From positions 289,347-353,346 of the forward strand of contig OZ253484.1 in the NCBI GenBank assembly GCA_965261825.1: 64,000 bases of DNA. The letters are read 5' to 3'. Position numbers and translations under genes: made by a program. Source of the stretch: Dehalococcoidia bacterium (GTDB taxonomy: Bacteria; Chloroflexota; Dehalococcoidia; Lucifugimonadales; QGNO01). Below the pieces are notes generated by a model, which saw only the letters and a list, made by a program, of their open reading frames with translations, searched no databases and was not told where the DNA came from. Positions 1-64,000 of the stretch are shown here, piece after piece (positions within the stretch are counted from its first letter, which is position 1; the number at the start of each line of letters is the position of its first letter).

Positions 1-391
1 GGACTGGACGAATCAAATGCTCCACCTCAACAATCCGGTCTGCAACTTTCTGCGTCTTGGGAACTCCCCAGGCTGCTACTCGGACGTCGGAAGTCCGAGC
101 GAGCATTTCCAAAATAGCCTCGTTGTTATCGGGCCCTACCTGGTCAGTGGCATCCGTAAGTACGCTGGGATCTGGAGAAATCCGCGCGAACAGGTTGACT
201 ACGTAAATGCCATCGAAATCGTGCTTCAACGCAGTCAACATACAGAGGTCGATGGTGGGGTCGTCATCGTTGGCGTCGGCCTCTGACGGATTGAGCATTA
301 TGAAGCCCATCAAGCGTTGCCCTGACTTCGGCTTCCATATGCGGGTTAGACTGTAGCGGTACTGCCCATCAATACAAGCATCTCGCTGCAT
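1..391 (-). CDS. DUF1643-family protein (partial, 3' end outside window)
   Basis: Minus-strand ORF with ATG at 391..389, open to the window edge. It is absent from the ORF track because it has no stop in the window. Translation: MQRDACIDGQYRYSLTRIWKPKSGQRLMGFIMLNPSEADANDDDPTIDLC...VVNLFARISPDP. The MLNPSxAD..DDPT..NLFA pattern matches my recollection of DUF1643. Confidence 0.6.
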   Translation of the reverse strand, partial: MQRDACIDGQYRYSLTRIWKPKSGQRLMGFIMLNPSEADANDDDPTIDLCMLTALKHDFDGIYVVNLFARISPDPSVLTDATDQVGPDNNEAILEMLARTSDVRVAAWGVPKTQKVADRIVEVEHLIRPV

Positions 392-462
392 TATGGTCTA
401 CTCCCGAAATTGCCCATCTCAAACATGTTAACGCAACCCGAGGCGAAGCCATCAACCCCGCG

Positions 463-2313
463 TCACTTCTCAATGTTGAGTATCGCCAGAAACGCTTCCT
501 GCGGGATTTCCACCTGTCCAATTCTCTTCATCCGCTTCTTGCCCTCGGCCTGCTTCTCTAACAGCTTGCGCTTCCGAGTTACATCGCCGCCGTAGCATTT
601 TGCCAGTACGTTCTTTCTCTGAGCCCTGATAGTCTCTCTGGCGATGATCCTGCTCCCCATGCTTGCCTGTATGGAGACTTCAAACAGTTGGCGTGGTATC
701 AGGTCTTTCAGTCTGGCTATCAGTGCCCTACCCTGCTGCTGTGCTTTGTCCACGTGAACGATTAGCGACAGCGCATCCACCGACTGTCCGTTCACTAGTA
801 TGTCCAGTTTGACCAGGTTGGCCGGCCTGTAATCCGCCGGCGTGTAGTCAAGGGAAGCGTATCCCTGTGACCTGGACTTCAACTGGTCGTAGAAGTCCAT
901 CAATATCTCACCCAGAGGCGCGGTGAATTCCAACTGCACCCTGGAGTCGGAGGATGGCGCCCCGCCATCCGTTCGCGCGCCGTTGTGGCTGGGCCCGCTC
1001 TGCAGGTACTCCATGCGCTGGAAGTCGCCCCGCCGGCTCGTCACCAAATCTATCATCGCTCCTATGAAGCGACTCGGAGTGATGATGGTCAGATTGAGCC
1101 ATGGTTCCAGTATCTCCTCTATCTGCTGGCGCGGCGGCATCTGTGATGGATTCTGGACTCCTATCTCATTGCCATCCGCCAGCACTACTTTGTGGGCCAC
1201 GCTGGGCGCCGTGGTTAGCAAGTCTATCCCGTACTCCCGTTCAAGCCGTTCTTGCACTATATCCATGTGCAGGAGACCCAGGAAGCCGCAGCGGAATCCG
1301 AATCCCAGCGCGACGCTGCTTTCCGCTTGAAAAGTCAAAGCGGCGTCATTGAGCTGCAGCTTCTCCAGAGCCTCCCCCAGCTGCTTGTAGCTTTCACCGT
1401 CGGAGGGATACAGGCCAGCGAAGACCATTGGCTTCAATGGCTGATAGCCGGTGAGGGCTTCTTCCGCCTGCTTGGCCTGCAGGGTTATTGTGTCGCCAAC
1501 GGGCACCTGTCTGACGTTCTTCAGACCGGTGGCTATATACCCCACTTCACCAGTTGCCAGTCCAGGCAGCTTGGTTAAGGTGGGTCGAAACGTTCCCACC
1601 TCCAACACCTCCGCTTCGTATCCTGCCCCCATGAGCTTGAAGCGGTTCCGCTCTTTCAGCGAACCGTCAAAGACTCTTACGTAGGCCACCACGCCTTTGT
1701 ACTGGTCGTACGCCGAATCGAAAACCAGTGCCCTCAGCGGTTCATGAGTTCCCCCCGTTGGGGCCGGCACCTGCTCCACTACTGCATTCAGCACGCTGTC
1801 TATGCCCAGCCCCTCTTTAGCCGATATGAATAGCATTTCGTCTCTCTTGAAGCCAAAGGTATGCTCTAGCTCCTGGGCTACCACATCCGGCTGGGCCACC
1901 GGCAAATCGACCTTGTTGATCACGGGTATTAGGGTGAGGTTGCGTTCCAGGGCAATGTAGACGTTGGCTATGGTCTGGGCCTGCACGCCCTGGCTGGCGT
2001 CGACCACCAGGAGAGCGCCTTCACAGGCGCGCAGGCTGCGTGACACCTCATAGCTGAAGTCCACGTGTCCCGGGGTGTCTATCAGGTTCAGTTGGTACTC
2101 ATTGCCGTCGCTGTGCCGGTACATGAGGCGCACCGCTTGTGCTTTGATTGTGATCCCGCGTTCCCGTTCCAAGTCCATCTGATCAAGGAACTGGTCCATC
2201 ATCTCACGGTCTGAGACGGTGCGTGTAATCTCCAGCAGCCGGTCCGCCAAGGTAGACTTGCCGTGGTCAATGTGTGCGATTATGCAGAAATTGCGGATGA
2301 AACCCGGTTCCAT
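463..2313 (-). CDS. lepA: Translation elongation factor 4 (LepA)
   Basis: 616 aa. N-terminal GTPase motifs [31 protein letters not shown] and NKVDL. LepA-specific C-terminal region ending ...[26 protein letters not shown]. Confidence 0.97.
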
Positions 2314-2350
2314 GTTGAATTCATGCTAGCATGCGGCATCTTGTGCCACA

Positions 2351-2394
2351 AGCAAAGAGAGGCCCTCAGACTAATCTGAGGGCCTCTCTTTGCT
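2351..2394. terminator. Long perfect hairpin (20-bp stem, 4-nt loop) between the opp-type ATPase operon end and the lepA start
   Basis: agcaaagagaggccctcaga-ctaa-tctgagggcctctctttgct read directly. It lies 16 nt downstream of the stop at 2410 on the minus strand. Only a weak U-tract follows. Confidence 0.55.
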
Positions 2395-2409
2395 TAACGG
2401 TTTGGGGGC

Positions 2410-3429
2410 CTACACCCTGATGCAGGATACCCAGTGCTCGTTGCCCACGTTCCTTAGCTCCGGCACCACCTGGGAGCACTCGTCTATGGCTATGGGACAG
2501 CGGGTATGGAATACACATCCTGGCGGCGGCCTCAGCGGGCTTGGTACGTCGCCGGTCAGAATGATGCGCTCACGCTGAGACTCGATCACCGGGTCAGGTA
2601 TGGGCACTGCCGAAAGCAACGCCTTGGTGTAAGGATGGAGCGGGTTCTCGTAGAGCTCCGTCCTATCTGCAAGTTCCATGATCTTGCCCAGATACATTAC
2701 TGCTATACGGTCGCTGATGTGACGCACCACCGAAAGGTCATGGGCTATGAATAGGTACGTGAGGTTAAACTGTTCCTGCAGGTCCTCCAGCAGGTTGATT
2801 ACCTGGGCCTGGATGGATACGTCTAGCGCAGATACCGGCTCATCACACACTATCAGGCTGGGACGTACCGCCAGCGCCCTGGCCACGCCTATCCGCTGGC
2901 GCTGGCCTCCGCTGAATTCGTGAGGGAATCGGTTAGACATGCTGGGATTTAGGCCGACCACCGATAGGAGTTCCGCTACTTGTTCCCTGTATTCACCTCT
3001 GCTGTTTGTCATCTTGTGGACAATCAGCGGTTCGCCAATGATGCTCCCCGCGTTCTGGCGCGGATCCAGTGAGCTGTACGGATCCTGGAATATCATCTGC
3101 ATTCGCCGGCGGAACCGTCGCAGCTGGCTGCCCTTTAGGGTGGTGAGGTCATGTCCTTCGAACAGCACCTGGCCGCTTGTTGGCTTGTACAGTTGCAAGA
3201 TACAGCGTCCCGTAGTTGTCTTGCCGCAGCCGCTCTCACCCACCAGGCCCAGCGTCTCACCTCTGCGGATATCAAAGGACACGCCATCCACGGCTTTGAT
3301 ATCCGCTACCTTCTTCTGGAAGATGATCCCTGACCGTACTGGGAAGTACATCTGCAGGTCTTGTACTGAAACGAGTACGTCGTCTTGTGATGTGGTCTGG
3401 GTTTGCGTTCGCTCTTTCTGCTCTACCAT
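2410..3429 (-). CDS. Oligopeptide/dipeptide ABC transporter ATP-binding protein (OppF/DppF type)
   Basis: 339 aa. Walker [10 protein letters not shown], signature [15 protein letters not shown], Walker [13 protein letters not shown]. The C-terminal oligopeptide-type extension has a Cys pair ([11 protein letters not shown]). Confidence 0.9.
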
Positions 3430-3438
3430 ATTCCCCTC

Positions 3439-4443
3439 CTAGGCCCTAGCTTCAGCCACGCGCCTTTCTATGTTGTGCGCTTCCCAGCAGGCAGCAACAT
3501 GACCGTTGGATTCGTACACCTCCAACGGGGGGACATCAACTTCACATTGCTTTACTACATAACGGCACCTGGAGCGGAAGCTGCACCCAGGAGGTAGGTT
3601 GATAAGGTCGGGTGGCTGGCCCTCTATTGGCTCCAGCTTCACCCTGCGTGGCTCGTCCAGTCTAGGCACCGACTGAAGCAAACCAAGGGTATACGGGTGT
3701 TTCGGCTGGTGGTATATCTCCTCAGAAGTCCCTTTTTCTATGATCTTGCCTGCGTACATAACGTTTACCCGGTCTGCATAGCGGGCAACCACACCTAAGT
3801 TGTGGGTGATCACTATCAGCGCCGTGCCAAACTCACGGCACAGGCTCTTCATCAACTCCAGGATCTGGGCCTGGATGGTCACGTCCAGCGCCGTTGTAGG
3901 CTCGTCTGCGATTAACAGTCTAGGATTGCAACTCAGCGCCATGGCAATCATCACTCTTTGACGCATACCGCCGCTGAACTGGTGAGGGTACTGGACCAAG
4001 CGCCGGTCCGGGTCAGGAATGCCAACCATTTGCAGTAGGTCTACCGCCCTCTGTTGCGCCCCTTGCTTGTCAAGGTTCAGATGCAGCTCCATTGTCTCCG
4101 TCAACTGCCGACCTATTGTCAGGACGGGATTCAGAGACGTCATAGGCTCCTGGAAGACCATTGCGATCTCCTTGCCGCGTATGGACCGCATCTCGTTGCC
4201 GTCTATCTTGAGCAGGTCTTCGCCTTCAAAGAGGACTTCGCCGTTCACTACCTTGCCGGGCGGCCACGGGATGAGGCGCATCACAGACAGCGCGCTGACG
4301 CTTTTCCCGCAACCGCTCTCGCCAACCAGTCCCAGCGTTTCGCCGGCCTCCAGGTTGTAAGAGATGTCGTCAACCGCCTTGACGACTCCTTCCATTGTAA
4401 AGAATTGAGTTACCAGGTTGTTTACTTCAAGGAGTGGTGCCAC
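3439..4443 (-). CDS. Oligopeptide/dipeptide ABC transporter ATP-binding protein (OppD/DppD type)
   Basis: 334 aa. Walker A GESGCGKSV, signature FSGGMRQRVMIAMAL, Walker B LLIADEPTTALD, C-terminal PPGCSFRSRC. Confidence 0.9.
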   Translation of the reverse strand: MAPLLEVNNLVTQFFTMEGVVKAVDDISYNLEAGETLGLVGESGCGKSVSALSVMRLIPWPPGKVVNGEVLFEGEDLLKIDGNEMRSIRGKEIAMVFQEPMTSLNPVLTIGRQLTETMELHLNLDKQGAQQRAVDLLQMVGIPDPDRRLVQYPHQFSGGMRQRVMIAMALSCNPRLLIADEPTTALDVTIQAQILELMKSLCREFGTALIVITHNLGVVARYADRVNVMYAGKIIEKGTSEEIYHQPKHPYTLGLLQSVPRLDEPRRVKLEPIEGQPPDLINLPPGCSFRSRCRYVVKQCEVDVPPLEVYESNGHVAACWEAHNIERRVAEARA

Positions 4444-4500
4444 GACTTCTCCTCACTCACGGTTAATATAGTTGAAACCAGCCTAGAACTTCGAACCAAG

Positions 4501-4582
4501 TGGGGAAGAGGAGACTCGAACTCCTACGCCTTTCGGCACATGATCCTAAATCATGCTCGTCTGCCAATTCCGACACTTCCCC
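4501..4582 (-). tRNA. tRNA-Leu (anticodon UAG)
   Basis: Minus strand reads GGGGAAG-TG-TCGG..CGAG-C-ATGA(T)-TTTAGGA-TCATG-long variable arm TGCCGAAAGGCGT-AGGAG-TTCGAGT-CTCCT-CTTCCCC-A. Cloverleaf folded by eye. It is a class II tRNA, and CCA is not encoded. Confidence 0.9.
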
Positions 4583-4620
4583 ATTGTCTGATTAATACAG
4601 TCATCAGATTGGCTAGACTG

Positions 4621-4693
<73 letters not shown>

Positions 4694-4801
4694 CCACTAG
4701 GCCTGCACCCCGTGAGTGCACGGACTGTATCATTACATCTCAGCACTGTCAATATGGGCTTTGTAATATGCAAGGGCAATAGCGTTGCCGCCTGCCCGCC
4801 C

Positions 4802-4987
4802 TCAAGACTCTGAGGCCAGCTTTCCTGCCTGTGCCCAGTCATCTTTTGATATCTCTTCAAACAGGACTATGGTTCGTTCCGGTGCCGTACCAAGGATCTC
4901 CTCCACCGACTCCGTGAACGCTTTGGCCAGCTGGGCCTTTTGCTCCTTTGTCCTGCCAGGCCACAACTCCATCTTGATAATTGGCAT
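4802..4987 (-). CDS. 4-oxalocrotonate tautomerase family protein
   Basis: An internal start gives MPIIKMELWPGRTKEQKAQLAKAFTESVEEILG... (61 aa). A Pro directly after the initiator Met and this length are typical of the tautomerase superfamily. The longer 84-aa track ORF would bury the catalytic Pro1. Confidence 0.75.
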   Translation of the reverse strand: MPIIKMELWPGRTKEQKAQLAKAFTESVEEILGTAPERTIVLFEEISKDDWAQAGKLASES

Positions 4988-5100
4988 TCTGGCTTCCCTC
5001 CACATCTGATATGAGGTCATTCTGCCAGTACGCTCTCGCACTTTCAACATCTTCAACCGTACACGCGCGTTAGAGTTCCAACCATTGCTATAATCAGTCC

Positions 5101-6108
5101 ATGGACTTGCGCAAGATTGGAGAGTTTGGGCTTATCCGCCGGCTGGAAGCAATGGCCAAGCAGGAGGGAGTCGCTGCTTCCCGCGACCAAGCCTTTGCCC
5201 TCGTCGTCGGTATTGGCGATGACGCCGCTGCTTGGCGCATTGATACCGCGGGCCTGATTGAGCTCTCCACCACGGATACCATGGTGGAAGAGGTGCATTT
5301 TACCAGGAGCACCACTCCCTGGCAGGACGTGGGATGGAAGGCCATGGCCTCCAACCTCAGCGATCTGGCTGCCATGGGAGGCTCTCCCACCTATGCCCTG
5401 GTTACCCTTGGCCTGCCGGGCAACGTTTTGGTTGAGGATGTTGACGCTGCGTTTCAAGGCGTTGTCCGGGCCTGCAAGACCTACGGCGCGGTCATTGCCG
5501 GCGGGGACGTTGTTTCCTCACCGTTCTTCTTCATTACCATTGCCCTGAATGGCCTGGTTCGCGGGCAACCCATGCTGCGTTCCGCGGCTGTACCCGGCGA
5601 TGTCATAGGGGTTACAGGCCATTTGGGATTGTCCCGCGGCGGGCTGGAGCTGATGATGCGCCATTCCAGGGTGGATTCGGATGCCGCCCGGGAGCTTGTC
5701 CGGGCGCACCGTCATCCCCTACCCAGGCTGCAGGAAGGCCACGTCCTTCTGGAGGAGAGGGTGCGTGCCGCAATGGACGTCAGCGATGGTCTGGTGGACG
5801 ACCTGAAGAAGATGATGCTTGCCAGCAGTACGGCCGCCCGTATCTTCTCCAAGGATATAGCCATTCATCCCGCCCTTGGGCAAACTTTCCCCGGGGATGC
5901 TCTTCGCCTGGCCCTTGCCGGAGGTGAAGAGTACGAGCTGCTCTTCACTGCTTCCGGCGAGGTGTTTCAACGCGTAAAGGAACGTCTACCTTCCGTCTCC
6001 ATCATTGGTGAAGTCACCGGTGAAAAGTCGGGAGAGGTCATCGTCTATGATGAAAACGGAAGTCCTATATTGGACGTAGGGCCCGGCTGGGATCACTTGC
6101 ATAGATGA
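5101..6108 (+). CDS. thiL: Thiamine-monophosphate kinase
   Basis: 335 aa. IGEFGLIRRL, GIGDDAAAW, TTDTMVEEVHF, SNLSDLAAMGG and AGGEEYELLFT are typical ThiL/AIR-synthase-related motifs. Confidence 0.9.
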   Translation: MDLRKIGEFGLIRRLEAMAKQEGVAASRDQAFALVVGIGDDAAAWRIDTAGLIELSTTDTMVEEVHFTRSTTPWQDVGWKAMASNLSDLAAMGGSPTYALVTLGLPGNVLVEDVDAAFQGVVRACKTYGAVIAGGDVVSSPFFFITIALNGLVRGQPMLRSAAVPGDVIGVTGHLGLSRGGLELMMRHSRVDSDAARELVRAHRHPLPRLQEGHVLLEERVRAAMDVSDGLVDDLKKMMLASSTAARIFSKDIAIHPALGQTFPGDALRLALAGGEEYELLFTASGEVFQRVKERLPSVSIIGEVTGEKSGEVIVYDENGSPILDVGPGWDHLHR

Positions 6109-6578
6109 TAATAGACACCCATTCCCCGCAGGAGACGCAGGAATTGGGAGAGGCGCTGGGTCGCGGCGCCGTGAGAGGCGACGTCATACTCCTACATGGC
6201 AATCTCGGCGCGGGCAAGACCTGTCTCACCCAGGGCATTGCCCTTGGCCTGGGCATCCACGGACCCGTTCGTAGCCCAACTTTCATTCTGGCCAACGAGC
6301 ACCACGGACGCCTTACTCTGTACCACGTAGACCTCTACAGGCTTGATGCGCTCAAAGAGGTGGAGGACCTTGGACTGGACGACTATGTAGAAGGGGAAGG
6401 GCTGACTGTGGTCGAATGGGCGGATAAGGCGCCTACGTATTTCCCCGTGCAGCACCTGCTTGTCCACCTGGAACGCACCGGCGAAACATCGCGCCGCATC
6501 CGGTTTACCCCCTGCGGCCAGCGATACGTTGATCTCCTGGCGGCTATAGAAAAGCGTGCTTTCAATGGCGATGAATAG
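6105..6578 (+). CDS. tsaE: tRNA t6A37 biosynthesis ATPase TsaE
   Basis: 157 aa. LHGNLGAGKTCLTQGIA (P-loop), SPTFIL, LYHVDLYRL. Its start overlaps the thiL stop (ATGA). Confidence 0.9.
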   Translation: MIIDTHSPQETQELGEALGRGAVRGDVILLHGNLGAGKTCLTQGIALGLGIHGPVRSPTFILANEHHGRLTLYHVDLYRLDALKEVEDLGLDDYVEGEGLTVVEWADKAPTYFPVQHLLVHLERTGETSRRIRFTPCGQRYVDLLAAIEKRAFNGDE

Positions 6579-6694
6579 CAACGACCGTATCCGCCACGAG
6601 CCGGAGGAGAAATGTTCGATACTGGCGTCCTTTGTTGTCGGCGAGCGCTCAGGCGAGGCCTATTTTCGTCGGAAGACTACGAGGTTGCGGTGCA

Positions 6695-7654
6695 CTATGC
6701 CTGCACCGTGAGCCGTCTCAGATCCTCCGTCTTAGACTCCAGGTGGTCACCCAGGCCAATCCGGCCGGATACTCGTGTCCCAGCCATCCTCAGCCCAATG
6801 ACGGCTGGGATGGCGACGCCGGTGGGCCCCAGAAGCGTGCCGATGGCGTCGTAGACCGTGGCCCTGCCTATTCGATTCGCTCCCGTCCGCAGTGACTCCC
6901 GGAAGGTGGAGCGTCCCATCAAAAGGTTTCTTCCCTCCATGACTCCGGTCATGGCGACGGCCACGAAGGGGATGGAGTCGAGGGCCGCTTCGGCGCCCTT
7001 GTCTAGCAGGTCTTCGGCCATACCCTCGCTGTGCTCGTCAAGCTGTGCTTTCGTCACGCTCTCCAGTTGTTGATTGGAGATGCCGGTGCCGAGGATTTCA
7101 TCGGCCGTGTCATCGATCTCCGAGGTCGTAGCGACCCGGATATCGGGGTATTTTTCCAGGGCTTCCTTGACGTAGCCGAGAGAATCGGTAGCTTTGGCCT
7201 GAATCTCCTCGGCTACGGACCCGTCTTCGTTCGCTATCACCAAGTCCCATCCCGGCTGCGTCGACGACTCAGCGAGCTTGGCAACCTGCCCGGGCTCCAA
7301 CTCGATCTCGTCAAGACGCTCTCCAGCGTTGAGACGGTCGCGCGCCAGGACTTCGAAGTACTTGCCTTTAACCCCGTTGGCCAGACCGCTGAGCCGCTCT
7401 TCAGATGAGCCTTGAAGGGACTCCAGGCTGACGTTGGGGTACTGAAGCCGGAAGGCCTGCAGAAACTGTGGGTCGGCGTTTGGCTCAAGCCCCAGGTTGG
7501 TGATCCTGTCAAGCGATACGTCGACGGCTAATGCGGCTATGTCCAGGACCTGCCGCTCGCCTCGACTCCTGTACTCCTGGGCTAACTCGTGGAGAGTTTC
7601 CCGATTCTGGGGCGGATATGACTCTGCGAGCGCTACAAGCTGTTCGTATCCCAT
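6695..7654 (-). CDS. Hypothetical protein with a PD-(D/E)xK-like motif arrangement and a C-terminal Gly-rich hydrophobic region
   Basis: 319-aa ORF with good coding appearance. The central segment KGKYFEVLARDRL...PGWDLVIANEDGSVAEEIQAKAT has the E...D...(E/Q)xK spacing of restriction-endonuclease-fold proteins. The C-terminus has two hydrophobic Gly/Ala-rich stretches (IPFVAVAMTGVMEG, LLGPTGVAIPAVIGLRMAG). I recognise no family. Confidence 0.55.
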   Translation of the reverse strand: MGYEQLVALAESYPPQNRETLHELAQEYRSRGERQVLDIAALAVDVSLDRITNLGLEPNADPQFLQAFRLQYPNVSLESLQGSSEERLSGLANGVKGKYFEVLARDRLNAGERLDEIELEPGQVAKLAESSTQPGWDLVIANEDGSVAEEIQAKATDSLGYVKEALEKYPDIRVATTSEIDDTADEILGTGISNQQLESVTKAQLDEHSEGMAEDLLDKGAEAALDSIPFVAVAMTGVMEGRNLLMGRSTFRESLRTGANRIGRATVYDAIGTLLGPTGVAIPAVIGLRMAGTRVSGRIGLGDHLESKTEDLRRLTVQA

Positions 7655-7664
7655 CGATACAGCC

Positions 7665-8045
7665 TCACAGGAGCAGCGCTAGAATGCTCAAGGCTAGCGC
7701 TACGATGGATACAGCGCCCGATGCGACAACCCAAGGAGACGGGCTGTGCTTCACACGCGCTATATCGCCTCTCAGTGTGTCGTGTTCCTGCTGCAGAGCA
7801 TGGAGCGATTGCTCCGTACGGACAAGTTGCTCCCGCAGTTCGGCCTGATCCTGATGCACGCCGATGACGGCCGTGGTGGCTGCCTCCGTGAAATCCTCGA
7901 ACCTGCGTATATCTGCACCGGACATCACCTCGGCGGAACGTCGCACACTCTGCCTGGCAGCACCAGCCGCAACCCCAACTCTACCCAATATACTGGGACT
8001 ACTCTTGTCTCCAGGCTCCTCTTCTTCGTCGTTTCTCTTCACCAA
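7665..8045 (-). CDS. Hypothetical tail-anchored coiled-coil membrane protein
   Basis: The C-terminus SPWVVASGAVSIVALALSILALLL is a single TM at the very end. It is preceded by the heptad-like stretch QAELREQLVRTEQSLHALQQEHDTLRGDIARV. The start is uncertain. TTG at 8045 has GGAGG 9 nt upstream; ATG at 7925 is the alternative. It lies 10 nt upstream of 6695..7654 on the same strand. Confidence 0.45.
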   Translation of the reverse strand: MVKRNDEEEEPGDKSSPSILGRVGVAAGAARQSVRRSAEVMSGADIRRFEDFTEAATTAVIGVHQDQAELREQLVRTEQSLHALQQEHDTLRGDIARVKHSPSPWVVASGAVSIVALALSILALLL

Positions 8046-8268
8046 CTCTGCGCACCTCCCTGAACATGCTGGGAGTCGAATCTTAGCACAAACGATGGCC
8101 TCCCCGCATGCGGGGATAGACCCTGCGTGGTATCTCGAATACAATGCCTCGCGGGTTCGGCACCACGTAGGGATAGACACAGACTAGCTAATTGCGAAAG
8201 AAGAAATGGCAAGTGACCCAGATGCACCGTCGCTTGCTCTGTAAGAGCACACAACACAAGGAGGGACC

Positions 8269-9777
8269 ATGGAGATCAAAGCAATAGCAGGAGATGTGAC
8301 TTCCACTGAGACGGGAGCGCTGATAGTCAACCTGTTCCAAGGAGTAACCAGCCCCGGAGGAGCCACCGGCGCGGTCGATGCTGCCCTGGACGGCGCCATC
8401 TCCAAGCTGATTGATGAAGGCGAAATCAAGGGCAAGAAGAACGAGATGACCCTGATCCACACCCTGGGCAATATGCCCGCCGACCGCATCGTCGTGGCGG
8501 GCCTGGGCAAGCAGGACAAATTCTCGGCGGAGGTGGTGCGTCAGGTCATGGGCACGGCGAGCCGCTTTGTGCGCCGCCTCAACGTGAAGAAAGCGGCCAC
8601 CATAGCCCACGGCGCAGGCATAGGCGGCATGGATCTGCAAACCTCCGGTCAGGCCGTAGCGGAGGGCGCCATCCTGGGCCTGCACAGGTTCGATAAATAC
8701 AAGACGATGGACGGCGACCCTTCCAACATCGAGGAGATGGTTGTTGTGGAGCACGATGCCGACAAGGTCGCTGAGATTCAGGCAGGCATAGATAAGGGGT
8801 GCATCCTTGCCGAGGCGACGAACTTTGCCCGTGACCTGGGCAACGAGCCGGCCAACGTACTGACGCCAACAGAGCTGGCCGACAGGGCGCGCGCCATGGC
8901 CGATGCGGTGGGGCTGGACTTCGATGTGCTGGCCCGCGAGCAGATGGAGGAGCTGGGCATGGGCGCGCTGCTGGCAGTGGCCGCGGGAAGCAACAGGCCT
9001 CCCAGGTTCATCATACTGCGCTACAACGGCGACCCGGGCAACGAGTCGAACAACATAGCTCTCTGCGGTAAGGGGATCACCTTCGACTCCGGCGGCATCT
9101 CCATCAAGCCTGCCGAGGGCATGGGCGCCATGAAGGGCGACATGGCGGGCGGCGCTTCCGTAGTAGGGGCAATGCGGGCAATAGCCCAGGTTAGGCCCAA
9201 GATCAACGTCATGGGGCTGGTGCCGGCCACGGAGAATATGTCGGGCGGCTCCGCATTCCATCCTGGAGACGTGGTGCGCACCATGTCGGGGAAGACGTTC
9301 GAAATCATCAGCACCGACGCCGAGGGGCGCATGGTGCTGGCTGACGCTCTGACCTATGCCCGTCAACACAACCAGAACCGCATAGTGGACGTGGCCACGC
9401 TTACGGGCGCCGCCAGAGTGGCGCTGGGCACCCTGGCCGCTGCCATCATGGGCAACGACCAGGCTCTGATCGATAGCATGATCAAGGCCGGCGATGCCAC
9501 AGGCGAACGTTTCTGGCCGCTACCGATGTGGGAGGAGTACCGCGACCAGATAGTGAGCGATATCGCTGATATCAAGAACTCCGGGGGGCAACCGGCGGGC
9601 ACCATTGCCGGCGGCTACTTCATCCGTGAGTTCGCCGAGGACGTGCCCTGGGTGCACCTGGATATTGCGGCTGTGGCCCGTACCGCCAGCGAGTCGGGCT
9701 ACACGGTGAAGGGGCACACCGGCTTCCCGGTGCGGACGCTGGTCAGGCTGGTGGAAGACCTAGCGGAGGACAAATAG
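8269..9777 (+). CDS. pepA: Leucyl aminopeptidase (M17)
   Basis: 502 aa. GKGITFDSGGISIKP, NTDAEGR-type motif (ISTDAEGRMVLADAL), ATLTGA. Confidence 0.93.
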   Translation: MEIKAIAGDVTSTETGALIVNLFQGVTSPGGATGAVDAALDGAISKLIDEGEIKGKKNEMTLIHTLGNMPADRIVVAGLGKQDKFSAEVVRQVMGTASRFVRRLNVKKAATIAHGAGIGGMDLQTSGQAVAEGAILGLHRFDKYKTMDGDPSNIEEMVVVEHDADKVAEIQAGIDKGCILAEATNFARDLGNEPANVLTPTELADRARAMADAVGLDFDVLAREQMEELGMGALLAVAAGSNRPPRFIILRYNGDPGNESNNIALCGKGITFDSGGISIKPAEGMGAMKGDMAGGASVVGAMRAIAQVRPKINVMGLVPATENMSGGSAFHPGDVVRTMSGKTFEIISTDAEGRMVLADALTYARQHNQNRIVDVATLTGAARVALGTLAAAIMGNDQALIDSMIKAGDATGERFWPLPMWEEYRDQIVSDIADIKNSGGQPAGTIAGGYFIREFAEDVPWVHLDIAAVARTASESGYTVKGHTGFPVRTLVRLVEDLAEDK

Positions 9778-9796
9778 GCTGACCTCTGATGGGAAG

Positions 9797-11110
9797 ATGG
9801 AACCCCAGCCGCCAGGAGCAGCCACCCTAGCAAACAGGGATATGCGCCGGAGACTGGCGCACCGGGTGCCCTTCTACTACGGCTGGATCATAGTGGTGGG
9901 CGCCTTCTTTGGCACTTTCATCGGTGGGGGATTGCAGAGCTTTACGTTCAGTGTGTTCCTCCAGCCAATGAGCGACGACCTGGGATGGTCGCGAACGGCC
10001 CTCACCGGCGCACTCACCTTCCGCTTGATAACCGCAGCCTCCCTGGCGCCGATCTTCGGGCCCATGGTCGACAAGTACGGGCCTCGTTTTCTAATGGTGG
10101 CTGCGGCGGTCATTGGAGGCGTCGCGGCTTTGCTGCTCAGTCGCGTCACTCAGCTATGGCAGTTCTACGCTATATTCGCCTTCATCGGGATGTCGGGCGG
10201 CGCTGGGCTGGGCGGAGTGGTCACGGGCGCCACCGTGGTGAAGTGGTTCGTCCGGATGCGGGGCAGGGCGATGGCTTTCACCACGATGGGTGGCGCCGCG
10301 CCCGGTTTGATCCTAGCTCCCATCATAGCCTTTATAGTATTCAACTACAGCTGGCAAGTGGGATGGCTGGTGATGGGGGTGTTGTTTTTCGTCATCCTGC
10401 TGCCGGTCTCCTTCTTCATGGCCAGACAGCCGGAGGACCTTGACCTGCTGCCGGACGGGGCAAAGAGCGAAGCAGAGGTCGACGCCGCCTACAAGCGGCG
10501 GGGCGGCTTGGAGTCGGCGTATTCCTGGCGGTTGAAGGAAGTGGTGCGCACCAAGGCTTTCTGGATCCTCATTGCGGGGTTCGTGTTGGGAAGCCTTTCC
10601 GTCTCGTCGGTGATCCTTCACGAGTTCAGCTACGTCCGTGACCAGGGCTACTCTGTGCCCATAGCAACGGGAGTGCTCAGCACCCATGCCGGCTTCGCCC
10701 TCAGCATCAGGCCCATCTGGGGACTGGTGCTGGAGAGGGTTCCCGTCAGGTTCGTTGTGGCCGCGGTTTATCTGGGCTCGTCTATGGCGCTGATCATCCT
10801 GCTCACGGCCAGCACTACGGCGCAGTTCTTTGTCTTTGCCGCCGTATACGGCATGAGCATAGCGGGACATGCGGTGAGCCACTCGATTATCTTCGCCAAC
10901 TACTTCGGACGGGACTACGCCGGCACCATACGCGGAGTGGTCACGCCGGTCACCGCGGGAGCAGGAGCCATAGGGCCTTTGCTGGTGAGCATGGGCTTCG
11001 ATATCACGGGGAGCTATCAGATGCCTTTCATGGTGATGATAGGTCTTTTCTGGGTGGGACTGGTGATCATGCTGCTGGCGAAGCCTCCTGTGAAGAAGGA
11101 GGCGGCTTAA
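9797..11110 (+). CDS. MFS transporter (paralog 1)
   Basis: 437 aa with about 12 hydrophobic segments. It shares long motifs with 16605..17924: GGGLQSFTF, WQFYAIFA, VVKWFVR.RGRA, ARQPED, ANYFGRD..GTIRG. Confidence 0.85.
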   Translation: MEPQPPGAATLANRDMRRRLAHRVPFYYGWIIVVGAFFGTFIGGGLQSFTFSVFLQPMSDDLGWSRTALTGALTFRLITAASLAPIFGPMVDKYGPRFLMVAAAVIGGVAALLLSRVTQLWQFYAIFAFIGMSGGAGLGGVVTGATVVKWFVRMRGRAMAFTTMGGAAPGLILAPIIAFIVFNYSWQVGWLVMGVLFFVILLPVSFFMARQPEDLDLLPDGAKSEAEVDAAYKRRGGLESAYSWRLKEVVRTKAFWILIAGFVLGSLSVSSVILHEFSYVRDQGYSVPIATGVLSTHAGFALSIRPIWGLVLERVPVRFVVAAVYLGSSMALIILLTASTTAQFFVFAAVYGMSIAGHAVSHSIIFANYFGRDYAGTIRGVVTPVTAGAGAIGPLLVSMGFDITGSYQMPFMVMIGLFWVGLVIMLLAKPPVKKEAA

Positions 11111-11166
11111 TGTTAGGATTAGGTAAAATTCACTCATTTTGGCAAAACATATTAAGGCAAGACATA

Positions 11167-11946
11167 ATGCATGAATCTGAAGAAATCGGGACTGCGGGGC
11201 TATACATTGATGTAGAGAACCTCCAAGGCGGAGCCAGAACGGTAATTGAGGGGCTTGTAGCAGACTGGCCCATACAGGTTCCAAAGCTTAAACAACTCAA
11301 CCTATACGTTAGGGCGGATCAAGCTCAATTATGGGAACTTTGGGCAAGCAGCAAATTCCCTGGCCTACAAATCAATGTTAAGGGTATCCAGCATTTCAGC
11401 TTACTATCTAAGAATTCGGCAGATATAGCAATTGCATTGGATGCTAACTCAGATTTTCTTACCGAACAGGTTGGCTTTATTTGCGTACTCAGCGATGACA
11501 GCGATTTCATTTCTCTATACACAAAACTGAGGGAACTTGGACCGCCAGAACAGGTTCCATTCAAGTGGATCCTAACTGACCGTCAAGGGACAAAATCTAC
11601 AACTCTTAGAGATTACTTTCCCAACAACCATATTCACATCGTTGAGTTCCCTTCTAAGGATTTATCTACTGGAAATGACATTCCAAGTGAGCCGATACAG
11701 TCGGGTTCTTTTGAGGCCATGGCTATCACTATTATCCCGGAATTGCCAATTGGGAAGTTTAAGAGTACCGATTGTCAAGAGATAATCAAACGATCCTGGC
11801 CAAATCATCCCTTGGCAAAAGCATCAGGTCCAAGTTTTGGCATAGAGTTTGCCAATAAGATATGGCCTATTCTTGAGAAGCGGGGTGTTAAGCTAATCGG
11901 GAGTAAACCGAGGCGTTATGAGATGACCGAACAAGCCAAAGTCTAG
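11167..11946 (+). CDS. NYN (LabA-like, PIN-fold) domain protein with a possible OST-HTH/LOTUS-like C-terminal region
   Basis: GLYIDVENL ... KNSADIAIALDA ... VLSDDSDFISLYTKLRE matches the acidic-residue pattern of NYN domains. The gene is visibly AT-richer than both neighbours. The track ORF starts at 11110, overlapping the MFS stop; ATG 11167 (MHESEEIG) is the more likely start. Confidence 0.65.
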   Translation: MHESEEIGTAGLYIDVENLQGGARTVIEGLVADWPIQVPKLKQLNLYVRADQAQLWELWASSKFPGLQINVKGIQHFSLLSKNSADIAIALDANSDFLTEQVGFICVLSDDSDFISLYTKLRELGPPEQVPFKWILTDRQGTKSTTLRDYFPNNHIHIVEFPSKDLSTGNDIPSEPIQSGSFEAMAITIIPELPIGKFKSTDCQEIIKRSWPNHPLAKASGPSFGIEFANKIWPILEKRGVKLIGSKPRRYEMTEQAKV

Positions 11947-11951
11947 CGGCC

Positions 11952-13238
11952 ATGAGCACGCCCACGGTTTACATAGAGACGCACGGCTGCAAGCTGAACG
12001 AGGCGGATACCCAGGCCATGTCGCGGCGTTTTCTGGAAGCGGGCTACGGCATAAGCAGCAAGCCGGACGACGCCTCGATCCACGTAGTCAACACCTGCAC
12101 GGTGACACATGTCGCCGACAGCAAGGCGCGCCAGGCCCTGCGCAGGGCGAAGCGTCGTAACCCTGGATCGCTGGTTGTCGCCACGGGCTGCTATGCACAG
12201 CGCGCCCCGGATGAGCTCGATCGACTGGAAGGGGTAGACGTTGTTCTCGGTAATACCCAAAAAGACGCCCTGGTGGAGGAAGTCAGTCAACTCCTCAGCT
12301 TCTACGGATCGGACAGTCCCGGCCTAGACACTATAGATGAGGAACGAGCGCCCGTCCTGCTCTCCCGCGCCATGATTAAGATCCAAGAGGGGTGCAACCA
12401 GGTATGCGCCTACTGCATTGTGCCCAAGGTGCGTGGTCGGGAACGCAGCATTCCGCCGCAGACCCTGGTGTCGCAGGTCAACGACCTTGTGAGGCGGGGC
12501 TACCGGGAAGTGGTGCTCACCGGCACGCAATTGGGTTCCTATGGTTTCGATATACCGGGCGCCTCGCTGACTGGGATGCTGCGCCGCCTGCTGGATGAGA
12601 CCACGATACCCAGGCTCAGGGTATCCTCATTGCAGCCTCAGGAAATCACGGATGAGCTGCTGGATCTGTGGCAGGACCAGCGGCTCTGCCCCCACTTCCA
12701 CTTACCCCTGCAGAGCGGTTCGGAGCCTGTGCTGAAGCAAATGCGTCGCCGCTATTCGCCCGTGCGCTACCTGGAAGCGGTTCGGATGGTGAGGAAAGCC
12801 GTTCCCGATGCTGCCTTGACCGCCGACGTCATAGCCGGCTTCCCTGGCGAGACGGTGGAGCAGTTCCAGGACACCTACGACTTGTGCAGCGAGGTGGGTT
12901 TCGCCGCCATCCATGTGTTTCCCTATTCCGCCCGGCCTGGTACCACCGCCGCTTATCTCAAGCCCAAAGTAGACTCTAAGGAGGTGCGGCGGCGCATGGA
13001 GATGATGCTTGACCTGGCGAATCGTCAGGCGGAGTCCTACAGAAAAAGCCTTCTGGGCACCAGGAGCACGGTACTCTGGGAGAACGGCAAGTCCTTGGGG
13101 AATACCCGAGTATGGTCAGGCCTTACTGGTAATTACGTACGGGTTGCCGCGGCTTCCAGTGAACCCCTTCACAACAGGATTACCCCTGTTGTTCTGGAGC
13201 AATTGAACGGCAGGACAGTCTGGGCCAGGCTTGCCTGA
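11952..13238 (+). CDS. mtaB: MiaB-like radical-SAM methylthiotransferase (MtaB type)
   Basis: 428 aa. N-terminal UPF0004 cysteines (THGCKLNE, NTCTVT, TGCYAQ), radical SAM motif CNQVCAYCIVP, C-terminal TRAM-like region. Confidence 0.85.
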   Translation: MSTPTVYIETHGCKLNEADTQAMSRRFLEAGYGISSKPDDASIHVVNTCTVTHVADSKARQALRRAKRRNPGSLVVATGCYAQRAPDELDRLEGVDVVLGNTQKDALVEEVSQLLSFYGSDSPGLDTIDEERAPVLLSRAMIKIQEGCNQVCAYCIVPKVRGRERSIPPQTLVSQVNDLVRRGYREVVLTGTQLGSYGFDIPGASLTGMLRRLLDETTIPRLRVSSLQPQEITDELLDLWQDQRLCPHFHLPLQSGSEPVLKQMRRRYSPVRYLEAVRMVRKAVPDAALTADVIAGFPGETVEQFQDTYDLCSEVGFAAIHVFPYSARPGTTAAYLKPKVDSKEVRRRMEMMLDLANRQAESYRKSLLGTRSTVLWENGKSLGNTRVWSGLTGNYVRVAAASSEPLHNRITPVVLEQLNGRTVWARLA

Positions 13239-13252
13239 GACATTTGTCTCAG
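13235..13252. terminator. Short hairpin overlapping the mtaB stop, between convergent genes
   Basis: ctgagaca-tt-tgtctcag inverted repeat read directly (effectively a 7-bp stem with a 4-nt loop). No clear U-tract. Confidence 0.3.
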
Positions 13253-13313
13253 TGTTGAGCAGATGCCGCGAAGTTGCTGGTTTCCCCAATGACTGAGGAG
13301 TAAAATCGCCTTT

Positions 13314-14183
13314 CTATAGTTCCACGGCACGGAAGTTGTAATGACCGTTGCGGCGCTCCAGGTATCCCGCACGCTGATAGTAGCCATGGCTGAAAACCAT
13401 TAGCCAGCCGCCCTTTTCTGCCTCTTCCAGCAAGGCGCGTTTCTTGGTCAGTGTACCTTCCGGGTCGTAGTCCAGAGAGGCTATGCAGGTCAGATCCAAA
13501 TGATGGGATGTCGGCACTAGGTCACCCATGAAGGCAACCCTTTCCCCACCGTAGTTCACCAGCACTATCTGATGGCCGGGTGCGGGACCGTCCGTTAGCT
13601 TGACGCGAACCCCTGGCGCAACCTCTTCGTCACCATCGAGTAGGCAGATCTGTTCGCGTTCTTCCAGAGGCAGGAAGTCGTTCCCATGGAAGGAGTCCTT
13701 GGTTCTTTCATTGGGATTGTTGGCTTCCTCCCAGGCAGCACGCTGGACGTAGTACGCCGCGTTGGGAAAGGTGGGAACGGGTACACCGGAGCGGTCCAGG
13801 CGGGTGCTCCCTCCACTATGGTCGAACTGGAGGTGGGTGAGGATGACCGCAGTGACGTCTTTGGGGCTTACGCCATGATTCCTAAAATCCCGGGCCAGCC
13901 GGCTGGTGCCGAGGCCGAACCTGTCTCTTGTCATCTCAGATTCTTTGGTGCCTACTCCGGTATCTATCAGGATGCATTTGTCTCCGTTCCTGACAAGCAG
14001 ACAGTTCAAACCCATGGTGATGCGGTTTCTGCGGTCAGGCGACTTCTTCAACTCCCACTCCACCTTGGGAACAGGGCCAAAAACACACCCTCCATCGAGC
14101 TTGATTACTCCATCGCTTAAAAGTAACAATGACGTGGCACTAGTTCTCAAAGTTACAACACCCCCAGTCAAACTCTTTGCCAT
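13314..14183 (-). CDS. MBL-fold metallo-hydrolase (lactonase-like)
   Basis: ILTHLQFDHSGG (HxHxDH-type motif variant), later GHQIV and FSHG. ATG at 14183 (MAKSLTGG) is preferred over the 341-aa track start. Confidence 0.8.
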   Translation of the reverse strand: MAKSLTGGVVTLRTSATSLLLLSDGVIKLDGGCVFGPVPKVEWELKKSPDRRNRITMGLNCLLVRNGDKCILIDTGVGTKESEMTRDRFGLGTSRLARDFRNHGVSPKDVTAVILTHLQFDHSGGSTRLDRSGVPVPTFPNAAYYVQRAAWEEANNPNERTKDSFHGNDFLPLEEREQICLLDGDEEVAPGVRVKLTDGPAPGHQIVLVNYGGERVAFMGDLVPTSHHLDLTCIASLDYDPEGTLTKKRALLEEAEKGGWLMVFSHGYYQRAGYLERRNGHYNFRAVEL

Positions 14184-14650
14184 GTGTGATGTGACGCCGT
14201 TGTGAGCCTCTACCGCAGATCCAGGCAAAGCATGTGCGCGGCTTGGGTTGAATGCTTTAACCAACCCCACGGAGACAGAGGTTCGCCCTGCGTAGCGAAG
14301 AGATCTAAGAATTAAGCCGTCTTCTCGGTGGGCTCGCACCGTTTACCGGAAGAATTTGCGCTAAGACCGAAGCAGCCAATCGACAGGCGTTTCAGCCTTT
14401 AATTTGTTCTCGTGGGGCAACTACGTGATTCAGACCTTAACGGTGTCAATGGTGGTATGTCAACATTAAAAATTGCAAAGATTCGCATTAAATTGTTCCT
14501 TCAATTTCTTGACATTTACCCCGCAATTATGCAACCCCAAGACGGATGCTTCTCGTGGTGGTACAATCTTTCATAGGTTGCTATGAGGCCTGAGGAGGGA
14601 CACAAATTAAGGTACTTCTACTCATACTCATCTGGGCGGGCTTCATCCTG

Positions 14651-14968
14651 TTGAGGCTGATAGTGCGCTCTTCAATGCGGCCTAGAGCGGGTGCTGGGCA
14701 GCGCGGCTCCCAGGGCAATAGCTACTGGAGATCTCGTGGTGGGCAGGAAACCAGCTCACGGAATGGGTATGTAAGATCACCTTATGAAGTGCTGGGAGTG
14801 AGACGCGGTGCTTCCAAGGACGAAATAGTCTCCAGGTACCGCGAGTTGGTGCGGCAGTACCACCCGGACAAGGTGACCCACATGGCTCCCGAGTTCCGTG
14901 AAGTGGCGGAGCGGCGCATGAAAGAGATCAACGCCGCTTATAACGCGCTCAAAAGATACGCCGCCTGA
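14651..14968 (+). CDS. J-domain (DnaJ-like) protein
   Basis: SPYEVLGVRRGASKDEIVSRYRELVRQYHPDK is a canonical J-domain with HPD. The frame is open upstream to 14594 and encodes a hydrophobic helix there, so the true start may be earlier (see finding). Confidence 0.8.
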   Translation: MRLIVRSSMRPRAGAGQRGSQGNSYWRSRGGQETSSRNGYVRSPYEVLGVRRGASKDEIVSRYRELVRQYHPDKVTHMAPEFREVAERRMKEINAAYNALKRYAA

Positions 14969-15030
14969 CTATGACAAAATCCTGTATGCAAAAGGGGCAT
15001 CCAACCCCCGTTTGCCTACGTATTGACTGA

Positions 15031-15036
15031 TATAAT
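15031..15036 (+). promoter_or_regulatory. Candidate -10 box (TATAAT) placed for a leaderless or very short-leader transcript of the first selenoprotein gene
   Basis: A perfect TATAAT lies 7 nt upstream of ATG 15044. I could not place a convincing -35. Confidence 0.3.
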
Positions 15037-15043
15037 AGAGTCC

Positions 15044-15718
15044 ATGTTTTCCTCCGCAATCAAAAAGCGGTGCGTTGCCCTTGCAGCGCCTCTTTTGCTG
15101 TTCAGCATAGCCTGCACTACCGAAGTGGGCACTACACCGACTACAGTCGCGCCTACGGATACGCCAACTCCAACCGTTACTCCACCCTCATTAATTCCTA
15201 CGAACACGCCAACCTCAGGCGTGCCAACCTCTCCGCCGCCGCCTACGAACACTCCGACGCCAATGCCTGCACCTCCGGCGGAAACGGGAAACCGGGTTGG
15301 CAACATGGCGCCTGATTTCACTCTGACAGAGGTATCCACGGGCCAGCCCGTCCAGTTGGCCGAGTTGACAGCACAGGGGCGTCCTGTAGTCCTCTTCTTC
15401 TTCACCACCTGGTGACCGACTTGCCGCACCGAGTTACGGATGCTAAAGGATGTTTACCCGGAATACCAGGAGTCCGTGGATTTCTATGCACTGGGCATCG
15501 ATCCAACAGAAGGTCTGAGTGCCCTGGTCAGGTTCAGAGATGGACAGGACCACCCGTGGCCGGTGGCCAAGGCTCCGGCTGCCATGCTTCCGCAGTACAA
15601 TGTCTTGCAGCAGTCCACCAAGGTGGCCATAGATAGCAATGGAGTAATAGTGTTCCGTGAAGGTTACGGCGTAGAGGACACTGAGACCTGGGTCCGGCTG
15701 TTCCGTGAGCTTTCCTAG
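15044..15718 (+). CDS. Thioredoxin-fold thiol:disulfide oxidoreductase lipoprotein (TlpA/ResA-like), predicted selenoprotein with in-frame UGA (Sec) at 15413..15415
   Basis: Track ORFs 15023..15415 and 15440..15718 are in the same frame. Reading through gives ...RPVVLFFFTTW-U-PTCRTELRMLKDVYPEYQ..., so the TGA sits at the first Cys of the WCxxC redox motif. The N-terminus MFSSAIKKRCVALAAPLLLFSIAC has a lipobox, followed by a Thr/Pro-rich linker. Confidence 0.8.
15426..15443 (+). promoter_or_regulatory. Candidate bacterial SECIS hairpin (copy 1)
   Basis: GCACCGAGUUACGGAUGC begins 10 nt after the UGA. GCA/UGC plus CCG/CGG pair, with a bulged A and apical loop AGUUA. Possible outer pairs are CUU/AAG. 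It is nearly identical in copy 2. Confidence 0.5.
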
Positions 15719-15729
15719 GTGTAGCGCCT

Positions 15730-16557
15730 ATGTTTTTCTCAACAAGAAAGCGATCTGTTGTCCTTGCAGCGCCTCTTTTGCTGTTCAGCATAGCCTGCAC
15801 TAGCGAGGTGGGCACTACACCGACTCCAATCGCGCCTACAGTTACTCCAACATCGGTCGCGCCAGCGGATACGCCAACTCCAACTACTGTCCCCCCCACA
15901 GCTACCTCCACACTTACACCCACGCTGACGCTTCAGGATCAGCTACTTCAGGAGCGTGTAGTACTTCAGGAGCTTGTAGCTGCAAGAGCCACGGCTACGG
16001 CTCTGACGCCGACACCAACGCCAACGCCAACTGTTGCCGTACCTGTGCAGTGGCAACTCCAACCCCTACAACCTTTGCCTACGAACACGCCAACGCCAAT
16101 GGCTGGATCTCCGGCGGAAACAGGGAACCGGGTTGGCAACCTGGCGCCTGATTTTACCCTGACAGAGGTGTCCACGGGCCAGCCCGTTCAGTTGGCCCAA
16201 CTGACCGAACAGGGACGCCCCGTAGTCATCTACTTCTTCACCACTTGGTGACCGTATTGCCGCACCGAGTTACGGTTGCTAAAGGACATCTACCCTGAAT
16301 ACCAGGACTCTGTGGATTTATACGCGGTGAACATAGATCTAGGTGAAGACCTAAGTTCCATAGTCAGGTTTAGAGATGAACAGGACCATCCCTGGCCGGT
16401 GGCGCAGGCGCCTGCTGAAATGCTTCCGCTGTACAATCCCATCGCGGTGCCATTCAAGGTAGCCATAGATAGGAATGGAATAGTAGCGTTCCGAGGAAAA
16501 GGGGCAGATCCACCTGAGACCTTGCACCACGTATTCCAGGAGCTTTCCCAGGTGTAG
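15730..16557 (+). CDS. Thioredoxin-fold thiol:disulfide oxidoreductase lipoprotein (TlpA/ResA-like), predicted selenoprotein with in-frame UGA (Sec) at 16249..16251
   Basis: Track ORFs 15730..16251 and 16276..16557 are in frame. Read-through gives ...RPVVIYFFTTW-U-PYCRTELRLLKDIYPEYQ.... Lipoprotein signal MFFSTRKRSVVLAAPLLLFSIAC. The TP-rich linker is longer than in copy 1. The gene starts 11 nt after the copy 1 stop. Confidence 0.8.
16262..16279 (+). promoter_or_regulatory. Candidate bacterial SECIS hairpin (copy 2)
   Basis: GCACCGAGUUACGGUUGC sits at the same 10-nt distance from the UGA and has the same predicted pairs as copy 1. The only change is A to U in the bulge. Confidence 0.5.
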
Positions 16558-16604
16558 CGCCGCCATTTCAGGGGCGCCTTCCCTGTGATATATATAGCCC
16601 TACT

Positions 16605-17924
16605 GTGGAAGCAAAACCGGACATTCGCTACAGACTGGCTCATCGCACGCCTTTCTTCTATGGCTGGATCATAGTAGGCGCCGCGTTTCTCGGCTCGTTC
16701 GCCGGAGGAGGACTGCAGAGCTTCACCTTCGGCGTCTTCATAAAGCCCATGTCGGAAGACATGAACTGGAGCCGCGCCGCTCTGGTGGGAGCGCTCACTG
16801 TACGTACCTACGTCTCGGCGGCGCTGGCGCCGATTTTCGGCACTGTAGTGGACAGATACGGGCCGCGCTATCTGATGACGGCTTCCGCCGTAATTGGAGG
16901 GATTGCGGCCCTACTGCTTACACAAGTCAGAGAGATATGGCAGTTCTACGCCATATTCGCCCTGATCGGCCTGGCGGGCGGCACGGGCGCCGGTGCACTC
17001 GTGGTGCAGGCAACCGTGGTCAAATGGTTCGTGCGCCTTAGGGGGCGCGCCGTGGCGTTCAGCACCATGGGTAACGCCGCCGCTGGGGCGGTGCTCGCCC
17101 CGTTCATCGGATTCATCATTGCTACGTCGGGATGGGAAAACGGATGGATAGTCATGGCCGTCCTCTTCTTTGTCTTCCTGCTCCCGGTTTCTTTCCTCAT
17201 GGTGCGGCAACCGGAGGACGTGGGGCTGTTTCCAGATGGGGCAAAGAGCCAGGAAGAGTTGGACGCGACCTACCAGAGGCGGGCCGGGCGCGAATCGGCG
17301 GTATCCTGGCGTTTGAAGGAGGCGCTGAGAACGCGGGCGTTATGGATTATCCTGCTGGCGCAGGTTGTTGGCGGCGCACCCGTGTCATCGGTGGTGCTTC
17401 ACGAGTTCAGCTTCGTAACCGACGAAGGGTTCAACACCGCCGTGGCCGCCGCGGTGCTGAGCACCCATGCCGTGGCTGCCTCTCTGGCGAGGCTGCTCTG
17501 GGGCTTCTTGGTGGAGCGGTACCACGTCCGCTACTGTTTGGCTGCCTCCAGCTCTGGCTCGGCCGTAGGGCTTGTCTTTCTTCTCAGCGGGCTTGACTGG
17601 GGTATCACGCCTCTACTCTTCATCTTTGGCGTCGTCTACGGCATAAACGTGGGTGGACAGGCTGTGCTGACGTCAGTGGTAACCGCCAACTACTTTGGGC
17701 GGGACTTCGTAGGCACCATACGGGGCACGCTCATGCCTATCACGACAACTTCAGTGGCGCTGGGACCGGTAGCGGTGGGACTGGTGTATGACGTAATGGG
17801 TACGTATTTCCCGGCCTACATCTTCATGGTGGGTATGTTCTTAGTCTCGGCGACTATAATCTTATTTGCCAAGCCTCCCACCAAAGCCGCCGAACCCTCT
17901 GGGGAAGCGGCGCCTGCGGCCTAG
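16605..17924 (+). CDS. MFS transporter (paralog 2)
   Basis: 439 aa, collinear with 9797..11110 along its whole length (RLAHRTPFFYGWIIVGAAFLGSFAGGGLQSFTF...). Confidence 0.85.
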   Translation: MEAKPDIRYRLAHRTPFFYGWIIVGAAFLGSFAGGGLQSFTFGVFIKPMSEDMNWSRAALVGALTVRTYVSAALAPIFGTVVDRYGPRYLMTASAVIGGIAALLLTQVREIWQFYAIFALIGLAGGTGAGALVVQATVVKWFVRLRGRAVAFSTMGNAAAGAVLAPFIGFIIATSGWENGWIVMAVLFFVFLLPVSFLMVRQPEDVGLFPDGAKSQEELDATYQRRAGRESAVSWRLKEALRTRALWIILLAQVVGGAPVSSVVLHEFSFVTDEGFNTAVAAAVLSTHAVAASLARLLWGFLVERYHVRYCLAASSSGSAVGLVFLLSGLDWGITPLLFIFGVVYGINVGGQAVLTSVVTANYFGRDFVGTIRGTLMPITTTSVALGPVAVGLVYDVMGTYFPAYIFMVGMFLVSATIILFAKPPTKAAEPSGEAAPAA

Positions 17925-17937
17925 GTTCCTATATCAA

Positions 17938-19026
17938 ATGTCCCGCTATATCAAGACATTGCTGCTCTGTGGGCTGATGTTGTCCGCCGCCTGTGGCGCC
18001 CCCGCGCCAACCAGCACTCCGGACAGGACAGTGGTCTCCGGCGAGGTGCAGACCTTCTTTCTGGACATTCTCCAAGAGGTGGACTGCACGGTTCACAGCT
18101 CGCCCGGTCAGCCGTTCGACCGACCTCGGCTGGTGAGTGACGCGGACGGCAACGTCTGGGTGGTCTACAACCGGCTGCTCTCTTTTGTACCAGGATCTGC
18201 CGTTAGAGGCCAGGAGCTTGTGCTATGGAATAACCGAGAACAGTTCTCTGTGGAGCTCGACGATGCGCTGATAGGGAAGACACTGGTGGCTGCCGCTTCC
18301 AGCGGCGCGGGCAGACTCTGGCTGGGCTATCCGGACGGCGTGGTCGAGACGCTGCAGGACGTCCCTCCATTTGAAAAGACGGTTGCACCAGTTCCGGAAG
18401 GCCTTGGTGGTAGTGTACTGGAAATCGTGACCGATTCCGAAGAGCAGGTCGCCATGCTCCACCAAGGCGGCGAGCTGGAGGGAGTAAGCAGCATCTCCCT
18501 ATATGATGGAGATACCTGGCTGAGGCTTCCCTCTTTCAGTGACGCAGACCCTGTGTCTATGACCTTCGATGAGCAAAAGCGCCTCTGGGCGGTGCATGCT
18601 TCCTTGGGCGGGAGCATCACCGTGGCCTCATGGGAAGGTGGAGAGTGGTCGGTATTCAGCACGGCCACCCTGGAAGCGCAGCCGCACAAAATGCTGGTGG
18701 ACTCGCGAGGCCGGGTCTGGCTGGGCACCGACCGGGGGATGTACAGGTTCAACAGGCCTCCTCAATCGGAATCGGGCTGGGAACTGGAAAGGGAAACCGA
18801 CCTGCCCGGCGAGACCCTCCGCATGCTGGAACATTCGGATACGGGGTGGCAGGCCAGGCAAAGGGGAATAGTCATAGACACGGGAGAGCTGCCCATCGCC
18901 TGGGGAATCCCCGGAGTCAGCGACATGGCCTTTGATGCAGAGGACAACTTCTACGTGGTGTTCAGACCTGACATCACCAGGTCCCAGCTTCTCATCTGTC
19001 CTCCGGGCTCAGGTCCCAACCAGTAG
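17938..19026 (+). CDS. Lipoprotein with propeller-like repeats (two-component-regulator-propeller-like)
   Basis: ATG 17938 gives MSRYIKTLLLCGLMLSAACGAP (lipobox). Repeated motifs of the type RLWLGYPDGV, KRLWAV and RVWLGTDRGMYRF follow. The track ORF start at 17866 overlaps the MFS gene. Confidence 0.6.
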   Translation: MSRYIKTLLLCGLMLSAACGAPAPTSTPDRTVVSGEVQTFFLDILQEVDCTVHSSPGQPFDRPRLVSDADGNVWVVYNRLLSFVPGSAVRGQELVLWNNREQFSVELDDALIGKTLVAAASSGAGRLWLGYPDGVVETLQDVPPFEKTVAPVPEGLGGSVLEIVTDSEEQVAMLHQGGELEGVSSISLYDGDTWLRLPSFSDADPVSMTFDEQKRLWAVHASLGGSITVASWEGGEWSVFSTATLEAQPHKMLVDSRGRVWLGTDRGMYRFNRPPQSESGWELERETDLPGETLRMLEHSDTGWQARQRGIVIDTGELPIAWGIPGVSDMAFDAEDNFYVVFRPDITRSQLLICPPGSGPNQ

Positions 19027-19138
19027 CGGTAGGACAGAAACACGGACTGACCTCCCCTGCCCGCTCGTATGCCCGTATGTCGGCTTGTCCGTAATCGTGC
19101 TAGACTGACTTCACAGAGCAAGTGCCAGGAGGCGTGTC

Positions 19139-20578
19139 ATGGTGCAACCGGATACCAATAAGTCAGCGTGGTGGATAAAGGGCTCCTATTCTGATAGTGA
19201 GGTAGACCAGCTTGTGCAATGGGGCCTGGAGCACTTCTGGATGCAGAACCACCAGATGGCAGACCTGGTAGCTCCCGGGGGCTACAGCATCATGACACGC
19301 GGAGAAGGCAACTACGTGTACGATATCCAGGGCCGCAAGTACATAGACGGCATGGCCGGACTGTTCCTGAAGAACATAGGCCACCGCTGGCCGGAGATAG
19401 GGGAGGCGGTGAGTGAACAGATGACTACGCTGGCCTACGCCAATTCCGGTGCCTACAGCACGGTTCCGGGCATCCTTCTTGCCAAGAAGGTGGCCGAGCT
19501 TGCCCCGGGAGACCTGAACCGCGTCTTCTTCTGCGGCGGCGGCTCCGAGGCTGTAGAGATAGCCACCAAGCTGGCGAGGCAGTACCAGTTCATTACAGGC
19601 AACGCGTCCAGGACTAAGATCATCTCGCGGCGCGGCCAGTACCACGGTTCGACCACTACGGCTATGAGCATAGGCAACCGCGGCCGGCGCACGCACGGCA
19701 TGTTCGAGCCGTTCCAGCCCAACGCTATTCAGGTGGATCCGCCGTACTGCTACCGCTGTCCCTGGGGCTTTCAGGAGCGGACCAATGAGAGCTGCTGTAT
19801 GCTCAGCGTGAAGTCATTGGAGAACATCATAGAGGGAGAGGGCGCGGGCACCATAGCCGCATTCATCGGAACGCCGATCCCGAGCGGTAACCAGATACCC
19901 GCCGCCGAATACTGGCCCATGGTGCGTGAGCTGTGCGACAAGCACGGCATCCTTCTCGTTGCCGACGAGATCATTTGCGGATTCGGCAGGCTGGGCACCT
20001 GGTTCGGAATGGAGCGGTTCGGTGTCCAGGCCGACATCATGACGATAGCAAAAGCGCTGACCAGCGGAGAGTTGCCGGTGGGAGCAGTGGTAGCTTCCAA
20101 GCGAGTCGCGGACGCCTTCGACAACGCTGAAGGCGAGATGGGGCAGTTCCACCACGGAGTGACCTACGGCGGCCATCCAGCCGTCATGGCCGCTGGCTTG
20201 AAGAACCTTGAGATCATGGAGCGAGAGAACGTAGTGGACAACGCCGATGTCGTTGGCCGCTACCTCTACGACAAAGCCGTATCCGTGCTCCAGGAAAACC
20301 ACCCCACCGTGGGATACGTTGGCGGCGGGCTGGGTCTGCTCATGGCTATCGAGATTGTCAAGGACCGCAAGACCAAGGAACGGTACCCCGGCGGCTCCGA
20401 CGGGGCGTTCGCCAAGCGGTTCACCGACTTAGTTCGCGACAAAGGCCTGGCGATACGAGTGGGAGATAACATCACCCTGTCCCCGCCCCTCACCATAACA
20501 ACGGACATTGTGGATGACATCATTGAAATCCTTGACCAGTCGCTTACGGAGATGGAGAGGGAGTTCCCGCCGCAGTAG
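19139..20578 (+). CDS. Class III (omega) aminotransferase
   Basis: 479 aa. FFCGGGSEAVE, LLVADEIICGFGRLG, TIAKALTSG (PLP lysine context), GVTYGGHP. Confidence 0.9.
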   Translation: MVQPDTNKSAWWIKGSYSDSEVDQLVQWGLEHFWMQNHQMADLVAPGGYSIMTRGEGNYVYDIQGRKYIDGMAGLFLKNIGHRWPEIGEAVSEQMTTLAYANSGAYSTVPGILLAKKVAELAPGDLNRVFFCGGGSEAVEIATKLARQYQFITGNASRTKIISRRGQYHGSTTTAMSIGNRGRRTHGMFEPFQPNAIQVDPPYCYRCPWGFQERTNESCCMLSVKSLENIIEGEGAGTIAAFIGTPIPSGNQIPAAEYWPMVRELCDKHGILLVADEIICGFGRLGTWFGMERFGVQADIMTIAKALTSGELPVGAVVASKRVADAFDNAEGEMGQFHHGVTYGGHPAVMAAGLKNLEIMERENVVDNADVVGRYLYDKAVSVLQENHPTVGYVGGGLGLLMAIEIVKDRKTKERYPGGSDGAFAKRFTDLVRDKGLAIRVGDNITLSPPLTITTDIVDDIIEILDQSLTEMEREFPPQ

Positions 20579-20614
20579 AGTGTGCTAAACTGAAACAACC
20601 ACATTGAGGACGCT

Positions 20615-20830
20615 GTGACCACTCAACCTACCCAGATAACAGAGGAACAGATGCAGGCCTTGGCAGCCGCGCAGGGAACCAGCATCTCGGAGCAGGAGCT
20701 TCCCTACCTGACAAGAGCGGTTGGCGTAGTCATGCTCTCCATAAACCACCTCAACACCGCTGAGCTTCACGCCATACAGCCACCCCTCTTCTACCGCGTT
20801 CCCCGCAACACAACGCCTGACGTCTCTTGA
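20615..20830 (+). CDS. Small GatC-like / AtzG-like protein
   Basis: 71 aa. ITEEQMQALAAAQGTSISEQELPYLTRAVGVVMLSINHLNTAELHAIQPP follows the GatC pattern (I.EE....A.LA...L.EEEL......L..IL.....L...D....P). Its stop overlaps the rhomboid TTG start. Confidence 0.5.
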   Translation: MTTQPTQITEEQMQALAAAQGTSISEQELPYLTRAVGVVMLSINHLNTAELHAIQPPLFYRVPRNTTPDVS

Positions 20831-21588
20831 TCCCTCTCGCCAATAGCGTAAGCCGCCACAAGCGTCCCTTTGTCACTTACTCCCTAATTGGTATCAACTC
20901 CTTGGTCTTTCTCTATACCCTGTTTCTAGGCAGCGATGTCTCCGTTTTCTACTACAAGTTTGGAGTCATACCTGATGAGTTCACCTCCGGGCGCGGCTTC
21001 GAGGTACTGCTTACTCCGGAAGGCAGGCGGGATATCACAACGCCGTTTCCTACCTGGGGGACGCTATTTTCGTCCATGTTCATCCACGGCGGTCTGGTCC
21101 ACTTCGGCAGCAACATGCTGTATCTGTGGGTCTTTGGGGACAACATGGAAGACCGCATGGGTCACTTGGTATATCTGGGGTTCTACCTGATGGCAGGAGC
21201 GGCAGCGGCGTGGATGCAGATAGCTGTAGACACCGGCTCACAGTTGCCCACCATAGGCGCCAGCGGGGCTATAGCAGGTGTGCTGGGCGCATATTTGATG
21301 GTGTACCCGTACAGCAGGATACGCACCCTAGTCATTTTCTTTTTCATCACGGTGATCCAGATACCGGCCACGTTGTTGCTTGGAGTGTGGATACTGCTCC
21401 AGTTCTGGGGCGGCCTGGGCACCATTGCCGGCGCCAGCAGCGGTGTGGCGTACTGGGCGCACATAGGAGGATTCTTTGCCGGCGTGGCCTCGGTAGCGGC
21501 GGTCCGCCTTCTCTTGCGCCGTCCCATCTGGCCGGGGCGCTCGCCCCCGCCGCCTCCGCCGGTGTTCTGGCGTGGCGAATGGCGTTAG
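20827..21588 (+). CDS. Rhomboid family intramembrane serine protease
   Basis: 253 aa. FIHGGLVHFGSNM, catalytic GASGAIAGVLGAY, later catalytic His in AHIGGFFAG. Confidence 0.88.
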   Translation: MIPLANSVSRHKRPFVTYSLIGINSLVFLYTLFLGSDVSVFYYKFGVIPDEFTSGRGFEVLLTPEGRRDITTPFPTWGTLFSSMFIHGGLVHFGSNMLYLWVFGDNMEDRMGHLVYLGFYLMAGAAAAWMQIAVDTGSQLPTIGASGAIAGVLGAYLMVYPYSRIRTLVIFFFITVIQIPATLLLGVWILLQFWGGLGTIAGASSGVAYWAHIGGFFAGVASVAAVRLLLRRPIWPGRSPPPPPPVFWRGEWR

Positions 21589-21681
21589 TTACAGGAAGAG
21601 TGAAAGCTACAGATTCCAATGTAGGTAGTGTCACAACGGGTGGTAAACTGGCCCCGCTCATTCCCATCTAGGAGAGGAAGA

Positions 21682-22071
21682 ATGCCCGTAAAAGCCACGT
21701 TTAAGATCATAAGCTGGGAAGAGGAGCCATTCGACGAACCAGAGGACGGGCCGAAGCTGACCCGGGCACACATAAGAAAGTCTTTCCACGGTGACCTGTC
21801 CGGTACAGGCAACCTCATGTACATAATGACGTACCTCGACAGTGGGGTCGCCTCGTTCACAGGTTTCGAGAAGGTTGTGGGCAGCCTAGGCGGGCGAACA
21901 GGCAGCTTCGTGCTACGGCACACGGGGTTTTTCGACGGAGAAAAGGCCACGGCGGAGTACGAGGTGGTTCCAGGGTCGGGCACCGACGAGCTAGCTGGGC
22001 TTTCGGGTACTGGCGGGTTCTCTGCTGGACATGCCGAGGAGCACGACATGACGTTGGATTATGAAGTGTAA
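21682..22071 (+). CDS. DUF3224 domain protein
   Basis: MPVKATFKIISWEEEPFDE...FHGDLSGTG...GSLGGRTGSFVLRH...VVPGSGTDELAGLSGTGGF matches my recollection of DUF3224. GGAGAGG Shine-Dalgarno lies upstream of ATG 21682. Confidence 0.8.
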   Translation: MPVKATFKIISWEEEPFDEPEDGPKLTRAHIRKSFHGDLSGTGNLMYIMTYLDSGVASFTGFEKVVGSLGGRTGSFVLRHTGFFDGEKATAEYEVVPGSGTDELAGLSGTGGFSAGHAEEHDMTLDYEV

Positions 22072-22119
22072 CTCGCCTACGGCCTACCCTACTCTTTCCA
22101 CGCCATGTAGAATGTACGG

Positions 22120-22995
22120 GTGACTCCCAATATCAACCCAACCGATAGAAGACTGCGTCTGCGTCGAATGCTGGAGGGGGACGACTGCATTCGGCCCGCT
22201 TCGGTCTTCGATCCCGTCTCGGCGCGCATCGCCAGTTCCGTGGGCTTCAAAGTCGCCATGTTTGCCGGATCTGTAGCTTCCGCCGTGGTGCTGGGCGCGC
22301 CCGACATAGTAGTGCTCACCCTCAGCGAGTTTGCTGAACAGGCACGCCGCATCACCCGCGCTGCAGACCTCAGTCTCATAGTAGACGCTGACCATGGTTA
22401 TGGAAACGCTCTTAACGTAATGCGCACCGTGCAAGAGTTGGAGAATGCCGGCGTATCCGCCCTTACACTGGAAGACACCGTACTCCCTAGGCCATTCCGT
22501 CAGCAGAAAGGCGAGGAGTTGCTGGCCGTGGAAGCAATGAAGAACAACCTGAAGGCGGCGCTGGCTGCCAGGCAGGACCCCTCCCTTGTCATAGTGGGGC
22601 GTACGGCTGCCGCGGGCTTCGCAGGAGCTGACGAGGCTGCCAGGAGAGTGGAGGCGTATTCCTCTACGGGCGTCGATGCCGTATTCCTCACCGGCCTGAC
22701 CACCCGCGAGGACCTTGAGAAGGTACGAACCTCCACGTCACTGCCACTCATGCTGGGTAGCACACCGCCTGAGCTGGAAGACCTGGACTACCTTGCGGGC
22801 ATGGGTGTGCGCGTGGCCTTGGCGGGGCATTTACCGTTTCAAATAGCCGTTAAGGCTACCTATGATGCCATGTATCATCTCAGCCGCGGCGGCTCTCCGC
22901 GCGACCTCCAAGATAGCGCGGCCACAGCGCAGCTTATGGAAGTGGCAACGGGACAGGAGCAGTATTCCAACTGGCAGAAACAGTTCCTGGAATGA
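22120..22995 (+). CDS. Isocitrate lyase/PEP mutase superfamily enzyme (oxaloacetate decarboxylase or methylisocitrate lyase-like)
   Basis: 291 aa. PASVFDPVSARIA, IVDADHGYGNALNV, AGVSALTLED. Confidence 0.85.
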   Translation: MTPNINPTDRRLRLRRMLEGDDCIRPASVFDPVSARIASSVGFKVAMFAGSVASAVVLGAPDIVVLTLSEFAEQARRITRAADLSLIVDADHGYGNALNVMRTVQELENAGVSALTLEDTVLPRPFRQQKGEELLAVEAMKNNLKAALAARQDPSLVIVGRTAAAGFAGADEAARRVEAYSSTGVDAVFLTGLTTREDLEKVRTSTSLPLMLGSTPPELEDLDYLAGMGVRVALAGHLPFQIAVKATYDAMYHLSRGGSPRDLQDSAATAQLMEVATGQEQYSNWQKQFLE

Positions 22996-23004
22996 GAGAA
23001 ACAC

Positions 23005-24120
23005 ATGACCGAGAATGAGAGTCCCGATGTTGTAATAGTGGGCGCGGGCGTGGTCGGCGCAGCCGCCGCATACTACCTGGCAAAGGCCGGGGCAAAGGTG
23101 ACCATCCTGGATAAAGACTCCATTGGCGTGCATGCCTCTGGACTGGCATTGGGCGGCCTAGGCCCCCTTTCCGGCGCGGGCATCCCCGACCCTATCGGCG
23201 GCCTCTGCATGGAAAGCTGGCGCCTGCATCTTGAACTTAGCCAAGCGCTGCCTGAGGAATCGGGCTATGACTACGAATTTCAGACCGGTACCTCAGTTGC
23301 GGTAGCGTTCAACACAGAGGAGGAGCGGATACTGAAAGAGCAAATTCCCTGGCAGACGTCACAGGACGGCTTCAAGGTGGAGTGGATGGAAAAGGCGGAC
23401 ATCCTGGCCATTGAGCCCCGCTTGGTCTCCATGGTGGTTGGCGGAGTGGTGAAAGAGCCAAGCGCTATGCTTAACACTTACAAATTCAACCACGCTCTTG
23501 TTGCGGGGGCGCTCAAGTACGGGGCCACGCTGACGATGGAAAAGGTTGCCGGCCTCCTGTTCGATGGTGGCCGTGTCAGTGGGGTGTCCCTGCAGGACGG
23601 TGGAGCAGTCCACTGTGACAGAGTGATTATCGCCATGGGAGCCTGGTCTAACGATGCCTCGGCATGGCTGGATTTCACGGTGCCCATATCACCGCTGAAG
23701 GGGCAGATACTCCGGCTTCGCTCAGAGGGACCGCCGATTCCTCATATCAACTGGAACGGCAGCTACGCTGTCTCTAAGCCCGACGGTTTGGTTTGGGTCG
23801 GCACCACCGAGGAGAAGGCCGGATTCGACGATACGCCATCTGCTGCGGGGAGGCAGACTATTGTGCGGTCGGTTGCCACCGTACTGCCTCACTTGGCGCG
23901 GGCTGACGTTGTTAAGCAAACCGCCTGCCTGCGTCCTGTGTCTCCCGACGGGCTGCCTGTGCTTGGTCGGATACCGGCGAAACCTGGAGTTATTGTGGCC
24001 AGCGGCGCGGGCAGAAAAGGGATACTAATGGGGCCGGCAATGGGCAAAGCGGCGGCTGACTTGGTGTTGAAAGGAACGTCTACCCTGGACCTGTTCGCCC
24101 TTTCCCCCGGACGCTTTTGA
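23005..24120 (+). CDS. FAD-dependent oxidoreductase (DAO family)
   Basis: 371 aa. N-terminal dinucleotide fold DVVIVGAGVVGAAAAYYLAKAG and a DAO-like C-terminus. Confidence 0.88.
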   Translation: MTENESPDVVIVGAGVVGAAAAYYLAKAGAKVTILDKDSIGVHASGLALGGLGPLSGAGIPDPIGGLCMESWRLHLELSQALPEESGYDYEFQTGTSVAVAFNTEEERILKEQIPWQTSQDGFKVEWMEKADILAIEPRLVSMVVGGVVKEPSAMLNTYKFNHALVAGALKYGATLTMEKVAGLLFDGGRVSGVSLQDGGAVHCDRVIIAMGAWSNDASAWLDFTVPISPLKGQILRLRSEGPPIPHINWNGSYAVSKPDGLVWVGTTEEKAGFDDTPSAAGRQTIVRSVATVLPHLARADVVKQTACLRPVSPDGLPVLGRIPAKPGVIVASGAGRKGILMGPAMGKAAADLVLKGTSTLDLFALSPGRF

Positions 24121-24240
24121 GCTGCGGCCTGTTTGGTCCGTTGCCAAGCCACTTACGCCCTACTCGCCCCTAACAAGGACCACCTTTGCGACGCTGGCAG
24201 GGCCGCGATTGCAACCCTGATTAGCTTAAACTACCTGCTA

Positions 24241-24254
24241 TACTGTCGACAGTA
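24241..24254. promoter_or_regulatory. 14-bp perfect palindrome, candidate operator upstream of MFS paralog 3
   Basis: tactgtcgacagta read directly. It overlaps a TATACT -10-like hexamer (24239..24244) and lies 6 nt upstream of the GGAGG SD of the 24272 start. Confidence 0.3.
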
Positions 24255-24271
24255 GACTGAGGAGGGACTGC

Positions 24272-25597
24272 TTGTCGAATCAGCCGGCCTCCAAGGCGGG
24301 GCGTGGCATCTTCTTCGGCTGGTGGATAATATTTGCCGGCCTGGCTGGAATGGCGGTGAGCGTTGGTTTCGCCAATCACGGGCTGAACGCGTTCATCATT
24401 CCCCTCTCTGAAGAGTTCAGCGTTGACATAGCCATCGTTGCCTCCATCATCGTCCTTGGCCGTATCGAGACGGCCTTCATCGGTCCCGTAGAAGGCTACC
24501 TTGTGGACAGGTTCGGCCCACGAACCATGATGTTCATTGGTGTGCCTATCTTGGGCGTGGGGCTGTTCATGGTCAGCATATCCCCCAATCTTCCTACTTT
24601 CATCGCTTCGTTCCTGCTTGGCGTGATATTGGGCACAAGCCTGGGGTTCAGCATGCCCATCTCTACCGCGGTTGCCAACTGGTGGCGCCGCAAGCGCGGC
24701 CGCGCCTTCGGTATCATGTGGCTGGGGTTCAGCGTCGGCGCCTTCATGGTCTGGCCCATCAACGAGTTGATAGAAGCCCACGGCTGGCGTTGGGCCTTCC
24801 GCGTCATGGCTATAGCCACCTTCATCGTTGGACTGCCTGTTGCTGCCCTGATGCGACATAAGCCTGAGCAATACGGTATGCTCCCAGACGGCGATGCCCC
24901 CTACCAGCAGCCCGTGCCTCGTGCCAGCGAAGAGGCCGCTGTAAAGAAGAACGACGAGGAAGAGGAGATCAACTTCACCGTCTGGGAGGCATTGAAGACG
25001 CCGACGCTGTGGTACTTCACCACCGCCGTCTCAGTGCGTGGCGCCGTGACCGGCGCCGTAGCCATAAACCTGTTCCCCTTGGTGGGATCCATGGGTGGCA
25101 CCTCCAGCCAGGCCGCCTTTCTCTTTGTCATCCATGCCATTTTCAGCGCACCGGGCAGGCTGTTTTTCAGTTGGGCCGGAGACTGGTTCAACAAACGTTA
25201 TCTCATGGCCGTTTTGCTCGCCCTGCTTGGCGGGGCCGTGCTCGCTATGTCTCAAGTCAACTCCATCTTTGTGCTCACCCTGGTATACGCTCCGTACGCG
25301 CTGGTCTGGGGCGGACTCTCTTCACTGCCCCAATCCCTCCGCGCCGACCTGTTCGGCAGGAAGCACTACGCTTCGATTCAGGGCGCCGTGGCGCCCTTCC
25401 GCACCGGCTTCACCTTTGCCGCGCCTGTATTCGCTGCCTGGATGTTCGACCGCACCGGCACGTATGAGGTGCCGCTGCTGGTGTTTGGAGTGCTGGCCTT
25501 CATTTCCATGGCCATGATCCTGATGGCGAAGCCCCCGGCCAAGCGGCCCTCAGGCCAGCAAGCCGGCGCGTCGCAGGCTGTCAGCGCCGACGGCTAG
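24272..25597 (+). CDS. MFS transporter (paralog 3, more divergent)
   Basis: 441 aa with about 12 hydrophobic segments. DRFGPRTMM and MRHKPEQYGMLPDG are collinear with the other two MFS proteins. C-terminal LMAKPPAK. Confidence 0.85.
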   Translation: MSNQPASKAGRGIFFGWWIIFAGLAGMAVSVGFANHGLNAFIIPLSEEFSVDIAIVASIIVLGRIETAFIGPVEGYLVDRFGPRTMMFIGVPILGVGLFMVSISPNLPTFIASFLLGVILGTSLGFSMPISTAVANWWRRKRGRAFGIMWLGFSVGAFMVWPINELIEAHGWRWAFRVMAIATFIVGLPVAALMRHKPEQYGMLPDGDAPYQQPVPRASEEAAVKKNDEEEEINFTVWEALKTPTLWYFTTAVSVRGAVTGAVAINLFPLVGSMGGTSSQAAFLFVIHAIFSAPGRLFFSWAGDWFNKRYLMAVLLALLGGAVLAMSQVNSIFVLTLVYAPYALVWGGLSSLPQSLRADLFGRKHYASIQGAVAPFRTGFTFAAPVFAAWMFDRTGTYEVPLLVFGVLAFISMAMILMAKPPAKRPSGQQAGASQAVSADG

Positions 25598-27192
25598 TCG
25601 ATCCGGCGGCGCAGGTCTCGCAGCCGCCTCAGTGGGGAGTCTCCGCCGCTGAACATCTCCACCAAGCGCAAGTACTCGCGATATAACACGTCATACGTAG
25701 CTCTGTGCTCCGGGACAGGCTCTACCTTGTAGGCGGCTGCGGGCGCCATCGCCTTGGCCGCATCTTGCACCGACTCATAAGCGCCCGCAGCCACCGCTCC
25801 CAGCACGGCGGCGCCCAAGGTGCTGGGCTGCTCGCTGGTGGCCACTTCCAGGGGCAGACCTATGACGTCCGCGTATATCTGTAGAAGCATGCGGTTAGCC
25901 GTCAACCCTCCTCCGGCACGCAGGCCGGACACGGTGAGACCCGATTTGCGAAAGGTATCTACGACATACCTGGACCCGAAGGCCGTGGACTCGACCAGGG
26001 CGCGGTACACCGCTTCGTTAGCCGTTTGCAGGGTGTAGCCTATGACGACGCCGCTAAGGTCGGCGTCCACCTCAGGCTTGCGGCCGCCGTTCCACCAGTC
26101 CAGCGCCAAGAGTCCGCTCTCGCCCGGCGCTAGACGCGCTGCTCTAGCGGTCAATTCTTCGTGAGAGACGCCCACTTGCTCGGTGAACCAGTTGAAGGCG
26201 TCTCCCACCGCTACCTGGGGCACTCCGTAAAGGTAGTATCCGGGGAACATGGCATCGGCCGCTACCCCCGCTATCCCCGGAACGGGCGCCTCTTTTTCGG
26301 CGAGCAGGAAGTGTACTATAGAGGTGCCCATCACCATGTATATGACCCCGTTGGCGGCAATCCCACCGCCTATGGCCCCTGCAGGCCCGTCTATGGTGGG
26401 CACAGCTACTTTAACCCCAGTGGAAAGCCCCAACGTCTCCGCCCAGTATGGCTTGAGTGTTCCCGCCCGCGTTCCCGGCACGGCAATCTCTCCCGAGCAT
26501 TTGCTTTGGTAAAACTCAGCTAGACCTGGAGCCACGGATGCCAGATACTCCTTGGACGGCGGCCCCTCCTTGCCGTGAATGTAGGCGAGATATCCAGCGG
26601 CGAAAGCGTTGCGCCGGAAGGCGCCGGTAAGCTGCCATACCAGCCAGTCGCTCTCTTCCACCAAGAGGTCCGCCTCCTGGTATATAAGTGGTGCTTCCTC
26701 AAGCAGCTCCAGCGCCTTGGGCAACATGAACGCCGGCGAGACCGCGCCGCCGCATCGCTCTAGCCACTTCTCGCCGCGCTTCACTGCCGCTTCCGTAAAG
26801 CGCTCTGCCTGTGCCTGCGCCGAGTTGTGCTTCCACAGCTTGGGCCAGGCATGGGGATACCCCTTCCAGCGGGGGAGGAACGACAATGGCGTGCCATCAC
26901 TCTTCACTGGCAGCACACTGCAGCCTGTGGTATCAATGCCCAGGCCGCTGATCAGAGAACTGTCTACTTCCTTGACCACCGCTCTGACCGCGGCAGTCAT
27001 CGAGTCCAGCCAGTCTTGGGGGTGCTGCAACGCCCACTGTGGCGCCAGCAAAACTCCATTTTCAGGGAGGCGCCGGTCGATAACGCCATGCCGATACGAT
27101 TCGATAGCAGTGGCGAGCACCGTACCCGTTTCTGCATCAACCACCTGGGCGCGCACCGACAGTGTGCCAAAATCCAAGCCAATTACAAGCAT
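25594..27192 (-). CDS. FGGY-family carbohydrate kinase (ribulokinase-like)
   Basis: 532 aa. N-terminal LVIGLDFGTLSVRA, later GGGLTANRMLLQIYADVIG. Confidence 0.88.
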   Translation of the reverse strand: MLVIGLDFGTLSVRAQVVDAETGTVLATAIESYRHGVIDRRLPENGVLLAPQWALQHPQDWLDSMTAAVRAVVKEVDSSLISGLGIDTTGCSVLPVKSDGTPLSFLPRWKGYPHAWPKLWKHNSAQAQAERFTEAAVKRGEKWLERCGGAVSPAFMLPKALELLEEAPLIYQEADLLVEESDWLVWQLTGAFRRNAFAAGYLAYIHGKEGPPSKEYLASVAPGLAEFYQSKCSGEIAVPGTRAGTLKPYWAETLGLSTGVKVAVPTIDGPAGAIGGGIAANGVIYMVMGTSIVHFLLAEKEAPVPGIAGVAADAMFPGYYLYGVPQVAVGDAFNWFTEQVGVSHEELTARAARLAPGESGLLALDWWNGGRKPEVDADLSGVVIGYTLQTANEAVYRALVESTAFGSRYVVDTFRKSGLTVSGLRAGGGLTANRMLLQIYADVIGLPLEVATSEQPSTLGAAVLGAVAAGAYESVQDAAKAMAPAAAYKVEPVPEHRATYDVLYREYLRLVEMFSGGDSPLRRLRDLRRRID

Positions 27193-27234
27193 AGTTACCT
27201 ACACTGTGCAGGGCCGTGAGATCATCGACGTAAT

Positions 27235-28668
27235 CTAAGACACGAGAGGCCTTGCATCTGCCCAGGGGCGTGCCTCTTCAAACGCCGCCGACGCTCTCAG
27301 CACCACGTTCTCTGCTCCTTTGGTGCCCACTATCTGCATCCCTACGGGCAGTCCGTTGGCGGCAAACCCACAGGGCACGCTGGCCGCCGGGTTGCCGGAC
27401 ATGTTGAACGGGAAATTATGGCCGTACCATCCCGACATGGGGTCTACGGACTTTCCATCGATCACCGTGGGCCGCTCCGAGCCTGGAAAAGCGGTCACCG
27501 ATACCGCTGGAGTTACCAGCAAGTCCACCTCTTTGAAGAAAGCGTCCACGTAGGCCCGCAATCTCTCCAACTCCGCAAGTGCCGTGGCGTACTCCGCGCC
27601 TGTCACCTTGCCGCCTCTTTCTATTCCTTCCTTGATGTACGGCATCATCTGGTGTCCCCACTCCTCTAGCAGATGGCCGTTGGCCAGGTAGGATGTTGGC
27701 CCTCTTAAATTCAGCAGGGTGTTGTTCAGCGCCTCTATCTCTACGTGGAACCTGGCTTCCGTCACTTCCGCACCCAGCTCTTCCAGCACGTGAAAACCTT
27801 TCTCAGCTATGGAACGCACCTCGGCGTCTACCGCCACCGATCCCAGGTCCGGACTCCAGGCAATGCGAAGTCCGTTCAGCCCCTTCTCCAGGTCTGAGGT
27901 GAAATCTGGCGGCGCTTCCTGCATGGTGCCATGCTTGGCACGTGGATGCGGCCCGGAGACCACATTGAGGAAAAGCGCGGCATCCCTCACTGTTCGGGTC
28001 ATGGGGCCGTCCCTTGAGAAGTCGACCGGGCTCCAACTCATCAACCCTGTCTCCAGGCGCGGCACCCTGCCCTGCGTGGCCATGATGCCGTAGATTCCGC
28101 AGAAAGCGCTGGGAATGCGAATGGACCCCGCCCCATCCGAACCGTGTGCGATGGGGTTCAGGCCGGCGGCCACGGAAGCGCCGGCGCCCCCGCTGGATGC
28201 GCCGCTGGTCATCTGCGGGTTCCAGGGATTGTTGCAGTTGGGCCCCAGCCTATTCTCGGTGACGCCGCCGCCTTCACCAAACTCGGGAGTGTTGGTCTTG
28301 CCCAGGATGATTGCGCCAGCCAGCCGCAGCCTCTCCACGAAGATATCGTCTTCATCCGGCACCTGCTCCTCGTATATCAGCGATCCCCTAGTGGTGCGGA
28401 TGCCTCTTGTAGAAGCCAGGTCTTTTATGGAGACCGCCACTCCGTGCAGCGGACCAAGGTCGTCTCTCTGCGCCACGGCCTGCTCGGCCCGGCGCGCCGT
28501 CTCCATGGCCTGGTCAGAGGCCACGGTGAGAAACGCATTTAGCCTGGGGTTCAGTTCCTCTATGCGCCTTAGGTATAACTCGGTCAACTCAACCGGGGAT
28601 ATCTCCCTGCTTGCTATCATCTCCCGTTGCCTGTAACCGGGTGTAAACGCCAAATCCCTATCGTCCAT
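27235..28668 (-). CDS. Amidase (amidase-signature family)
   Basis: 477 aa. SIKDL...TTRGS and the Gly/Ser-rich signature SGASSGGAGASVAAGLNPIAHGSDGAGSIRIPSAFCG. Confidence 0.9.
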   Translation of the reverse strand: MDDRDLAFTPGYRQREMIASREISPVELTELYLRRIEELNPRLNAFLTVASDQAMETARRAEQAVAQRDDLGPLHGVAVSIKDLASTRGIRTTRGSLIYEEQVPDEDDIFVERLRLAGAIILGKTNTPEFGEGGGVTENRLGPNCNNPWNPQMTSGASSGGAGASVAAGLNPIAHGSDGAGSIRIPSAFCGIYGIMATQGRVPRLETGLMSWSPVDFSRDGPMTRTVRDAALFLNVVSGPHPRAKHGTMQEAPPDFTSDLEKGLNGLRIAWSPDLGSVAVDAEVRSIAEKGFHVLEELGAEVTEARFHVEIEALNNTLLNLRGPTSYLANGHLLEEWGHQMMPYIKEGIERGGKVTGAEYATALAELERLRAYVDAFFKEVDLLVTPAVSVTAFPGSERPTVIDGKSVDPMSGWYGHNFPFNMSGNPAASVPCGFAANGLPVGMQIVGTKGAENVVLRASAAFEEARPWADARPLVS

Positions 28669-28704
28669 GCGAGTCTCCTTCAGACGGCATTGCCATGATT
28701 AGAC

Positions 28705-30156
28705 CTACCCTGCCCGCCTTTCGTATGCTTTCAGCATATGCACGTGCGACAGCTCACATTCCACCAAGCCTCCAAACGTATCCGTGCCGTCTATCACCAT
28801 GAACTCGTTGGCCGCACCGGCATTGCCTCCGCCGCCGACGCCTACGCTGCGGATCATGGGCAGACCCAGGTCATTCTTGTACAGTGACCACGGCCCTCCT
28901 CCTCCGCTGTAGGGCGCCATCACCAGCGGCACCTCCATCTCCTCAAACGCCTCCATAATTGCCTGTACCAGGTCGGTGTCCGTGCCTGTTTGGGACGAAT
29001 CGTTGGCGGCCAGCACGTCCAGTTCCAGGTCGGCAAAGCCATGGGCGTCCAGGTGATCCCTGATCTGCTGTATCACCTTCGACACACTGAAGCCCCGCGG
29101 CACTCGAATGTCGAAACGTGCCGCGGCCACGTTGGGCAGGGTGAACGGCATGGTGCCCGGCCCGGTGAGGCCGGCGCGCAAGCTGTTTATGTTGAAGCTG
29201 GGCCCGTAGAAGTAGTTGAGGATGACTTGCTCGTCATCCAAGTCTCCCGCCGGCACTTTGATCGCCGCCACTCCTGGCAGCACCTGGTTCCAGGCGCCGT
29301 TGCCCATCGCTTCACGAAAGGCAAGCGCGGTGTTCTTCTCATCCTCACTGGGCGGCCTCAGATCATCGTAGAAACCGGGGATAGATACCGTGTTCCCGTT
29401 GTTCTCTGTAAGGGTAGCCAGTGCTTCCACCAGCCGCCACGCCGGGCTGTCCACCACCGACTTTGTCATGCCGTGTCCCGGCGCTGCCTGCGGCCCCCTG
29501 CCCCATTTCTCGCCGCTTGATATGAGGTCTGCGTAGATTAGCCCCTTGTAGCCGAGGCTCATGCTGACGCGACCCAGCGCATCCTGTGACGCCCCAGGGC
29601 TGAAGCTGGCCTGTGCTGTAGCAAGACGGTCGCGGTATTCCTGGTACATTTCGGGGAAAGACGCGCTGCCCAGTATCTCGTCTCCCTCCAAGAGGAACAT
29701 GAAATTGAAGGGGAGCTCCCCCTCTACTGCCTTGATCGCTTCCAGGGCGTTCAACCAGGCGATGTAGGGGCCCTTATAGGAGGCGGCTCCCCGTCCCATG
29801 AGCACCTTGGAATACGATCCCGCCGACGTTATTGTGCCGCTCCAGGGCGGATGTTCCCATTTCTCATGGGGCAACACCGGCCTGGTATCAAAGTTGGCGT
29901 ACACAATGATGGTCTTGGATGCTCCAGCGTTGTAATAAGCCCACAGTCCGGGAAGGTGCGAGGTTTCGACAAGTGTGGCTTCCTCACAGCCTATCTCTTT
30001 GTGGATCTCTACCAGCAGCTCCGCACACTCCTTAACCCCGTGTTCCTCCACCGATACGCTTGGCTGCGCTACAAGTCTCTGTATGCGCTGAATGTGGCGC
30101 TCCTTATTCTCCTCAAGGTAGGTGCGTATATTTTCCAGGCCAACTCCAATCCGCAT
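28705..30156 (-). CDS. M20-family metallopeptidase/deacylase
   Basis: 483 aa. VYANFDTRP, FLLEGDEILGS and the overall M20 dimerisation-domain layout. Confidence 0.82.
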   Translation of the reverse strand: MRIGVGLENIRTYLEENKERHIQRIQRLVAQPSVSVEEHGVKECAELLVEIHKEIGCEEATLVETSHLPGLWAYYNAGASKTIIVYANFDTRPVLPHEKWEHPPWSGTITSAGSYSKVLMGRGAASYKGPYIAWLNALEAIKAVEGELPFNFMFLLEGDEILGSASFPEMYQEYRDRLATAQASFSPGASQDALGRVSMSLGYKGLIYADLISSGEKWGRGPQAAPGHGMTKSVVDSPAWRLVEALATLTENNGNTVSIPGFYDDLRPPSEDEKNTALAFREAMGNGAWNQVLPGVAAIKVPAGDLDDEQVILNYFYGPSFNINSLRAGLTGPGTMPFTLPNVAAARFDIRVPRGFSVSKVIQQIRDHLDAHGFADLELDVLAANDSSQTGTDTDLVQAIMEAFEEMEVPLVMAPYSGGGGPWSLYKNDLGLPMIRSVGVGGGGNAGAANEFMVIDGTDTFGGLVECELSHVHMLKAYERRAG

Positions 30157-30324
30157 GTGATTCCTCCCTATTAATTGCTTAATTGCTAGCGCCTGCGATT
30201 CTATGAGGGGTGAGGCATGGAGTCAAACTCGGAAGCAATTCAGGCGGTGGGCGGTGCCATATCCGTCCTATCGTTTTGTGATAGCCTGCCGTGTGACGGC
30301 TACAGCTGATCAACGGAGAAAGCA

Positions 30325-31206
30325 ATGGGCGCTATTGAAGACATCATCCTCAACCAGGGCAAGTGGACGGGCATCTCCGGCGTCCGGCTCCAGATGTCCA
30401 ATACGTTTGTCGAAGACGCCGCCAGGTTCATGATTCTGGACCACCCAGGCCATGCCTTCATCCTCACCGGCTTTTTTATTCCCAATCCCTACCAGTTCCC
30501 ACCGCCGGATACCGGCTCCGTAGAGAGTGACGGCCCCCCCGGCGCCTATTTTCTGGGCAGAGCGCTGACCAATCTGGGCTGGAAGGTAACCTACGTTGTT
30601 GATCACTATGCTGCCTTCACCCTTGAAGGCCAGCCTACCGTGGAAGAGGTCGTCGAGTTTCCCATCGCCGATGACAGCACCAGCGAACAGTTTGCTATAG
30701 ACTTGTTGGAACGGCACAAGCCCTCCGTGCTCGTTGCGGTGGAGCGACCCGGCGTGAGCGCTGAAGGCAAGTACCAGTTCGTGGGCGGCGCCGACGTCAC
30801 CGAGCGCACCGCCAAGCTCGATTATCTATTCCACCATCACACTGCTACCATAGGTATCGGCGACTGGGGCAACGAGATTGGGCTGGCCAACCTTGCTCAG
30901 TACACCGGCCCGCACCTGCCCAGCAAAGCGCCCACTATCACACGGTCCACACATCCTATCATTGCCGCTGTGTCCAACTGGGGCGCATACGGCCTCGTTG
31001 CTGCCATCTCCAAGGTGGCGCGGCGCAACCTCCTTCCCCACCCCGATATGGAGTTCGACCACATCCAGCGCCTTATCGATGCCGGCATGGTTGACGGACG
31101 GGGCCGCCGCGAATGGATCGTGGATGGTTTCGGGCCGGAGGAGAGCCGCCGCGTCCTGGAGGACCTCTGGGACTACCTCTATTCCCTGGGAATCAACAAG
31201 TTCTAG
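30325..31206 (+). CDS. DUF4392 (D-glutamate cyclase-like) domain protein
   Basis: 293 aa. ILTGFFIP...VESDGPPGAYFLGRAL...VAVERPG... resembles the (E)TDGPPGA / ERPG motifs I associate with DUF4392. Confidence 0.55.
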   Translation: MGAIEDIILNQGKWTGISGVRLQMSNTFVEDAARFMILDHPGHAFILTGFFIPNPYQFPPPDTGSVESDGPPGAYFLGRALTNLGWKVTYVVDHYAAFTLEGQPTVEEVVEFPIADDSTSEQFAIDLLERHKPSVLVAVERPGVSAEGKYQFVGGADVTERTAKLDYLFHHHTATIGIGDWGNEIGLANLAQYTGPHLPSKAPTITRSTHPIIAAVSNWGAYGLVAAISKVARRNLLPHPDMEFDHIQRLIDAGMVDGRGRREWIVDGFGPEESRRVLEDLWDYLYSLGINKF

Positions 31207-31269
31207 TATGTGGCCGCAACCGTCTCCGGCTCAACCCGTGCTAGAATGTAGCGCGTCGGCTTCAGAGCT

Positions 31270-31968
31270 ATGGAACGCAAACGGATAAGACTACTCCACA
31301 CATCGGACGTCCATATAGGCAGCGACCTTTATCCCAGGGAGGCCCAGCAAGGGTTTGAAAACGTTCTCGACACGGGGCGTCACCTCTCTGTGGATGCTCT
31401 TTTGATAGCCGGAGACCTCTTCGATAGCGCAACTGTGCCCGAGGACTCGGTGCATTACGTGTTCGAGTCGCTGGCCGGTTTGCACCGTCCCGTAATCGTT
31501 CTCCCCGGCAACCACGACACTCTCTTAACCTCCGACTCATTCCTCCTCCACGAATCGCGGGAGAACGTTTACATCCTCAGGGATCCCGTCGGCGAAATGG
31601 TCCACTTGAGTGATTTGACGCTGTCTGTCTGGGGTTGCCCGGTCTACAACCACGTTCCGGAGTTCCACCCGCTGGGCGATATCCAGCCCAGGCCGGACGG
31701 AGGATGGTACGTGGCCATAGGCCATGGCATCGTGCTAGATTCAGTCAGTTTCATCGACAGAGGCTCCCCCATTACTCACGAGGAGCTGGCCAACGCGGAC
31801 TGCGATTACATAGCGCTGGGCCACACCCATGTTTTTCGGGACGTGACAAAAGGAGTGGCATCCGCCTTCTACAGTGGAGCGCCTTCCGGGGGCCACGAGC
31901 GTACCGCCGCCCTGGTTACGCTTGACCCTGACTTGGGCGTTAGCGTGGAACGGATACACGTATCCTAG
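31270..31968 (+). CDS. Metallophosphoesterase (Mre11/SbcD-like calcineurin fold)
   Basis: 232 aa. LHTSDVHIG, IAGDLFD, LPGNHD, GHGIV, LGHTH. Confidence 0.8.
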   Translation: MERKRIRLLHTSDVHIGSDLYPREAQQGFENVLDTGRHLSVDALLIAGDLFDSATVPEDSVHYVFESLAGLHRPVIVLPGNHDTLLTSDSFLLHESRENVYILRDPVGEMVHLSDLTLSVWGCPVYNHVPEFHPLGDIQPRPDGGWYVAIGHGIVLDSVSFIDRGSPITHEELANADCDYIALGHTHVFRDVTKGVASAFYSGAPSGGHERTAALVTLDPDLGVSVERIHVS

Positions 31969-32721
31969 CTACGGCCAGGTTTGCCGGAACTCATCGCGGT
32001 GAACCACCTGGCCGGTGAAGCCCGAAGCATCCTGTTGGGCCAGCCAGAGAGCGGCAGGCACGACTTCTTCCGCCGGAGAAGGCATTCTGCCCCAGAGATC
32101 AAACGAGGGATCCCAGTTGCGCGTCATCTCAGACTCGACGAGGCCGGGGCCCAGGCCGTTGACTGCTATGTTGTACGGCTTCAGATCCACAGCCAGATTG
32201 CGTGTGAGCCGGTCTAGCGCCGCCTTGGATGCGCCGTAGACCGGCGTATTCTCTTGATCCCATATGGCCGCCCTGGAAGATATATTGATGATACTTCCGG
32301 CACGTCTTTCCATCATGCCTGGCACAACGTGTTTGCATAGCAGAAATGGGCCAACTATATTTACTTTGAGAACGTTTTCAAATTGAGCCGTATCAAGCTC
32401 CGTTACGGCCCCGGTAACTTCTATGCCTGCGTTGTTGATCAGCACGTCTATGGGGCCTGCTTCCGCCACGGTAGAATCCACCAGGGCCTTGACCTGTTCT
32501 TCACTGGTAACGTCGCAGGGGAAATGCAGCGCCTTGCCTCCCGAATCCCTGATCTGCTTCACTGTCTCTTCCAGGGATCCCGGGGCTGTGCCGGAGCCGG
32601 GTTGGGTTGTCCTGGCGGATGCAACCACGGTGGCCCCGGCACTGGCGAAGCCCACGGCCAGGGCTTTGCCTATCCCTCTGCTGGCGCCCGTTATGAGTAC
32701 AACTCTGCCTTCCATAGCCAT
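31969..32721 (-). CDS. SDR-family oxidoreductase
   Basis: 250 aa. ITGASRGIGKA, NNAG and YGASKAAL motifs. Confidence 0.9.
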   Translation of the reverse strand: MAMEGRVVLITGASRGIGKALAVGFASAGATVVASARTTQPGSGTAPGSLEETVKQIRDSGGKALHFPCDVTSEEQVKALVDSTVAEAGPIDVLINNAGIEVTGAVTELDTAQFENVLKVNIVGPFLLCKHVVPGMMERRAGSIINISSRAAIWDQENTPVYGASKAALDRLTRNLAVDLKPYNIAVNGLGPGLVESEMTRNWDPSFDLWGRMPSPAEEVVPAALWLAQQDASGFTGQVVHRDEFRQTWP

Positions 32722-32724
32722 CTC

Positions 32725-33807
32725 CTAATCGAATGCCTTGATCTGACTTACCGTCTCCGCATCTAGCCTCTGTACTACCGCCGTCACCAGATCCACTGCC
32801 TGATCGAAATCATAGCGGCTGATTAGGCCGTTGTGGCTGTGCAGGTATCGCGTGGGGACGGCTATGTTGATGCTGGGAGCACCCCCTCTAGTGCGTTGCA
32901 TTTCAGCGCCGTCTTCCCCGTAGCCGCTGATAACAGTGAACTGCAACGGGATGCTCTTCTCAGCCGCCACGTCTATGACCAGGTCACGCAGCTTTAGATT
33001 GGGCAGCATGGAGTTGTCGTGTAGGAAGACCGACGGCCCCTTGCCCAGCTTCTCCTGTGCTTCGTCCTGTGTAATGCCTGGGTAATCTCCCGCCACGCCG
33101 GACTCCAGGCTGATCCCAATATCCGGCTCTATGATGTAGCTGCTGGTATGTGCGCCGCGCAGGCCTATCTCTTCTTGAACCGTGGCAACACCGTATACGG
33201 TGTTGGGTGCAGGCTCGCTCTTCAGGTGGCGCATCACTTCTATCATCAACGCTACGCCAATACGATCGTCCCATGCTTTGGCTAGGTATAGTTGTCCGCC
33301 GTTCAGAGCAGCAAATTTGCTGTCAGGCGCAACAGGGTCTCCGGGGCGAATGCCCAACCGCTCCTCCGCGTCCTCTTTGCTGGAGGCGCCCACGTCTATG
33401 AACATCTCATCCCGTTTGAAGACCCGGCTGCGTGCCTCCGGTGTCATGACGTGTACGGTCTTTATGCCGGTTACGCCGGGCACGGGGCCTTTTCTGGTCA
33501 GCACCATCCACCGCTGGTTTATCAGAGACTGGTCAAGCCACCCACCGATGGTCTGGAACTTGACGTAGCCTTCGGAGGTGATGAATTTGACCATCAGCCC
33601 AAGCTCGTCCATGTGCCCGGCCAGCATGACCTTTGGTGTATCGCTGGAGCCCTTCAATCGAGAGATCAGCGATCCCAAGCCGTCTGTTTCCAGGTCATTG
33701 CAGATGGGCCCCAACTCCCTCTGTACAATGCTCCTCACCGGGCCTTCGAACCCTGAGGGGCCGTATGCATTGGTTAACTCTTCTAGAAGGTCCTTTATCG
33801 TGTCCAT
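32725..33807 (-). CDS. M42-family aminopeptidase (FrvX/glutamyl aminopeptidase-like)
   Basis: ATG 33807 gives MDTIKDLLEELTNAYGPSGFEG..., then LAGHMDELGLMV, WDDRIGV, TVQEEIGLRGA. The upstream 48 codons of the track ORF overlap folE and look non-coding. Confidence 0.88.
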   Translation of the reverse strand: MDTIKDLLEELTNAYGPSGFEGPVRSIVQRELGPICNDLETDGLGSLISRLKGSSDTPKVMLAGHMDELGLMVKFITSEGYVKFQTIGGWLDQSLINQRWMVLTRKGPVPGVTGIKTVHVMTPEARSRVFKRDEMFIDVGASSKEDAEERLGIRPGDPVAPDSKFAALNGGQLYLAKAWDDRIGVALMIEVMRHLKSEPAPNTVYGVATVQEEIGLRGAHTSSYIIEPDIGISLESGVAGDYPGITQDEAQEKLGKGPSVFLHDNSMLPNLKLRDLVIDVAAEKSIPLQFTVISGYGEDGAEMQRTRGGAPSINIAVPTRYLHSHNGLISRYDFDQAVDLVTAVVQRLDAETVSQIKAFD

Positions 33808-33809
33808 GC

Positions 33810-34445
33810 TCACATCTCCCTGGTATCCATGCGCAGACGAAGGTAGTTCTGGAACTTGTCCTCCAGCGATGGATTGCTCAAGAAAGTCCCGCGGCGGGCG
33901 GTGGTCAAGGCCACACTGGAACGCTGTTCCACGCCGCGTTGAATCATACAATAGTGAATTGCTTGTGCAACTACAATGACGCCCAGCGGGTTTAGATGCT
34001 GATCGATGGCATTAGCCACTTGCTGGGTCATTCTTTCTTGCACCTGCAATCGTCTGGCAAAAACCTCCACTACCCGTGAGAGCTTGGACAACCCCGTGAC
34101 GATCTTGCTTTCCGGATCAGGTATATACCCGATGTGCACCATCCCTCTGAACGGCGCTATGTGGTGTTCGCAGGTGGAGTTGAACGCTATGTTGTCCACT
34201 ATGATCATGTCGTCAGAGCCGGCCGGATAGCTGTCCTCATCTAGCTGAAAGATAACCTGCAAGTGCTCTTCCGGGTCCTGCGACGAACCCTGGGTATAGG
34301 TGAGCAGAGAGCGCGCCCACCGCTCCGGGGTCTGATGCAGTCCCTCTCTTTGGGGGTCTTCTCCCAAAAGCTCAAGTACCTCCCTGAGGAGGAGTTTGAG
34401 CTTTTCTAGCTGTTCCGTTCTTATCAAAGTCCCGTCCACATTCAC
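33810..34445 (-). CDS. folE: GTP cyclohydrolase I
   Basis: 211 aa. FNSTCEHHIAPFRGMVHIGYIP, QERMTQQ, HYCMIQRG. Confidence 0.92.
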   Translation of the reverse strand: MNVDGTLIRTEQLEKLKLLLREVLELLGEDPQREGLHQTPERWARSLLTYTQGSSQDPEEHLQVIFQLDEDSYPAGSDDMIIVDNIAFNSTCEHHIAPFRGMVHIGYIPDPESKIVTGLSKLSRVVEVFARRLQVQERMTQQVANAIDQHLNPLGVIVVAQAIHYCMIQRGVEQRSSVALTTARRGTFLSNPSLEDKFQNYLRLRMDTREM

Positions 34446-34454
34446 CTCCGGTGC

Positions 34455-35105
34455 CTAGTTCCCTGCGTATTTAGTGCTGTCCTCTATTTCAGCGTGTTTG
34501 AAGGCGGTGCGTCGCTCGTTGCACTTGTTGCAGACGCCGCAGTGAAGCCTGTCTCTGGGCGAAATGCAGGTCAGGGTCAAGTGCAAAGGTAAGTGCTTGA
34601 AGTCGCGAATCAAGTCATGCTTTTGCGCTCCCCTGTATGGCGCGGTCACGCTGATACTGCGCCCCAATGCGACCGAAAGCACTCCGGCAAGATTGCTGAA
34701 GAACTCCGGCGTGGCGTCTGGGAAAGGATTGCCGCCCAGCGAACCCAATGCAATCTGCGGTACATCGTGAGTGCTGCACCATATGGCGGCAAGCGATACA
34801 AGGAGAACGTTCCTACCGGGCAGGAACACGGCGTCGTCCGCTGTGTCTGCGCCGGGAGTCCCTTCACCGGTCAAGCTCCAGTGGTCTCCATACAATCCCT
34901 CAACCGGCACGCAAAGCTCCGTTACTCCGTGTACGTTGGAGCTGTGCAAGGCCTCTATGAAAGCGTTCAAGTAGCGTAGCTCTTCTTCCTCCCAGAACAG
35001 GCCTTTCCTAACGTAGATGGGGAAGACCTCCGCATTCCCGGCTAGGTCCGCCAGTAGGATGGAGCTGTCCAACCCGCCGCTTGCTAGCACGGCTATTCTT
35101 TCCAC
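34455..35105 (-). CDS. queC: 7-cyano-7-deazaguanine synthase
   Basis: IAVLASGGLDSS PP-loop and the C-terminal Zn cluster CISPR...HCGVCNKCNERR. GTG 35105 with GGAG 5 nt upstream is preferred. The track start at 35150 would overlap queD by 58 nt. Confidence 0.92.
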   Translation of the reverse strand: MERIAVLASGGLDSSILLADLAGNAEVFPIYVRKGLFWEEEELRYLNAFIEALHSSNVHGVTELCVPVEGLYGDHWSLTGEGTPGADTADDAVFLPGRNVLLVSLAAIWCSTHDVPQIALGSLGGNPFPDATPEFFSNLAGVLSVALGRSISVTAPYRGAQKHDLIRDFKHLPLHLTLTCISPRDRLHCGVCNKCNERRTAFKHAEIEDSTKYAGN

Positions 35106-35515
35106 TCGTACTCCTCGCGGTAGCTGGCGTAGCTTGAGGGTGTTTCCCACAACCGCATCTCTGAGACCATGAGGCCCTCTTTTCGCATCTGTCGATAAAT
35201 GTGCTTCAAGATGTTCTCCGCGGTGGGGTTGTCATCCATTGGATAAAACGGTTCACCCATTTCAGATAGAAGGTCGGCCACGGGGTCATCTTTGTGGAGC
35301 AGCATCTTGTGGTCAAGGTTCCTATCTACCCAATCTTTCACCACTCCGCGCAGGTCATTAAAATCCATGACCATACCTCTGTGGTCCAGGGAGTCCGACT
35401 CTATCGCTACTTCCAGCAAGCCGTTGTGCCCATGGAGATGACGGCACTTGCCCTCGTAATCCAGCAACCGGTGTCCGTAGCAAAAATCAATCGTCTTTAC
35501 TACCTTGTGGAGCAC
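35093..35515 (-). CDS. queD: 6-carboxy-5,6,7,8-tetrahydropterin synthase
   Basis: 140 aa. FCYGHRLLDYEGKCRHLHGHN is the typical QueD/PTPS motif. Confidence 0.92.
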   Translation of the reverse strand: MLHKVVKTIDFCYGHRLLDYEGKCRHLHGHNGLLEVAIESDSLDHRGMVMDFNDLRGVVKDWVDRNLDHKMLLHKDDPVADLLSEMGEPFYPMDDNPTAENILKHIYRQMRKEGLMVSEMRLWETPSSYASYREEYEWKE

Positions 35516-35524
35516 AGCTTCCTC

Positions 35525-36289
35525 CTATACTTCGACGCCGGGGCCGGCCAGATGCCTACCCGCATCGACGCGGATAGTCTCGCCGGTTATAGTCTCGCTC
35601 TTGAGAAGTGTGACTATCGTCTCGGCGATCTCGTCCGCCGCCGATTCCCTCTTCAGGGGTGTGCTGGCAATAACGTCCTTGGCCCATTCTTCTTCAGAGA
35701 TGTCGGGCGGCCTCATTGTGGGCCCTGGGGCAATGCTGTTGACCAAGATGCCATGCCCGGCAAGTTCAGCCGCAAATACCCTCGTCATGAAGCCAATGGA
35801 CGCCTTGGCCGTCAGATAAGGAAGATAGTTCATATATGGTGTCTCCCCTGCTGCCCAGTCGCTGAACATCAGTATGTGACCTTTGGTAACGCCGGTATTG
35901 TTCATCATATGGCGAGCCCCGTATACGGCCAGCAGATATGCGCCTTTTGCGCTGGCCATGGCCTCATCCCAAGTCTCTCCATTCAGGGCGTCGAAGGATG
36001 CCATTGGATAATCGGAGGCTAGGTTGATCACAAACCATAGGCCTCCCAGCTCCGCCGCCGCCTGGCTAGTCATGCGCCGCACGTCCGCTTCCAGATTGAT
36101 GTCCCCCTGGATCAAGAGAGCGTTCTCCACCTGAGACGCCACCTCGTTCTGCAAGCGCTGAGCTTCAGCCATAGACCTTCGATAGGCGATGGCCAGGTTG
36201 ATGCCTTCCTGTGCCAGCCGCCTTGTTACCACGGCTCCTATACGCTTAGTCCCTATGATTAGGGCTGATTTTCCCTTCAAAGGAAGCAT
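35525..36289 (-). CDS. SDR-family oxidoreductase
   Basis: 254 aa. GKSALIIGTKRIGAVV (variant Rossmann motif), YLTAKAS (YxxxK). Confidence 0.82.
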   Translation of the reverse strand: MLPLKGKSALIIGTKRIGAVVTRRLAQEGINLAIAYRRSMAEAQRLQNEVASQVENALLIQGDINLEADVRRMTSQAAAELGGLWFVINLASDYPMASFDALNGETWDEAMASAKGAYLLAVYGARHMMNNTGVTKGHILMFSDWAAGETPYMNYLPYLTAKASIGFMTRVFAAELAGHGILVNSIAPGPTMRPPDISEEEWAKDVIASTPLKRESAADEIAETIVTLLKSETITGETIRVDAGRHLAGPGVEV

Positions 36290-36418
36290 TCGGTATCTAC
36301 CCGGGTCTCGTTATGATTTCGCCAGTAACAGCAGGAGCCATTGTACTACAGCACGGCAGGTAATGAGATGCTTTACTGCACTGTTAAGATTGTTGGCAAC
36401 ACGAACTTAGAGAGTGGT

Positions 36419-37186
36419 ATGAACGACTCCAATACTCCTTGGTACGTTGACTTTTTTGGCAGTGACTACCAGGAAGCCTACGGCGACACCTTCACCAGGG
36501 AACGCACCGAAAAAGAGGTGCTATTTGTGGAGCGGACGCTTGGTCTCTCCTCAAATAGCCGTCTCCTAGACCTATGCTGCGGGCAGGGCAGGCATAGCGT
36601 TCTCTTGGCTAGCCATGGACTGAAGGTTACCGGCCAGGATCTCAGCCAAGAATACCTGGAGCAGGCCGGACAGAATGCAAAGGAACAGGGCGTTCATCTT
36701 GACCTGCTGTGCAAAGACATGCGTGACATCCCGTTCAAAGATCACTTTGACGCGGTGATCAACATGTTCAGCGCCTTCGGTTACTTGGAATCGGACAAGG
36801 AGAACCTGAAAGTGCTGAAGGCCGTCAGGGAGGCGCTTAAACCCGGCGGCCGTGTTCTCCTTGATATGATCAACCGTGAGTGGGTGGTCAGCAATTACGA
36901 CCAATCAGACTGGCGACAAGGCGAGGATGGCAGCCTTTACCTAGAGCACCGGGAGCTTGACCTTGTCACCAGCCGGAACCACGTTACCTTTACAATCATC
37001 AAGCCTGACGGCAGCCGCAGAGAGACGGTGGGCCACCACATACGCCTGTACACCTTAACCGAGACGCTAGATCTGCTCTGCAAGGCGGGACTTGCCTTTG
37101 TGGAGGTTTACGGCGGCTTCGATGGGGAAGCCTATTCAATCGACACCCGCCGCATGATTGTGGTGGCTGAAAAGCGGCCGGTGTAA
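36419..37186 (+). CDS. Class I SAM-dependent methyltransferase
   Basis: LLDLCCGQGRHSVLLASHGLKVTGQDLS (motif I and post-I), FDAVINMFSAFGY, LKPGGRVLLD. Confidence 0.85.
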   Translation: MNDSNTPWYVDFFGSDYQEAYGDTFTRERTEKEVLFVERTLGLSSNSRLLDLCCGQGRHSVLLASHGLKVTGQDLSQEYLEQAGQNAKEQGVHLDLLCKDMRDIPFKDHFDAVINMFSAFGYLESDKENLKVLKAVREALKPGGRVLLDMINREWVVSNYDQSDWRQGEDGSLYLEHRELDLVTSRNHVTFTIIKPDGSRRETVGHHIRLYTLTETLDLLCKAGLAFVEVYGGFDGEAYSIDTRRMIVVAEKRPV

Positions 37187-37195
37187 CACTAACGA

Positions 37196-39016
37196 CTAGC
37201 GCGGCATGTTATGTTCAACCCACTCTCGTTCTTCCCGTTCGTTGTCGAAGTAGATGAAGCGGTGGAACATCTTGGTCTCACCCCTCCGTCTCCTTATGTC
37301 TCTTCGTTTAGACTCCGAACCTGGCACATCGGCCTTCGATGTCACCGGATTTATGACGACTCCGTAGTTCCGCAGCGCGCCTTCCAAGGTAACGAAACCA
37401 CCTCTCACGTCCTTCTCTACCAGGGCTATGTCTCTTTCCAACGGGTCACCCCATCCTCCACCGCCGGCGCTATAGATGCGCACCACGTCTCCTGCGTACC
37501 ATCTATTGTCGTCGGAAAACGGTCGTACATCCTTCTCCTGCGGAGTGCCTGGATTCAGAACAACCCTGGACGTACCACCCGCCATACCTCCGGCGACACC
37601 CCAGGCGGGAAAGCGATTGCACTCTACACGCAACCCAAAGGTGCCTTCCGGCGCAAGCAGCCTGACATCCCTGATGATGCCGCACCCTCCCCTATATTTA
37701 CCCGGGCCCCCGGAATCCGGATTTAAGGCATACCTTTCTACGCGTAGGGGGTATTCCATGTCCATGAACTCGGCGGGGTAGTTCTGGTTGTGTACGTTGT
37801 AGATGGCATCTAGACCGTCTGCAAACGGCCTGGCGCCGTGCCCTACCGCTATGCCGTCCGTGCACAATATCCACTCTCCCGTGATGGGGTCTTTCATGCG
37901 CCAGTAGGCAATCACGTAAACGGCGGTGGCCGCCATGACCTGTCCCTGGGAGGCCTGAGCAATGGTTCCCACAATGGCATCTTTCAGTTTACCGAAGGTA
38001 TGCGCACGGCAGCCCAATGCGGCGGGCCATTTTGGATGCAATATGCTGCCGTCCCTGATTACAACGTCGTCTATACAGGCCAGCAGCCCCTCATTCATGA
38101 GCAGCGACGGATCAAAGCTGGAGAGATACAGGCCGTACCATGACTTGAGCACGACCTTAGACATGATGAAGTTGATGGAGCCGGGCACCTGATCATCGCT
38201 GGCGCTGGTGTCGGCCACCACCTTTTCCCCTTGGCGCGTCAGCTTCACCTCAAGCGAATGCCATTGCTCCCCTACCCCATCGGTATCCATGTAATCGCGG
38301 AAGGAGTACTCGCCTTCAGGGACAATCTCGAGCATTTTACGACGCACGAAGCTGCCCGTTTCTTCCTGGAAGTAGCGGAATGCGGCCAGCATGGTTTCCC
38401 TGCCGAAGCGATGGAACATTTCTAGAATACGGCGCTCTGCCAGACTGGCGGCGGACATCAGTGCCTGCGTGTCCCCCTCCAGGAGGTCAGGATAACGGGA
38501 GTTTCTTAGAATGATGCGATAGGCTTCTTCGTTCAGTCTGCCCTGGTCAACGATTTTGATGGGCGGCACCAACGTGCCGTCGTGGAATATCTCGGTATTG
38601 GCGGGGCCAATGCTGCCGGGGCGGCTGCCTCCCAGATCCCAGAAATGAGCCCAGGAGTAGCAGAACGCTACCAGTTCTCCGTCCATGAAGACCGGGGTTA
38701 TGAAAACCATGTCTGGCGTGTGCGATATTGCACCGTCTGAAATATATGGATCGTTGTACCAGTAGAGGTCGCCCGGTTTAATGCTTTCTTGCGGGTAGTA
38801 GTCCCATACACAGTCGATGAGGTCGGAGCCTTGGTCTGTACCGTAGACCGATTTGCCCCGGCTATCGCAGAAGCTGATCAGATAGTCCTTTTTCTCCCGG
38901 ATGAAGGCGGACATGGACGTGCGTTCGATGAGGATCTCGCACTCTTGTCGAGCCGCCTTCAACGAGCCTCTGATAAGCTCGCGAGTTATGGAATCAACGG
39001 TTTTGGAGGTTGTCAT
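37196..39016 (-). CDS. Hydantoinase B/oxoprolinase family protein (HyuB-like)
   Basis: 606 aa. Conserved blocks SMSAFIREKKDY, ISHTPDM and GGGGWGDPLERD are typical of hydantoinase_B. Confidence 0.9.
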   Translation of the reverse strand: MTTSKTVDSITRELIRGSLKAARQECEILIERTSMSAFIREKKDYLISFCDSRGKSVYGTDQGSDLIDCVWDYYPQESIKPGDLYWYNDPYISDGAISHTPDMVFITPVFMDGELVAFCYSWAHFWDLGGSRPGSIGPANTEIFHDGTLVPPIKIVDQGRLNEEAYRIILRNSRYPDLLEGDTQALMSAASLAERRILEMFHRFGRETMLAAFRYFQEETGSFVRRKMLEIVPEGEYSFRDYMDTDGVGEQWHSLEVKLTRQGEKVVADTSASDDQVPGSINFIMSKVVLKSWYGLYLSSFDPSLLMNEGLLACIDDVVIRDGSILHPKWPAALGCRAHTFGKLKDAIVGTIAQASQGQVMAATAVYVIAYWRMKDPITGEWILCTDGIAVGHGARPFADGLDAIYNVHNQNYPAEFMDMEYPLRVERYALNPDSGGPGKYRGGCGIIRDVRLLAPEGTFGLRVECNRFPAWGVAGGMAGGTSRVVLNPGTPQEKDVRPFSDDNRWYAGDVVRIYSAGGGGWGDPLERDIALVEKDVRGGFVTLEGALRNYGVVINPVTSKADVPGSESKRRDIRRRRGETKMFHRFIYFDNEREEREWVEHNMPR

Positions 39017-39022
39017 ACGCTA

Positions 39023-41083
39023 TCAACCCGGTACGGCTTGGAGTATACAGTTACCATATTCATCTATCCTCCCCTGCCAGCCAGGATTTATCACTACGGT
39101 GGAATCCATGCCCTCCAGGATGGACGGGCCTTGTACAACGGAGTCCGGCGAGAGCATCCCCCGTGTGAAGATATCGCAGAGCACAGGCGCTCCTTGCTCC
39201 TGGAAGAAGACCGGCCTCTGCTCCTTGACCGCTTTTTCCGCCGGAACGGGCTTCCCCGTGAGCCGGGGCATTCGGGTACCTCCCAGCGCACCTACCGCAG
39301 ATACCCGGAGGGTAACTACCTCCACCGGCTGGTCCAGTGAGAACCCGAATAGCTGTTTGTGCCTGCGGTGAAATTCGTCCAGCAAGCCTTCAAAGGACTC
39401 TTCGTCAACGGAGCCGCCCTTGAGGTCCGTGGCCACTTCAAATCCCTGGTGGGTGTAGCGCATGTCCGCGGAGCGCAGGAGGGAGCGGCCCTGTTGTGGC
39501 ACACCTTCCTGGTCCAGCCAGTAGAGGGCCTCTTCTTCCAGTTCCTTGTACACCTTCTCCATGGCTTCCAAGTCATAGTCAGGGGGCTTTTGGATGAAGG
39601 TACGGGCATAGTCGTTCTTGAAGTCTGCCACCAGGAGGCCATAGGCGGAAGAAACTCCTGGGTTCCTGGGAACCAGGACGTTGGGGATGCCCAGCAGCTG
39701 CGCCACACCTACTGCGTGCATTGGACCGGCGCCGCCAAACGCTACAAGGGTGAATTCTCTGGGATCGTAGCCCCGCTCCACGCTCACGTTGCGGATGGCG
39801 CCCATCATGGAGTTGTTCACTATCATGGTGATTCCGCTGGCCGCTTCCTCCAGGCTTAGATCCAGCGGTGCGGCTATTTTCTCCTGAAGGGCGTCTCTTG
39901 CCGCGCCGAGATCCAGGGCTACTGCGCCTCCTGCAATACTGGTGTTGATACGACCCAGCACCAGGTTGGCATCGGTCACTGTGGGCTCGGTGCCTCCCTG
40001 GCCATAGCAAACCGGCCCGGGGTTGGCCCCGGCGCTGTGCGGACCCAGCGATAGGTTCCCCGATTGGGTCAGCCAGGCAATGCTGCCCCCGCCTGCTCCA
40101 ATGGTGGCTATATCCACCATTGGCAGGTGCATTGGCCAGTCGCCCAGCCTACCTTCCGTGGTCGATGTGACATTGCAGTCCGATATCAGGGACACGTCTG
40201 TACTGGTGCCCCCCATATCCAGGGAGATAACATCTTTGAAGCCCGTCATCTGTCCAAAGTGCCGTGCCGCCACGACTCCGGCGGCCGGGCCGGAAAGCGC
40301 GGTATACACCGGCTGCCTTACGGCGGTTTCTACCCCTATGACGCCGCCGCTGGACTTCATGATGAGCAATGGAGCATCTATCCCGCTCTCCTTCAATCCG
40401 CCTTCCAGTTTCTTGACGTAGTAGCTGACCTGCGGCATGACGTAAGCGTTTAGAACCGTGGTCATTGTGCGTTCGTATTCTCTGAATACGGGAAGTACCT
40501 CTGAAGAAAGGGACACGTGGGCTTGAGGGTGGAACGCCATGACCAAATCCCTTGCCCGACGTTCGTTGGCGCTATCCGCATAAGAATGGAGGAAGGAAAC
40601 GGCTATGGAATCTATGCCGGCTCCGGCAAAGTGGCGCGCCGATCTCAGCACCGCCTCCTCGTCCAGGGGGACAACGGTCTCACCGGTGAAGTCTATGCGC
40701 TCCGCCACTTCAAATATACGCTCAGGAGGGACCGGGCGCTCCGGTTTGACCCAGACGTGAGTGCTGGCCAGGCGAGGCATACCCTGCCTGGCTATCTCCA
40801 AGACATACTTGAATCCTTCGGAAACAATCAAGCCAACGGTGGTGCCCTTGCCCTCCAGGATAGCATTGGTGGCTATAGTGGTGCCGTGGAAAATACGGCG
40901 CAGGCTGGCGCCATGAATTCCCGATTCTTCCAATACCTTGCGCAGACCTTCCATGAATCCCAGCGAGGGGTCGCTGGGCGTGGAGGGCACCTTCACCAAA
41001 TGGATATCGCCTGTATCCAAATTGGACAGCACAACGTCAGTGAACGTGCCGCCCACGTCTATGGCGAGCGCGTAGTTTGCCAA
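39023..41083 (-). CDS. Hydantoinase A/oxoprolinase family protein (HyuA-like)
   Basis: ALAIDVGGTFTDVV, DMGGTSTDVS and GGGSIAW are the actin-fold ATPase motifs of hydantoinase_A. TTG 41083 with GGAGG 9 nt upstream is preferred over the track start at 41152. Confidence 0.9.
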   Translation of the reverse strand: MANYALAIDVGGTFTDVVLSNLDTGDIHLVKVPSTPSDPSLGFMEGLRKVLEESGIHGASLRRIFHGTTIATNAILEGKGTTVGLIVSEGFKYVLEIARQGMPRLASTHVWVKPERPVPPERIFEVAERIDFTGETVVPLDEEAVLRSARHFAGAGIDSIAVSFLHSYADSANERRARDLVMAFHPQAHVSLSSEVLPVFREYERTMTTVLNAYVMPQVSYYVKKLEGGLKESGIDAPLLIMKSSGGVIGVETAVRQPVYTALSGPAAGVVAARHFGQMTGFKDVISLDMGGTSTDVSLISDCNVTSTTEGRLGDWPMHLPMVDIATIGAGGGSIAWLTQSGNLSLGPHSAGANPGPVCYGQGGTEPTVTDANLVLGRINTSIAGGAVALDLGAARDALQEKIAAPLDLSLEEAASGITMIVNNSMMGAIRNVSVERGYDPREFTLVAFGGAGPMHAVGVAQLLGIPNVLVPRNPGVSSAYGLLVADFKNDYARTFIQKPPDYDLEAMEKVYKELEEEALYWLDQEGVPQQGRSLLRSADMRYTHQGFEVATDLKGGSVDEESFEGLLDEFHRRHKQLFGFSLDQPVEVVTLRVSAVGALGGTRMPRLTGKPVPAEKAVKEQRPVFFQEQGAPVLCDIFTRGMLSPDSVVQGPSILEGMDSTVVINPGWQGRIDEYGNCILQAVPG

Positions 41084-41209
41084 ATAGACACGCCTCCGAA
41101 TCTCGATGCGCCGGTGGTGTTGGAAATTGCCAGGCATTGCCAGGCAATGCACTTTGTACCTGATGGTAACCTATCAGTAAAGTGGTGACGTGATACGCTA
41201 AGTCCACTA

Positions 41210-42058
41210 ATGTGCGAAAATGGAGCTCCAGTGGAGACTAAAAGGAAATACCTTGCTCTGGACATAGGCGGAGCTTCAACCAAGGCTGGTCTTGTCACCA
41301 GTGAAGGTGAGGTTCTAGGCTACTACGCCGTGGACAGCCATCGCGGCGGTACGCGGGAGCAGGTCCTGCAGGACATAGCCAGTGCATTGGCGCCGTTCCG
41401 GGGTGAAGACCTGGCCGGTGTGGGTGTGGGTTTCCCCGCTTACGGCGACTTCAAAAATGGCGTGCTGCTCACCCTAAACACCCCGTTTCCAAGCTTGCAC
41501 CGCTTTCCTTTGGGATTCCTCCTGGAAAATGAGATAGGCGTACCCACCCGCATTACCACGGATGCCAATCTGTTTGCCCTGGGAGTGATGCGATTTGGCG
41601 AGGGGCAAACGTACAAGGACTTTGTCGCTGTGTCGCTTGGCTCAGGAACCGGCGTAGGCGTTGTTCAGAATGGCCGCCTTGTAGAGGGGATGCTCGGCCC
41701 GCATCCGGTGATCGTCGAGTTCTACAACGAATGGAGCGGCACCGAATCGCACGACGGATTAAGTTTCCCCGCCCTGTATGGAGCGGATGGCGAGACGCTT
41801 TACCGGAAAGTTGAAGATGGTGACGAGATAGCGCTCAGGGCCTTTGAGCGTATAGGCCAATATCTAGGGCCGACACTGAACTGGTTGCACGCCGGTCTCA
41901 TGATGGATACGTTCATTCTGGGAGGCGGCGTGAGCAACAGCTACGATTACTTCTATCCCGTGCTGGAATCCGAGCTGGACTCCAATGACGTGAAGGTGTT
42001 CAAGACGGTACTTGAACACGCCCCGCTGCTCGGCGCAGTACCGTTGCTGGAGGAGTAG
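41210..42058 (+). CDS. ROK-family sugar kinase/regulator-like protein
   Basis: 282 aa. LALDIGGASTKAGLV, DANLFALG, GSGTGVGVV. Confidence 0.78.
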   Translation: MCENGAPVETKRKYLALDIGGASTKAGLVTSEGEVLGYYAVDSHRGGTREQVLQDIASALAPFRGEDLAGVGVGFPAYGDFKNGVLLTLNTPFPSLHRFPLGFLLENEIGVPTRITTDANLFALGVMRFGEGQTYKDFVAVSLGSGTGVGVVQNGRLVEGMLGPHPVIVEFYNEWSGTESHDGLSFPALYGADGETLYRKVEDGDEIALRAFERIGQYLGPTLNWLHAGLMMDTFILGGGVSNSYDYFYPVLESELDSNDVKVFKTVLEHAPLLGAVPLLEE

Positions 42059-42241
42059 TGCAACGTTAAGCGCATAAGAGGCGTATCCCTTACCAAGAGT
42101 ACAAGAACCTGAGCGATGTATTGGTAAAGGGCTATGGGGAAGTCAACTACCCTGACACCCGCCCCTTTCTCAGGCTGATTTCCTTGTTGTACAATCCGCA
42201 ACGGACTTCAAGAATCTGATGAAAGCGTAGGTATTAGCCTG

Positions 42242-43063
42242 ATGAAGATAGAGTCATATGCGCAGGGCATGACGTGTTGGACCGACCTGGGGTCCGGCGA
42301 TCAGGAAGCCTCCAAGGCCTTCTACTCCAAGCTGTTTGGCTGGACGTATCAGGATTTTCCAATGGATGAGAGCGGTGAACTCACCTACTCCATGGCCGTC
42401 AAGGACGGTTCATACGTGGCTGGCATCTACACCCAGGCGCCGGACCAGAAGGAGGCAGGCATTCCGCCTCATTGGGACGTACATATCGCCGTGGACAACG
42501 TGGACGAGGTCGCAGGCAGAGTGGAAAGCTGCGGCGGCTCGGCTCTGGTTACTCCGTTTGACGTGTTTGACTTCGGCAGAACGGCCATTGTCAGCGACCC
42601 CAGCGGCGGCGCGGTGTTTCTCTGGCAGGGCAAGAATCACAAGGGGGCCGGTGTCCAGAACGAACATGGCGCCATAGGGTGGTGTGAGCTGTTGTCTACG
42701 GATCCAAAAGCCGCAGTCCAGTTCTATACCAGTCTGCTGGGAGTTCAGTCCGAAACGGCCACTATGTCTGACGGCGACGAATACACGGTATATATGCGGG
42801 ATGGAGTGCCCCTAGCCGGCACCATGGCCTTCCCGGAAGCAATCCGCGGCATGAACATACCCTCCCATTGGAGCGTCTACTTCCATGTGGATGATGTGGA
42901 CGCCAGCTTTGACAAGGTCACTTCTCTGGGCGGCGTGGCGCACCTGGAGCCGATGGATATAGCGGATGTGGGTCGGATAGCCTTTGTGGGGGAGCCGCAA
43001 GGCGTGGGCTTTGGTCTCATTACTCCCGCCGGCGATTGGAGCACCGCCGGAGAAGAGCGTTGA
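42242..43063 (+). CDS. VOC (glyoxalase/bleomycin-resistance fold) protein, two tandem domains
   Basis: 273 aa. The pattern W.DL......A..FY..LFGW is repeated twice (TCWTDLGSGDQEASKAFYSKLFGW and IGWCELLSTDPKAAVQFYTSLLGV). Confidence 0.85.
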   Translation: MKIESYAQGMTCWTDLGSGDQEASKAFYSKLFGWTYQDFPMDESGELTYSMAVKDGSYVAGIYTQAPDQKEAGIPPHWDVHIAVDNVDEVAGRVESCGGSALVTPFDVFDFGRTAIVSDPSGGAVFLWQGKNHKGAGVQNEHGAIGWCELLSTDPKAAVQFYTSLLGVQSETATMSDGDEYTVYMRDGVPLAGTMAFPEAIRGMNIPSHWSVYFHVDDVDASFDKVTSLGGVAHLEPMDIADVGRIAFVGEPQGVGFGLITPAGDWSTAGEER

Positions 43064-43461
43064 GCCTATCCCTGGTTTCTGCGTGGGTTGGCCATGGACT
43101 GGCCTGGGCCGCCGGGCTGTTCTTTGCCTTCGGGCCGGTGTACCATGGCGCTGCTCAAGAAGCTGTTCCCAACGGGTATGTCTGGCCTGGCTCTAGCTCT
43201 AGTTTGGTGGCGGCGAACGGATTGTTTGTTGTCCCGTTGCTTCTTGTGCCGATAACGCTCACTAGTATTCAGTTGTTAGCAATTCATTTAACCAATAAGA
43301 GGCGGATGATGCGCAACGTTCTTGTTTGGAGCCCTCCTGTGGTGCTCTTGGGGTTCTGCTTTGTAGCCATCGCGTCCATTGGCATTTTCTATATGCTATC
43401 TGGAGTTGCGCTTCTTGTGGCAGCCCTCGCCGACATGGGAACCCAGACTGCGGAGGGGTAG
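43036..43461 (+). CDS. Hypothetical integral membrane protein (about 4 TM)
   Basis: 141-aa ORF with four hydrophobic segments. The start is uncertain because it overlaps the VOC gene end by 28 nt. Confidence 0.45.
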   Translation: MEHRRRRALSLSLVSAWVGHGLAWAAGLFFAFGPVYHGAAQEAVPNGYVWPGSSSSLVAANGLFVVPLLLVPITLTSIQLLAIHLTNKRRMMRNVLVWSPPVVLLGFCFVAIASIGIFYMLSGVALLVAALADMGTQTAEG

Positions 43462-43602
43462 GATGCGAGGTGCACGCCTAATGCTGGCTGCCCACCCGCA
43501 TTATCGTTTGACCGCGAACGATGGACGTGGGAAGCAACGCGGTACGGGATTCTGTACTTGACACGGTTCTTGCACTCAGCACCTATCTTTTTCCGAGTTT
43601 GT

Positions 43603-45765
43603 TCATTCCATGGCCTCCGTGTCTGCTCCCTCCCGATGCACCAGCGGCAGACTGATTATCATATTCGTGTACTCTCCCGCCTCCGATTCTACTCGGATAG
43701 AGCCTCCGTGGCTGCGCACAATGTCGTTGCACATTGACAGGCCCAGGCCGGTGCCCTGGTCGGTGGGCTTTGTGGTAAAGAACGGGTTGAATATCTTATC
43801 GACAGCCTCGGGCGGGATACCGGTGCCGTTGTCCCTGATGTGGACCTCCGCCGTCTCCTCTCCCCGCTTCGTCGCCAGCCGCAGGGTGGGTGCATATGGT
43901 TTACCGTCGGACTGCTCGACGGCTAGGCGTTTCTGATGTGTGGCATAGCAGGCATTGCTAACCATGTTGAGGAATAATCGGCCTATGTCCTGGGAAATCA
44001 CCTCCAACTGTCCCATCTCGGGATCCAAGTCCTGCTCTATGGTTAGATTGAAGTCAGGATTAGTGGCGCGAGCGCTGTGGTAAGCCAGCCGGGCGTGCTC
44101 TTCCAACAGAGTGTTGATATTTGTGGCCTGCCGTTCTCCTGAGCCGCGGCCCATCCTGAGCATGTCCTGCACAATACGGTTAGCCCGCTCGCCGTGATGG
44201 GAGATGCGCCCCAGATTATCTGAGATATCCTTGGAGATCTCCTCTACCAGGCTCCGTTGCTCATCCGTTAGGCTTGCCTCGTTTTCCTCCAACACCTCTT
44301 TCAACTCCACAATAAGCTCTATGGACAGCTCTGAGAAGTTCTTCACGAAGTTCAGCGGGTTCCTTATCTCGTGGGCCACTCCCGCCGTTAGCTCACCCAG
44401 AGCGGCCAGCTTTTCCCTCATGACAATCTGGTCCTGGGCTTTCTGCAACTCGCCCAAAACAGACTCCAACTGCTCGTTCTTTCCCTGGAGCTCCTCCGCC
44501 AGCTTCTCTACTAGGTTTAGACGCTGCACCTCCAAGGCGTGGCGTCGGAACACCTCTAGGGCGGCGGCCATCTCTGCGACCTCATCTTGTCCTCCGATAT
44601 CTACCTCCGCTTCCAGGTCTCCGCTGGCCATGCGCCGCATCCAGTCCGACAGCGTCTTGAGGCGCCGCAGCAGCCATCGGCCCACAAAGAGCCACGCTAT
44701 GACGACACCACCGCCGATGCTGATGCCGGTGATGCCCAGAAGAATCGTGCGCCCAGTCAGAATGGCTCGGGAAGAGACGGCGATTGCCTCATCAGCGCTG
44801 AGCTGAGCCGTACTCACCAGATCATTGATGCCGCCCACAAGAACGACGGCTATTTCTCCGTTACTGTCAAGCAACTCCTCCTGGCGCCCCGTGAGCCTCA
44901 GCTCCTGCTCGATTATGTCAAAGCCGCTCCCCTCCCCTGTTCCGATGGCAAAGAGCTCCTCGAATACCGGGGACACATCTCCATATAGCGGCGAGTCCTC
45001 TATTGAGGACAGGTTCCCTGTCATGCGGCTGACTGCAGCCTCGAACCGCTCCCGCAGCGGCTCTACTTGCGAGGCATCGCTCAGCGTGAAGGAGTTGGCC
45101 AGCAGTTCGGTGGCGATGTTGGCGTTGCCCTGCAGTTCCGATAGATTACGGTACCGTGTAAGCTCCAACTCCGATAAGTACTCAGAACGAGGCGCCGGCG
45201 GCTCCCCCAGCGCCCGGTATCCGGTTACTATGAAGAAGAACTGGTCGTCGATGGCGGGCCCTACCACGTCGTCCAGCCGGCTCCGCAGATTGGCCAGCTC
45301 TTCGCCCAACGTCTGTCGCCTATCACGCAATCTGAAGAGCTGCGAGCGTTCCGCCCTGATGGTATTGATGTTCATGGAGAGATTGTCGGCTTGAGAGCGT
45401 ACCCGTTGGAAGCTGGTCTCCTCCATGTACGGGCCCTCAAGTATGGCCAGTTGTTCTTCAAACAAGACGAAGGCCTCAAGGATGCCGTCAGACACCCGGG
45501 CAAACTCGGCGGGAGTGGAGGCGGTGGTCAGCTGCGGAGCCGCTGACACAAGGGTGCTGCTGTACTGGGCCGCGCCAAAGGCCGCCGCCACCTCTGGCAG
45601 AGTTCCTTCGTTGACCCTGTTCTGGGCGTTTCCCACCTGATTGAAGAAGAACCAGCTTACTATGCTGGCGGATACGGTCAGCACCACGGCGCCCCATATG
45701 GCAGCGTAAAGCTGCGTGGAAAGTCGAAAGCGTAGAGCCAGAAGCTGTTGAAACAACCCCGTCAC
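43603..45765 (-). CDS. Sensor histidine kinase with a large extracytoplasmic domain and HAMP
   Basis: 720 aa. Two TM segments flank a roughly 300-aa external region, followed by HAMP (RRLKTLSDWMRRMASGDLEAEVD). H-box GELTAGVAHEIRNPLN. N, G1 and G2 boxes (NMVSNACYAT, DNGTGIP, GTGLGLSM). Confidence 0.9.
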   Translation of the reverse strand: MTGLFQQLLALRFRLSTQLYAAIWGAVVLTVSASIVSWFFFNQVGNAQNRVNEGTLPEVAAAFGAAQYSSTLVSAAPQLTTASTPAEFARVSDGILEAFVLFEEQLAILEGPYMEETSFQRVRSQADNLSMNINTIRAERSQLFRLRDRRQTLGEELANLRSRLDDVVGPAIDDQFFFIVTGYRALGEPPAPRSEYLSELELTRYRNLSELQGNANIATELLANSFTLSDASQVEPLRERFEAAVSRMTGNLSSIEDSPLYGDVSPVFEELFAIGTGEGSGFDIIEQELRLTGRQEELLDSNGEIAVVLVGGINDLVSTAQLSADEAIAVSSRAILTGRTILLGITGISIGGGVVIAWLFVGRWLLRRLKTLSDWMRRMASGDLEAEVDIGGQDEVAEMAAALEVFRRHALEVQRLNLVEKLAEELQGKNEQLESVLGELQKAQDQIVMREKLAALGELTAGVAHEIRNPLNFVKNFSELSIELIVELKEVLEENEASLTDEQRSLVEEISKDISDNLGRISHHGERANRIVQDMLRMGRGSGERQATNINTLLEEHARLAYHSARATNPDFNLTIEQDLDPEMGQLEVISQDIGRLFLNMVSNACYATHQKRLAVEQSDGKPYAPTLRLATKRGEETAEVHIRDNGTGIPPEAVDKIFNPFFTTKPTDQGTGLGLSMCNDIVRSHGGSIRVESEAGEYTNMIISLPLVHREGADTEAME

Positions 45766-47015
45766 GGTATGGTGTTCTCCAGGTTGTCAATGGGGTGGTA
45801 CGCTCCGTCGCGGCCGATGACCGTTAGAAACACCTTGTCCGACCCCTGGTTGTCCGTCTCGCCGTATTCCAGGATAAAGCCGTCCAGGTCAATGGAACCA
45901 GAGCCCCGTATGTTGTCCAGGAAGCACTTACGGTCCACCTCTTGGCCGCAGGACTCTACGCCAGCTATTGCCAGGCGTCCAGCCATGTACCCCTCCAGAG
46001 AGACGAAGCCGGGCTCCGCTGTTGGGTCGTAGGACTGCAGGGCTCTGTGATAAGCCGCGACGATTGGTATGGAGTCGTCCGCTGGAAAGGGCACTACCTG
46101 GGTGACGTATACGCCGGCACCCGTGGTTCCCAGTTCCTGTGCTAGGGCGTTGCTTCCCACAAAGGAGATGTTTACGAACACCGGGTCGAACTCCAACTGA
46201 CGCGCCCATGAGATAAGGGCCGCCACCGGCTTGTAGGCGCCGATGATGATCACCGCTTCAGGGGAGCCGTCCATCAGGTCCAGCAGTCCCGTCTTGACCG
46301 CCGTTGTGTTTCGGGGATACCGGCCCACCGATATGGGTTTCATGCCTCGACGATCCAGGGCGGCCGATGCTCCACGGTAGCCGGCCTGTCCATAGGAGTC
46401 ATCCTGGTACATCACGGCTATTCGCTCGATGCCCAGGTCCTCCGTTAGCCGCGCCACCATCTCTTCCGTTTCCTGGTTGTAAGAGGAGCGCAGGTTGATG
46501 ATGTTGACCCACTCAGGGTCTCTGAGGAAAGCGGCGCCGGTAAAGGGGGCCAAGTAGGGAACCCCCGCCTCCGCCGCCACCGGTGTGGCGGAGCGAGACG
46601 TCGGTGTACCCACCGCACCGATGAGGGCAAACACTTGCTCCTCCTCTATCAGGCGGGTCGTGTTGGCGATGGCCGCTTCTGGTTCGTAGGCGTCGTCGAA
46701 CGATACCAGCTCCAACTGCCTACCGTGGACGCCGCCCGCGTTGTTGACCTCATGGAAAGCTGCCTCTATCCCCAGCCGCATGTTTGTGCCCAGCGCTTGA
46801 GCAGGGCCGCTGAATGCCGCCGACTGGCCGAAGAGAACCCTCTGATTGGAGACCCCGTGCGTCATGTCTGACACTTCTGGGGTTACCACAGGCGTGTTTT
46901 CGCCTGGCACAACTATGGTAGGGGAGCCGTCGTTACAAGCAACTATCAACAGGGCTACGGCGCCTAGCGCCACCAGCGGTAGGGAGAGCCCCATGACACC
47001 TTGGCGAGACATCAT
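45762..47015 (-). CDS. Periplasmic/extracytoplasmic solute-binding protein (LivJ/branched-chain amino acid type, type I PBP fold)
   Basis: 417 aa with a signal/anchor peptide. FGQSAAFSGPAQALG and IGAVGTPTS are typical of Leu/Ile/Val-binding-type PBPs. Its stop overlaps the HK start, and its start overlaps the upstream stop. Confidence 0.85.
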   Translation of the reverse strand: MMSRQGVMGLSLPLVALGAVALLIVACNDGSPTIVVPGENTPVVTPEVSDMTHGVSNQRVLFGQSAAFSGPAQALGTNMRLGIEAAFHEVNNAGGVHGRQLELVSFDDAYEPEAAIANTTRLIEEEQVFALIGAVGTPTSRSATPVAAEAGVPYLAPFTGAAFLRDPEWVNIINLRSSYNQETEEMVARLTEDLGIERIAVMYQDDSYGQAGYRGASAALDRRGMKPISVGRYPRNTTAVKTGLLDLMDGSPEAVIIIGAYKPVAALISWARQLEFDPVFVNISFVGSNALAQELGTTGAGVYVTQVVPFPADDSIPIVAAYHRALQSYDPTAEPGFVSLEGYMAGRLAIAGVESCGQEVDRKCFLDNIRGSGSIDLDGFILEYGETDNQGSDKVFLTVIGRDGAYHPIDNLENTIP

Positions 47016-47431
47016 TCATCCCTGTGCTTGACCAGCGTCAAATGATTTCTGTCTTCCTCCCGACGGTAATACAGCTCGTCCATCAGCGTACGGACCAAGT
47101 GAACTCCAAGGCCCCCTATGGAACGCTCTTCCAGTTCCTTAGTCACGTCGGGAACGGGCCCTTCCGTCAGGGGATTGAAGGGCTTGCCCGCGTCTGAGAT
47201 TTTAATGGTGAGGGCGTCCTTTTTAGAGGTCAGGCAAACTATGATCTCCTGGTCGTCGGATGTTTCCCCGTAATTCATGATATTTATTCCCAACTCTTCC
47301 AGCACAAGGTTCACATGGAAGATTAGGCTGGGAGGCCACTCTTCCTGCTCTCCCAGGGACTCCACTGCTTCGTAGAGACGCTTCAACTCCTCCACTCTAG
47401 GGGCTAGGTTCAGGGATATCTTTGCGCTCAA
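47012..47431 (-). CDS. RsbW/SpoIIAB-like anti-sigma-type serine kinase (HATPase_c_2)
   Basis: 139 aa. LVLEELGINIMNYG, ISDAGKPFNP, GGLGVHLVRTLMDEL. Confidence 0.8.
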   Translation of the reverse strand: MSAKISLNLAPRVEELKRLYEAVESLGEQEEWPPSLIFHVNLVLEELGINIMNYGETSDDQEIIVCLTSKKDALTIKISDAGKPFNPLTEGPVPDVTKELEERSIGGLGVHLVRTLMDELYYRREEDRNHLTLVKHRDE

Positions 47432-48655
47432 TCAGCTACCCTCGTTTCGGTGGAGGATCAGGCAGGTGATATCGTCGGACTGGGGGGTGTCCCCCGCAAA
47501 CTCCTTGACGGCGTCGAAAACAGCTTGGGCCACGTCCTTGGGATCCATGGGTGGGCCATTCTTGAAAATCTGGGTCAACCGCTCCATGCCAAACTGCTCG
47601 CCCTGGGAGTTCATAGCCTCCGTGACACCGTCGGTGTAGAGGATTAGTGTATCGCTAGGGGTAAGGGTCACCGAGTTCTGGTTGTACTCAAGGCTAGGCA
47701 GTACGCCCAGGGCTATGCCGTCCGTAGATGGAATACGGACTGACGACCCATCAGCGTGGACAATTAGAGGACTGTCGTGGCCTCCGTTGGCGTAGGTCAG
47801 CTTTCCGCTGGACGGATCGTAAACGGCGTAGAACAATGTCACAAACATTCCCGCTTCATTGCGCTCTTGGATCAGATCGTTGACCATGCCCAGCGCCTCA
47901 CCCGGATCATGGCTGCCGATGGCGGCTCCCTTCAGCAGAGTGCGGCAGGACATCATGAAGAGGGCGGCCGGTACGCCCTTGTCCGAAACGTCTGCTATGG
48001 CTAGGCCAATGCGGCCGTCCTCCAGGCGAATGATGTCAAAGAAGTCTCCTCCCACATTCCGTGCCGGCTCCATGTTCCCATAGGTTCCCAAGTATGCATT
48101 GGTAGGAAAGTCCGTGGGTAGGATGGACTGCTGCATCTTGTTAGCTACGTCAAGCTCGTTTTGAATCGCTACCAGCTTGTCTCGGGCAGATACGGCCTCC
48201 CGCCACTCGGCAAGGTGGCGCAGAGTCCGGTCTATGGTCACACGCAGGTCATCGAAGTCCAGCGGCTTGGTAATAAAGTCAAAGGCGCCCCGGTTCATGG
48301 CTGTTCGGATGTTCTTCATGTCCCCATAGGCGGAGATGATTACCGCCCTTAGGTTGGGGTCCACCGATGGCATCTGCTCTAGCAGGGTGAGCCCGTCCAT
48401 CTTGGGCATATTGATGTCAGACAGCACCATGTCGATGGTGTCGTCCTCGCCCAAGATCTCCAGGGCCTCCACTCCGTTGTGGGCAAAGACGAACTCATAC
48501 TGGCCCGAGCGAATGCTGCGGCGCATGCGCTGTAGGATGAGCGTTTCCAGGTCTGGCTCGTCGTCCACCACCAGGATCTTGCACAATCTATCGAACGGCT
48601 CTAAGACAATGCCTTCCGTCTGTTCCGTGCTAACTTCCATTTGGAACCCGTCCAT
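47432..48655 (-). CDS. Response regulator receiver fused to a PP2C/SpoIIE phosphatase (RsbU-like)
   Basis: 407 aa. REC (ILVVDDEPD, DMVLSDINMPKMDG, FDFITKP), then PP2C (GGDFFDI, IADVSDKGVPAALFM, LYTDGVTEA, DDITCLIL). Confidence 0.9.
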   Translation of the reverse strand: MDGFQMEVSTEQTEGIVLEPFDRLCKILVVDDEPDLETLILQRMRRSIRSGQYEFVFAHNGVEALEILGEDDTIDMVLSDINMPKMDGLTLLEQMPSVDPNLRAVIISAYGDMKNIRTAMNRGAFDFITKPLDFDDLRVTIDRTLRHLAEWREAVSARDKLVAIQNELDVANKMQQSILPTDFPTNAYLGTYGNMEPARNVGGDFFDIIRLEDGRIGLAIADVSDKGVPAALFMMSCRTLLKGAAIGSHDPGEALGMVNDLIQERNEAGMFVTLFYAVYDPSSGKLTYANGGHDSPLIVHADGSSVRIPSTDGIALGVLPSLEYNQNSVTLTPSDTLILYTDGVTEAMNSQGEQFGMERLTQIFKNGPPMDPKDVAQAVFDAVKEFAGDTPQSDDITCLILHRNEGS

Positions 48656-48860
48656 CTCACCAACTGGGGAAGCGCCTACACAACTGGCGCTGCCTTTATC
48701 AGCCCAAGAATGAAGTCTCGTTCGAACTTTAACGGACGGATTTTAGCAGAGAGGGCATAGCTGATTCAATACGCGCGCTTGACTTGCCGGTAATGACGGG
48801 CAAAGTCTCACGCCACTTGCGTTGCTGCCAGCGAGCCTCACACAACCACGGCATTCCCCC

Positions 48861-49637
48861 CTAGCGAATGTCGAAGACCGCCTGAACGTGCATTGATATC
48901 CGCAGCTCTCCTCCACTGATAGAAGTGCTTGGCGCCGCCGCTTCCATCATTGCAAAGGCTGCCTCCCTGGCCACGGGGACTCCGCTGCTCTCCGTGACGA
49001 ACGTCAGAGGCCCCAACTCCACTCCGGCGAGGGTCGCCAGATGCTCCGCCTTGACCATGGCGTCTTGGAAGGCGGCCTCTCTGAGGGCGGTCATGTGCGG
49101 CTTGGGATCCTCTACCGTAAAGCGGATCCCGTCGATCCTCGTGGCGTTGCCGCCGGCGTTGGCCACGTCGTCTATGATGGGACCCACGTTATTGATGTCC
49201 CGGATCTTCACCGTTGCCGAGCTGTTGACCGTATAGCCAACCAGAGTGCTTCTTCCGTCGTTATGGTATTGGTACTGAGGCCAGATGTTGAAGGCCCGGG
49301 TTTGGATATCCCTGTCCTCCAGGCCCTGAGCCTTGACTGCGGTAATTATGGCGTCCATCGCCTGCGCGGCCTCTTCCCGGGCCTGCGAAACGCTCTCCGC
49401 CATGGCCTCTACTCCGACATTCAGCAGCGCCAGGTCGGGCACGAGGTCTATGGAGCCCTCGCCCGATACCGAAATGCCGGACTGGCCCTGAATCCCTCCC
49501 GAAAAGGCGCCTGTGGCCTGGACGCCGGTCGCGGATTGCGGCGCATCATCGTCGTCGTTGCTGCATGCTGCAACCAGGAGCATGACGACGGCCAGTACTG
49601 CTATCATGGACATCACTTTGAGCTTGTTCATCTGCAC
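48861..49637 (-). CDS. SIMPL/DUF541-domain lipoprotein
   Basis: 258 aa with lipobox LLVAAC. The overall pattern (ISVSGEGS..VPDLA.L.VGVE......A......A....I...K..G......IQT) resembles SIMPL/26-kDa periplasmic immunogenic proteins. Confidence 0.75.
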   Translation of the reverse strand: MQMNKLKVMSMIAVLAVVMLLVAACSNDDDDAPQSATGVQATGAFSGGIQGQSGISVSGEGSIDLVPDLALLNVGVEAMAESVSQAREEAAQAMDAIITAVKAQGLEDRDIQTRAFNIWPQYQYHNDGRSTLVGYTVNSSATVKIRDINNVGPIIDDVANAGGNATRIDGIRFTVEDPKPHMTALREAAFQDAMVKAEHLATLAGVELGPLTFVTESSGVPVAREAAFAMMEAAAPSTSISGGELRISMHVQAVFDIR

Positions 49638-49843
49638 TTCCTTCTTTACTGTGGCTTAACCGAGGGTGCGGCAACCCGGTGGTTGAACGTCCCACACTAT
49701 AATAAAACGTCGAAACGAGCCGATTGGTTCCATTGACCGGCTGGTATGATATAAGACACTGCCATTTCAGCCTAACAGGCCTTGGCTTATCCCCTACCCC
49801 ACCCGTTGCGCGAAGCGTCCCGTCTATTGAAACGGCCTCCCAG

Positions 49844-50503
49844 ATGGCTGTATCATTCCAGCCATACCTCAACCAGGAGAATCACGTGATCGATCTTGCA
49901 AACTATCAGGAACTGGTCGTCCGGCAGACCAAGGAGATGCTGGAAATATTCACCGGGTTCGAAACGGCCAACCGTTATAGGATCCTGACACCGGAGGGTG
50001 AAGAGGCCATGTTCTGCTATGAGGAATCTGGGATGCTGTCTCGCCAGTTCATGGGCTCCCACCGGCCCCTCAACCTTCACGTGGTCGACAACAAGGGCGA
50101 CCCTATCCTGAATGCCAGTAGGAATTTCTTCTGGTTCTTCTCACACCTGAACGTGCAGGATGGATCCGGCGCACCCATAGGATCGCTGCACAGGAAGTTC
50201 GGCATGCTCCATCGCAAGTTCGCCCTGCTGGACTCCGGCGGACAGCAGATAGCGGGGCTCAACGGAAGCTTGTTCCGGCGTTACACCTTCACCTTGAACA
50301 ACGCCGGTGGCCAGGAGATGGGGCGCATAGTCAAGCAGTGGGGAGGCATTCTCAGGGAGGGCTTCACCGACGCCGACACCTTCAGCATCCAGTTCAGCGA
50401 TGTTGAAAGGAGCCAGGAGATTAGGCTCCTGCTCATAGCATCCGCCTTTGCCATTGATCTGGACTTCTTCGAGAACAAGGGAAGCCGCTTGGGCATAGGG
50501 TAG
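49844..50503 (+). CDS. Scramblase/LURP1-like (tubby-fold) family protein
   Basis: ATG 49844 gives MAVSFQPYLN...LVVRQTKEMLEIFTGFETANRYRI..., then FRRYTFTL.. and a C-terminal hydrophobic helix LLLIASAFAIDLDFF, as in PF03803-type proteins. Confidence 0.65.
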   Translation: MAVSFQPYLNQENHVIDLANYQELVVRQTKEMLEIFTGFETANRYRILTPEGEEAMFCYEESGMLSRQFMGSHRPLNLHVVDNKGDPILNASRNFFWFFSHLNVQDGSGAPIGSLHRKFGMLHRKFALLDSGGQQIAGLNGSLFRRYTFTLNNAGGQEMGRIVKQWGGILREGFTDADTFSIQFSDVERSQEIRLLLIASAFAIDLDFFENKGSRLGIG

Positions 50504-50587
50504 CCCAAATGAACAGAGCCTTTGGCGTTATCCAGCTTCTAGCTGTGCGAGGCCGTCTTCCCTCACCGTTCATTGCCAAGCGCGCCG

Positions 50588-52852
50588 TCAGGGACTGATG
50601 ACCAAGGTAGGCACGTTGAGAACAAGATCTGGGAAGTCAATGGTATATCCGGTACGCTTGGTAACTGTGCCAAATATGGTGTTGAGGTCGTCAGAGAGCG
50701 GCTCAACCGTTATGGACTCAATGTAAGGCTCGATTTCAGCCGGGGTGAGCTTTACGAACTTGCGGTACATGTCCATCATAGAGTCCGCCGAGACGTGACC
50801 GTTCTGCTCAAGCTCCCGGCGAAGATGGGCCAGATCAGGATCATGGAGAACGGCCTGCCACATTATGAGACGGCCTCGGTCGTGCTCCATTGTAAGGTCG
50901 TTCTCCGATTCGGACAACGCCTGACGCCAGTCGTCTAAGTATGTGCCCCAGTCGTAACCGGAAGGCCAGCGGGCGGTCTCTACGTCGGTGTACTCTCCGA
51001 TCTTTCGGGCCAGGGCAACCTCAAATGTGAATGCCTCCGCTTCCCCCATCGCACCAATCAGGGAGTCACCCTCAGCCTTAGACTGCACGGGATTGAGGAT
51101 GCGTTGAAGCGCGTGCCCGGCTTCATGCGCTGTGGTGGCTGTCGCTGCGTCCGATGGCCGGTCGGCCCGCATAATCAGCGCCAGGCCTCCCTCCGTGCGT
51201 ATGCAGCACCAACCCACGAATTGCTTCAACCACGGATCACCTCGCTCGTCCGCAAGGGCGTCGTATTCGTCCCTGGAGAAGTACCGAGCTTCCCAGCCGT
51301 CTTGCTGAACGGTGCGACCCGTCAGCAGATGATAGCCGTTCTCGAATATCTCGATCACAAGGCTGGATATGTCGCGCTTCACTACGCTTCTCCCGTCAGG
51401 GCCATAAGTGGTCACCTGGGAGAACACGGGGACTTGACTGCCAAAGGCCGTAGACAGCAGTTGCCTCAGCTCTTCCGGCGATAGCAGTTGGAACTCCATC
51501 TGTGGCGCTGGGGCAACACTTGCGGCCACGTAGTCGGAGGGGAATCCGGCAGCCAGTGCATAAACATGACCGTCATGCGAGGTTAGGTAGACTCTGTCTT
51601 CGTCGATAGCTAGCGGGGATCTCAGGTCATCTCCAGTTTGGAACTGCCATACCAACAAGCCCGTCCCAGAGTCCAAGGCATAAACGATGTTGTCATCAGC
51701 CCCGACGTAGACCAATCCTCCCTCTACAGCTGGGGTCGACCAAATCTCGCTATCGACTTGATATCGCCATCTCAGAGAGCCGTCCGCCCGTGACACCGCA
51801 TACAGGAATCCATCCGTGGAGCCAAAGTATACGGAGTCCTGCCAAACTGTTACGGAAGCAGCCACTGCATCGCCTGTCCAGAAGTTCCAAACGAGTTCAC
51901 CCGTCTGGGCGTCGAGTGCATAGACTCGCCCGTCCCAAGAGCCGACTATCACTAGGCCATCGGAAACAAATGGGGTGGAGCTGGAACCCGACAACAATTC
52001 GGTCCTCCAGGCGACCTGCCCTGTTGCGGCATCCAGCGCGTACACCCAATCGTCATATGATGCAGCGTAGATCATCCCGTCGGAGACCACGCCGCCGCCG
52101 TAGATTCTATCTGCTGCCTTGAATTGCCATAAGGGTTTTCCGTCTGACAGATGTACAGCCACAATTTGTCCATCCTCGTGAGCCGCAAACACGCTCTTGC
52201 CGTCAGTCGTGACGCTCCCGAATGTGGGTTCAGCTTCTCCCGTTACCCATAGGCGGCTTCCGCTGTCCTTGTTCACCGCGTGCAGCCTCCCATCAAGGTC
52301 TCCTATCAGCACTATGTCGTCGGCTATTGCGGCATCGGTTGCCAGACCGGGGCCCGCGTTGTACTGCCAGAGGACTTCGCCTTCTGGAAGGTCGAGAGCG
52401 TACAGGGAGCCTGAACTCGACCCAACGTAGAGAGTTCCGTTGTTAACCAGGGGTTTTGCCTCCATCCAGCTTAGCGTGTTGAGCTTCCAAGTAACGTCGC
52501 CTGGCTCTACGGGTTCCGGTTTCGGCGTTGCCTTTGGCGTGGGAGTGGGCGTTGGCGTAAGCGTAGGTGTGGGCGTCGCGGTCGGCATTGCCGTGGGCGT
52601 AGGCGCGGGTGTGGCGGTCGGCGCTGCCGTAGGCGTTGGCGTGGATGTGGCGGTCGGCACCGCCGTAGGCGTTGATGTGGATGTGGCAGTCGGCGTGGGG
52701 ATGGCAGACGGTGTGGCCGTGCTCTCCGAGGGAGAAAATGGAGTCTTGGTCGGAGTGGGTTGGGTGCAAGCGGCCATGACAACCAAGGCCAGAGGACACA
52801 CTAGGAGAAATCCCAGCCGTGAGGAGCGACCTGCCAGCGTGTCTTCTATCAT
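50588..52852 (-). CDS. Lipoprotein: TP-rich linker + PQQ-like beta-propeller repeats + C-terminal HExxH putative zinc-peptidase domain
   Basis: 754 aa. Lipobox VVMAAC. There are about 7 repeats of the type DG.(L/V)YA(L/V)D..TG..(L/V)W. The C-terminal region carries TAHEAGHALQ plus GAMGEAEAF, a possible third ligand. Confidence 0.8.
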   Translation of the reverse strand: MIEDTLAGRSSRLGFLLVCPLALVVMAACTQPTPTKTPFSPSESTATPSAIPTPTATSTSTPTAVPTATSTPTPTAAPTATPAPTPTAMPTATPTPTLTPTPTPTPKATPKPEPVEPGDVTWKLNTLSWMEAKPLVNNGTLYVGSSSGSLYALDLPEGEVLWQYNAGPGLATDAAIADDIVLIGDLDGRLHAVNKDSGSRLWVTGEAEPTFGSVTTDGKSVFAAHEDGQIVAVHLSDGKPLWQFKAADRIYGGGVVSDGMIYAASYDDWVYALDAATGQVAWRTELLSGSSSTPFVSDGLVIVGSWDGRVYALDAQTGELVWNFWTGDAVAASVTVWQDSVYFGSTDGFLYAVSRADGSLRWRYQVDSEIWSTPAVEGGLVYVGADDNIVYALDSGTGLLVWQFQTGDDLRSPLAIDEDRVYLTSHDGHVYALAAGFPSDYVAASVAPAPQMEFQLLSPEELRQLLSTAFGSQVPVFSQVTTYGPDGRSVVKRDISSLVIEIFENGYHLLTGRTVQQDGWEARYFSRDEYDALADERGDPWLKQFVGWCCIRTEGGLALIMRADRPSDAATATTAHEAGHALQRILNPVQSKAEGDSLIGAMGEAEAFTFEVALARKIGEYTDVETARWPSGYDWGTYLDDWRQALSESENDLTMEHDRGRLIMWQAVLHDPDLAHLRRELEQNGHVSADSMMDMYRKFVKLTPAEIEPYIESITVEPLSDDLNTIFGTVTKRTGYTIDFPDLVLNVPTLVISP
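52507..52756 (-). repeat. Imperfect tandem repeats encoding the Thr/Pro/Ala-rich linker of the propeller lipoprotein
   Basis: Roughly 36-bp units such as gtggcggtcggcgctgccgtaggcgttggcgtggat and gtggcggtcggcaccgccgtaggcgttgatgtggat. They translate to PTATSTSTPTAVPTATSTPTPTAAPTATPAPTPTAMPTATPTPT. Confidence 0.7.
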
Positions 52853-52989
52853 GTCACCACTCCTAACTTATCACACTCTTGCTCCATCCGGTCGGGGCCG
52901 GTCCCGCCGGATGGCTCATCGGAGCCGCAGGCCGCGAGCGTCATCAGCAGAGCCAGCGCGATAGCGGTGAGCAGTAGTTCTCTATGCAT
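52849..52989 (-). CDS. Small putative lipoprotein (46 aa), translationally coupled to the propeller-peptidase gene
   Basis: Translated by hand (below the ORF-track size cutoff): MHRELLLTAIALALLMTLAACGSDEPSGGTGPDRMEQECDKLGVVT. Lipobox LAAC. Its TGA overlaps the downstream ATG (ATGA). Confidence 0.45.
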   Translation of the reverse strand: MHRELLLTAIALALLMTLAACGSDEPSGGTGPDRMEQECDKLGVVT

Positions 52990-53186
52990 GTTGCAATATC
53001 ATCACGTTCAAGTCTAGCCAAACATGGGATTCACCAGCCTATTATAGGACTGAAGGGCATGTTTCACAATGCTCTGCCGATATAACGTATCTGTTCTAGC
53101 CGCAGACCAGTATCCCTGTCCTTTGCTCTCCCTGGAATGGCCGGGTAGGAGCAGCGGCCGATCACAGTACCAGAGCGAAGGAAATG

Positions 53187-53218
53187 GTAAAGGTTCTTGA
53201 TTTTATCAAGTCTGGTGG
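53187..53218. repeat. 32-bp repeat core, copy A (contains hairpin CTTGAT-TTT-ATCAAG at 53196..53210)
   Basis: gtaaaggttcttgattttatcaagtctggtgg. By direct comparison, 29 of 32 positions are identical to 59747..59778 and 24 of 32 to 63148..63179, all in the same orientation. Confidence 0.85.
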
Positions 53219-53296
53219 ACGGGGGAGAATCGAACCGCCATCGTGGGCCACTCGTGCACTTTAGCTATGAGGCCCTAGCTGACCGACCCCGACTCC
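53213..53296 (-). repeat. tRNA-3'-end-like 84-nt unit, copy A (not a foldable tRNA)
   Basis: The minus strand ends ...GGCGG-TTCGATT-CTCCC-CCGTCCA-CCA (T-loop, acceptor-like, CCA). The 5' end GGAGTCGGGG can pair with CCCCGTCC if 2 nt bulge. The middle did not fold into D or anticodon arms by eye. Confidence 0.6.
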
Positions 53297-53300
53297 GACA

Positions 53301-53309
53301 GGGGGGGGG
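53301..53309 (+). repeat. G9 homopolymer at the inner edge of repeat unit A
   Basis: Nine consecutive G read directly (acagggggggggtcag). Confidence 0.95.
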
Positions 53310-53645
53310 TCAGACTGAGGGCCGGGCGGCTGGGGCCGCCGACCCCCGCTGACCCGAGAGAAAGAAAATCAGCCTCCCGGACGGCCCGGTGTGGGGGTGT
53401 GCGCCGGGCCGTCGGCCCTCGATGGGGAGAGAGGATGCCCCGCAGACAGGGGCCAGGGGCTGGCCCGGGCCACGGCGGCGATCAGGTGGGGTTCCTCCTC
53501 ACTGTGACAACGACACGAGCGGCAGGGGGCGAAACGCGTCCCTGCTCGCAGACGCCTGTGACCTCGTGGCGGGCTGATAATTGAGATGCGGCGAAAGCTG
53601 AACTACGTTTCAACTGGCCCCAGTGGTCCCGTGGGAGTCCCCCGA

Positions 53646-53963
53646 CTATCGAACGGCGTTCACTTCGAGCTGGACACCCTCGTGCTGCTGAATCCGGCTG
53701 ATGACGTCGAACAGGTTGCGGGCGTGGGGATTGCCGTCCGGTCCGAACATACGCATCAGACTCTTGGGCTGCTTGTTTGTGAGGGAGCCGAGCTCCTCGA
53801 ACCCGATGGTGGCGTTGATGTAGTCGCACAGCACGATCTTGCCTGCATCGACGTCCCCTGCCAGCAGGCACTCGACGCCTTCCTTCAGCAACCCTTCTCG
53901 AAATGCCGGGTCGCGCTCGGCTCGGGCCTGCACGGTCTCCCTGAAATCACGGGTGAGCGGCAT
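53646..53963 (-). CDS. HigA-type addiction-module antidote protein (HTH antitoxin)
   Basis: 105 aa. MPLTRDFRETVQARAERDPAFREGLLKEG...GFEELGSLTNKQPKSLMRMFGPDGNPHARNLFDVI matches the 'putative addiction module antidote protein' family as I recall it. Confidence 0.85.
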   Translation of the reverse strand: MPLTRDFRETVQARAERDPAFREGLLKEGVECLLAGDVDAGKIVLCDYINATIGFEELGSLTNKQPKSLMRMFGPDGNPHARNLFDVISRIQQHEGVQLEVNAVR

Positions 53964-53966
53964 GTT

Positions 53967-54297
53967 TCACACCTCCTGTTGCTTGCGACGCTTGTACTCC
54001 TGCCAAAGATCGCGGGCATCCTCGATGTCCCTCTGCTGGCGTTCCTTGGTCCCACCGCCGAGCAGGACTATCAACGTGTCTCCGTCCCTGCCGAAAATAG
54101 ACTCTGTAGCCCGGGCCGATGTGTATACGGCGCTCCAGCACGCCGCTCCCGACGCCTCTGACGTTGGACAGGTTCCCCGACTCCATGCGGGCTAGGATCG
54201 TCCTTACCCTGGTCGCTGCCCCGGCGTCGAGACCGTCGAACCAACGACCGAATGGACTGCTGCCTCGCTCGTCGATGTATTCTCTGATCTCGATCAT
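53967..54297 (-). pseudogene. HigB/RelE-type addiction-module killer protein, frameshifted
   Basis: The N-terminal part [68 protein letters not shown] is family-typical. The family-typical C-terminus [41 protein letters not shown]-stop continues in another frame, after an extra base in the A/T run at 54094..54097. Confidence 0.8.
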
Positions 54298-54530
54298 GGC
54301 AAAACGGTAACAGAAGCGTTACTATGATTTCAAGCCTAGTAGCGTGGGGTTCATTTGGTTACCTTTGTCGGAAAGAACATCCGACATTCTGTTGTATGCG
54401 AACGAGGTGCCTCATGTGCAAGACTCAGAGAAACCATGAAGCCGTCGCGAGCACTCCGAGGCCATTCATCTACCGCGTCGAGAAGACAGGCCATCTCAAG
54501 TCGGTAGCCATCCCATAAGCAGGCCATGCC

Positions 54531-54822
54531 ATGACTAACACCCTGTACTACGGCGACAACCTGGAAATCCTGCGGCAGCACGTCGGCGACGAGTCGGTCG
54601 ACCTGGTGTACCTGGACCCGCCCTTCAACTCGAACGCCAATTACAACGTGCTGTTCAAGGAGCGGTCGGGCGAGGAGTCGCCCGCCCAGATCAAGGCGTT
54701 CACCGACACGTGGGAATGGACCCAGGAGTCGGAGAGGACGTTCGAGCAGGAGATCGTCCTGAACCCAAGCAGTTGGTGGCCGTTGTCGGGTGTCAACTTC
54801 TCACCCTGGGGTAAGAGGTCGA
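54531..54822 (+). pseudogene. N6/N4 DNA methyltransferase (PF01555-like), N-terminal fragment only
   Basis: MTNTLYYGDNLEILRQHVGDESVDLVYLDPPFNSNANYNVLFKERSGEESPAQIKAFTDTWEWT carries the DPPF motif IV. The SAM-binding C-terminal half is missing. The reading frame runs into repeat unit B and stops at 54875. Confidence 0.8.
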
Positions 54823-54907
54823 GGTGGACGGGGCTGGAATCGAACCGCCATCGTGGTGCCACTCGTGCACTTTAGCTAGGAGCCCACTCGTGACCGACCC
54901 CGACTCC
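54823..54907 (-). repeat. tRNA-3'-end-like unit, copy B (diverged, no CCA)
   Basis: Aligns with copy A over its full length with small indels and substitutions (roughly 85-90% identical by eye). Similarity stops at the same boundaries in both copies (..ggtggacgggg on the left, ..ccgactccgaca on the right). Confidence 0.6.
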
Positions 54908-55025
54908 GACACGGCTGTGCGCACGTATCGCCTGGCGACAGCTGCTCTCCGAATAGTAGTGTGAAGGGCGGTTGTTCGGCGGAGTCAAGTCAGGCAGTGC
55001 GACCCGAGAAGGAAGGAAGGCCATT

Positions 55026-56117
55026 GTGAGTGTGGTGACAGCAGTGGCGGCCCTTGCCGCCATCGGCTTGCTTTTCGCGATGGACCCAGGCGGGGCAATC
55101 GCTGAAAGCGGCTTTCCCGACTTCCGGGAGATGGACTGGAAGCAGCTGGCGGTCTGGGGCTTCCGCACGATAGGCGTAGTCGTAGCGCAGCTGCTCATCA
55201 TCGTGCTGTGGTTGTGGCCCAAGCACCGGCCCCCGCAGGCGCTTGAGGAGCATCGACGCCCGTGGGACGCGGGGGCCCCACAGCCCGGTTCAATGCCCGC
55301 GGCGGCGGTATCTACGCTGGAAGGCCACATGATATGGAGCCCGACGCTGCTGGCCTCCATCATCGAGATGTGCCAGCGCGGCACGCTGCGAATCGAGGCC
55401 GTCGGAACAAGGGTCGGCTTCCTGTACCGGCTGTCTCGGCAGGCTCCCGTACAGTATGACTGGGAGCGAACGATATGCGAAAGCATGCCCATGCCGTCGC
55501 GCGCCACAACGGTTGATGCGCTCCATGAAGCGATAATGAAGCGCGAGGATGCCATCGGCGACCAGATAGGGAACTACCTGCAGCATCGCGGCCTTTTCCA
55601 TGACAATCCGGTGCGAGTCAGGAGGGAAAACGACGACGATGCAATCGGATGGGGAATGCTGGCCGGCGCCTTGATGGGCGTTGGCAGCGGGCTTTGGGCG
55701 GCTCTATGGCTGGACCAGTGGTGGGCGAACGCCCTGATCGGCGCGTTCACATGTCTCGTATATTTGCTGATGGCGCCGTCGATACGAACCGGCATGGTGC
55801 CGACAACGCAGAGGGGAGCGCATGAGATAAGTCAGTGGCTAGGCTGGAAAGAGACTCTGGCCGGATCTGCCCCGCCCTATGCCCGGAACCAAGCTGATTC
55901 CATGTTGCCCTATGCCGTGGCGCTGAATGTGGCCCAGCCATGGCTCGATGTCGCAGGCTCGGCTCCGCCGTGGTTCGGATCCGGCAGCGCATCCTCCCTG
56001 CAGGGCGCCGACCTGGACGCGGCCTATCACGGTTTCATGCACGCGCCGGAGTGGTACCTGAGCGGAAGGTCGGGCGATGCGGCGAAAGCGGCCGAGGGGG
56101 GGGTCGTCATGAACTAG
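55026..56117 (+). CDS. DUF2207-like membrane protein
   Basis: GTG 55026 follows GGAAGGAAGG. Signal/TM VSVVTAVAALAAIGLLFA and further TMs. PGSMPAAAVSTLEG...ASIIEMCQRGTLRIE and SMLPYAVALNVAQPW resemble the C-terminal half of DUF2207 proteins. Confidence 0.65.
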   Translation: MSVVTAVAALAAIGLLFAMDPGGAIAESGFPDFREMDWKQLAVWGFRTIGVVVAQLLIIVLWLWPKHRPPQALEEHRRPWDAGAPQPGSMPAAAVSTLEGHMIWSPTLLASIIEMCQRGTLRIEAVGTRVGFLYRLSRQAPVQYDWERTICESMPMPSRATTVDALHEAIMKREDAIGDQIGNYLQHRGLFHDNPVRVRRENDDDAIGWGMLAGALMGVGSGLWAALWLDQWWANALIGAFTCLVYLLMAPSIRTGMVPTTQRGAHEISQWLGWKETLAGSAPPYARNQADSMLPYAVALNVAQPWLDVAGSAPPWFGSGSASSLQGADLDAAYHGFMHAPEWYLSGRSGDAAKAAEGGVVMN

Positions 56118-56134
56118 AGCTCAAGCTACTCGAA

Positions 56135-56752
56135 TTGGAGTCGCCGGATACCGGGAAGGCCGTGCACAGGGAGACCGACGACGAAATCCAGGACATAGCC
56201 CGTGAGCCGGATTCACAGCGCAGTTCTCGGGAAAGTGCGCCGCCACCGCCATCGGGCGGGTATCAACAGTACAGGGGAGAAAGACTGATTGAGGAACCGA
56301 AGAGCGGCGGGGGCCTCTGCGGGTGCTTCATATGGGTGGTAAGCCTGGTAGGCATAGGGGTGGTGGTCTTGGTCGTCCTGTTCAGCCTCGATGTGGTCTC
56401 GCCTCGCGACAAACCGTGTCCCTTGGACTCTCCCGCGATCCCGACGCCCGCGCAGATTGCGGTGGTCGGCGACCTGTTCCGCGATGAGTGCATGAGGGTC
56501 AGTGGCACGGTCGTGTTCCAGGACGCCGACGAGCTGGTGGTGGAGATGAAACGGGGCGAGTACGTGCAGCGGGTTAACGTACGCGACCCGTCGGAGGTTC
56601 TCGAAGCAATCCCCCTAGGCCGCGTGGTGACCCTGGCTGGGCGGCTCAAGGAGGAGGACGACGGAACATACGCAGTCTACTTCGTACCGGACTATAGATC
56701 GGACCGGGGGTGGTGGCGGAACCTCCGGGACAACCTTGAAGGGTTGTTCTAG
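56135..56752 (+). CDS. Hypothetical single-pass membrane protein with a small beta-rich C-terminal domain
   Basis: TM CGCFIWVVSLVGIGVVVLVVLFSL, then VSGTVVFQDADELVVEMKRGEYVQRVNV...VTLAGRLKEEDDGTYAVYFV. No ATG is available. TTG 56135 or GTG 56162 are the candidate starts. Confidence 0.4.
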   Translation: MESPDTGKAVHRETDDEIQDIAREPDSQRSSRESAPPPPSGGYQQYRGERLIEEPKSGGGLCGCFIWVVSLVGIGVVVLVVLFSLDVVSPRDKPCPLDSPAIPTPAQIAVVGDLFRDECMRVSGTVVFQDADELVVEMKRGEYVQRVNVRDPSEVLEAIPLGRVVTLAGRLKEEDDGTYAVYFVPDYRSDRGWWRNLRDNLEGLF

Positions 56753-56796
56753 GTGGCTGTGGGTGCGGCAGGCATTGGTGATGGCTTGGTGGCAGG

Positions 56797-57096
56797 CTAG
56801 GAAGGCACGTTACTGCAGACTTCGTCGCGGCTCGCCTTAAGGTCTTCGATCGGAGCGACGGAACTCACATAGATGAACTGCGCCTTGGCCTCGTCCATAT
56901 CTTTGGCGGTGGGGAACGTCATGAGCATGCTTGCCTCGAAGACTTCAGTGTTCCCCTGGGCCCAGCAGTCCCAGGTCTGATTGAGGATGTCCTCCTTGCT
57001 CTCGCCGCCTCCGCAGGCGGCCAAGAGTAGGATGGACGCCAAGATACACATAAGTGGAATGGCGATAAACAGAAAGGGTTGGGAGTTGATTCTCAA
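56797..57096 (-). CDS. Small hypothetical lipoprotein
   Basis: 99 aa with signal and lipobox ILLLAACGGG. Confidence 0.5.
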   Translation of the reverse strand: MRINSQPFLFIAIPLMCILASILLLAACGGGESKEDILNQTWDCWAQGNTEVFEASMLMTFPTAKDMDEAKAQFIYVSSVAPIEDLKASRDEVCSNVPS

Positions 57097-57301
57097 TGTT
57101 CGTTCCTAATAGTAGTTGGCCTGCCGCCGGAAGGTCCTGCCACAGGCTCCGGCCTGCGCCCATCTATGTCACGGAAGGATGTGGAGGGAGCCGGAAGCGG
57201 CTGTGGGGCTAGGCCGGGGGGACGCGCGAGCATAGCGAGCGCGGTGGAGGCCGACCACCCCCAACATACACCCGACACGCCGAGACACCGCTCGCGTCCG
57301 A

Positions 57302-57907
57302 CTAAAGCCACTGCTTCTGGCCGGTAACGTAGATACTCTGGAAGTCTTCATCCGACTTGGTCAGGTAGATAATGCCTTCCACCAACCCGAGTACGCCAGC
57401 CGCCATCAGAAAAGCATAGCCAACCACGTACATCAATAACCCAATGACGGCGCCAATGCCGAACATCCCCAAAGCTATGAATGCACTGCCCACAATCACA
57501 GCCAGCACTATGCCGCCGCCGCCAACTGCCAGCTGTATTATTGCGGGCTTCTTGAAGCCCAGGTAGAACTTGTGGACGCCGGCCCAGCCAAGGAATATCC
57601 CCAGCAGCCCGGCAACCACCTTGGTCTTCTCGGAGCCCATCACGCCCTCGAGAGCGCCGCCAATCCCGCCGGTGCCGGGGGCCGGCGTAGCACGGTAAAT
57701 GGCTACAGCATCGCTGCCCTGCGCCTCGAAATCCACCCGCATTCCCCGGTTGGGATTGGCCTGGTCTTTCCATTCGGTCCCGACAAAATTATATCGGTTG
57801 CCGTCATCCCCTGTGATCAGTCCCGAGTTGGTTTGAGCGGAGTAATCTAATACTCGTCCATTCATTCCCTGTTCTCCTCTCCCTGCTGCGCTGCTGGGAT
57901 CTGACAA
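57302..57907 (-). CDS. TM2-domain membrane protein
   Basis: 201 aa. KVVAGLLGIFLGWAGVHKFYLGFKKPAIIQL is the TM2 (PF05154-like) motif. The soluble N-terminal domain carries GLITGDDGNRYNFVGTEW. Confidence 0.72.
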   Translation of the reverse strand: MSDPSSAAGRGEQGMNGRVLDYSAQTNSGLITGDDGNRYNFVGTEWKDQANPNRGMRVDFEAQGSDAVAIYRATPAPGTGGIGGALEGVMGSEKTKVVAGLLGIFLGWAGVHKFYLGFKKPAIIQLAVGGGGIVLAVIVGSAFIALGMFGIGAVIGLLMYVVGYAFLMAAGVLGLVEGIIYLTKSDEDFQSIYVTGQKQWL

Positions 57908-57972
57908 GTAGTCAAAGGAGGATCGTCAACGACCTGTGCGCGCCCGGCGGGTCGGCGGAGCAGCTGCTGGAG

Positions 57973-59655
57973 GTGCTGACCTTCCGGCGGGCCGACGGGC
58001 GGGAGGTCTCCCTGGAGGAGTTCCCCCTGTCCCAGGGACTGAGCACGGGGGAGACGGTGCGGGCCGAGGAGATCGTCCTCCAGGCCCCCGACGGGCGGAG
58101 CGTCACCACCCTGATCAACGCCACGTCCATCCGCTCCGAGGAGGGCGAGGTCGAGTCGGTGGTCGTGACCATGCAGGACATGACGCCGATGGAGGAGTTG
58201 GAGCGGCTGCGGGCCGAGTTCCTGGGCATGGTGAGCCACGAGCTGAGGACGCCGCTGGCCGCCATCAAGGGCTCAGCCGCCACGCTGACGGAGGCGGCCT
58301 CCGACCTAGACCCCGCCGAGATGCTCCAGTTCTTTCGCATCATCGGCGAGCAGGCCGACTACATGCGCGACCTGATCGGCGACCTGCTCGACGTGGCGCG
58401 CATCGAGACGGGCGAGCTGTCGGTGGCCCCCGCGCCTGCGGACATGGCGACCCTGGTGGACGAGGCCAGGAGCAGGTTCCAGAGCGGAGGGGGCAGGAGC
58501 AACCTCCGCATCGACCTGCCCCCGGAGCTGCCGCTGGTCATGGCGGACGGGCGCCGCATCATCCAGGTGCTGAACAACCTCCTCACCAACGCGGCCGGGC
58601 ACTCCCACGAGGCGTCCGCCATCGGGGTGTCCGCCGTGCGGGAGGGCTACCACGTGGCGGTCTCGGTCACGGACGAGGGCAGAGGGATAGCCGCCGAGCG
58701 GCTGCCGCACCTGTTTCGGAAGTTCTCCCGCATCGACGGCGAGGACCGGAGACGGGACATCGCGGGGTCGGGCCTGGGCCTCGCCATCTGCAAGGGGATA
58801 GTGGAGGCCCACGGGGGCCGGATATGGGCCGAGAGCGACGGGCCGGGCCTGGGGGCGCGGTTCACCTTCACCATTCCGGTGGCCCAGGGCGCCGCTATCG
58901 GGCCCACCCATCTCCCGGTGCGCTCTAGGCGGACGGAGAGAGAACGGGAGCGCATCCTCGCGGTGGACGACGACCCGCAGACGCTGCGGTACGTCCGGGA
59001 CGCGCTCGCCAGGGCGGGCTACGCGCCGATCGTGACCGGCGACCCGCAGGAGGCGACGAGCCTCGTCCGGGCGAACGACCCCCACCTGGTGCTGCTGGAC
59101 CTGATGCTGCCGGGGACCGACGGCATCGAGCTGATGGGGGATATCCTCGATATGGCGGACGTGCCGGTCATCTTCCTGTCGGCCTACGGCCAGGAGGAGA
59201 ACATCGCCAGGGCTTTCGAGAATGGAGCCGACGACTACGTGGTCAAGCCCTTCTCGCCGACGGAGCTTGTGGCGAGGATCAAGGCGGCCCTGCGCAAGCG
59301 GGAAGCGCCCGAATGGGCCGAGCCGTCGGAACCCTACGTGTTTGGAGAGCTGACCATCGACTACGCCGAGCGCCGCGTGACGCTGGCCGGGCGTCCCGTG
59401 CAGCTGACCGCCATCGAGTACGGGCTGCTCTTCGAGCTATCGGCCAACGCCGGCCGCGTGATGACCTACGACCGGCTGCTGCAACGGGTCTGGGGCCTGC
59501 GGGGCTCCGGGGACTCGCGGCGGGTGCGCACCGCCGCGAAGCAGCTCCGCCGCAAGCTGGGCGACGACGCCAACAACCCCACCTACATCCTCAACGAACC
59601 CCGCGTCGGCTACCGGATGCCGAGGGGAGAGACGCCGGGAGCGGAGGAATCGTGA
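57973..59655 (+). CDS. Fused sensor kinase / OmpR-type response regulator (PAS fragment-HisKA-HATPase-REC-winged helix), probably 5'-truncated
   Basis: H-box FLGMVSHELRTPLAAI; HATPase NLLTNAAGHS, DEGRGI, GSGLGLAICK. REC ILAVDDDP, LVLLDLMLPGTDG, DYVVKPF. wHTH LTAIEYGLLFEL...PRVGYRM. The frame stays open upstream to about 57841 without a start, and PAS-like sequence begins abruptly near 57915, where GC content jumps. Confidence 0.8.
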   Translation: MLTFRRADGREVSLEEFPLSQGLSTGETVRAEEIVLQAPDGRSVTTLINATSIRSEEGEVESVVVTMQDMTPMEELERLRAEFLGMVSHELRTPLAAIKGSAATLTEAASDLDPAEMLQFFRIIGEQADYMRDLIGDLLDVARIETGELSVAPAPADMATLVDEARSRFQSGGGRSNLRIDLPPELPLVMADGRRIIQVLNNLLTNAAGHSHEASAIGVSAVREGYHVAVSVTDEGRGIAAERLPHLFRKFSRIDGEDRRRDIAGSGLGLAICKGIVEAHGGRIWAESDGPGLGARFTFTIPVAQGAAIGPTHLPVRSRRTERERERILAVDDDPQTLRYVRDALARAGYAPIVTGDPQEATSLVRANDPHLVLLDLMLPGTDGIELMGDILDMADVPVIFLSAYGQEENIARAFENGADDYVVKPFSPTELVARIKAALRKREAPEWAEPSEPYVFGELTIDYAERRVTLAGRPVQLTAIEYGLLFELSANAGRVMTYDRLLQRVWGLRGSGDSRRVRTAAKQLRRKLGDDANNPTYILNEPRVGYRMPRGETPGAEES

Positions 59656-59746
59656 GTGGCCGAGCCTGTCCTCTCCGTTCGTGGCAAGTCCTCGCCCGGC
59701 GGGTAGGGGTGAGGCCCCTAACTACACCGCCAGCTTGAACCTCAAC

Positions 59747-59778
59747 GTAAAGGTTCTTGATTTTATCCAGTTGGGTGG
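59747..59778. repeat. 32-bp repeat core, copy C
   Basis: gtaaaggttcttgattttatccagttgggtgg. It abuts the point where replication-relaxation-like sequence ends (59780). Confidence 0.85.
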
Positions 59779-59779
59779 G

Positions 59780-61266
59780 CCAGTAGTAGCCCGTATAAGT
59801 GCTCAGGCGGGCGATGACTCCCCTGGGGTGGCGGGCGCGAAGCTCGTACTCAAGATAGAACGGCACGTGAAGGCCGCCGGCGACCAGGTGACCTACGGCG
59901 TCGGGTGCGATGGCGGACTCTCCCCAGTTGTAGGCCCGGTCGGACCTGGCGGTGGGGACCGTCCACTGGAGTTCGCTCGACGAAGCTTCCCTAGTCTCAG
60001 CCTCAAGCGCCGACAGGAACCACGTGATGCCGTCTGCGTGCTTCGTCTGCCGCGCCCACGTGTCGATGCGGTGGCCGACGTGCCGCCTGCGGCCCTGGCG
60101 GTCGGTGGTGAGGGCTGTGCTCCAGATGCCTCGCGTGGTGGGGAGCTGGGCGCGGTCCCTGTGGGTGACGTAGCGAATGCCCTCGGCGGACAACGCGAAG
60201 CGGGTGTCGCCTCGTTGTCCTCGTCGCTCGACAAGGCTCCAGGTATCGACCAGGGTGCGCATCATCTGGCTTACGCGCCCCTCGGAGACGCCGAGCCAGC
60301 GGGCAAGGTGCTCACGGGGGATCATCAGGTGGTCGGTCACGAGGTCGAGCGTCCGCTTCTCCGAGGGGCTGATGCCGAAGGCCGGCGCAGCCTGCACCAG
60401 CCGCTCGGGACGGGGCAGCGAAGCCCGCTTCCGTTCCGGCGACGCGGTGCGAAGCCCTCCTCCGGGGCTGCCGTGGGCGCTCACGTCCTTCAGCGTGTGG
60501 TACGAGCTGCCGAACACCCACGAGGGTTCACACCAGAGGCGAAGGTCCCGTCTTTCGAGCCCGTCCCTGGTTTCCACGGCGACGAAGCAGTCATCGAGGT
60601 TCAAGTTTATGCAGAACCTCGTCGTCAGCCTCTCCTCCCAGACGCTCGGCGTCAGGACCAGGGTGGCATCTGGGCGTCGGGTGTAGTCGTACCCCGCGAT
60701 TGCTCTCAGCCGGTCGTAGAGAGACCGGCGCCGTAGGGCCAGACCCTGGCGCACCACGCCGAAGCTGCGGCCGTCGTGGAGGGTGATGGTGGCGTCGAAG
60801 CGGCCCCTGCGGTGGAACTCCACGTGTGAACGAAGGAATCGGATGCCGGGGGACAGTGAGGCGGCGAGACGGTAGACGGCGGCCACAGCGTCCATCCGGC
60901 GGATGAGCAGCGCCAGCCACTCCCTGGACACAGGGTAGGCGCGTACGAAGTCCGAGGGCGTGTCGAAGCCGAGCATCCCGGCGGCCTGTCTGATGCCCTG
61001 GGCTGTCAGGTAGTATCGCTGGCTCGACGGAGGTGGGCGGTTCCGTGGCCCTCCCTCCCCGCGTTGCCGTGGCCCTCCCTCCCCGCGTTGCCGTGGGCCA
61101 ACGCCAACAGGCCGGTCAAAGCGCGGTGGACTGTCGCGTGCGGCTCCCCAAGGATGCCCGCCAGCTCCGCCGAATCAACGAATGGCATACGGCTGAGGGA
61201 ATCGAGTAGCCGTTGGTCGGAAGGAGCCACGTGTCGAGCGTAGCAAAAGAGGGGCGCGCTGTGCAT
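59780..61266 (-). pseudogene. Replication-relaxation family protein (mobile-element type), frameshifted and 3'-truncated
   Basis: Track ORFs 61006..61266 and 59591..60976 join into one family-like sequence (...HGTAHL / PSSQRYYLTAQGIRQAAGMLGFDTPSDFVRAYPVSREWL...) only if one base is restored near 61029..61033. Family-like sequence stops after ...RLSTYTGYYW at the 32-bp core. There is also an in-frame 24-bp duplication. Confidence 0.7.
61043..61090. repeat. Perfect 24-bp tandem duplication inside the replication-relaxation pseudogene
   Basis: ccgtggccctccctccccgcgttg occurs twice back to back (61043..61066 and 61067..61090). It encodes the duplicated HGNAGREG. Confidence 0.95.
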
Positions 61267-61811
61267 CCGTCACAGGGCAGTGCCGGTGTGTGGGAAGGCA
61301 GCGGACGCCGCCGAGTTCATGGCCGAGGAGCCGGTGAAGCCGAAGGGCCGGGGCCGCAAGCCTCAGCCCGCAGCCACGTCCCTGTTCGAGTGGGAGCTCG
61401 CCCTTGAGCAGGATCGGGAGCGGGAGGCGGAGCCGGTCGGCGCGGGGCGCTAGGCCCCCCTGCACGTCCATCTGTGCGGCCCTTTTCTGTTGCCCATTTT
61501 CCCGTGGGGCATTGATGCCTCTTCTTCGCCCTCTTCTGCGTCAGATGGTCCATCTGGGGAAGCGGCAGGCATGGAAGCCAATAAGAGGAGACTCACTCTG
61601 GACCTGGCCTCCACCCTTCAACGTTGGCTGAAGGTCTGGCGGTCAAGGGCGTCAGCATGCTCCGGAGCGGTCAAGCCGCCGTCGACCGGGAGGCCGCCGA
61701 AGGGAGAGGCTGATACCCCGATTCTCGGCAGCGCCATGCGCCATAGCCAACACGCGCTGGGAGCGCCTCCAGGACGATATGCTGTCCATCCCCGGCTGAG
61801 GGCGCGTGGCT

Positions 61812-62171
61812 TTAGCAGAAGGGCAGGCCGCCAAGGTCAGAGGAGGTCGACTGGTCTTCCAGGCTGCTTGGCACGCACCCGCTTAAGTCGTTGCCGCTGA
61901 GGTCCAGCCATACCAGGTTGGAGAGGCTGCCCAGCTCCGCCGGTATCTCCCCGCTCTGCTCCTGTATCTGCTCAATGAGAGACGCGACGGTGGCCTCATC
62001 CACGAGGGCGGGTGCGCCCGCGGGCCCTGGAGATCCGGCTGGTCCGGGTGCGCCTGAGGAGCCCTGCGGCCCGGGAGGCCCCTGCCCCCCAGCGGGCCCG
62101 GCAGCTCCCTGGCAGGCAGCAATTGACAGGATAAGAGCGATGATCGGGATTACTGTGATTAGGGCGCGCAT
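61812..62171 (-). CDS. Small lipoprotein with collagen-like G-x-y repeats and one plant-type LRR unit
   Basis: 119 aa. Lipobox LSIAAC, then GAAGPAGGQGPPGPQGSSGAPGPAGSPGPAGAP, then IPAELGSLSNLVWLDLSGNDLSGCVPSSL. Confidence 0.65.
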   Translation of the reverse strand: MRALITVIPIIALILSIAACQGAAGPAGGQGPPGPQGSSGAPGPAGSPGPAGAPALVDEATVASLIEQIQEQSGEIPAELGSLSNLVWLDLSGNDLSGCVPSSLEDQSTSSDLGGLPFC

Positions 62172-62249
62172 TGTCAGATCTCCTGGTTGCGACGGGCGGC
62201 GCCGGACCTCACGGTGGCGAATACTGCCGCTGCGCCGGAAGTGTCCGAG

Positions 62250-62682
62250 TCAAACTTCAGCCCGCGGAAGCGCATACGCCGCTGCCAAGTCGTTGTTGCT
62301 CTGTGTGGCCCAATCGACGTACTCAAAATCGGAATGGGCGGTGGCCGTGCCCTCATCGGTTTCCCACGCGATAATGAAGTCATAAGCCGGTTGCCCGATC
62401 ATATTGAGCGTGCTGAGCGTAGCATTCAACCGCCTCGCTATCACCCTGACGGAGTCGCCCGGCGTGATGGTAGTAGTGGGGCCGGTCCATTCCGGTAGGA
62501 AACGGACTTGGCGGGGATGCAAGGTGACGAAAATCGCGGAGGAGGGGTAGAATGTTTGTGCTAGGCACCTCGGCTATGGCGGCCTCAAACTCGGGCGCTG
62601 CTGCAGTCGGGGCCGGGTCGCCTGCTGTCTCTAGTTCAGGCAGTCGCTTATCGAACGCCCAGCGAACATCTCCAAAATTCAT
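62250..62682 (-). pseudogene. Hypothetical gene remnant, apparently frameshifted (Calx-beta-like segment)
   Basis: Overlapping track ORFs 62380..62682 and 62250..62522 sit in different frames. The segment WETDEGTATAHSDFEYV resembles the dGTAtagsDY core of Calx-beta domains. Weak call. Confidence 0.3.
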
Positions 62683-63147
62683 TGGTTGAAGACCGACTTC
62701 ATATTGACCGACTTCATATTATAGACGGTTACTATATCACAGGTGTGTTATTCAAGCCTTTTTGTGTACCAGTAATGTGTCAATTTGTCACCAGGCGTCA
62801 CAATTACGACTGACCGGGCCGGTGCGTAGAGGCACGGAAGACCGGGGCTTGCGCAGTTCACAGGGACTGCGGCTGCTGCCGTACCTGCTGGCAGAAGGGG
62901 CAGCAGCCGCCAGGAAGCAGCGGGTCCGGATACCGAAGGAGGCGGGAGGGTGTGCCGCAGACTGGCTTGTGAAGCGCCACTCACGGTCAGCGGAGGCCGG
63001 ATAGCGGCCATGTCAGCCTGGCAAGAGGGTGAATAATCAGCGCGGGCGGGCTGATGGGGGCAGGGAAAAGATGCTTGGCGGGGGCCGGACCGAGCAGGGC
63101 GCGGCTCCCGCCGGAGTACCAATTGCAGCGCCAGGGTGAACCTCAAC

Positions 63148-63179
63148 ACGGAGGTTTTTGATTTCGTCAAGGCTGGTGG
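63148..63179. repeat. 32-bp repeat core, copy D (most diverged)
   Basis: acggaggtttttgatttcgtcaaggctggtgg. It also shares the left-flanking tgaacctcaac and some right-flanking similarity with copy C. Confidence 0.7.
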
Positions 63180-63565
63180 GCCGGAGTGTACCGTACTGCG
63201 AACTTTCCGGTGGGAGGTTTCGCTATAGGCACCGCATTGCATATTGTGCAACGTTGGGAGGCGGTCTCAGGTAATGAGCCCCATTCTGGCGGGAAAGCTT
63301 GGTTGAAGTCGTCTCTTCCGGCATACCACTGGCCGTCTGCCTTGAGTCCACAGACTTGTCCATATCCGCTGCTCAAGGATGCGACCTAATAGCAACGGAA
63401 GGTGGTGGTGCTCGTGGGCAGTGGACCAATTCCTAATAGGGAGACACCAATCGCTGTCACGGAGAGCGTATGTCATGGGCTCGTGGAACTCCTCCAGACC
63501 GAGACCAGTTCAATCGCTGGTTCCGCCCCATGACGAACCCAGGCAGAATCTCATGCCGTTAAGCG

Positions 63566-64000
63566 CTAGTGCCGCCGCCGGATGCCTATGGCGACGCCTA
63601 TGGCCACGAGGTTGAGCAGCACGCCTATCAGCGCCAAGACCCATGCGCTGGGAATGTTGCCGCCCTCGTCCGCCGTCACGTTTGTGGGGGACACCGTCAC
63701 CCCGGCGGTGTCGTCGTCAGTGACGGTTACCGTCACGCCGGCGACGGTAACGCCGTCATACTCGTTGGCGCTCTGGGCGGCCACCACCGCGTGGGCGATG
63801 GCGGCCGCGTCGTTCGCCGCGTCGTCGTCCTCGGCGGCGGCCACCCTTACCGTCTGCGCCGTGTTCCAGTTGCCCGGAGTGAAGGTCAGGGTGGCCGGAG
63901 ACGCCGTCACGTCGGCGCTGCCGCTGCGGGTGACGTTGATCACCACGTCGGAGGTGGGCTGAAGGTTCAGCTTCACCGTGTAGGTTCCGCTGCCGCCCTC
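63566..64000 (-). CDS. C-terminal end of a large repetitive cell-surface protein with a sorting-signal-like tail (5' part outside window)
   Basis: The frame is open to the window edge (..GGSGTYTVKLNLQPTSDVVINVTRSGSADVTASPATLTFTPGNWNTAQTVRVAAAEDDDAANDAAAIAHAV..VTVTVTDDD), typical of adhesin-type repeat modules. The tail IPSAWVLALIGVLLNLVAIGVAIGIRRRH is a TM helix followed by a basic cluster. Confidence 0.7.
   Translation of the reverse strand, partial: EGGSGTYTVKLNLQPTSDVVINVTRSGSADVTASPATLTFTPGNWNTAQTVRVAAAEDDDAANDAAAIAHAVVAAQSANEYDGVTVAGVTVTVTDDDTAGVTVSPTNVTADEGGNIPSAWVLALIGVLLNLVAIGVAIGIRRRH

Follow-up and report, generated by a model that had tools for sequence, protein, structure and literature searches.

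Two tandem lipoprotein genes of a Dehalococcoidia bacterium are probable UxxC selenoprotein genes of the thioredoxin fold

Two neighbouring genes in a 64,000-nucleotide stretch of Dehalococcoidia DNA (the whole of the analysed sequence, here called the window) are each interrupted by one in-frame TGA. They very probably encode intact, lipid-anchored, extracytoplasmic U-x-x-C thiol/selenol-disulfide oxidoreductases that are decoded via SelB and a SECIS element. What carries this reading is a UGA conserved at the position of the first active-site cysteine (Cys1), a covarying hairpin behind it, conservation of coding sequence on both sides, and linkage to selA and selB in relatives; the insertion of selenocysteine (Sec) as such is inferred, and so are lipid attachment, export, the action as a reductase and its substrates. 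The two proteins, copy 1 and copy 2, belong to an already known kind, the Prx-like or TlpA-like UxxC selenoproteins. Thioredoxin-fold selenoproteins with a UxxC motif have been known since 2004-2005, and the finding overturns nothing established.

The genes stand in tandem on the + strand, and their features are listed here in order of position.

15028..15036, + strand: putative promoter, extended -10-like TGATATAAT, 7 nt upstream of the copy 1 ATG (pattern search)
15044..15718, + strand: copy 1, predicted full-length selenoprotein gene, 224 aa with U124, stop TAG (read-through translation)
15044..15115, + strand: copy 1 predicted signal peptide with lipobox, MFSSAIKKRCVALAAPLLLFSIA-C24, Cys codon at 15113-15115 (pattern match)
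15116..15277, + strand: copy 1 Thr/Pro-rich linker (tether), residues 25-78
15413..15415, + strand: copy 1 TGA, predicted Sec124, replacing the first Cys of W-C-x-x-C; resolving Cys127 at 15422-15424
15426..15443, + strand: copy 1 putative SECIS hairpin, GCACCG-AGUUA-CGG(A)UGC, with a 5-nt loop on a 6-bp stem that has a single bulged A
15717..15721, + strand: Shine-Dalgarno-like AGGTG, 8 nt upstream of the copy 2 ATG and overlapping the copy 1 stop
15730..16557, + strand: copy 2, predicted full-length selenoprotein gene, 275 aa with U174, stop TAG (read-through translation)
15796-15798, + strand: copy 2 predicted lipobox Cys23 (sequence pattern)
16249..16251, + strand: copy 2 TGA, predicted Sec174; resolving Cys177 at 16258-16260
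16262..16279, + strand: copy 2 putative SECIS hairpin, GCACCG-AGUUA-CGG(U)UGC

In the list of open reading frames the two genes appear as four fragments (15023-15415, 15440-15718, 15730-16251 and 16276-16557), which pair in frame within each copy and are separated inside each pair by the TGA and eight sense codons. Checking the sequence bore out this layout as the original prediction had described it, and the read-through sequences it had quoted match the translation exactly: FFFTTW, the stop and PTCRTELRMLKDVYPEYQ in copy 1, and YFFTTW, the stop and PYCRTELRLLKDIYPEYQ in copy 2. The start of copy 1, however, is likely to be the ATG at 15044 and not the TTG at 15023 where the called fragment begins; its conserved domain starts at 15278 (tblastn). 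The longer linker that had been noted in copy 2 is present, but exceeds that of copy 1 by 50 aa rather than by about 45, and it contains a non-Thr/Pro segment, LQDQLLQERVVLQELVAARATATAL. Other candidates for in-frame TGA codons in the window were discarded as Arg/Pro-rich off-frame noise of this 59% GC sequence.

A sigma-70 -35/-10 consensus scan returned no promoter in the region upstream of copy 1. The layout TGnTATAAT-(6-7 nt)-ATG is found ahead of family genes at 13 related loci as well (L001=L003 counted once), and TGATATAAT may be a promoter from which the copy 1 mRNA would start with no leader or almost none. As the AGGTG in front of copy 2 overlaps the stop codon of copy 1, the two genes are probably co-transcribed.

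When C is substituted for the stop, each copy forms a single complete AhpC-TSA/Redoxin domain that is unbroken across the UGA: copy 1 spans positions 1-121 of 124 of the PF00578 profile (E=6e-17) and copy 2 positions 2-140 of 148 of PF08534. The TGA codon aligns with Cys1 of the CxxC motif in the PDB entries 4nmu (ResA, tWCkpC) and 2ls5 (sWCgvC), and also in the Cys homologues P0018 and P0054, which agrees with the claim that it replaces the nucleophilic first Cys of WCxxC. The active-site motif of copies 1 and 2 is W-U-P-T/Y-C, and the PDB sequence matches include ResA, CcmG/DsbE, StoA and tryparedoxins. Both copies carry the lipobox, LLLFSIAC, and the Thr/Pro-rich tethers that had been reported for them; by pattern match only, the lipobox recurs in about 35 of 39 family copies, distant ones included. 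Such a layout suggests that both proteins would be lipid-anchored and extracytoplasmic.

Downstream of the UGA, every family copy contains a hairpin of 6 bp capped by an AGUU(A/G/U) loop, whose stem begins 13 nt after the U of the UGA; in copy 1 this corresponds to 10 nt from the UGA to the stem and 16 nt from the UGA to the loop. A covariance model of the family matches within the window at the two hairpin sites only (copy 1, 30.6 bits, E=3e-5; copy 2, 31.5 bits, E=2e-5). In an alignment where each sequence was stripped of its bulged base in the way that gave the most pairing, 100% of the cells pair and 4/6 pairs change on both sides, with pair 4 alternating between A-U, G-C and U-A. The covariation score is 0.363 as compared with 0.092 in shuffles, of which 0/500 reach it, and with at most 0.077 in slid registers; the unedited model-based alignment agrees on covariation at pair 16-37. 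The same constraint is visible in the codons: synonymous sites within the hairpin are invariant (Arg CGC 36/36, Glu GAG 40/40, Arg CGG 37/37), whereas outside it the Arg codon at -11 uses five codons, Glu at +16 is either GAA or GAG, and the downstream halves show ordinary synonymous variation.

The published model of bacterial SECIS elements has a loop of 3-9 nt, a stem of 4-16 bp and 16-37 nt between UGA and loop (PMC13188914, Fig. 2), together with a G at the first or second loop position and a U after it, and a threshold of -7.5 kcal/mol (PMC13188914). Loop, stem and spacing of all copies fall within these ranges and the loop has its G and U in place, the spacing of 16 nt lying at the lower edge of 16-37. 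The energy of the hairpin alone is -6.4 kcal/mol in both copies, and when it is enforced in a 45-nt context copy 1 reaches -8.3 and copy 2 -7.2 kcal/mol against the threshold of -7.5; relatives with perfect stems range from -12 to -20 kcal/mol. A search of Rfam at the hairpins matched neither SECIS nor any other family. What had been sought downstream of each TGA is therefore present as a conserved, covarying hairpin that fits the model in loop, stem and spacing and is marginal in stability, and we regard the two hairpins as putative SelB-binding SECIS elements.

Is it selenocysteine that enters at these codons? That recoding is site-specific follows from the hairpin and the conserved UGA, whichever amino acid is inserted. 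UGA might instead be read as Cys, through a tRNA-Cys-like UCA tRNA and a SelB-like factor, or as Trp or Cys by hairpin-stimulated near-cognate read-through. Cys insertion by such a tRNA and factor has reportedly been proposed for some bacteria by Mukai and colleagues. A reading of this sort would also suit the searches for tRNA-Sec and selD: ARAGORN found no tRNA-Sec in the window and 28 loci, and a search for selD with an approximate query matched only ThiL orthologues and gave none in the fetched related loci. The 64-kb window, whose sole AIRS-family protein is ThiL, has neither of the two, and selA and selB are missing from it as well.

Against it stands the company that the family keeps. 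In 10 related contigs a third paralogue of the family has selA 2-5 kb upstream of it, and the selA product is a genuine SelA, the maker of Sec-tRNA(Sec) (TIGR00474, 563 bits; cut-off 268). One of these contigs (894,250 bp) is collinear with the window and has selA 63 kb downstream of the tandem pair. Judging from collinearity with ERZ25069580:ctg105494 and OZ252212.1, selA and a third paralogue would be expected some 14-20 kb past the 3' end of the window. In L021, a more distant relative, selB is found about 3 kb from a family member (TIGR00475, 339 bits against 242), and this SelB carries winged-helix domains; all matches to it in a search were from the near kin of L021, among them one labelled SAR202 cluster at its source. 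Taken with the fact that thioredoxin-fold UxxC selenoproteins are an established class (PMC13188914, PMC1088965), this leaves insertion of an amino acid other than Sec a slim chance.

Nonsense mutations could also have inactivated two redoxin paralogues whose fragments are now decaying, and both the splitting of the genes by gene callers and a window without Sec machinery would be compatible with such decay. However, the TGA occupies the active-site codon in 50/50 readable related copies, which come from independent assemblies of Dehalococcoidia genomes and metagenomes and are 31-100% identical, and its invariance reaches the copies at 31-35%. This sample consists of 45 copies from 26 Dehalococcoidia loci of a species-representative genome collection, with extra tandem copies included and several loci spanning one and the same genomic region, plus 5 more. 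Coding sequence is conserved on both sides of the TGA down to about 31% identity, as had been asked of the downstream halves in particular, other stops and frameshifts are absent, and outside the hairpin the synonymous sites vary in the ordinary way. Conservation thus effectively refutes decay, to which we give hardly any credence.

The members of this family are missed by ORF calling almost throughout, just as the original prediction had it for the two copies: public protein sets store them almost only as N- or C-terminal fragments. The 55 homologous protein clusters comprise 29 C-terminal fragments, 23 N-terminal fragments ending in FF(T/A)TW, and 3 full-length Cys forms; the C-terminal fragment of copy 1 is cluster P0001 and the N-terminal fragment of copy 2 is P0034. 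Inside the clade Cys forms are nearly absent (1 of about 53 close clusters). The sole close one, P0018/L032, comes from a 788-bp contig; its N-terminus is odd and its hairpin has decayed in part. We take it for a probable Sec-to-Cys conversion and give it little weight. All TGA-bearing members that were found are from Dehalococcoidia, where the family is arranged in tandem arrays of 2-3 with a further copy adjoining selA, and where genomes with more than one recovered locus have 2-4 family genes.

A variant genetic code, with UGA as a sense codon (Trp or Gly) throughout the genome, has only the two in-frame TGAs themselves to recommend it. It is already refuted by stop-codon usage and keeps a negligible probability: TGA terminates 14/40 Pfam-supported genes of the window, folE and the HK/RR fusion among them, at the full length of their domains, and in-frame TGAs are restricted to one codon position of one family. 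The claim that the recoding is site-specific stands on the same count. Equally negligible are sequencing or assembly errors at a true TGC or TGT, which is one base away, or halves made as separate polypeptides, for which copy 1 offers an ATG eight codons downstream. Short-read and long-read assemblies of many samples agree on the TGA, the C-terminal fragment 'starts' in copy 2 and most relatives at a Leu TTG within a conserved helix, and a thioredoxin fold would not survive a cut through its active site.

If both copies are selenoproteins, as we prefer to read them, a lipobox-bearing signal peptide and a long Thr/Pro-rich tether would in each precede a thioredoxin-fold domain of the TlpA/ResA type, with W-U-x-x-C as its active site. 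Following established bacterial Sec biology, the hairpin 10 nt after the UGA would recruit SelB-GTP and Sec-tRNA(Sec) to the ribosome, so that the UGA would be read as selenocysteine and not as a stop. With less certainty, the mature protein may be lipid-anchored at the outer face of the cytoplasmic membrane, where Sec might attack a substrate disulfide (or a sulfenate or peroxide), the Cys at +3 might resolve the selenenylsulfide, and re-reduction might come from a CcdA/DsbD-type electron shuttle in the membrane. Substrate and reaction direction are both guesses, because the scores of both copies are far below the NCBIfam cut-offs and no partner genes lie near family members.

A more far-reaching view would make this a distinct selenoprotein subfamily, known to date from Dehalococcoidia alone, surface-tethered and TlpA-like, with Sec nearly always in place and a compact SECIS, in which the linkage to selA and selB ties the family functionally to the handling of selenium at the cell surface and is more than plain synteny. 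We consider this rather unlikely; if it were true, the tie could mean reductive selenium acquisition or maintenance of the Sec trait.

What can be learned from such a family? It would add extracytoplasmic, lipid-anchored members to the UxxC selenoproteins, and it fits the picture of selenoprotein-rich Dehalococcoidia (BSepDB, PMC13326102). For annotation, 52/55 of the clusters found are meaningless fragments in public protein sets, and proteome-based analyses therefore miss what would be a multi-copy surface redox enzyme in Dehalococcoidia. The putative SECIS is also unusually clean and minimal: within 18 nt, pairs of amino acids covary so as to keep the RNA stem, which would make it suitable for studies of SelB-SECIS specificity.

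Set against known elements, the hairpin resembles the fdhF-type SECIS of E. coli in lying within the coding sequence just 3' of the UGA and in its small apical loop. With bacterial SECIS elements in general it shares the G and U in second and third place of the loop, the one bulged base that many family copies have and a distance of about 10-11 nt from UGA to stem. It differs from them in being very short (6 bp) and weak (-6.4 kcal/mol), in having its bulge on the 3' strand and in lacking a match in Rfam.

Among extracytoplasmic thiol-disulfide oxidoreductases, ResA, CcmG (DsbE), TlpA and StoA are like the two copies in their thioredoxin fold, their W-C-x-x-C-type motif and, as predicted for the copies, their membrane-anchored, extracytoplasmic position, and ResA is the best match by sequence in both PDB and NCBIfam (4nmu, E=2.5e-11; NF002854). 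The scores of copies 1 and 2 are nevertheless low: 55-60 bits against 170 for the ResA subfamily (NF002854), 31-35 against 123-359 for DsbE, 21-26 against 230 for TlpA and 34-43 against 210 for StoA. The description as TlpA/ResA-like consequently holds at the level of fold and motif, but fails as family membership, and the copies are therefore taken to work like ResA, DsbE, TlpA or StoA, outside any named orthologue group. They differ from these proteins in having Sec for Cys1 and a lipobox and tether as anchor instead of a transmembrane helix.

Within about 10 kb, in the window and the neighbour-annotated loci, there are no genes for cytochrome c maturation, Sco or CcdA/DsbD, although such partners may lie at more remote sites of the genome. 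No neighbour is conserved across the whole family, and for both reasons we draw no functional conclusion from the neighbourhood. Two unrelated HAD hydrolase families recur beside members in different clades, and class-V aminotransferases recur at L027 and L028.

An identity as peroxiredoxin (TxxU Prx) was considered and ruled out. The sequence P-V-V-L-F-F-F-T-T-W-U-P-T-C has its Pro at -10 rather than at the -7 of the peroxidatic motif P-x-x-x-T-x-x-C/U, and its U-x-x-C is of the thioredoxin type. The 'Prx-like' proteins of the literature have this thioredoxin-type UxxC too (PMC1088965). With the selenoproteins described as 'Prx-like thiol:disulfide oxidoreductase' and 'thiol-disulfide isomerase-like protein' (PMC13188914 Table 1, PMC1088965), the copies have in common a PF00578 or cd02966-type domain and UxxC. 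They belong to the same domain family (best Pfam PF00578, then PF08534), Sec replaces Cys1, and a SECIS would follow just downstream. All of these UxxC families are predicted only, without biochemical characterisation (PMC13188914, PMC1088965). The published reference proteins are WP_010940744.1 and MGB1650493.1; our comparison with the families goes by domain and motif, so that either label could apply. The copies are set apart from them as lipoproteins with long Thr/Pro tethers, encoded in tandem arrays with a further copy by selA.

More distant matches, with E about 7e-5, lead to the thioredoxin-family PDB entries 2yp6 and 4hqz, which we take to be the surface-exposed lipoproteins Etrx1 and Etrx2 of Streptococcus pneumoniae. 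Etrx1 and Etrx2 are paralogues, lipid-anchored on the surface of a monoderm cell, with MsrAB2 and CcdA as partners. They differ from copies 1 and 2 in having Cys and not Sec, the similarity is distant, and MsrAB2 and CcdA were not found near the two copies. As a functional analogy, Etrx1 and Etrx2 nonetheless offer a plausible picture of what the two proteins might do: redox repair at the cell surface.

Four ORF fragments on the forward strand, 15044-16557, form two in-frame pairs, each broken by one TGA (15413-15415 in copy 1, 16249-16251 in copy 2) and each with eight sense codons between the TGA and the next possible start, as had been claimed. The original prediction described the genes accurately except for two details, the length of the extra linker in copy 2 and the start of copy 1, which is probably ATG 15044.

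15044-15718, forward strand: copy 1, read-through MFSS...FFFTTW-TGA-PTCRTELRMLKDVYPEYQ...RELS, 224 aa
15730-16557, forward strand: copy 2, read-through MFFS...YFFTTW-TGA-PYCRTELRLLKDIYPEYQ...LSQV, 275 aa

With Cys substituted for the in-frame stop, each product appears in Pfam as a single unbroken AhpC-TSA/Redoxin domain (copy 1 matches PF00578 over profile positions 1-121 of 124, E=6e-17; copy 2 matches PF08534 over 2-140 of 148). In matches to solved structures the stop falls on the first of the two CxxC cysteines, both in ResA (4nmu, E=2.5e-11) and in 2ls5 (E=7.5e-15), so that the TGA does take the place of this Cys, as proposed. The lipobox and Thr/Pro-rich tethers ascribed to both proteins can likewise be read from their N-termini, where a signal peptide closed by LLLFSIAC precedes the linker; that of copy 2 is indeed longer, by 50 aa rather than the ~45 first estimated. 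By pattern match, the lipobox is kept in ~35 of 39 copies of the family, that is, lipoprotein redoxins with an in-frame TGA at the first Cys of W-C-x-x-C. Long-linker paralogues (copy 2 at 15931-16005; protein clusters P0033, P0039, P0041 and P0043) share a conserved mid-tether, non-Thr/Pro segment, LQDQLLQE...ARATATAL, which may be a short helix or interaction motif.

How widely is the interruption shared? When the catalytic domain was searched against ~5.8 billion predicted proteins, 55 clusters matched. C-terminal fragments of 80-96 aa, which start at the M/L of ...R(M/L)LKD..., account for 29 and N-terminal fragments ending in ...FF(T/A)TW for 23; the other three are full-length Cys forms, namely P0018 (53% identical, with AAWCPTCRTELRRLK) and the distant P0054 and P0055. 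The whole family is therefore cut at one codon in public data. A second scan, of one genome per prokaryotic species, returned 27 loci, 26 of them from Dehalococcoidia MAGs or complete chromosomes; all 26 have a stop at the aligned position, and the sole Clostridia match has Cys. Local tblastn showed 11 loci to contain additional copies, in tandem runs of two or three. TGA is present in 45/45 copies of the fetched loci, several of which cover the same genomic region, and in 5/5 from loci fetched later. These 50 copies span 100% to ~31% identity to copy 1 and are conserved as protein on both sides of the TGA, downstream halves included, which excludes both pseudogenes and sequencing error. Genome-wide reassignment of UGA is excluded as well, since TGA terminates 14 of the 40 Pfam-supported window genes (TAG 24, TAA 2); the preference originally voiced for site-specific insertion over a variant code thus holds. 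TAG is usually the rarest bacterial stop, and its dominance, seen also at the ends of most family copies, is out of the ordinary in a genome of 59% GC and may be linked to heavy UGA use for selenocysteine (Sec) in the lineage.

A search for a SECIS element, the mRNA hairpin 3' of a Sec UGA, identified GCACCG-AGUUA-CGG(A/U)UGC in both window copies, starting 13 nt after the U of UGA.

15426-15443, forward strand: SECIS hairpin of copy 1, (A) form
16262-16279, forward strand: SECIS hairpin of copy 2, (U) form

In 50/50 copies the same place can fold into a 6-bp stem capped by an AGUU(A/G/U) loop, the stem being perfect, bulged after pair 3 or bulged after pair 4. Compensatory changes occur at pair 4 (A-U, G-C, U-A or G-U), in the distant loci L027 and L028 (CCUCUG/CAGGGG) and in one copy of locus L008 (UAUCCG/CGGAUG). 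Because the hairpin sits within coding sequence, they are mirrored in the protein by residues that covary: Thr goes with Leu/Met, Ala with Leu/Ser/Arg, and Ser encoded by UCC with Ser encoded by AGC. With 32 distinct sequences aligned and the bulged base taken out, its position picked per sequence to maximise pairing, all cells pair, 4/6 pairs vary on both sides, and the covariation score is 0.363 against 0.092 +/- 0.021 for shuffles (0/500) and <=0.077 for slid registers. The unedited covariance-model alignment, which puts the two outer pairs out of register in the bulged class, gives for pair 16-37 AU 13, UA 12, GC 5, GU 4, UG 2 and other 2. Whatever the alignment choice, synonymous sites over the hairpin are invariant (Arg+4 CGC 36/36, Glu+6 GAG 40/40, Arg+8 CGG 37/37); outside it, Arg-11 uses five codons and Glu+16 both GAA and GAG.

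The bacterial SECIS model limits loop size, stem length, first loop bases and UGA-to-loop spacing (PMC13188914). The hairpin agrees with it in loop size, in stem length and in having G, then U, among the first loop bases, and its spacing of 16 nt is the model's lower limit. Its stability is marginal: alone it folds at -6.4 kcal/mol, and in context copy 1 reaches -8.3 and copy 2 -7.2, where the threshold is -7.5. Trained on the perfect-stem class, a covariance model picks out these two sites and no others in the window, and nothing but family sites in 581 kb of related DNA; no Rfam family matches the hairpin. In the single close Cys form (TGC) the hairpin is partly decayed, scoring 16 bits with this model. 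The Clostridia MAG locus L029 (~1417-1659), the only match outside Dehalococcoidia, reads WCPYC and has a strong GC-rich hairpin whose AGCU loop begins 16 nt beyond the Cys codon; the family model gives no match there, and the hairpin is probably a chance product of GC-rich DNA.

The window itself encodes two tRNAs, for Leu and Lys; tRNA-Sec is absent, as are SelA, SelB and SelD among the ~45 ORFs scanned. Its one AIRS-family protein, at 5101-6108, is ThiL (TIGR01379, 264 bits vs cut-off 184). Evidence for the Sec machinery from relatives is strong. A selA equivalog (TIGR00474, 563 bits vs cut-off 268) lies 2-5 kb upstream of the short-linker paralogue in L001/L003, L002, L007, L010, L011, L012, L014, L016, L030/L031 and L036, and in several of these genomes the tandem pair also occurs, among the same genes as in the window. 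Locus L004 shares with the window tRNA-Leu/tRNA-Lys ~10 kb upstream; L035 shares the order M17 peptidase, MFS, radical SAM, MBL, DnaJ, pair, followed by MFS, Reg_prop, aminotransferase, rhomboid, PEP mutase and DAO. L035 and L036 are one 894,250-bp contig (ERZ25069580:ctg105494), on which the pair is followed, 63 kb downstream, by selA and a third paralogue; selA of the source genome is therefore expected ~14-20 kb past the window end. In the more distant L021, a selB equivalog (TIGR00475, 339 bits vs 242) with SelB winged-helix domains lies ~3 kb from a family member. No selC or selD was seen in the fetched flanks. Close relatives (~72-100% identity in the C-terminal domain; L035/L036, and OZ252212.1 with L003 and L004) have at least three paralogues: the tandem pair, set among the same genes as here, and a short-linker copy that follows selA at 2-5 kb, with ~63-69 kb between the selA copy and the pair. 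L008 and L022 hold three family copies in tandem.

The invariant TGA, the hairpin, normal stop use and sel genes in relatives support the selenoprotein interpretation, and we are confident that both copies are intact selenoprotein genes, with SelB and Sec-tRNA(Sec) decoding the UGA. By the established scheme of Sec insertion in bacteria, the 18-nt hairpin would recruit these two to the UGA. The products would be lipoproteins on the membrane's outer face, held by a flexible Thr/Pro linker and each carrying a TlpA/ResA-type domain with W-U-x-x-C, in which Sec would act as the attacking nucleophile and Cys+3 as the resolving residue. Analogy with ResA, CcmG and TlpA, and with two thioredoxin-family proteins (PDB 2yp6 and 4hqz) that we take to be the Etrx surface lipoproteins of Streptococcus pneumoniae, inclines us towards tethered reductases of extracytoplasmic disulfides or oxidised residues.

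Gene neighbourhoods point in no common direction. CcdA/DsbD, cytochrome c maturation and Sco genes are absent near members in the window and annotated related loci, and those neighbours that do recur (from two unrelated HAD families, the class-V aminotransferases and the UGSC family) are each specific to a clade. A 2-haloacid-dehalogenase-like HAD hydrolase stands directly upstream of members in one clade (L022, L023, L025, L026, L033); in the window's clade a different HAD comes after selA. Upstream of the most distant members lie class-V aminotransferases (L027 7581-8780 and L028 5940-7136, both reverse strand) of PF00266, the cysteine desulfurase / selenocysteine lyase superfamily. In L033 and L034 (8387-8938, reverse strand) two small PF24696 'UGSC' genes lie directly downstream of the member, on the opposite strand; as the name points to a (seleno)protein family, they may form a local selenoprotein gene cluster with it. 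The selA/selB linkage suggests a functional tie of this surface redoxin family to selenium handling, which we regard as improbable.

An extended -10-like motif, TGnTATAAT (or TGATATATA), lies 6-9 nt upstream of three window start codons.

5086-5094: -10-like motif before thiL, ATG 5101
15028-15036: -10-like motif before copy 1, ATG 15044
16586-16594: -10-like motif before the MFS gene, GTG 16605

It is kept before family genes in L001/3, L004, L006, L007, L009-L012, L014-L016, L030 and L035. Such closeness to the starts, conserved in relatives, suggests leaderless or near-leaderless mRNAs, a selenoprotein gene included. Elsewhere in the window, a 2.1-kb stretch without a Pfam-supported gene (52853-54971) contains a frame (~53950-54318, reverse strand) that opens like a RelE/ParE-type 'addiction module killer' toxin (MIEIREYIDERGSSPFGRWFDGLD...GYRVYF), then seems to lose frame, and may be a frameshifted toxin pseudogene. 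ORFs of 461, 319 and 171 aa at 59591-60976 and 6695-8180 (both reverse strand) have no Pfam match at E<=1e-5, and the final 4 kb (59.7-64 kb) has no recognisable gene.

How do the two proteins compare with known systems? They are not orthologous to any named TlpA/ResA-type member (55-60 bits vs cut-offs of 123-359), and they lack the PxxxTxxC geometry of peroxiredoxins. Thioredoxin-fold UxxC selenoproteins are among the prokaryotic selenoprotein families (PMC13188914; in metagenomes, PMC1088965), the listed ones including a 'Prx-like thiol:disulfide oxidoreductase' (PF00578, UxxC) and a 'thiol:disulfide interchange protein' (PMC13188914, PMC1088965); members of the former are distantly homologous to Prx and carry a UXXC motif of thioredoxin-like type (PMC1088965). 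Dehalococcoidia MAGs with 46-49 selenoprotein genes are among the richest bacteria in a 2026 database paper (PMC13326102). Our literature search found no paper specifically on this lipoprotein subfamily. Recognizing the pair as selenoproteins is useful for annotation and will not surprise a selenoprotein specialist. Placed by the published family descriptions, it is a lineage-specific, multi-copy, lipid-anchored subfamily of the known UxxC kind: hardly any Cys forms occur in the clade, the very compact SECIS is highly conserved and shows amino-acid covariation, and one paralogue is persistently linked to selA.

Follow-up and report, generated by a model that had tools for sequence, protein, structure and literature searches.

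Two adjacent genes in this stretch of Dehalococcoidia DNA are each interrupted by an in-frame UGA, and a short hairpin can be drawn just downstream of both. The question is whether these hairpins are bacterial SECIS elements (bSECIS), at which the UGA would be read as selenocysteine (Sec), or whether the conserved nucleotides have another cause: selection on the encoded peptide, a Sec-independent read-through signal or a genuine stop codon between gene fragments. We examined the genes, the predicted folds and a large set of relatives of this locus; the window, throughout, is the whole 64-kb stretch of DNA that was analysed.

Tandem thioredoxin-like genes are each interrupted by one UGA

A single in-frame TGA interrupts each of two tandem paralogs (region 15044–16557, forward strand). 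The genes and their UGA codons are as follows.

15044–15718, forward strand: gene copy 1, 224 residues with the UGA read through; thioredoxin-fold (AhpC/TSA, Redoxin) protein, motif W-U-P-T-C
15730–16557, forward strand: gene copy 2, 275 residues with the UGA read through; tandem paralog of copy 1, motif W-U-P-Y-C
15413–15415, forward strand: in-frame UGA of copy 1, candidate Sec codon from the sequence, at the first (N-terminal) Cys position of W-C-x-x-C
16249–16251, forward strand: in-frame UGA of copy 2, candidate Sec codon from the sequence, the read-through translation and the homologue alignment

The start of copy 1 (ATG 15044) was chosen by alignment with the N-terminal fragments of homologues. 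From this start, copy 1 opens with an N-terminal signal peptide that contains a lipobox-like FSIAC; a Thr/Pro-rich linker then leads into a thioredoxin-fold domain. Copy 2 repeats this architecture, its N-terminal signal again being hydrophobic and carrying FSIAC. Both products are probably lipoproteins, lipid-anchored and exported.

Both copies scored above the Pfam gathering thresholds for AhpC-TSA (62.2 bits for copy 1, residues 85–202, and 61.2 bits for copy 2; cut-off 26) and Redoxin (52.3 and 51.7 bits, respectively; cut-off 26.6), which places them in the AhpC/TSA-Redoxin superfamily. The nearest named relatives by profile match were ResA, DsbE, TlpA and StoA, and the best matches among solved structures were 2ls5 and the ResA structure 4nmu. 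All NCBIfam equivalog models remained below their curated cut-offs (ResA, 55–60 versus 170 bits; DsbE, 31–35 versus 123 bits; TlpA, 21–25 versus 230 bits), so that, as judged by profile scores, both proteins are related to the ResA, DsbE and TlpA families yet lie outside them. The two genes are predicted to encode tandem paralogous thioredoxin-fold thiol-disulfide oxidoreductases of the ResA/TlpA/DsbE type. No cytochrome c maturation gene or CcdA neighbour was found in the 64-kb window.

The UGA of copy 1 aligned with the Cys of WCGVC or WCKPC in solved ResA-like structures, and likewise with a Cys in the database proteins P0018 and P0054 and in the Cys-form loci L047–L055. As the UGA is aligned with the first Cys of W-C-x-x-C, the redox motif becomes W-U-P-T/Y-C. 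Both marks of a Sec/Cys pair are present: the UGA stands where homologues have a conserved catalytic Cys, and sequence conservation continues downstream of it. Reassignment of the code is excluded, because TGA is the normal stop of 10 of the 22 long ORFs in the window.

A short hairpin lies 10 nt downstream of each UGA

The initial annotation had placed a hairpin 10 nt after both UGA codons, and the sequences and positions that it quoted were exact.

15426–15443, forward strand: candidate bSECIS hairpin of copy 1; GCACCG (15426–15431), loop AGUUA (15432–15436), CGG-A-UGC (15437–15443) with A15440 bulged
16262–16279, forward strand: candidate bSECIS hairpin of copy 2; GCACCG (16262–16267), loop AGUUA (16268–16272), CGG-U-UGC (16273–16279) with U16276 or U16277 bulged

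The hairpin is 18 nt long in both copies and is separated from the UGA by a 10-nt spacer (CCGACTTGCC in copy 1). As had been noted, the bulge is the only position inside it at which the copies differ (A15440 versus T16276).

The bSECISearch consensus model (PMC13188914, Fig. 2A) describes an apical loop of 3–9 nt on an upper stem of 4–16 bp, with G at loop position 1 or 2, usually followed by G or U, a distance of 16–37 nt from UGA to apical loop and a minimum free energy (MFE) of −7.5 kcal/mol or lower (PMC13188914). In both copies the hairpin begins 11 nt past the UGA (15413 and 16249), and the reading frame runs on through the UGA, as in the model. The loop of 5 nt and the stem of 6 bp with a 1-nt 3′ bulge lie within the model ranges, and the loop has G at position 2 followed by U. 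The distance from UGA to loop (10-nt spacer plus 6-nt 5′ arm) is exactly 16 nt, the lower limit of the range. The proposal that spacing and loop composition are in the bSECIS range is thus borne out against this model (PMC13188914), by the 16 nt to the loop and by a 5-nt loop with G-U. Overall, the hairpins agree with the published model on three of its four criteria, and are borderline on the fourth, free energy.

When folded in isolation, both 18-mers adopted the proposed structure, a GCA/UGC plus CCG/CGG stem with a single bulge and an AGUUA loop, at −5.0 kcal/mol (z = −2.5 and −1.95). Evaluated in its 39-nt context, the hairpin reached −6.4 kcal/mol, above the −7.5 threshold of the model. 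The 48-nt fold of copy 1 reached −8.3 kcal/mol, but only by counting non-conserved outer pairs: the pairs (C)UU/AA(G), suggested as a possible extension of the stem, do form in the predicted fold of copy 1, but the codons involved are variable, and relatives do not conserve these pairs. Where the stem of a relative has no bulge, the energy was −9.2 to −10.5 kcal/mol, below the threshold of the model. A defined hairpin thus formed at both sites in the isolated 18-mers; the 48-nt contexts folded no better than shuffled sequences (z = −0.46 and −0.50), and the MFE structure of copy 2 differs. In its 48- and 66-nt contexts, the ViennaRNA MFE structure of copy 2 is an alternative pairing of UGACCGUA with UACGGUUG; this alternative needs a UAU codon that is specific to copy 2 and is not conserved among relatives.

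Comparison of the two paralogs had no discriminating power. The hairpin had been thought to be conserved beyond the surrounding paralog sequence, a view that we could not sustain: it has one mismatch in 18 nt, and 15% of the 18-nt windows of the alignment equal it. An Rfam scan of the whole window at gathering threshold returned two tRNAs only, and a scan of 15350–16350 with E values up to 10 returned no SECIS family, the two matches (a snoRNA model and a Pseudomonas sRNA model, both E = 10) being attributable to chance. Taken alone, the window makes a weak case for a SECIS; it is the relatives that carry the argument, and with them included the signal greatly exceeds chance.

The UGA and the reading frame are kept across a large family

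In a protein search, nearly all database relatives were annotated as two fragments split at the UGA (92–94-aa C-terminal pieces and separate N-terminal pieces), and only two full-length Cys forms were found. A scan of species-representative genomes yielded 44 loci, 43 of them from 36 Dehalococcoidia metagenome-assembled genomes (MAGs); in these 43 loci, all 62 sites with the family signature had TGA, and at many loci the gene occurred two or three times in tandem. From metagenomes, a further scan contributed marine relatives of the Sec as well as the Cys form. In total, about 90 homologous sites (36 Dehalococcoidia MAGs plus marine metagenomes) have UGA at the first Cys of W-C-x-x-C. The family with the AGUUR loop would thus have expanded widely, its members being predicted exported thioredoxin-like selenoproteins from sponge-associated and marine sources, encoded by two to three genes in tandem. 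At one locus (L093), the gene adjoining the family member is a UGA-split selenoprotein gene of the UGSC family (Pfam PF24696), with a stem-loop of its own whose GUG loop starts 19 nt after the UGA.

We built a covariance model (R1) on the hairpin region. Across the 93 sources searched it detected 88 sites of the family, and it scored copy 1 at 55 bits (E = 3.8 × 10−13) and copy 2 at 54.5 bits. Run over the window with filters off, it returned the two known sites and no others. Apart from the two known sites, scans of the window for further selenoprotein genes, by UGA context and by coding potential, gave nothing but gene junctions and spurious out-of-frame matches; the coding-potential scan missed both known sites too, and is thus insensitive as a negative.

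The hairpin is under selection at the RNA level

Flanking synonymous sites are variable among the relatives, indicating ample divergence, while those inside the hairpin are frozen. Arg at residue +4 downstream of the UGA is CGC in 60/60 sequences and Arg +8 is CGG in 60/61, whereas the equally invariant Arg −11 uses all six codons. Glu +6 is always GAG (60/60), compared with 33 GAG and 20 GAA at Glu +16. Leu +7 is encoded exclusively by UUG or UUA, other Leu columns being mostly CUN; UUA makes up 2% of the Leu codons in the long ORFs of the window. This synonymous freezing is limited to the hairpin.

Pairing was assessed in 52 distinct sequences, and then in 70 distinct Sec-form sequences once the metagenome members had been added; these sequences are phylogenetically related, so that fewer independent events underlie the counts than their size suggests. 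All six pairs could form in 51 of the 52, compared with 7.6% of trials in which the same peptides were re-coded synonymously with the codon usage of the window. In the set of 70, 68 sequences had 6/6 pairs and two had 5/6, composed as follows.

Pair 1: G-C 63, G.U 6, U.G 1
Pair 2: C-G 62, U-A 4, A-U 1, U.G 2, G.U 1
Pair 3: U-A 36, G-C 16, A-U 13, G.U 5
Pair 4: C-G 67, A-U 1, C.A mismatch 2
Pair 5: C-G 61, U-A 7, U.G 2
Pair 6: G-C 70

Both sides had changed with pairing retained at four of the six pairs. Examples are the stems GCGACG/CGUCGU (L061), GGGCUG/CAGCUC (L064), GUGCUG/CGGCAC (L067) and GCUCUG/CAGAGC (L032, L034 and L040); in L006:2549, where Arg is replaced by Leu (UUA), the stem is rebuilt as UAUCCG/CGGAUG. 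The covariation score was 0.181, against 0.047 in shuffled alignments, and 0.281 against 0.093 in the larger alignment, with 0/500 shuffles scoring as high in either case. In the larger alignment, 89% of cells were paired for the proposed structure, compared with 32–48% for slid registers. RNAalifold recovered the inner four pairs independently from a gapless alignment (A4); from an alignment derived from the covariance model (A5) it returned no structure, probably owing to gap columns from two spurious matches. In the loop, G-U-U at positions 2–4 is invariant (70/70), and AGUUR is present in 68/70. Together, these data show that selection acts directly on the RNA of the hairpin throughout the family.

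Cys-containing relatives lack the hairpin and its peptide

The Cys forms L047–L049, L052, L054 and L055 are 42–47% identical to the query, as are many Sec forms. At the site of the hairpin they encode CRREMTQL, CTRELADL or CFKELAEL, and both the hairpin and the RxELR peptide are absent from them. As these forms lie at a similar distance without R-x-E-L-R, the fold does not require that peptide. One Cys form, L045 (which encodes P0018), keeps CRTELR; its codons have drifted to CGU ACC GAG UUG CGG CGA, two of the six pairs are lost and it scores 15 bits with the covariance model, compared with 21–65 bits for Sec forms. L045 would fit a recent Sec-to-Cys conversion.

The frozen synonymous sites, the covariation and the Cys forms without hairpin or RxELR therefore indicate that the RNA constrains the protein, and not the reverse. 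The RNA requirement dictates the C-R-x-E-L-R peptide downstream of the UGA. It also imposes a coupling between residues +5 and +9, where Thr occurs with Leu or Met, Ser with Ser and Ala with Arg.

The candidate SECIS reading had been staked beforehand on three points, and these came out in its favour: the fold at the two sites (for the isolated hairpins), compensatory stem changes in homologues that keep the UGA (6/6 pairs in 68/70, the partners changing together) and conservation beyond the amino-acid constraint of CRTELR (frozen synonymous sites, 7.6% of re-codings, Cys forms without the hairpin).

Other explanations for the conserved hairpin

Could the nucleotides be conserved only because the peptide C-R-T-E-L-R is under selection, with an RNA structure that has no function? 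The peptide is indeed strongly conserved among the 70 Sec forms (CRSELR in 32, CRAELR in 14 and CRTELR in 12), and hairpin conservation between the paralogs of the window is unexceptional. Peptide selection does not, however, account for synonymous positions that are invariant here only, for a stem that arises in just 7.6% of re-codings or for the exclusive use of UUG and the rare UUA at Leu +7. Nor does it account for non-synonymous changes that compensate each other across the stem, such as GAC with CGU in L061, GCC with CGC in many sequences and UCU or GCU with CAG in L032, L034, L040, L064, L068 and L073; and the Cys-form relatives do without the peptide altogether. We regard this explanation as effectively refuted, with a negligible chance of being right.

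A functional hairpin might still act independently of SelB and Sec, by stimulating read-through or recoding of the UGA with, for example, near-cognate Trp or Cys inserted. Read-through can in general be promoted by structures downstream of stop codons, and neither the 64-kb window nor the fetched loci yielded any Sec machinery. Against this, the UGA falls exactly at the nucleophilic Cys of CxxC, the classical Sec/Cys pair; both the G-U in the loop and the distance of 16 nt agree with the SelB-type model; Dehalococcoidia are documented as selenoprotein-rich; and the neighbouring UGSC selenoprotein gene in the relative L093 has the same kind of element. We consider SelB-independent read-through very unlikely. 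That the UGA is a true stop, the loci being split or decaying genes and the hairpin an intergenic regulatory or stability element, deserves almost no credence. It would agree with gene callers, which give two fragments everywhere, and with the AUG 27 nt after the UGA in copy 1, but the split would fall inside one thioredoxin fold and within its active-site motif. Frame and protein sequence are conserved across the UGA at about 90 sites (36 MAGs and marine metagenomes), and many copies have no restart codon, with Leu, Ser or Arg replacing Met after the hairpin.

The hairpins as candidate selenocysteine insertion elements

We therefore favour, with a probability of roughly 90%, the reading of both hairpins as functional bSECIS elements within the coding region of a UxxC thiol-disulfide oxidoreductase. 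The SelB-type mechanism of Sec insertion is established in E. coli and Moorella. By analogy with these, a SelB·GTP·Sec-tRNA(Sec) complex would bind the apical-loop G-U through the C-terminal winged-helix domain of SelB. Binding would coincide with the arrival of the UGA in the A site, the moment at which the hairpin would lie at the ribosomal mRNA entrance; SelB would then deliver Sec in competition with release factor 2, and the outcome would be a U-x-x-C redox centre.

Neither the fetched loci nor the 64-kb window contained a selA, selB, selD or tRNA-Sec gene; SelA was not found among the large ORFs of the window, and its tRNAs are Leu and Lys only. Two proteins of the window were considered as candidates and rejected: the 616-aa GTPase at 463–2313, as SelB, is LepA, and the AIRS-family protein at 5101–6108, as SelD, is ThiL. 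From the literature on the class, we infer that the host genome encodes Sec machinery. BSepDB ranks two MAGs of the Dehalococcoidia (49 and 46 selenoprotein genes) among the ten richest bacterial selenoproteomes (PMC13326102). The UGSC-family selenoprotein gene at L093, with its own stem-loop, is a second observation in favour of such machinery.

Comparison with known elements and protein families

The SECIS elements of E. coli fdhF and fdnG and of Moorella thermoacetica fdhA are SelB-binding hairpins. Like them, the element described here is a hairpin inside the gene, directly 3′ of the Sec UGA, with a small apical loop containing the G-U that is essential in those systems and with one bulged stem base, and its geometry is that of the minimal E. 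coli element, a 17–18-nt upper stem-loop starting about 11 nt after the UGA. In primary sequence it is unrelated to the E. coli and Moorella elements, with a loop of AGUUR in place of (A)GGUC(U). Most family members have no bulge, and where it occurs in the window it is on the 3′ strand, whereas the bulged U of E. coli lies on the 5′ strand and is important. The element also differs in having no conserved lower stem and in its 16-nt spacing at the lower limit of the model.

Predicted UxxC selenoprotein families include Prx-like thiol:disulfide oxidoreductases (PF00578) and thiol-disulfide isomerase-like proteins (TlpA-like, cd02966) (PMC13188914, Table 1). The two proteins of the window resemble these families, as listed there, in the thioredoxin/AhpC-TSA/Redoxin fold, in candidate Sec in place of the first Cys of CxxC and in the existence of Cys homologues; they differ in being lipoprotein-like with long Thr/Pro linkers and in occurring, in Dehalococcoidia, as tandem arrays of two to three paralogs. 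With ResA, TlpA, DsbE/CcmG and StoA they share the W-C-x-x-C motif and a membrane-anchored extracytoplasmic topology, but they would carry Sec instead of Cys, and the window has no cytochrome c maturation or CcdA gene.

The locus is a clean but ordinary example of a known mechanism; the UxxC selenoprotein type is known, and the class is known to be selenoprotein-rich. What stands out is the minimal size of the element, its lower-limit spacing and its strict conservation across a large paralogous expansion. It is possible, though we put it forward only tentatively and with the odds against it, that the family uses a natural minimal SECIS: a 17–18-nt hairpin without a conserved lower stem, at the shortest spacing of the model and with a near-invariant AGUUR loop, which imposes both R-x-E-L-R and the coupling of +5 with +9. 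Were this so, the family would offer a clean example from nature of protein co-variation driven by RNA structure; and if the SelB of Dehalococcoidia does recognise so small an element with unusual specificity, the hairpin could serve as a compact, portable Sec-insertion tag.

The known picture of selenocysteine insertion is unchanged by these findings. For the class, they provide a family-specific SECIS consensus, UGA-N10-GNNCYG-AGUUR-CRGNNC, and a covariance model with which such genes can be sought in MAGs. The family is an unusually clear natural case of an RNA element in a coding region constraining the protein sequence. For this organism, each gene would otherwise be mis-annotated as two fragments, and reading the UGA as Sec would restore two intact extracytoplasmic U-x-x-C oxidoreductases.

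Tandem arrays of Sec thioredoxin-like genes

Sec-containing thioredoxin-like genes were found in many Dehalococcoidia MAGs as arrays of two or three tandem paralogs, including the following:

L017, positions 1804, 2474 and 3130: tandem array
L024, positions 1740, 2529 and 3130: tandem array
L031, positions 1793, 2564 and 3130: tandem array
window 15044-16557: tandem array (copies 1 and 2)

Each lipoprotein-like gene in the window carries one Thr/Pro-rich low-complexity linker of TPTPTPT repeats (window 15130-15290 and 15820-16110), both of them long and of unequal length. An additional segment of ~50 residues, containing LQDQLLQERVVLQELVAAR, is present only in copy 2 of the pair and is shared with several homologues.

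Other genes in the window

Two genes resembling Sec machinery were assigned elsewhere. The AIR-synthase-family protein at window 5101-6108 (+) was rejected as SelD and is ThiL, scoring 263.6 bits against the ThiL model TIGR01379 and 76 bits against the SelD model (cut-off of 125). The 616-aa translational GTPase at window 463-2313 (-) has a SelB-like length but is LepA. G+C rises to 0.67-0.69 within window 58000-62000, compared with 0.53-0.62 elsewhere in the window; a Pfam search with the 461-aa ORF at 59591-60976 (-) returned no match.

Divergent relatives

Only one Cys form, P0018 (L045:412-450), retained the CRTELR peptide. The hairpin codons have drifted, with 2 of the 6 pairs gone, and L045 looks like a recent Sec-to-Cys conversion. 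Its source is a 788-bp contig (assembly GCA_044233465.1), and the first 40 N-terminal residues of P0018, as called, appear unrelated to the thioredoxin-like family. A paralog at L002:2161-2199, with its downstream peptide altered to CRTEFWLLEDVYLEY, its loop-closing pair changed to G.U and an AGUUU loop, may be a decaying copy.

Probable selenoproteins of the lineage

Adjoining a thioredoxin-like family member in one locus, L093, is a further gene, with the same genes found in L094:

L093:10387-10938 (-): UGSC-family gene (Pfam PF24696)

Its two annotated fragments form, in both loci, a single ORF with an in-frame UGA (AIGS-U-GSC), and in L093 a stem-loop lies 3' of the UGA, its GUG apical loop beginning 19 nt past that codon. 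Predicted to be a selenoprotein, this gene adds a second type to the lineage that carries the thioredoxin-like family, and its SECIS geometry is similar.

Within the thioredoxin-like arrays, the Sec-flanking residues vary from paralog to paralog (W-U-P, F-U-P/G, T-U-T and S-U-S), which suggests that the tandem paralogs belong to a family of exported redox proteins that has diversified.

Follow-up and report, generated by a model that had tools for sequence, protein, structure and literature searches.

Actinomycete integrative and conjugative elements (AICEs) such as pSAM2 and SLP1 mostly use tyrosine integrases, target one tRNA and carry FtsK-like transfer genes. Tandem islands containing partial tRNA or ssrA repeats, along with remnants lacking an integrase, have been described (PMC3146451; bioRxiv 10.1101/2020.12.28.424599). 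According to the CIME (cis-mobilizable element) or accretion model (cited in PMC3146451), segments that are bounded by att sites but have no integrase survive next to active relatives and can travel together with these. As such, partial-tRNA scars are an ordinary feature of stacked islands. Here, we analyzed a 64,000-nt stretch of Dehalococcoidia DNA, referred to as the window, in which two tRNA-3′-end-like units, A and B, bracket a small islet with toxin–antitoxin and methyltransferase genes. We favor, with a probability of roughly 0.65, the interpretation of the units as att arms or scars that resemble tRNA ends and were left by stacked integrative elements. Such features are of a known kind, and the element family is apparently undescribed. 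The relevant features are collected in Table 1; related loci on other contigs carry L numbers.

Table 1. Coordinates of the features discussed, in window positions.
Feature	Position	Strand	Remarks
Composite block holding both units	52887..61956	.	At least 9 kb; 99.6% identity to L001 over full length
Lipoprotein gene start, 34 codons (signal peptide)	52887..52989	-	Gene follows P′ in L001-L005
P′ copy 1	53150..53212	-	Starts directly after the CCA of unit A
Unit A	53213..53303	-	Probable tRNA-3′-end-like att arm or scar; MAFFT, repeat search, BLAST
GC-rich non-coding arm upstream of unit A	53304..53645	-	~340 nt, about 73-74% GC
HigA-like antitoxin gene, 105 aa, intact	53646..53963	-	No Pfam or NCBIfam match
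HigB/RelE-family toxin gene, frameshifted	53947..54297	-	TIGR02683 55.4 bits, cut-off 62.85
N6/N4 DNA methyltransferase 5′ fragment, ~79-81 codons	54531..54774	+	Profile and homologue comparison
Unit B	54823..54914	-	Type-2 unit variant; without CCA, no P′ after it; abuts the truncated methyltransferase gene
P′ copy 2 (junction J1)	59715..59783	-	~91% identity to copy 1
Replic_Relax pseudogene	59778..61266	-	~82% DNA identity to the intact L001 gene

The two units are direct repeats with ~87% identity. A repeat search matched 53247–53303 to 54858–54914 at 86% and 53227–53246 to 54837–54856 at 100% identity, the window contains two occurrences of a 19-mer of the unit, where 0.03 are expected, and GGTTCGATTC is confined to units A and B in the window. 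The repeat is real and chance is excluded, confirming the original prediction of two tRNA-3′-end-like units in direct orientation. The copies are also alignable end to end with MAFFT, as had been claimed, with one 1-nt indel (GGC-CC versus GGCACC), a further indel in the 3′ strand of the T-stem and one diverged 12-nt patch, but the boundaries given at that time were too narrow, with similarity reaching ~4–7 nt further 5′ (TGTC...). Resemblance to a tRNA is limited to the last ~33 nt of the unit, comprising a T-loop, an acceptor 3′ strand with U at position 70 and CCA. The 3′ end of unit A reads ...GGCGGTTCGATTCTCCCCCGTCCACCA, with its CCA appearing as TGG on the plus strand (53213–53215), and is followed by CTTGAT-AAA-ATCAAG. 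Unit B, which is of the same variant type as unit-1 of L007, ends in ...CCACCTCG and lacks the CCA, as predicted. Three blocks are invariant over five unit variants, and the spacing between T-loop and CCACC differs by 1–3 nt between units.

Directly downstream of unit A lies a conserved element end, here termed P′, consisting of GACTTGAYRAAATCAAGAAC and ~40 further nt. Copy 1 begins with the palindrome GACTTGATAAAATCAAGAAC (53193–53212), which takes the form CTTGAy-rAA-ATCAAG across copies. This palindrome had been noticed as a hairpin outside copy A; it belongs to the conserved end of the next element rather than to a terminator. Copy 2 at junction J1 contains the core GGCCCACC at 59774–59781 and CAACTGGATAAAATCAAGAAC at 59753–59773. 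The part of copy 2 that matches copy 1 at 91% spans 59747–59778. By joining TACTGG to CCCACC, copy 2 cuts off a Replic_Relax gene ~97 codons ahead of its regular stop; next to it comes the 3′ end of the HisKA-response-regulator gene. At the J1 position, the sequence of intact Replic_Relax genes is TACTGGTCCAAC or TACTGGTCCACT, which resembles the 3′ end of a tRNA-Ala.

On other contigs, P′ is found directly after the CCA of seven real tRNA genes from five tRNA species, confirmed by ARAGORN: tRNA-Val (L015, 298–374), tRNA-Ile (L012, 3076–3152), tRNA-Ala GGC (L019 and L026), tRNA-Ala TGC (L022 and L025) and tRNA-Glu (L023). One element end after the CCA of five tRNA species implies an integrase that reads generic tRNA-end features rather than one gene. 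BLAST similarity between unit A and these genuine tRNA–P′ loci sets in ~20–24 nt before the CCA, at the T-loop/T-stem. The unit itself precedes P′ in three downstream element contexts (the window together with L001–L005, L006 and unit-2 of L007); the unit repeat stops at or near the CCA, and flanks differ between loci straight after CCACC. As expected of an att repeat, the P′ junction recurs at bona fide tRNA genes elsewhere, and the 3′ end of unit A is supported as a genuine junction. Scanning a viral collection with P′ returned 0 matches.

Both units reside in a composite block that recurs in at least five other Dehalococcoidia contigs at 99.2–99.9% identity. The portion from 52887 to 57914 is 99.7–99.9% identical in L001 and L003–L005 and, apart from a 138-nt gap at 57062–57199, 99.7% identical in L002. 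Homology to every other block copy breaks at 52887. The sequence to the left of copy A, previously read as ordinary chromosome, therefore belongs to the multi-copy element up to that position, and, with both units inside the recurring block, copy A is not the border between chromosome and island. L006, the sole variant lacking copy B, was considered as an empty site and rejected: copy B was lost by a deletion at CAGC microhomology and not by precise excision, so that the suggested comparison with relatives lacking the insert yielded no precise empty site. Two junctions, the one at unit B and the one at 52887, read as scars of deletions.

Between the units, we found HigA, the damaged HigB, the methyltransferase stub and non-coding DNA only, with no recombinase or integrase gene. 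The contents originally listed (an intact HigA-like antitoxin, a frameshifted HigB-like toxin and a cut methyltransferase gene) were correct as far as they went, but the GC-rich non-coding stretch also lies there and the frameshift is specific to the window. It consists of one extra T in a T-run; the gene is intact (109 aa) in L001–L005, and the extra T is also missing in L006. Because of the frameshift, the window toxin scores below the TIGR02683 cut-off. An identical HigA protein, with the same neighbors, recurs on at least five further contigs, and homologues are named merely ‘transcriptional regulator’ in the sources. HigBA pairs of this type occur in many unrelated contexts, and no further unit variants were found downstream of HigA homologues in 26 loci. 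Methyltransferase homology to relatives ends ~49 nt short of unit B, and this junction looks like a deletion. The reported rise in GC content to the right of copy A was reproduced, with a GC fraction of 0.74 at 53300–53449. This arm between HigA and unit A is homologous to DNA upstream of units at other loci, and parts of it are conserved along with the unit in L006, L007 (to 53373) and L008 (to 53479). The islet is best read as a decayed remnant between two tRNA-end-like scars.

The window contains no recombinase gene, and action at these sites is therefore historical or in trans. The antisense strand of P′ encodes ...VKVLDFIKSGG, corresponding to the ...VLDF(I/V)KSG C terminus of large serine recombinases (LSRs) from related elements. 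LSR frames in L003, L010, L011 and L015, comprising three whole genes and a C-terminal fragment in L003, terminate in ...SESASVLDFVKS(S/G)PP, beyond which lies DNA resembling a T-loop. The LSRs in related loci carry Resolvase, Recombinase and Zn_ribbon domains. In L015, the 8-nt repeat GCCCACCA is present at both element junctions and adjoined by inverted 20-nt arms. At some sites (L008, L026 and the edge of L015), a tyrosine recombinase is encoded nearby. On sequence grounds, the enzyme acting at P′ is probably an LSR. More than 1,600 proteins are related to the Replic_Relax protein of the element family, and genomes contain several copies each. Less ordinary than the scars themselves are, thus, the placement of one element end after five tRNA species, the coincidence of the last recombinase codons with the site and the very prolific element family.

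We propose that Dehalococcoidia integrative elements encoding a Replic_Relax protein and, where complete, an LSR would insert at the 3′ extremity of tRNA genes, placing the P′ end straight after ...CCACCA with the last recombinase residues encoded on the opposite strand. In unit–P′ junctions, the unit takes the place that the tRNA gene has at other loci, and the rest of the unit with the upstream GC-rich stretch forms a conserved arm traveling with the elements. Read along the minus strand, the stack in the window begins with the truncated Replic_Relax gene, followed by P′ at J1, a sensor-kinase/TM2/DUF2207 cargo and unit B, and continues through the methyltransferase stub, HigB, HigA and the GC-rich arm to unit A and P′, after which the next element starts and breaks off at 52887. 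The entire stack, for which we infer the order of integration events, would later have spread as one block. The unit may serve or may once have served as a tRNA-like half-site, either as an attP arm, an element-borne target or a captured decayed tRNA end. Instead of a dedicated site, its parent could be a decayed tRNA-Ala-like or tmRNA-like 3′ end. For unit B, a putative att role derives only from homology to unit A, because no P′ comes after it and its outer junction is deletion-like. The variable spacing between T-loop and CCACC is awkward for a strict protein-binding site.

A more far-reaching variant, to which we give about one chance in four, would make the unit a portable mimic of a tRNA 3′ end, acting as a landing pad for an LSR family that reads generic T-loop...CCACCA ends. 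Elements would then stack on residents instead of host tRNAs, in a hugely expanded, undescribed Dehalococcoidia system with a recombinase gene ending inside its own att site. If such a landing pad works, it would explain island growth by stacking without risk to host tRNA genes and might lead to serine integrases whose targets are broad and predictable.

The units had also been suggested to be copies of a small structured-RNA gene. At default settings, ARAGORN recovered neither a tRNA nor a tmRNA at either unit, no significant Rfam match was obtained there, and with Rfam neither a tRNA match at E ≤ 10 nor, within 52900–55300, a tmRNA match at E ≤ 10 emerged. When the trimmed unit was searched, the Rfam tRNA and standard tmRNA models gave nothing, and the best score overall, 5.6 bits for beta_tmRNA (E = 3.3), was not significant. 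Only at 80% thresholds did ARAGORN pick up the unit, with mismatched folds that were mutually inconsistent between A and B. Folding energies were no better than those of shuffles (z-scores −0.65 to +0.11). In a pairing and covariation test of the T-arm and inner acceptor pairs among the five unit variants, the central T-stem pair was non-standard in every variant, no pair had changed on both sides and slid controls paired equally well; the T-loop, acceptor strand and CCA read in copy A stand, but its T-stem, like that of copy B, is imperfect. A unit that keeps its T-loop sequence and GTCCACC(A) terminus but not its T-stem pairing is as expected if proteins read it as DNA. Reading the unit region revealed neither a tag-like ORF nor a GGGCGGG/GGACGGG 5′ strand. 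Neither the window nor L001–L015 yielded a tmRNA, and in the window and nine related loci the units have no intact tRNA or tmRNA next to them. The proposed search for an intact parent gene was equally negative: in a genome-collection scan, the unit appeared in two Dehalococcoidia MAGs only, never within an intact gene, and the T-arm block CCACGATGGCGGTTCGATTC had 0 matches in a metagenome scan. In the complete chromosome OZ253485.1, the unit pattern is present only at the places of the two units.

These data bear on three other explanations. A functional tRNA- or tmRNA-like noncoding RNA, perhaps including the GC-rich 5′ extension and with copy B as a partial duplicate, would account for the three unchanged blocks, the CCA end and the pairing potential of GGA..CGGGG with CCCCG.TCC, in which variants change solely from C to U (G-U), and a long-range helix between GCCGCUCGUG and CACGAGUGGC can be read in copy A. 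Against it stand the detector, energy and covariation results and the lack of a tag frame, and L007 and L008 do not contain the upstream strand of the putative helix; we consider this explanation very improbable and conclude that the units are DNA recombination-site sequences rather than RNA genes. The reading of the unit as the 3′ end of a tmRNA whose body would be the GC-rich region was rejected for want of Rfam or ARAGORN support, a tag frame and, in L007 and L008, a conserved helix partner. Its appeal had lain in U70, the resemblance of CTAAAGTGCACGAG to tmRNA helix 2, the possible long-range helix and a length of ~335 nt. Permuted (two-piece) tmRNA, tRNA-Sec and class II tRNA folds fitted poorly on reading and had no detector support.

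The original prediction had favored attL/attR-type scars of an element integrated into a tRNA-like target. In the classical form of this explanation, the islet is one small element that entered a host tRNA or tmRNA gene at its 3′ end, and the units are the duplicated target. Direct orientation, the tRNA-like 3′ end and U70 agree with this, tandem ssrA-end repeats are known from Dehalococcoides (PMC3146451), and L008 contains another tmRNA-like 3′ fragment and a P4-type integrase near its unit. The association with recombination sites was, indeed, retained, but the pairing of the two units as ends of one element was not. Because both lie within a block found nearly unchanged in several genomes, they are not attL and attR of one chromosomal insertion; the units move together with both flanks. 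No integrase separates them, no parental tRNA or tmRNA adjoins them and the pattern has only its two places in OZ253485.1. In addition, of the two copies it is A, fuller and accompanied by an upstream arm, that lies downstream, opposite to classical expectation, and the loss of copy B in L006 was a microhomology deletion. This explanation is largely refuted, and we regard it as unlikely, at about one chance in eight. Slightly less probable still is that the unit represents a functionless pile-up of successive att-core scars, formed as elements repeatedly integrated into and were deleted from a single site, with three modules each ending in GG(N)CC(N)CA(C). The internal ATAGCT..GTGCACGAGTGGCCCACGA resembles a ‘right-end’ type, ..ATAGTT..GTGCACACAGGCCCACCA, located before P′ in L013, L016 and L017, and type-2 units contain CACGAGTGG(G)C twice. 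However, these are short similarities detected by eye, and the three blocks invariant among otherwise diverged copies would be left unexplained.

Compared with described systems, the att arms or scars of stacked elements favored here share with AICEs the combination of a replication/relaxation-type protein (Pfam Replic_Relax, PF13814) and a site-specific recombinase as well as integration at tRNA 3′ ends, whereas a tyrosine integrase, a single tRNA target and FtsK-like genes are not seen here. The HigBA islet and the kinase cargo segment agree in arrangement with the CIME model, but the outer junction of unit B is a deletion scar instead of a clean att site. The Dehalococcoides ssrA islands (McMurdie et al. 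2011, PMC3146451) are of the same class, being tandem and having direct repeats of an RNA-gene 3′ end. Their integrase DsiB is a CcrB-like serine recombinase, and serine recombinases, here LSRs, are also encoded in our related loci; islands devoid of the integration module were read as cis-mobilizable remnants, and a pseudo-tRNA lies inside the module. They are located downstream of a single ssrA, with a 20-bp repeat and insertion at the T-loop, whereas the present locus has no ssrA nearby, an 85–90-nt repeat, a junction at or after the CCA and a block that is multi-copy within and between genomes. Tycheposons (Hackl et al., bioRxiv 10.1101/2020.12.28.424599) likewise integrate at tRNA or tmRNA 3′ ends, stack in tandem and feature partial-tRNA repeats, degenerated remnants without integrase and replication-type genes with cargo, and a minority use LSRs, as apparently is the case here. 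The repeat in the window differs from theirs in matching no identifiable tRNA. Tycheposons mostly rely on tyrosine recombinases, with one tRNA per integrase, whereas P′ follows five tRNA species and the enzyme is apparently an LSR with C-terminal codons that overlap the site.

The original prediction described two ~85-nt, tRNA-3'-end-like units in direct orientation, A and B, aligning end to end. This repeat was confirmed by MAFFT alignment, a repeat search and a 19-mer count, while the overall interpretation was partly supported. The repeat search of the window returned segments of 86% and 100% identity, and the unit 19-mer occurred twice against 0.03 expected occurrences. Units A and B are also the only two window sites of GGTTCGATTC. 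Copy A ends in GGCGGTTCGATTCTCCCCCGTCCACCA, followed by CTTGAT-AAA-ATCAAG, and copy B in ...GTCCACCTCG; directly upstream of copy A, GC content reaches up to 0.74.

Positions of the units and associated features in the window and in related Dehalococcoidia loci (L)
Feature	Sequence	Position	Strand
tRNA-Leu and tRNA-Lys genes	window	4500-4693	
Block shared by L001-L005	window	52887-57914	
Block shared with L001	window	52887-61956	
Gap in L002	window	57062-57199	
Unit A	window	53213-53303	minus
Unit B	window	54823-54914	minus
Full-length MAFFT alignment	window	53213-53300 / 54821-54911	minus
Repeat, 100% identity	window	53227-53246 / 54837-54856	
Repeat, 86% identity	window	53247-53303 / 54858-54914	
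HigB T-run	window	54040-54100	
Methyltransferase N-terminus	window	54531-54774	
Segment missing in L006	window	54580-54940	
High-GC region	window	58000-62000	
359-aa gene	window; L001	59656-60735; 3229-4308	plus (window)
Second P' copy	window	59747-59778	
72-nt tandem repeats	window; L001	61878-61956; 11468-12008	
Replic_Relax protein	L001	12430-14142	
LSR reading frames	L003; L010; L011; L015	+18399; +12198; +12205; +12149	
Element junctions	L015	298-400; 12140-12210	
135-nt tandem duplication	L015	7111-7380	
Insertion sequences	L007	2700-6460	
tmRNA-like 3' fragment	L008	600-705	plus
P4-type tyrosine integrase	L008	1856-3137	minus

The units are not RNA genes. The original prediction had allowed a duplicated small structured-RNA gene as an alternative. 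ARAGORN and Rfam gave no significant match at either unit: their sole window matches were the tRNA-Leu and tRNA-Lys genes, with no tRNA or tmRNA match in 52900-55300 at E ≤ 10. For the trimmed unit, the sole Rfam match was beta_tmRNA (5.6 bits, E = 3.3), spanning the T-loop and CCA end. ARAGORN called the units only at 80% thresholds, A as 'tRNA-Thr' and B as 'tRNA-Ala', with differing, mismatched folds. Folding energies equaled those of shuffled sequences. Across five unit variants, the central T-stem pair was standard in none, no pair was altered on both sides and slid control alignments paired equally well. U70, a motif resembling helix 2 and a candidate long-range helix had suggested a tmRNA, but this reading was rejected because it had neither covariance-model support nor a tag frame and the upstream helix partner is absent in L007 and L008.

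What had been taken for a hairpin outside copy A is a conserved element end, termed P', that recurs after the CCA of genuine tRNAs. The sequence following copy A was found again in the window at 91% identity, abutting a Replic_Relax gene that breaks off at TACTGG|CCCACC, where uncut homologues read TACTGGTCCAAC or TACTGGTCCACT. Among P' loci collected from Replic_Relax homologues and a metagenome scan for CCAGACTTGAYRAAATCAAGAAC, P' directly follows the CCA of tRNA-Val (L015), tRNA-Ile (L012), tRNA-Ala(GGC) (L019, L026), tRNA-Ala(TGC) (L022, L025) and tRNA-Glu (L023). Other P' loci carry AGGCCCACCA and other conserved 'right-end' sequences upstream of P'. Conservation extends ~40 nt past the P' palindrome (..TTCAAGCTGGCGGTGTAGT).

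The unit takes the place that a tRNA has at other P' loci: unit-P' junctions exist with three different downstream elements (window/L001-L005, L006 and the second unit of L007). In BLAST comparisons of unit A with tRNA+P' loci, similarity begins ~20-24 nt before CCA, at the T-loop/T-stem; resemblance to a tRNA is therefore limited to the final ~33 nt of the unit. The remaining unit and up to ~180 nt of the GC-rich stretch are kept together in L006, L007 and L008, and unit copies diverge into different flanks past CCACC. L008 also holds an inverted tmRNA-like 3' fragment (..GGGCGGTTCGATTCCTCCCACCTCCACC), whose downstream flank is shared with the unit, and, 1.5 kb away, a frameshifted P4-type tyrosine integrase. 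In L007, insertion sequences of the IS110 and IS21 (IstA/IstB) families separate the two units. In the CBDCXW01 MAG, units are located within 0.3-1.3 kb of where their 8-kb loci begin, possibly because contigs end there.

Antisense P' encodes ...VKVLDF(I/V)KSGG. In four loci, large serine recombinase (LSR) frames end in ...SESASVLDFVKS(S/G)PP and run into T-loop-like DNA, their C-terminal codons matching the P' palindrome in reverse complement; the L003 copy is a C-terminal fragment only. The ~12-kb L015 element is flanked by tRNA-Val on one side and an NHL-repeat gene on the other. Both of its junctions carry GCCCACCA, and inverted 20-nt arms follow immediately inward. A Replic_Relax gene in L015 contains a perfect 135-nt tandem duplication. 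The Replic_Relax-bearing family is unusually prolific: the protein had 1692 matches at E ≤ 1e-10, and its relatives form >120 distinct clusters at 82-95% identity, several per MAG chromosome.

Both units lie in a multi-copy block. At least five further contigs, including 3.33-Mb, 3.23-Mb and circular 367-kb contigs, encode an identical HigA protein, with its neighbours in constant order (kinase-regulator, TM2, DUF2207, 114-aa methyltransferase stub, HigB, HigA, lipoprotein, Replic_Relax). Over 52887-57914, identity is 99.7-99.9% in L001 and L003-L005, and likewise in L002 once a 138-nt gap is set aside; over 52887-61956 it is 99.6% in L001. One source record is Dehalococcoidia MAG chromosome OZ253485.1. 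Because homology runs on to 52887, at a point 34 codons inside the lipoprotein gene, unrelated sequence begins there and not at copy A, which had been predicted to adjoin ordinary chromosome. GC content in the high-GC region is 66-71% versus ~58% in the rest of the window, which is consistent with a foreign origin of the kinase/Replic_Relax part of the block. The 359-aa gene in the public record runs antisense to a Replic_Relax pseudogene and is likely to be an annotation artefact in high-GC sequence. Lipoprotein genes preceding Replic_Relax contain collagen-like (GPxG) 72-nt repeats, varying in number among loci.

Between the units, the predicted HigB frameshift is present in the window as one extra T in a T-run. 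This T is absent from six other copies, and HigB is intact in other block copies; the extra T may come from a homopolymer error in long reads and not from decay of the gene. Homology of the methyltransferase gene, which had been proposed to be cut off by copy B, ends at ~codon 79-81, ~49 nt before unit B. The best 120 database relatives of its N-terminus all measure 75-157 aa, with truncation points that vary widely, and, judging from these sequences, the gene seems degraded or frameshift-split very widely in these metagenomes. L006 lacks a segment including unit B, lost through a CAGC microhomology; its arrangement therefore arose by deletion and does not preserve an empty site. None of the genes between the units encodes a recombinase.

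These loci are best explained by stacked integrative elements targeting tRNA 3' ends, in which every junction retains a tRNA-like end, either a real tRNA or the unit, and then P'. On this model, two such ends flank the HigBA/methyltransferase islet, a decayed remnant, and the whole stack spread afterwards as a single block. The data show the repeat, the multi-copy block, P' beside seven real tRNA genes and beside the unit, the relation of the recombinase C-terminus to P' and the lack of RNA-gene signals, whereas the LSR as the acting enzyme, what the unit does at present and the sequence of events are inferred. The pattern matches a known kind: tycheposons (10.1101/2020.12.28.424599) and Dehalococcoides ssrA islands (PMC3146451) likewise feature islands in tandem, repeats of part of an RNA gene and remnants that lack an integrase. 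Unlike in those systems, no ssrA is nearby and the repeat is without an identifiable tRNA or tmRNA match, while a single end sequence is found behind five tRNA species and the recombinase C-terminus overlaps the site.
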